Assembly: GCA_038127595.1 (NCBI GenBank)
Contig: JAYPIC010000036.1
Span: 3,988-16,957, forward strand
Reading direction: 5' to 3'
From: a bacterium
Lineage (GTDB): Bacteria > Fidelibacterota > Marinisomatia > Marinisomatales > UBA1611
Length of the DNA: 12,970 nucleotides
Within the stretch, counting starts at the first letter, position 1, and each line of letters begins with the position of its first letter. Both the position numbers and the translations under genes were made by a program. Under the pieces are notes generated by a model. The model ran no database searches and was not told the DNA's origin. It was given only the letters and a program-made list of their open reading frames with translations. Shown one piece after another: positions 1 to 12,970 of this stretch.

Positions 1-1791
1 TTTAAATTTTTTCGTATTACAACTGAATTTTTTTATCGGCTAATTGCAAAAAATAGAAAAATTGCAGGGGCATTTGGAACATTTTTACTCGGATCTAATT
101 TTTTAAAAGATACATTTAGTATAAGTAGTTGGCTTTTTGGCAGGTTTCTTGGTCTGGTGGGGCTGATTTCTTTTTTATCTTTTTGGTTTCAAGCTGAGGC
201 ACTTATTAGCTCAAAAGGTGTCATTCCATTTGGTGACGATCTTAATCAAGTAAAATCCTATATCTTTAAATCTAATCAAGAAATTTCAAAGTGGCTTATC
301 CGGCCATCTCTTCTGTGGATTTCTCAGACTGATATATGGCTTAATGTTGTGATATTAATCGGAATTTGCAGCTCCTTTTTATTAATTGGTGGTTTGATTC
401 CTCATATAGCAATCATGTTATCTTGGATTAGTTATTTATCCATAGCGGTTGTATCTGAACCATTCCTTAATTTTCAATGGGATGCATTATTATTGGAGAC
501 CTATTTCTTATCATTTTTTCTTGTGCCATGGAAACTGCACCATAAAAGAAATAGTTTAGCTAATCCCTCGGCCATTGGAAGATGGTTGCTATGGCTTTTA
601 GCTTTTAAGCTAATGTTCGAGTCTGGAGTAGTAAAATTTACATTTTATGGAGAAGGAGGCTCTAATACTTGGAGGGATCTTACCGCTTTAAACTATCATT
701 TTTGGACCCAGCCTATCCCATCATGGATAAGCTATTACATTGATAAGCTGCCAACAATTTTTGATAAGGCTGCTTTGATATTTACCTACTTTTGTGAAAT
801 TATTATTCCCTTTTTTATTTTTTTTCCAAGAAGGTTAAGGCGTTTTTCTGCAATTCTTTTAATTACTTTTCAACTTTTAATACTACTATCAGGTAATTAT
901 GGATTTTTTAACATTCTTACGATAGCAATTTGCATCACACTATTTGATGATCAGTTTTTAAATAAGGTTGTTAAAAATAATTTTTTTAAATCTTCATTAA
1001 ATGCAGACAGGATAATCAAATATAAAAAAATTAAATTGGGATTTTCTTTAGTAGTGTTAGTTTGTTTTTTATATACTTTTAAAATATTTCTTGAAAGAGA
1101 TTTTCAGGGCAATAATCCAGAAAATATTAATAAAAATGATAATCGTTCTTTACTTGGACAAAAAATTATAGATGTTGCTCAAGTTTCAAGATCAATGAAT
1201 GCATATGGTCTTTTTAGAGTTATGACCACGACTAGACCTGAGATCCTTATCGAATTGCAAGATCAAGATAGTACGTGGAGTAATGTCTATTTTAATTATA
1301 AGCCAGGTTTAGAAAGCAAAAGACCAAAGTTTTTTCTTCCTCATATGCCTAGGCTTGATTGGCAAATGTGGTTTGAAGCATTATACTTAGAAAGATTAGT
1401 AAATAACCCTTTTGAATATGCAACTTATCAAAGGTTTTTAACAGTTATGGTAAAGGACGATATAACCTACTCGAATTTAAAAATGAATGATTTTTTAAAT
1501 GATGACTCTAAAAAAGTTTTAGAAAAGTTGCCACTTAATGAGCAACGTACATTTTTAATGAGATTAAACAGGAGTATAAACATTCATTTAAATAGTTCTT
1601 ATTGGTTTGCGAGAATGTTATCAAAAATAGCTAACGGTAAAGAAAATCATTTTAAAATAGATAGGCAAAAGAATTATGTAAAAATGAGAATAAGTTTAAA
1701 GCATTATTCTTTTGACCATTCTTTTTCAAATAAGAATAATTGGTGGAAAATAAATTTTATAGATAATGCAACGTTTGAGATTTTACTATAA
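1..1791 (+). CDS. Lipase maturation factor (LMF1) family integral membrane protein, 5'-truncated by the window; probable N-terminal DCC1-like (DUF393) domain fusion
   Basis: Frame +1 has no stop from base 1 (FKFFRITTEFFYRLIAKNRKIAGAFGTFLLGSNFLKDTFSISSWLFGRFLGLVGLISFLSFW...), so the ORF-track GTG start at 157 is internal. LMF1-family motifs: WLFGRFLGL, FLNFQWDALLLE, KLMFESGVVK, WRDLTALNYHFWTQPIP, SGNYGFFNILT, NAYGLFRVMT, PHMPRLDWQMWF. Several hydrophobic TM segments. TAA stop at 1789-1791. Confidence 0.9.
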   Translation, partial: FKFFRITTEFFYRLIAKNRKIAGAFGTFLLGSNFLKDTFSISSWLFGRFLGLVGLISFLSFWFQAEALISSKGVIPFGDDLNQVKSYIFKSNQEISKWLIRPSLLWISQTDIWLNVVILIGICSSFLLIGGLIPHIAIMLSWISYLSIAVVSEPFLNFQWDALLLETYFLSFFLVPWKLHHKRNSLANPSAIGRWLLWLLAFKLMFESGVVKFTFYGEGGSNTWRDLTALNYHFWTQPIPSWISYYIDKLPTIFDKAALIFTYFCEIIIPFFIFFPRRLRRFSAILLITFQLLILLSGNYGFFNILTIAICITLFDDQFLNKVVKNNFFKSSLNADRIIKYKKIKLGFSLVVLVCFLYTFKIFLERDFQGNNPENINKNDNRSLLGQKIIDVAQVSRSMNAYGLFRVMTTTRPEILIELQDQDSTWSNVYFNYKPGLESKRPKFFLPHMPRLDWQMWFEALYLERLVNNPFEYATYQRFLTVMVKDDITYSNLKMNDFLNDDSKKVLEKLPLNEQRTFLMRLNRSINIHLNSSYWFARMLSKIANGKENHFKIDRQKNYVKMRISLKHYSFDHSFSNKNNWWKINFIDNATFEILL

Positions 1792-1879
1792 ATGAATTGT
1801 TGGGTAGAAAACGTAATTTAAATTTTTCTTAATTATCATTGAATGGTTTGGCATGGTTAAGATATTTTAACTTAAGGAT

Positions 1880-3910
1880 TTGAAAATAATGATAAATTTT
1901 AATTTTTTAATATTAATGCTAATGCTTTTTTCATCATGCATTAAAACAGAGGAAAAAATAATGTTAAGATCTGGAATTGACTTTAGTAGAGTAGATTCAA
2001 CTGTAAGGCCTCAAGATGATTTTTACAGGCATGTTAATGGAACGTGGCTTAAGGAATTTGAGCTGCCAAAGGATAAATCTCGCTATGCTACATTTACAGT
2101 GCTTAGAGAAAAGGCGCGCAAAGATGTCAAAAAGATTATAGAAGAAGCATCCAAAACAAATTCTCCTGGTGGATCTGACAATCAAAAAATTGGCGATCTT
2201 TACCAGAGTTATATGGATACATTAACATTAGAAGAAACTGGCATACAAAGCATTTTCCCAGAATTAGAAAAAATTGACAAAATAAGTGATATGAACGATC
2301 TTTCTGAATATTTTGCTTATGCAGACATTTATACTACTGCTCCATTTGGGATTTATGTTTACATTGATAAAAAAAATCCCTCTCAGCATATTACTTATTT
2401 ATCACAGAGTGGTTTAGGGCTTCCAAACAGAGGTTATTATTTTGATGAAGATGCTAAAAGTAAAAACATCCGCAAAGAATATGTAATCCACATTGAAAAA
2501 ATATTCCGATTAGCAAAAATTAAAGATGCTAAAAAGAATGCTGATAGAGTTTTCCAAATAGAAATGGGAATTGCAAGACATCACTGGAAAAAAGAAAAAA
2601 ACAGAGATCCAGAACTAACCTATAATTTGATTTCTTACAATGATTTAAAAAATCAAATTTCTGGTTTTGATTGGGATAAATGGTTTCACACTACTATGAT
2701 GAAAAAATTTGATAAAATAGTTTTAAATCAATCAGACTATCTTCAAAACATAAGTAGTATAATGACTGGAACTTCTTTATCAGATTGGAAAATTTATTTT
2801 AAATGGGCTTTATTAAATAGAAATGCGAGTTTTTTAAATAGCGAATTTGAAAGACAAAATTTCTATTTTTACAGAACAGTCCTTAGTGGCGTTGAAGAAA
2901 TGGAGCCTAGATGGAAGCGAGGTGTTAGTGTTGTAAGTGGTAGGCTAGGAGAGATCATTGGTAAAGTATATGTTGAAAAACATTTTGATCAAAAGGCAAA
3001 GAATAGAATGTTGGAGCTGGTAGAAAATTTAAGAGAAGCTTACAGGATATCAATAGAGGAACTTGATTGGATGGGTGACTCTACAAAAGTTCAGGCTCAA
3101 GAAAAATTAAAAAAGTTTAGACCTAAAGTTGGCTTTCCAAACGAATGGAAAGATTATAGTAACCTAGTTATAAAAAAGGACGATTTAATAGGAAACATAA
3201 AAAACTCTACATTAGATCGAACAATTAAAAATCGAGAAAAATTAGGCAAACCAATAGACCGGGAAGAGTGGGGTATGACCCCTCAAACTGTTAACGCGTA
3301 TTATAGTCCCTTATTAAATGAAATTGTTTTCCCAGCTGGTATACTCCAGCCTCCATTTTTTAACATGGAAGCAGACGATGCAGTTAATTATGGAGCAATT
3401 GGAGCGGTTATAGGACATGAAATGGGCCATGGTTTTGATGATAAAGGTTCAAAATATGATGGAAATGGTGAACTTAGAAATTGGTGGACAGAATCAGATA
3501 GAAAGCAATTTGAAGAAAGAACAAAGAAATTAATAGATCAATATAATGGATACACAGTTGTCGATGGTACACCTGTAAATGGCGAATTCACGCAAGGTGA
3601 AAATATTGGCGATTTGGCTGGTATAGTGATTGCATATAAAGCATATCAATTATCAAAGAAAGGCAGCCAAGCGCCTATTATTGATGGTTTAACTGGAGAT
3701 CAAAGATTCTTTTTTGGGTGGGCAACTATATGGGGGTCAAAATCAACAGATGAACAATTAATAAGGCAAATAAAAACAGACCCACACTCTCCTGGCGAGT
3801 TTAGAGCAAATGGACCCTTAGTAAGTATGCCTGAATTTGTAAATTTATACAATATAAAACCTGGTGATGGAATGTATATTGACCCAAATGATAGAGTTAA
3901 AATTTGGTAA
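1880..3910 (+). CDS. M13 family zinc metalloendopeptidase (neprilysin/PepO-like), probable lipoprotein
   Basis: N-terminal VRPQDDFYRHVNGTW; VNAYY; IVFPAGILQPPFF; zinc motif IGHEMGHGFDD (HExxH); GENIGD (third zinc ligand, ExxxD); TDPHSP; C-terminal RVKIW. Hydrophobic leader ending in LFSS-C. Start is either TTG 1880 or ATG 1889; AAGGA at 1874-1878 is better spaced for 1889. Confidence 0.95.
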   Translation: MKIMINFNFLILMLMLFSSCIKTEEKIMLRSGIDFSRVDSTVRPQDDFYRHVNGTWLKEFELPKDKSRYATFTVLREKARKDVKKIIEEASKTNSPGGSDNQKIGDLYQSYMDTLTLEETGIQSIFPELEKIDKISDMNDLSEYFAYADIYTTAPFGIYVYIDKKNPSQHITYLSQSGLGLPNRGYYFDEDAKSKNIRKEYVIHIEKIFRLAKIKDAKKNADRVFQIEMGIARHHWKKEKNRDPELTYNLISYNDLKNQISGFDWDKWFHTTMMKKFDKIVLNQSDYLQNISSIMTGTSLSDWKIYFKWALLNRNASFLNSEFERQNFYFYRTVLSGVEEMEPRWKRGVSVVSGRLGEIIGKVYVEKHFDQKAKNRMLELVENLREAYRISIEELDWMGDSTKVQAQEKLKKFRPKVGFPNEWKDYSNLVIKKDDLIGNIKNSTLDRTIKNREKLGKPIDREEWGMTPQTVNAYYSPLLNEIVFPAGILQPPFFNMEADDAVNYGAIGAVIGHEMGHGFDDKGSKYDGNGELRNWWTESDRKQFEERTKKLIDQYNGYTVVDGTPVNGEFTQGENIGDLAGIVIAYKAYQLSKKGSQAPIIDGLTGDQRFFFGWATIWGSKSTDEQLIRQIKTDPHSPGEFRANGPLVSMPEFVNLYNIKPGDGMYIDPNDRVKIW

Positions 3911-3945
3911 TTAAATAAGTACTTTTATATATACGCATCAAACTA

Positions 3946-3981
3946 TTGTAAATAATTTTTACAAGGTTATAACATTGTAAA
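3946..3981. promoter_or_regulatory. Overlapping inverted repeats, candidate operator upstream of the wHTH-coiled-coil gene
   Basis: TTTACAAGGTTATAACATTGTAAA (3958-3981) is a 24-bp palindrome with one mismatched pair. It overlaps TTGTAAA-N5-TTTACAA (3946-3964). Function is inferred. Confidence 0.5.
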
Positions 3982-4028
3982 CTCATTGTCTTCCTATATT
4001 TATATAGCTAAATTGATTTACAACAATT

Positions 4029-4050
4029 ATAGAGGAATTATCCTCTATTT
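4029..4050 (+). terminator. Hairpin ATAGAGGA-atta-TCCTCTAT; possible intrinsic terminator for the M13 peptidase gene, or a protein-binding site
   Basis: Perfect 8-bp stem (4029-4036/4041-4048) with a 4-nt loop, followed by only a short or interrupted T tract, about 120 nt after the peptidase stop. Confidence 0.35.
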
Positions 4051-4109
4051 ATAGGCTATTTATTTTAATGTTGTAAAAAATAATAAAAATAAAATACAAC
4101 AAAATAATA

Positions 4110-7100
4110 ATGAGTTTTGAAAACTTAATATCTAATCTTTCAGACCAAAAAGTCATTAAGGCAATTTCTAAGCCAATACCCAAAAAGATAATTTCATGTA
4201 TTGGAGAAGATTCTTTTACAGCCTCTGAAATTGCGGACAAGATATCTTTTCCAAAAGAGAAGATTTATTACCACATAAAAAAGTTGGTCGCATTTAAAAT
4301 ACTAACTGTTTCAGAAACAAATGAAATTAAAGGTATCATTCAAAAAAAATACAGATTAGCCGAATTTTCATCACCACTCAAAAAAGAAATTTTACATGAT
4401 GATGGATATGAAAATAATTTATACATAAACGAAAAATTAAAGACCAAAATTATTGAACCAGGAACTGCATCAAAATTTGAATATGTTAAGGCTATCGCTA
4501 ATAAAATGATTGGCAACAGCTCGGCTAGTGAAATTGTGATTCAAAAATATCAGACAAATTCTAAGATTAAAAAATTAAGCTCAGTTATTTTTAACACTCG
4601 TAAGGATATTAATTCAGTGAAGGAAAAGATTGAATCTATCATTGCCCAAATATCACTTTATAATGATTCAGATCAATTATATACGAATCAAAAAAGACTA
4701 ATTGAGGAGAATGAACAATTTTCAAAAAGAATAGATTCTTATAAAAAAGATATCGCATTATCTAATGATAAGATTTCTATTATAAAGAAAAATTACAATG
4801 ATGAAAAAATTAAACAGAATATTACAATAAAGGAATTGCTGACTAAAATTGAAAAGACTGAAAAAGAGCTTCTCATTCAATCAAATAAAAAAGATCAAAT
4901 AGAATCATACATAAAAAACATTTATGATGAGGATTCTATATTAAAAAATTATGAAAAGTTTAATTTTAAAAATGATCTGTCAGTTTTAAATATTAAGAAA
5001 AAGGATTTAAAAGAAGAAATCACAAATATTAAAAGCCAAATAACATTGAGAGATGAAAAAATAACTCAAATTCAAAAAGCGATAGAACTAATCGCTGCTC
5101 AAACTGTTTCCTATGACAATGATTTGAATAATCTTTTACATCAAACGAAACTATTTGGCCCATCTGCAGATAAGGTTTTAAATAACAATGAATTACTTGA
5201 AAAGAACTTAGAAAATGAATTACTAGATCTTAACAATAGAAAAAAAGAGATTGATGATAAATTGATTTCTCTAGATGAAAGTATAAGAAGTAACCAGAAA
5301 CAAATAAGTACTATAAGTAAATCAATTAAGCCTGATCACAAAGAGCTCAAAAGTCTAAGAGCTAAGCATGAAAAATTATTGAAAAAACAATCAATAATTA
5401 GCTCTGACATTGATTCAATAAATCAAAATAAAAAACAGTTAGTAAATGCACACAAGGATAAAATAGATGAAACCTTTGACTTATTGAAAGAAATTGAAAT
5501 CGTAATAAAAAAGAATGAAGCTTCAAAATTATCAGAACAATTAAAAACGCTTGCACAAAAAAAGAAAAGTCTAAATTTTAAAAAAGGCTTGCTTGAAAAG
5601 TCTATTAGCTCTTTACAAGAAGAATTATATCAAGACCAGTCTTTTGTTGAAAATTCTAAAACATTATTTCAAAAAGAATATAAAAAAGAGCTTTCAAAAT
5701 ACGATAGCATAAAGGGTAAAATTAAAAAAAGTGAAGATACAGTATTAGCAATAACGAGTGAAATTGAGGTTTTAAAAAGTCTGATAGATTTCCATAAAGC
5801 CGTCCTAGAATCCTTAAGGCTGTTTGAGAGTGACACATTTAAAATTAATTTTGATTCTAAAGCTATAGAAAAGAACAATCAGGACAGATCACTGGAAATA
5901 ATATTAGACGGTTATATTAAAACTTATAATTGGTCTGCTGCTCAATTAAAAAAAGCCAGCTCTAATTTTAATAAAAATAAGTTCATAAAAAACTTAGATG
6001 ATGATGATATTTTAAAAGAATCAAAAATAGTGATCGATATATCAAGTTCACTACTTTCAATTCCCCAAAAACTTGTAGAATTAAATTTAAAATTAATTGA
6101 GACTAGAAAAAGCTCAATATCTTATTTAAAAAAACAAAATATTTTTCAATCATTTAAAGAAGAAATAAAGACTTTAAATAAAAAGAAAAGTGATTTAAAG
6201 AAAAATGAAAGGCAATTAGTATACAAAATTAGATCATGCGAAAAATCAATAAAAGTTTTAAACAAAGAAAAATTAAAAAATGAGGAATTATTAGAAAATA
6301 TTCAGACATCAATTTCTAAGCTAAAAGAAAAATCTAAATTATTAAAAAATAATAAGATCGATTACGATTTTAAACATGTTGATGAAATTAAAAACATAGA
6401 TAAAACAATAATTAATGTAGAAGCAGCAAATGAAGTATTAATAGAAAGCTTAAAAGAGCAGAAGGTAATAAATCAGAAAAGAGAAAAAAAATTAAAGATT
6501 TTTGAAAAATTGATTCATAGTATCGAAAAAGAAAGCGATAAAATTGATTCTGTTAATCATAAAATAAAATTAATTGAATTTGAAGATAAGAATATTAGTG
6601 AGCAAAAAAGTGCAGCGATTCAGAAAATAAGACAAGATATAGATAATTATGAAAGTTCGATAATTAAAAAGAAGTCATGGATTAGTAGTTCACGTTTTGA
6701 GGAAAATCAAATTCTTGGAGAAATCAGATTATGGAAAAAAGAATTAAATAGGTTGAATGCAGAGAAAAAATTAATAAACAATGAAATTGAAAAATCACAG
6801 CAAGTTACGATTCAAAAAGAGGAAGACGCGACATCTTGCAGAGACCAAGTAATAAATAAAATAAGAAATGAAATGGATAAAGAATATGATCAAGAAATAA
6901 TAAAGCAAAAAAAACTAAAGAAAATTTATTTAGATAATAGATCAAAAATACTTGATGAAGAAAATAAGATCATAACTGTCATTAAAATGAAAGAGAAAAA
7001 CTTACTTGATCTACAGAAAAAAATATCCAAAGTGGTAGAGAAAATTCAAAAATTCAAATTAACTAAAAAAAGAGAATTAGATAAATTTGAAAGACAGATA

Positions 7101-9863
7101 AATCAATATAAGGTATCAAAAGAAAAAATATCTTCTCGTCAAATCACCTTTAATCAACAATTGAATGTAGAATTATCCTTGTGTAAAGATGTTGAAGTCA
7201 AACTAAAGGATAAAATACTTGAGGCTGCCTCCGAAGTAAAAGCTATAGAGGATAAAATAAGTTTTAAGTCTGGGAGTACATATGCAACTTTCATGAAACA
7301 AACTATAGATATAGATGAAAGCCAAGCCAGCGTTTTAGTTAGTGATTCTATTTTAAATCATCAAAATTCTATTTCTCTCATTAAGAAAGATTTACGGGTT
7401 GAAAAACAAGAATTATCAAAAAAAATATTGAATCATAAAAAAGATATAAAAAAAATAAGATCAAAAATATCTTTAGCAAAAAAAGATATATTTACATTGA
7501 ATAAAAAAATTAGTGCTACCGAAAAAAGTCAAAGAAAGTTTAATCTGCCATTAAGTAAACTCATTCAATCACAGGAACTACTGGTCAAGGAGAAAGACCT
7601 TGCTGAGAAATCGTTCATTAGTCTACAAGTAAAGGAACAAGAAAATTTAGATGCTCTAGTTCAAAAAAGAACTGCCTTGGAGGACGAGTATAATAAGAAT
7701 GCTAATAAATTAGATAAAATTTATAAGGCAAAATTGAACGAGTTGAAAAATAGAATTAAAAACCAAGAAGATTTAAGATTAATGAAAATAAATCAGAACT
7801 CTAGAAATTTGAAAAAGGTTCTTGAAAAAACAGATCAAAGAATGAATAGAATCGATCAGCTTATTGCAACCGGTGAGGAAGTAATAAGAGAATCTTATTT
7901 AGCTATTGATGAAATAACTAAAAAAAGGAGTCAATTGGGTTCTGCAATTAAAGTTTATGATAAAAAGATATTCATGCTTGATAACAAGTTAGAAAAGACA
8001 AAATATGGATTAAAGATGAAAATGGAATCCAATATTAAAAAGTTAGATAATTTGAAAAATCAAATCGAAAATTCTGAAACAAATAAACTAAATCTTGGCA
8101 AAGATAAAAATGTAATAGAGCTAGAATTAAAATCTTTTGATAATAAGTCTATAAATTTAGGAAGAGACTCTTCTCAAATAGAATTTGACATAAGTCAAAA
8201 TAAGAAAATGGTCGAAGATTTAAAACAAAGAAAAATCAAATTGAATAAAGATAAAAGTATAAATGATAATTATACAGAGCATTCAGAAAAAGAACTATAT
8301 GATAGCTTAAACAATTTAGAAAAGATGTTTGAAAATACAAGAGAGGATTACTCTGGTTTAATAAGTGAGCTTAATACTCTTGATAAAAATAAAGCTGTTT
8401 TAGAAAAAGACGCCAAAATGAGCAGGTTAATATTATCAAGTACAGAAAAAGAAATTTTAGAAAAACTTTCTGATTTTGATTCATTTAGTAAAAAATTACA
8501 ATCTGCAAGAAATAGTCATACTCAAAATTTTTCATTAACCAAAAAAATGTTGAAATCACTACAGAAAGAGTATCAATTTCTCTTTTCTAGTTCAAAAAAA
8601 ATAAAAGAAAATAAAAAACTAGTTTTATCTTACACAGACACATTAATTAATGATAAAAATAAAACTTCTGAGCTATATAACATTCGCTATAAAGAAGGTG
8701 AGAGTAGAGCTGAAACATTAAAAAAAATGAATGAAAACTTTCATATCCTAGAACGAGAGTCTGAACAAAAAAATCAACAATTTCATATTAAAAAAGATGT
8801 AAACGAAAATGAATTAAAAAATATATTGAAAGAGCTAGATGACAATGATAATAAGATTTTTGAACTAAAAACATTAAAGAAATCTGAAACTCATCAATCG
8901 AAAATTTATAAAGATCGAAAAAGTAGTTTAGTTAAAAAAATTGATACTTTAAATCGTGAGCATAAAAAAGATATTCCTGTCATAGATGACCTTTTATCAA
9001 AAAAAGAAAAAACATTATCAAATGTAGATTCAAATCTTGAAAGGTGTTCTAATCGTATTGACACCTTAGAGAGATCTTTGCTACCAAGAAAAAAAGAACT
9101 GGGAATGATCGAAGACCGTAATAAAAATGACCTTCTAGACCTAGAGGATCTTAAAATTGAAAAAAAGAATGTTGATTCAAAAATTAATAATAGTATTGGG
9201 GCAATACGGAAAATAAAAAAGACCATTAAGCATGATACAAAAAAAATTAATTCTGAAAAAATTAAGAATGAAAACTCTATTCAGAACTTAAAATTAAATC
9301 TAGAGCAGAATAACAAATCGGCAGAATCTTTGAGGAAAGATTTAGAAAATAGCATTCAAATTAAAGGTAGTTTAACTAATGAGTTAGAGAGTAAAATTAA
9401 AGAAAAAGATAAAATTAAAGCTAAAATAGGTACTGTGAAAAATCGTTTAGATTCTAGCAAGGATCTTAAAAAATTAATGATGGAGCATAAATCCTTGGAA
9501 AAAGAAGTGAAAAATATGAACCTAAAATTAAATCAGTTTCATGAAAATTTTTCAGCTCTTAGTGCTGGTCTAAACGAATTAAAACAAATTAATCAAGAAA
9601 ACATCGCTCCAATTGAGAAGAATATTTTGGATAAAGAATATGAAGTCTTGAAAGATATTGATGGTATGAAAGAAAATGAAAAAGCGATTAGGGATTATAC
9701 TTTAAGGATTAAACAAGCACCATCAAAACTTAAGAGCTTAGATATTCAATACAAGGATCAAAATAGAACAAAATTCAAATTAGAACTTAAACTTAAAGAA
9801 TCTATAAGAAGTTTAGAGATGTTAAAAAAACGTTCTGAAATGTTTGATTCTTCAATGATGTAA
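4110..9863 (+). CDS. Giant (1917 aa) coiled-coil protein with an N-terminal ArsR/HTH_20-like winged helix-turn-helix domain; function unknown
   Basis: 5.75-kb uninterrupted ORF. aa ~10-85 ([67 protein letters not shown]) follow the ArsR-like wHTH pattern (AL..P.R..IL......T..ELA.......VYYHL..L...GL......G..EKYY). The remainder is K/E/I/L/N-rich heptad-patterned helix with very few Pro/Gly. No TM segment, signal peptide, Walker A/B or ABC signature seen. Confidence 0.85.
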
Positions 9864-9873
9864 ATATAGTTTA

Positions 9874-10311
9874 ATGATGAACAAAGTAGAAATATTTACT
9901 GATGGAGCTTGTAAAGGTAACCCCGGGCCAGGAGGTTGGGGCGCCATACTGAGGTATGGTACAACTGAGAAAGAAATTTATGGTGCTAGCAAGAATACTA
10001 CTAATAATATCATGGAGTTAACAGCAGTTATAGAATCTTTAAAAAATTTAAATAAGCCTTGTGAGTTAATTATTACCACTGATTCAAAATATGTAAAAAA
10101 TGGAATAACTGAATGGATTCATAATTGGAAAAAAAATGGGTGGAGGACTGCTGCAAAAAAAGAAGTAAAAAATAAAGAGCTATGGATTGAACTAGACTCT
10201 CTTATTCAAATTCATTCAATTACTTGGGATTGGGTAAAAGGTCACTCAGGACATCCCGAGAATGAGCGAGCTGATTTGCTAGCAAACGTAGCAATAGAAG
10301 AATTAAAATAA
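9874..10311 (+). CDS. rnhA: Ribonuclease HI
   Basis: [16 protein letters not shown], TTNNx[40 protein letters not shown]. Catalytic D10, E48, D70, D134 and H124 fall at the E. coli RNase HI positions when counted from ATG 9874 (alternative ATG at 9877). Confidence 0.97.
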
Positions 10312-10336
10312 AGATAAATCTCTCTGTCAGGTTAGC

Positions 10337-11368
10337 TTGCAATTAAGAAATTTATCTAACGTTTCCAATATTGACCTAAGGTCAGAAAATGAATTCAAAA
10401 AAGGTTCTATTCCTCAAAGTGTAAACATACCAATTTTAAATAATGATCAATTCAAAAAAGTCGGAATTGAGTACAAAAAAAATGGAAGTGATGCTGCTAT
10501 AGCTTTAGGGCATTCATTGGTTAAAGGATCATTAAAGGGAAATTTGATCCAACATTGGACTGAGCATTTGAAAAAAAACCCAGAATGTTTATTGTATTGT
10601 TTTCGCGGGGGTATGAGATCTGAAATAGCAGTTAAGTGGCTAAGCGAGTGCGGTGTAAAAGTAAACAGATTAAAGGGAGGGTATAAAAATTTCAGAAATT
10701 GGGTGATTTCACAACATCTAGATATAGAAAATTATATTAAAGATTGGATAGTAATTGGTGGATTGACAGGTTCAGGAAAAACAGATTTTCTGCGTTCTTT
10801 TAAAGAGTCAATAGATCTAGAGCGAATTGCTAATCATAGAGGATCTGCTTTTGGTATTAGGGATGGTGGACAGCCTACTCAATCAAATTTTGAAAATATA
10901 TTAACTCTAGATTATCTGAATCACAAATATGAGAAATTGATTCTTGAAGATGAAAGTAGAACAATAGGCAGAGCTGGCTTACCTGGGTTCTGGTATCAAA
11001 AGATGCAAAGTTCAAAGCTTATAATTTTGGAGGTTGATGATGATAAAAGAGCTGAAAATATATATTATGAATATGTATATGATGAATTAAATAATGGGGT
11101 AAACGAAGATATTCTACTAGAAAAATATTTAGGTTCATTGAATAATATCAAAAGAAGATTAGGGAATGTAGTTTATAATAATATTAAAGATTTAATGAAA
11201 ATTGCATTCCATCAAAATGAAAAAGAAATTCATAAGGAATGGATTTTGACTTTACTAACTAGCTATTATGATAAAATGTATAGTTATAAACTAGATATGC
11301 GAAAAGATTTCATTGTTCACAAAGGGGAGATAGAGTCATGCAGGGGTTATATTAATGCTATGCTCTAG
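10337..11368 (+). CDS. mnmH: tRNA 2-selenouridine(34) synthase SelU/MnmH (YbbB)
   Basis: N-terminal rhodanese domain (IDLRSENEF..GSIP..VNIPIL; YCFRGGMRS; LKGGYK) followed by a P-loop domain (GGLTGSGKT), DLERIANHRGSAFG, QPTQSNFEN, EDESRTIG, KRRLG, YYDKMY. TTG start; an in-frame TAA at 10304-10306 limits any upstream extension. Confidence 0.93.
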   Translation: MQLRNLSNVSNIDLRSENEFKKGSIPQSVNIPILNNDQFKKVGIEYKKNGSDAAIALGHSLVKGSLKGNLIQHWTEHLKKNPECLLYCFRGGMRSEIAVKWLSECGVKVNRLKGGYKNFRNWVISQHLDIENYIKDWIVIGGLTGSGKTDFLRSFKESIDLERIANHRGSAFGIRDGGQPTQSNFENILTLDYLNHKYEKLILEDESRTIGRAGLPGFWYQKMQSSKLIILEVDDDKRAENIYYEYVYDELNNGVNEDILLEKYLGSLNNIKRRLGNVVYNNIKDLMKIAFHQNEKEIHKEWILTLLTSYYDKMYSYKLDMRKDFIVHKGEIESCRGYINAML

Positions 11369-12970
11369 GGTCATTATTCATTTTTTGAAAAAATTCAACT
11401 GGTGTTTCACCAATATTTTCTGAACCTATATTTTCAATAAATTTTAAAGCGATAAGGTTATTTCTAATTTCCTCATTTGCGTTTGTTATAGCAACATTTC
11501 TATTTTGGCTTTGAGATAGTTTAATTAAGTCTTCTAAACCAAATATTCCTGATAAGTCAACATTTGGGACCTTTTTCATATCAATTATTACGGGATTGTC
11601 ATTGGGTATTCGATTAAAGGATTTAATCAGTTTTTCAACAGATCCAAAAAATAATGATCCTTTTAGTTTAAGAATTTTGATATTACTATGATTCATTTCA
11701 TTTGCGTCTAAGCCCTTAGCATAATCTGAATCAGAAAAATCAACGAAAGCAAAAACATTTTTTTCTTTAAAAATATTTTTTAAATCTTTTATAGAGCTTA
11801 ATACGGCAAAGATAACACCTATTGTTATTGCTACCATTAGGTCCTCATAAACCGTGATGAATAAAACCATACAAAATATAATTAAATCTTTTGTTGGTAG
11901 TTTATTTATTACTGGTATAATACGATAATCTAATATTTCTATTCCAACTTTGAATAAAATTGCGGCTAAGCATGCGGTGGGTATTTTTGCCACTAAAAAT
12001 CCAAGACCTAATAATACCGCCATTAGTGTAAGGCCATGAACTATTGAGGCAAGAGGAGTCTTACCTCCAAATTTAATATTTGCCACTGTACGCATCGTGG
12101 CGGTAGCTGTAGTAACACCTCCAAGTAAGCCAGCTGCTATGTTAGCCATCCCTTGGCCAAATGTCTCTCTATCACTGCTATGCCTTTTCCCAGTAATATT
12201 ATCAGCAACCTTACAGCTTAATAAACTATCAAGAACTGCTAAGGCAGCTAAAGCAAATGCAGGGCTAAGAAATGAAATAGTTCGACTAAAGTCTGGTATA
12301 TATATTGAAAATATTTGATTAGCATCAGTATTGTCCATTTTATCTCCAATATATGGAATGTCGAGATTAAAAATTTGAGCAACACAGGTACCAACTAACA
12401 ACGCGGTAAGTGGAGCAGGAATTTTATTTAATATTGAATACTTTTTTCCTAAAAAAGGCCACAAGAACAGTATAGCAAGTGAAGGTAACGATACGTATAA
12501 CGCTTCGATGTTAGCATTATTAATTGTATTTGATAAATTAATAATGACGTCATGAATACTTTTTTTGACCTCAAGTCCAACAAAAGCATTTAGTTGAGTT
12601 AGTATAACTATTACTCCTATACCGCACATAAATCCTGCCACAACAGGGTAAGGAGTATAATGGATAAAATGAGATATTCTAGCAAATGAAATGATAACTA
12701 AAATTATTCCACTTAAAAAAATTATTGAAAAAGCTGCAACTAAATCAGGATCATTTGTGCTTCCAATAACGAAAAAACTCATGTATGCGGCTATTTGTGC
12801 AGCTTTTGGAGCAGTAGGGCCGCTAACCCCAACAAGGCAACCGCCGAAAAATCCACCTACAATACCACCAGCTATAGCCCCCCATACACCTGCGATTGGG
12901 CCAAGCTGTGAAATTTCACCAAATGCCAGAGCAAGTGGAAGTGCAATTATCCCAACGGTAATACCCGCAA
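11358..12970 (-). CDS. SulP/SLC26 family inorganic anion transporter (BicA-like) with C-terminal STAS domain, 5'-truncated by the window
   Basis: The frame stays open upstream of the ORF-track ATG (12782) to the window edge (first full codon at 12968): AGITVGIIALPLALAFGEISQLGPIAGVWGAIAGGIVGGFFGGCLVGVSGPTAPK, the typical SulP TM1-TM3 region. Also PYPVVAGFMCGIGVIVI, DSLL, HSSDRETFGQGMANI, RTVANIKFGGKT, and STAS motifs LKGSLFFGS and IIDMKKVPNVDLSG. Confidence 0.93.
   Translation of the reverse strand, partial: AGITVGIIALPLALAFGEISQLGPIAGVWGAIAGGIVGGFFGGCLVGVSGPTAPKAAQIAAYMSFFVIGSTNDPDLVAAFSIIFLSGIILVIISFARISHFIHYTPYPVVAGFMCGIGVIVILTQLNAFVGLEVKKSIHDVIINLSNTINNANIEALYVSLPSLAILFLWPFLGKKYSILNKIPAPLTALLVGTCVAQIFNLDIPYIGDKMDNTDANQIFSIYIPDFSRTISFLSPAFALAALAVLDSLLSCKVADNITGKRHSSDRETFGQGMANIAAGLLGGVTTATATMRTVANIKFGGKTPLASIVHGLTLMAVLLGLGFLVAKIPTACLAAILFKVGIEILDYRIIPVINKLPTKDLIIFCMVLFITVYEDLMVAITIGVIFAVLSSIKDLKNIFKEKNVFAFVDFSDSDYAKGLDANEMNHSNIKILKLKGSLFFGSVEKLIKSFNRIPNDNPVIIDMKKVPNVDLSGIFGLEDLIKLSQSQNRNVAITNANEEIRNNLIALKFIENIGSENIGETPVEFFQKMNNDPRA

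Follow-up and report, generated by a model that had tools for sequence, protein, structure and literature searches.

A winged-helix protein with a giant coiled-coil arm, very probably excised from a PilM-PilN pilus fusion, in marine Fidelibacterota

The window, i.e., the whole stretch of 12,970 nucleotides that was analysed, carries one very long gene, preceded by copies of a candidate operator and followed by rnhA and mnmH (Table 1). The host is a marine SAR406 bacterium of the Marinimicrobia, also named Fidelibacterota. The open reading frame 4110-9863 is real, as confirmed by independent assemblies that bridge its junction of head and coil and by a dN/dS of about 0.19. An assembly chimera at this junction, an eventuality raised by the first-pass annotation, was rejected: gap-free contigs from two other public DNA runs (covering 1864-8747 and 2027-6064) cross the junction, and orthologues of 1917-1928 aa with 40-98% identity are intact.

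Table 1. Coordinates of the features at the locus, with the evidence for each.
Feature	Position	Strand	Details and evidence
Candidate operator, two overlapping TTACAAYRTTGTAA copies	3959..3980		3959-3972, 2 mismatches; 3967-3980, 1 mismatch
Second candidate operator copy	4063..4076		2 mismatches; 47 nt ahead of start codon
Gene of the wHTH-hairpin-coil protein	4110..9863	+	1917 aa, 224 kDa, pI 9.4; dN/dS 0.19
ArsR-like (HTH_20) winged helix, aa ~10-85	4137..4364	+	Pfam HTH_20 score; conservation in relatives
Short linker, aa 86-132	4365..4505	+	Putative in-frame loss of the PilM body with its Arg-rich linker, ~465 aa together; offset, junction alignments
Outgoing arm, aa 133-1053	4506..7268	+	Collinearity, arm profiles, junctions, AF2 model
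Conserved helical 'knuckle' in outgoing arm, aa 547-665	5748..6104	+	Profile match in all of the arm-bearing relatives that were scored
Predicted tip, helix break with short helix, aa 1054-1069	7269..7316	+	AF2 model, conserved motif
Returning arm, aa 1070-1917	7317..9860	+	Ends ~10 aa short of the parent's PilM re-entry; junctions
Putative second deletion point	9861..9873	+	Last PilM helix, PilN, pilO, pilP and secretin gene missing; locus comparison
rnhA (9874-10311) and mnmH (10337-11368)	9874..11368	+	Gaps of 10 and 25 nt; parent-locus order

The protein starts with the winged helix-turn-helix (wHTH) that the first-pass annotation had recognized at aa ~10-85. Residues 1-97 alone pass the Pfam HTH_20 cut-off (28.1 bits, E 2e-6; cut-off 27), the whole protein remaining under it with 22.6 bits, and the putative recognition segment is common to fused, short and stand-alone relatives. 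The rest is coil, very rich in lysine as previously noted (K 18%, P 0.7%), with a hydrophobic period that, summed from aa 141 onward, peaks at 3.54 (3.50 in the arms of the genome's SMC-like protein) and with 13 of 25 70-aa windows significant against shuffles (p ≤ 0.05). Contrary to the nearly continuous pattern previously described, the coil is interrupted by a conserved helical excursion at aa ~547-665 and by a conserved turn at aa ~1054-1069. Of the absences listed earlier, those of Walker A, LSGG, CxxC and ELCVC (the metal-site motif given in that annotation as ELCVCD) were borne out by a motif search of the 1917-aa protein, and that of a transmembrane (TM) helix by a highest 19-residue hydropathy of 1.18. 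Self-BLAST revealed no internal tandem repeats. An SMC identity was rejected, the NCBIfam SMC models, with their cut-offs of 567 and 729, scoring only 30.8 (TIGR02168) and 18.9 bits, respectively. The ESM Atlas returned no usable match for the 1917-aa protein; for an armless relative one HTH-bearing cluster matched, mostly of Fidelibacterota and possibly the relative's own. No description of a wHTH plus giant-coil protein was found in the literature searched, mostly open-access. The annotation was right in seeing here a real, undescribed, non-SMC protein that joins a wHTH to a giant coil.

Insertion topology (see below) and an AlphaFold model point to a hairpin turn of the coil at about aa 1066. 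In the AF2 model of aa 874-1274 the chain forms a helix-turn-helix (pLDDT 92) with a 16-residue turn as apex, and the best fold matches are antiparallel hairpins whose matched ranges are centred on model residue ~193, the arms of SMC, Rad50 and MukB being the top Foldseek matches. The insertion point spans ~10 aa in armless forms. We regard it as likely, with good confidence, that the insert folds as an intramolecular antiparallel hairpin of ~850 residue pairs, ~125 nm long, with the head at its base. The folded-back length of ~130 nm calculated in the first-pass annotation fits such a hairpin, whereas its 260-nm end-to-end rod is at odds with topology and model. When aa 1730-1917 were paired with aa 133-331 at the base, the score was 0.50, compared with 0.00 for the best control (contact agreement 78%, pLDDT ≥ 76), a weak support, as at scores ≤ 0.60 the calibration passed 18 of 157 solved pairs, and 2 of 215 mismatches passed, both ≤ 0.60. 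Strict symmetry of the arms was discarded: the 0.99 correlation of their lengths reflects two length classes alone, and was not counted, and a third class breaks it. Arm lengths are not strictly coupled, with ~123 of the ~136 extra residues of the 1939-aa class lying in the returning arm and three parents having uncompensated ~30-aa deletions in the outgoing one. A search for inter-arm charge complementarity gave no signal. Predicted rod lengths fall into classes of 95, 125 and 145 nm. The knuckle belongs to no Pfam family, knuckle and tip yielding sub-threshold Pfam matches only, and the tip motif is 6 aa shorter in the window sub-lineage.

The relatives of this protein, found in one order of the Marinimicrobia, are wHTH-PilM-PilN fusions that head pilO-pilP-secretin operons and contain a single TM helix and a PilN domain predicted to lie in the periplasm, pilO following in 18/18 complete fusions among the metagenome loci; in most of them a coil of 1310-1940 aa is inserted within the PilM fold. 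The profile of their globular domain matched Myxococcus PilM (E 7e-9), and for an armless relative modelled with AF2 the ten best Foldseek matches were all PilM chains; the PilN-region profile retrieved nothing significant from the PDB sequences, nor did Pfam from the two Arg-rich linkers scanned. A PilM-PilN fusion is already mentioned in PMC10191384. Like PilM/PilN in the type IVa alignment complex and GspL/PulL, in which the two are fused (PDB 3jc8, 5eou, 2ych; PF11104, PF05137), these proteins have a PilM fold and a C-terminus that resembles PilN and contains a single TM helix, and their genes lie next to pilO, pilP and secretin genes, but they add the wHTH and the 1310-1940-aa insert.

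Sequence comparison leaves little doubt that the 1917-aa protein is the excised arm of such a fusion, from which two deletions would have left the head and the whole insert. This ancestry is drawn from collinearity, junctions, synteny and the wHTH tree. Residues 133-1917 are collinear with an 1803-aa parent insert, the offset being +460 to +475 for 11 of 17 coil segments (relative to a 2608-aa parent), and junction alignments match both coil ends to the ends of the parent insert. The parent locus L046 (genome G006) reads fusion-pilO-pilP-secretin-rnhA-mnmH, and rnhA-mnmH-sulP follows the gene in 5/5 window-type loci with downstream DNA, unlike the pilO-pilP-secretin of the parents; an M13 peptidase lies upstream in L107 and L109. 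In the wHTH tree window-type proteins group with the parents carrying 1800-aa inserts (support 97/87). PilM body, PilN and pilOPQ are gone from the window lineage, wHTH and a near-exact insert being kept: the family PilM and PilN profiles had no match in window-type proteins (PilM was found in the parents), and the 547-572-aa secretin class was not found in G000, G001, G002, G003, G005 and G007 (64-96% complete). A search with the apex profile among proteins of 703-2005 aa, a range exceeded by the longer parents, returned 6 matches, all window-type, which says little about where the arm arose. The apparent co-existence of both forms in G012 was discounted, the contig being probably mis-binned, with two mnmH copies. 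The protein remains undescribed, as first proposed, but its origin from a pilus-alignment fusion had been missed.

The neighbouring genes rnhA and mnmH are probably co-transcribed and a legacy of the parent locus rather than parts of the machine, and no terminator-like match occurs on the + strand between them. The dN/dS of the latter was 0.19 (0.15-0.24), compared with 0.16 for mnmH and 0.14 for sulP, and stayed well under 1 in all seven regions tested; the window form (0.19-0.22) slightly exceeded the parent insert (0.135-0.154). As the arm has been under selection after the loss of the pilus parts, its function appears separable from pilus assembly. Fragments of the gene are present in RNA libraries, in which contigs are no sign of expression per se.

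The palindrome TTACAAYRTTGTAA lies upstream in 69/82 family loci, vs. 2.6% of shuffles, with a consensus derived from the same regions as counted and many loci being close kin; it also precedes the genes of armless relatives and of 193-aa stand-alone wHTH relatives. In the 2.0-Mb genome the sole site with ≤ 1 mismatch is the one upstream of the 1917-aa gene, and 3 of the 14 intergenic sites with ≤ 2 mismatches fall at this locus. Because the sole near-perfect copy precedes this gene, autorepression is favoured and tethering of the parS or ram type disfavoured. The head would probably be an autorepressor that acts on the palindromes of its own promoter and limits the synthesis of the 224-kDa protein; another regulator could own the site, and promoter scans gave chance level. 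In type Ia ParA/RepA proteins, an N-terminal wHTH represses the operon of a protein that has another main job (PMC4492784). The window protein is alike in this wHTH and in the candidate autorepression but has no Walker-A ATPase, ParB or parS-like array; with ArsR/SmtB regulators it shares the HTH_20 profile and the own-promoter palindrome, differing in the lack of ELCVC and in 1830 extra residues.

Since the head most likely controls its own promoter alone, the rod should have a separate job. In the explanation that we favour, each PilM-like subunit of the parent would carry a fixed-length cytoplasmic strut under the secretin machine; one deletion would have removed the PilM body and another PilN with its TM helix and pilOPQ, head and insert remaining; in the window lineage the rod would be a soluble scaffold or strut, using tip and knuckle to dock onto itself or a different envelope machine, unbound copies feeding back on the promoter. 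The genome encodes further PilM proteins (C30, C44) and a FliG, which are candidate docking partners. The weakest step, that the rod is the selected function, as strut in the parent and as soluble scaffold with promoter feedback in the window lineage, may equally well be right or wrong, and we give an even chance to the explanation as a whole, a structural strut, set free from a pilus/secretin base, that regulates its own dose. The undescribed DNA-binding scaffold of the first-pass annotation survives here as a structural scaffold or filament, still the leading idea, but without its roles of tether, organiser and ruler. The rod itself resembles the arms of SMC, Rad50 and MukB in that its long antiparallel coil, predicted to be intramolecular, would start and end at the same globular domain, but it lacks the ABC ATPase head as well as a hinge or zinc hook, and it arose from the actin-fold PilM. 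It is ~2.5 times as long as an SMC arm.

Alternatively, the arm could be a signalling hairpin, similar to a chemoreceptor tail, relaying binding or strain at the tip to the wHTH, the parent being a one-component, membrane-bound reporter of pilus assembly and the window form a soluble one in control of its own operon, rnhA and mnmH included. The parents, with wHTH, one TM helix and periplasmic domain, fit a ToxR/CadC-type regulator by anatomy (the window protein has no TM helix), the head sits at the hairpin base, the operator is conserved and the top fold matches include a chemoreceptor tail (Z 14.1, rmsd 11). We nonetheless consider this unlikely, as such a Z is ordinary for long helices, the same head and operator occur in armless relatives, i.e., regulation does without the rod, and the 14 intergenic sites, 3 of them at this locus, outline no visible regulon.

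A DNA tether or nucleoid organiser, with the head on DNA and a basic rod as the bridge to either the pole or other DNA, recalls RacA of Bacillus, which joins an HTH to a coiled coil with no enzyme domain, is about ten times smaller, has many ram sites and docks on DivIVA. The window protein shares the HTH and the coiled coil but differs in its one site cluster and fold-back rod. In favour of a tether, net charge per 100 aa of the rod is +3.2 to +4.6 in window-type proteins vs. -1.4 to +3.7 in parents, the parent could fasten one locus to the pilus base, and a ParA-like gene lies ahead of the fusion in G031 and G176. The charge in part tracks low GC, however, the genome encodes an SMC-like ORF elsewhere (C19:18124-21645, by inspection), a search for the many sites expected of a RacA-type protein gave, for the candidate site, one copy with ≤ 1 mismatch, and over 151 genomes the palindrome showed no consistent excess above the reversed control. 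Moreover, the head lies at the hairpin base beside the C-terminus, no membrane anchor is present, and the candidate binding site, located in the promoter of the gene itself, has essentially one copy. The tether, organiser or end-to-end ruler first envisaged has consequently become quite improbable. Finally, the gene might be a relic in decay, retained for a promoter that drives rnhA-mnmH, as hinted by two +1 insertions in G007 (frameshifts due to assembly error or decay), a premature stop in L104 (at 701 aa), the drifted tip motif of the window lineage and a dN/dS slightly over that of the parent insert. A dN/dS far under 1 in all seven regions, and a 5.7 kb open frame with exact insert length held down to 40% identity in genomes of ~2 Mb or less, make this very hard to credit.

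PilM, commonly viewed as a compact adaptor, here bears a DNA-binding head and an SMC-like arm whose length is fixed within clades. The origin of a large bacterial coiled-coil protein can rarely be traced as it can here, from armless fusion to armed fusion to free arm, in a marine phylum that is abundant and mostly uncultured. Automated pipelines would tag such proteins as SMC-like, ArsR or hypothetical. Going further than the favoured explanation, we tentatively suggest, with more doubt than conviction, that an antiparallel strut of 95-145 nm grew out of the PilM of a secretin machine, making up a cytoplasmic crown of fixed length by which the machine is spaced or anchored, and that in one surface-ocean lineage the arm later became an independent, self-regulated cytoskeletal element. 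If true, a pilus subunit gave rise to a cytoskeletal protein, the stages in between surviving in present-day genomes, and the parent would be a pilus-assembly protein acting as its own transcription factor. A flagellar link was discarded: no flagellin was found in the 5/5 genomes searched, and a FliG domain occurs in 142/201 genomes, so that co-occurrence is uninformative. No motor cluster showed up in the 20-kb stretches read for G102 and G317; in G031 and G274 one lies 16-20 kb from the operon, with metabolic genes between.

The window protein (1917 aa) is real and conserved. The first-pass annotation had called it a winged helix-turn-helix (wHTH) joined to a long coil and devoid of ATPase, hook and membrane signatures, a description that holds: the head (the N-terminal ArsR-like wHTH), scanned alone, lay above the HTH_20 cut-off, the remainder had a hydrophobic period of 3.54 residues, a motif search beyond the head detected neither Walker A nor LSGG nor CxxC, and hydropathy revealed no transmembrane (TM) helix. 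The suspicion of a chimeric head-coil junction was also addressed, as it is spanned without gaps by independent contigs assembled from two other DNA runs.

Features and their coordinates
Feature	Location	Remarks
LMF1 (lipase maturation factor) family membrane protein	window 1-1791	
TTACAAYRTTGTAA, sole copy with at most one mismatch in the window genome	window 3967	
20-bp inverted repeat	window 4029-4048	between two candidate operator clusters; terminator-like score on minus strand
1917-aa protein gene	window 4110-9863	flanked by M13 peptidase gene and rnhA-mnmH
Further pilus-type systems of the window genome	C30:16619-21212, C44:293-12640, C65:95-7903, C76:460-8026	
MotA/MotB/FliF/FliG-like cluster of the window genome	C17:4214-12167	no flagellin; FliG domain confirmed
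PKD-like and exported protein genes in a class-1 operon	L065:11871-16598	

Matches to the head were retrieved from 39 of 401 genomes of the phylum (Fidelibacterota, given as the former Marinimicrobia in PMC11652737), all within the window's order and mostly inside giant reading frames. In the relatives this frame opens an operon continuing with PilO and PilP/T2SSB-like genes (both weak matches) and a clear secretin, extended in families f5, f8 and f9 to a receiver domain, PilB, PilC and pilins; the secretins fall into three length classes recurring across the family. The globular domain following the head in these relatives is PilM: the best match to a 17-row profile was Myxococcus PilM (E 7e-9), with MreB and Thermus PilM coming next, and when an armless relative of 804 aa was modeled with AF2 (pLDDT 75), PilM chains ranked 1-10 among the structural matches. 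A Tyr occupies the phosphate-2 position of the parent domain, where MreB has Asp, and the PilM part of the parent may therefore not bind ATP. The C-terminus carries an NLLP-type motif, as known from PilN, together with a single TM helix and a domain resembling PilN. Fusion of PilM and PilN is a trait that the parents share with PulL/GspL, where it is already known (PMC10191384). The fusion clade's PilM domain was present in 57 of 201 order genomes (E<=1e-25), and among the 150 matches listed 54 were scanned, an HTH (E<=0.001) being found in only the five closest and the other 49 being PilM-type proteins devoid of it. Flagella are reported to have co-opted PilMNO (PMC10823254), and a word search of the main text of a transmembrane-regulator survey (PMC10269533) returned neither PilM, ArsR nor coiled coils. 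No description of the armed fusion (coil inserted in PilM) or of the free arm was met in the literature searched, its coverage excluding subscription papers and supplements; as far as searched, both are undescribed in print.

Where armless forms have a gap of about 10 residues between the PilM body and the last PilM helix, the three armed classes bear inserts of 1311-1347, 1799-1803 and 1939 residues, which, beginning and ending at one domain, must fold back. A conserved motif lies near the middle of the insert and a helical knuckle in its outgoing arm. AF2 on window protein aa 874-1274 (32 rows; pLDDT 92, pTM 0.46) returned a helix (874-1053), a short helix and another helix (1070-1273), and the best structural matches, mostly centred on model residue ~193 (aa ~1066), were antiparallel hairpins: the arms of Rad50, Smc and MukB, and a chemoreceptor tail, a likeness of shape, not kinship. 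Pairing of the two base segments was predicted at 0.50 (best control 0.00), a weak support. The predicted fold of the rod is a hairpin whose base bears the head; at a rise of 0.15 nm per residue, 850 residue pairs would span about 125 nm. Against a perfect symmetry of the arms stand about 123 extra residues of class 3 in one arm only and one-sided deletions in three parents; no charge complementarity between the arms was seen.

The window protein descends from such a fusion, with exact retention of the arm. On a 2608-aa protein of the same genus, 11 of 17 coil segments mapped at an offset of +460 to +475, the window coil starting where the parent exits PilM and ending about 10 aa short of its re-entry. 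The Arg-rich linker between wHTH and PilM was lost as well: its [DE]RR motifs, resembling c-di-GMP sites of the RxxxR type, number 2-7 in every armed parent (aa ~165-225 in locus L046, and equivalents) and were found in no armless or window-type form. Synteny settles this origin, since an M13 peptidase gene precedes the full fusion in loci L107 and L109, followed by pilOPQ in L107, L046 reads fusion-pilOPQ-rnhA-mnmH, and window-type loci have rnhA directly after the arm. In a wHTH tree (47 rows, 83 columns, midpoint root; near-duplicates and fragments excluded), window-type rows formed one clade (100/99) grouping with class-2 parents (97/87), classes 1 and 3 falling outside, although the columns are few. 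Neither the matching secretin class nor the PilM body was found in six window-type genomes (64-96% complete).

That the gene is a relic is very improbable. Two +1 insertions in the gene of genome G007, relative to a 96%-identical relative, and a frame ending at 701 aa in locus L104 would agree with decay, but the gene is under purifying selection: dN/dS against G003 was 0.19 [0.15-0.24] and 0.07-0.26 across seven regions (Nei-Gojobori), compared to 0.07-0.16 for neighbor genes and 0.135-0.154 for parent inserts, and full-length window-type proteins keep 1917-1928 aa at 40-98% identity.

Upstream alignments of family loci uncovered a conserved palindrome, TTACAAYRTTGTAA, occurring with at most two mismatches in 69 of the 82 loci that offer 230 nt or more of upstream sequence, vs. 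2.6% of shuffles, and with at most one in 43, a count partly circular and drawn from related loci. Armless fusions have it upstream too, and so do 193-aa stand-alone wHTH relatives, whose recognition segment is the same as in the head. Three of 14 intergenic copies with at most two mismatches in the window genome precede the window gene, and across 151 genomes no consistent excess over the reversed control emerged. A single close site with no genome-wide excess fits autorepression by the head at this candidate operator, as known for type Ia ParA/RepA (PMC4492784), and does not fit a centromere-like array. This weakens the earlier proposal of a chromosome tether, and a DNA tether is improbable. 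The head would set the dose of a costly structural protein whose work the rod would do; the likeliest work, at about even odds, is that of a strut or scaffold that first served at the base of the pilus or secretin and has since been freed, while a role of the rod as sensor arm is unlikely.

The stand-alone wHTH proteins (L079-L082), close kin of the head, are a possible source of it; in L079-L081 the same palindrome lies upstream and the gene is oriented divergently to a conserved ~750-aa gene. In two f8 genomes, fusions without insert (L075 in G176:C7; L047/L143 in G031:C12) are extended at the N-terminus by ~1650 aa of Ala/Glu-rich helix with no relation to the arm. This protein has thereby acquired another giant appendage, independent of the first; the gene immediately upstream of the fusion encodes a ParA-like ATPase. 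In most class-1 operons a ~382-aa PKD-like protein and an exported protein of >1200 aa, possibly a secreted cargo, replace pilB-pilC-pilins. PilB of L067 carries an MshEN domain. The L045 contig (G012:C95) is probably mis-binned, as both forms of the giant gene occur in G012 and mnmH is present there twice.

The window genome has two further pilus-type sets, one canonical (contig C44) and one with a PilMN fusion (C30, its PilB on C76); one of its further systems combines its own PilM-PilN fusion with about twelve consecutive pilin-like genes. In G031 and G274, 16-20 kb separate the motor cluster from the wHTH-PilMN operon. The LMF1 family, represented at the start of the window, is best known from eukaryotes.
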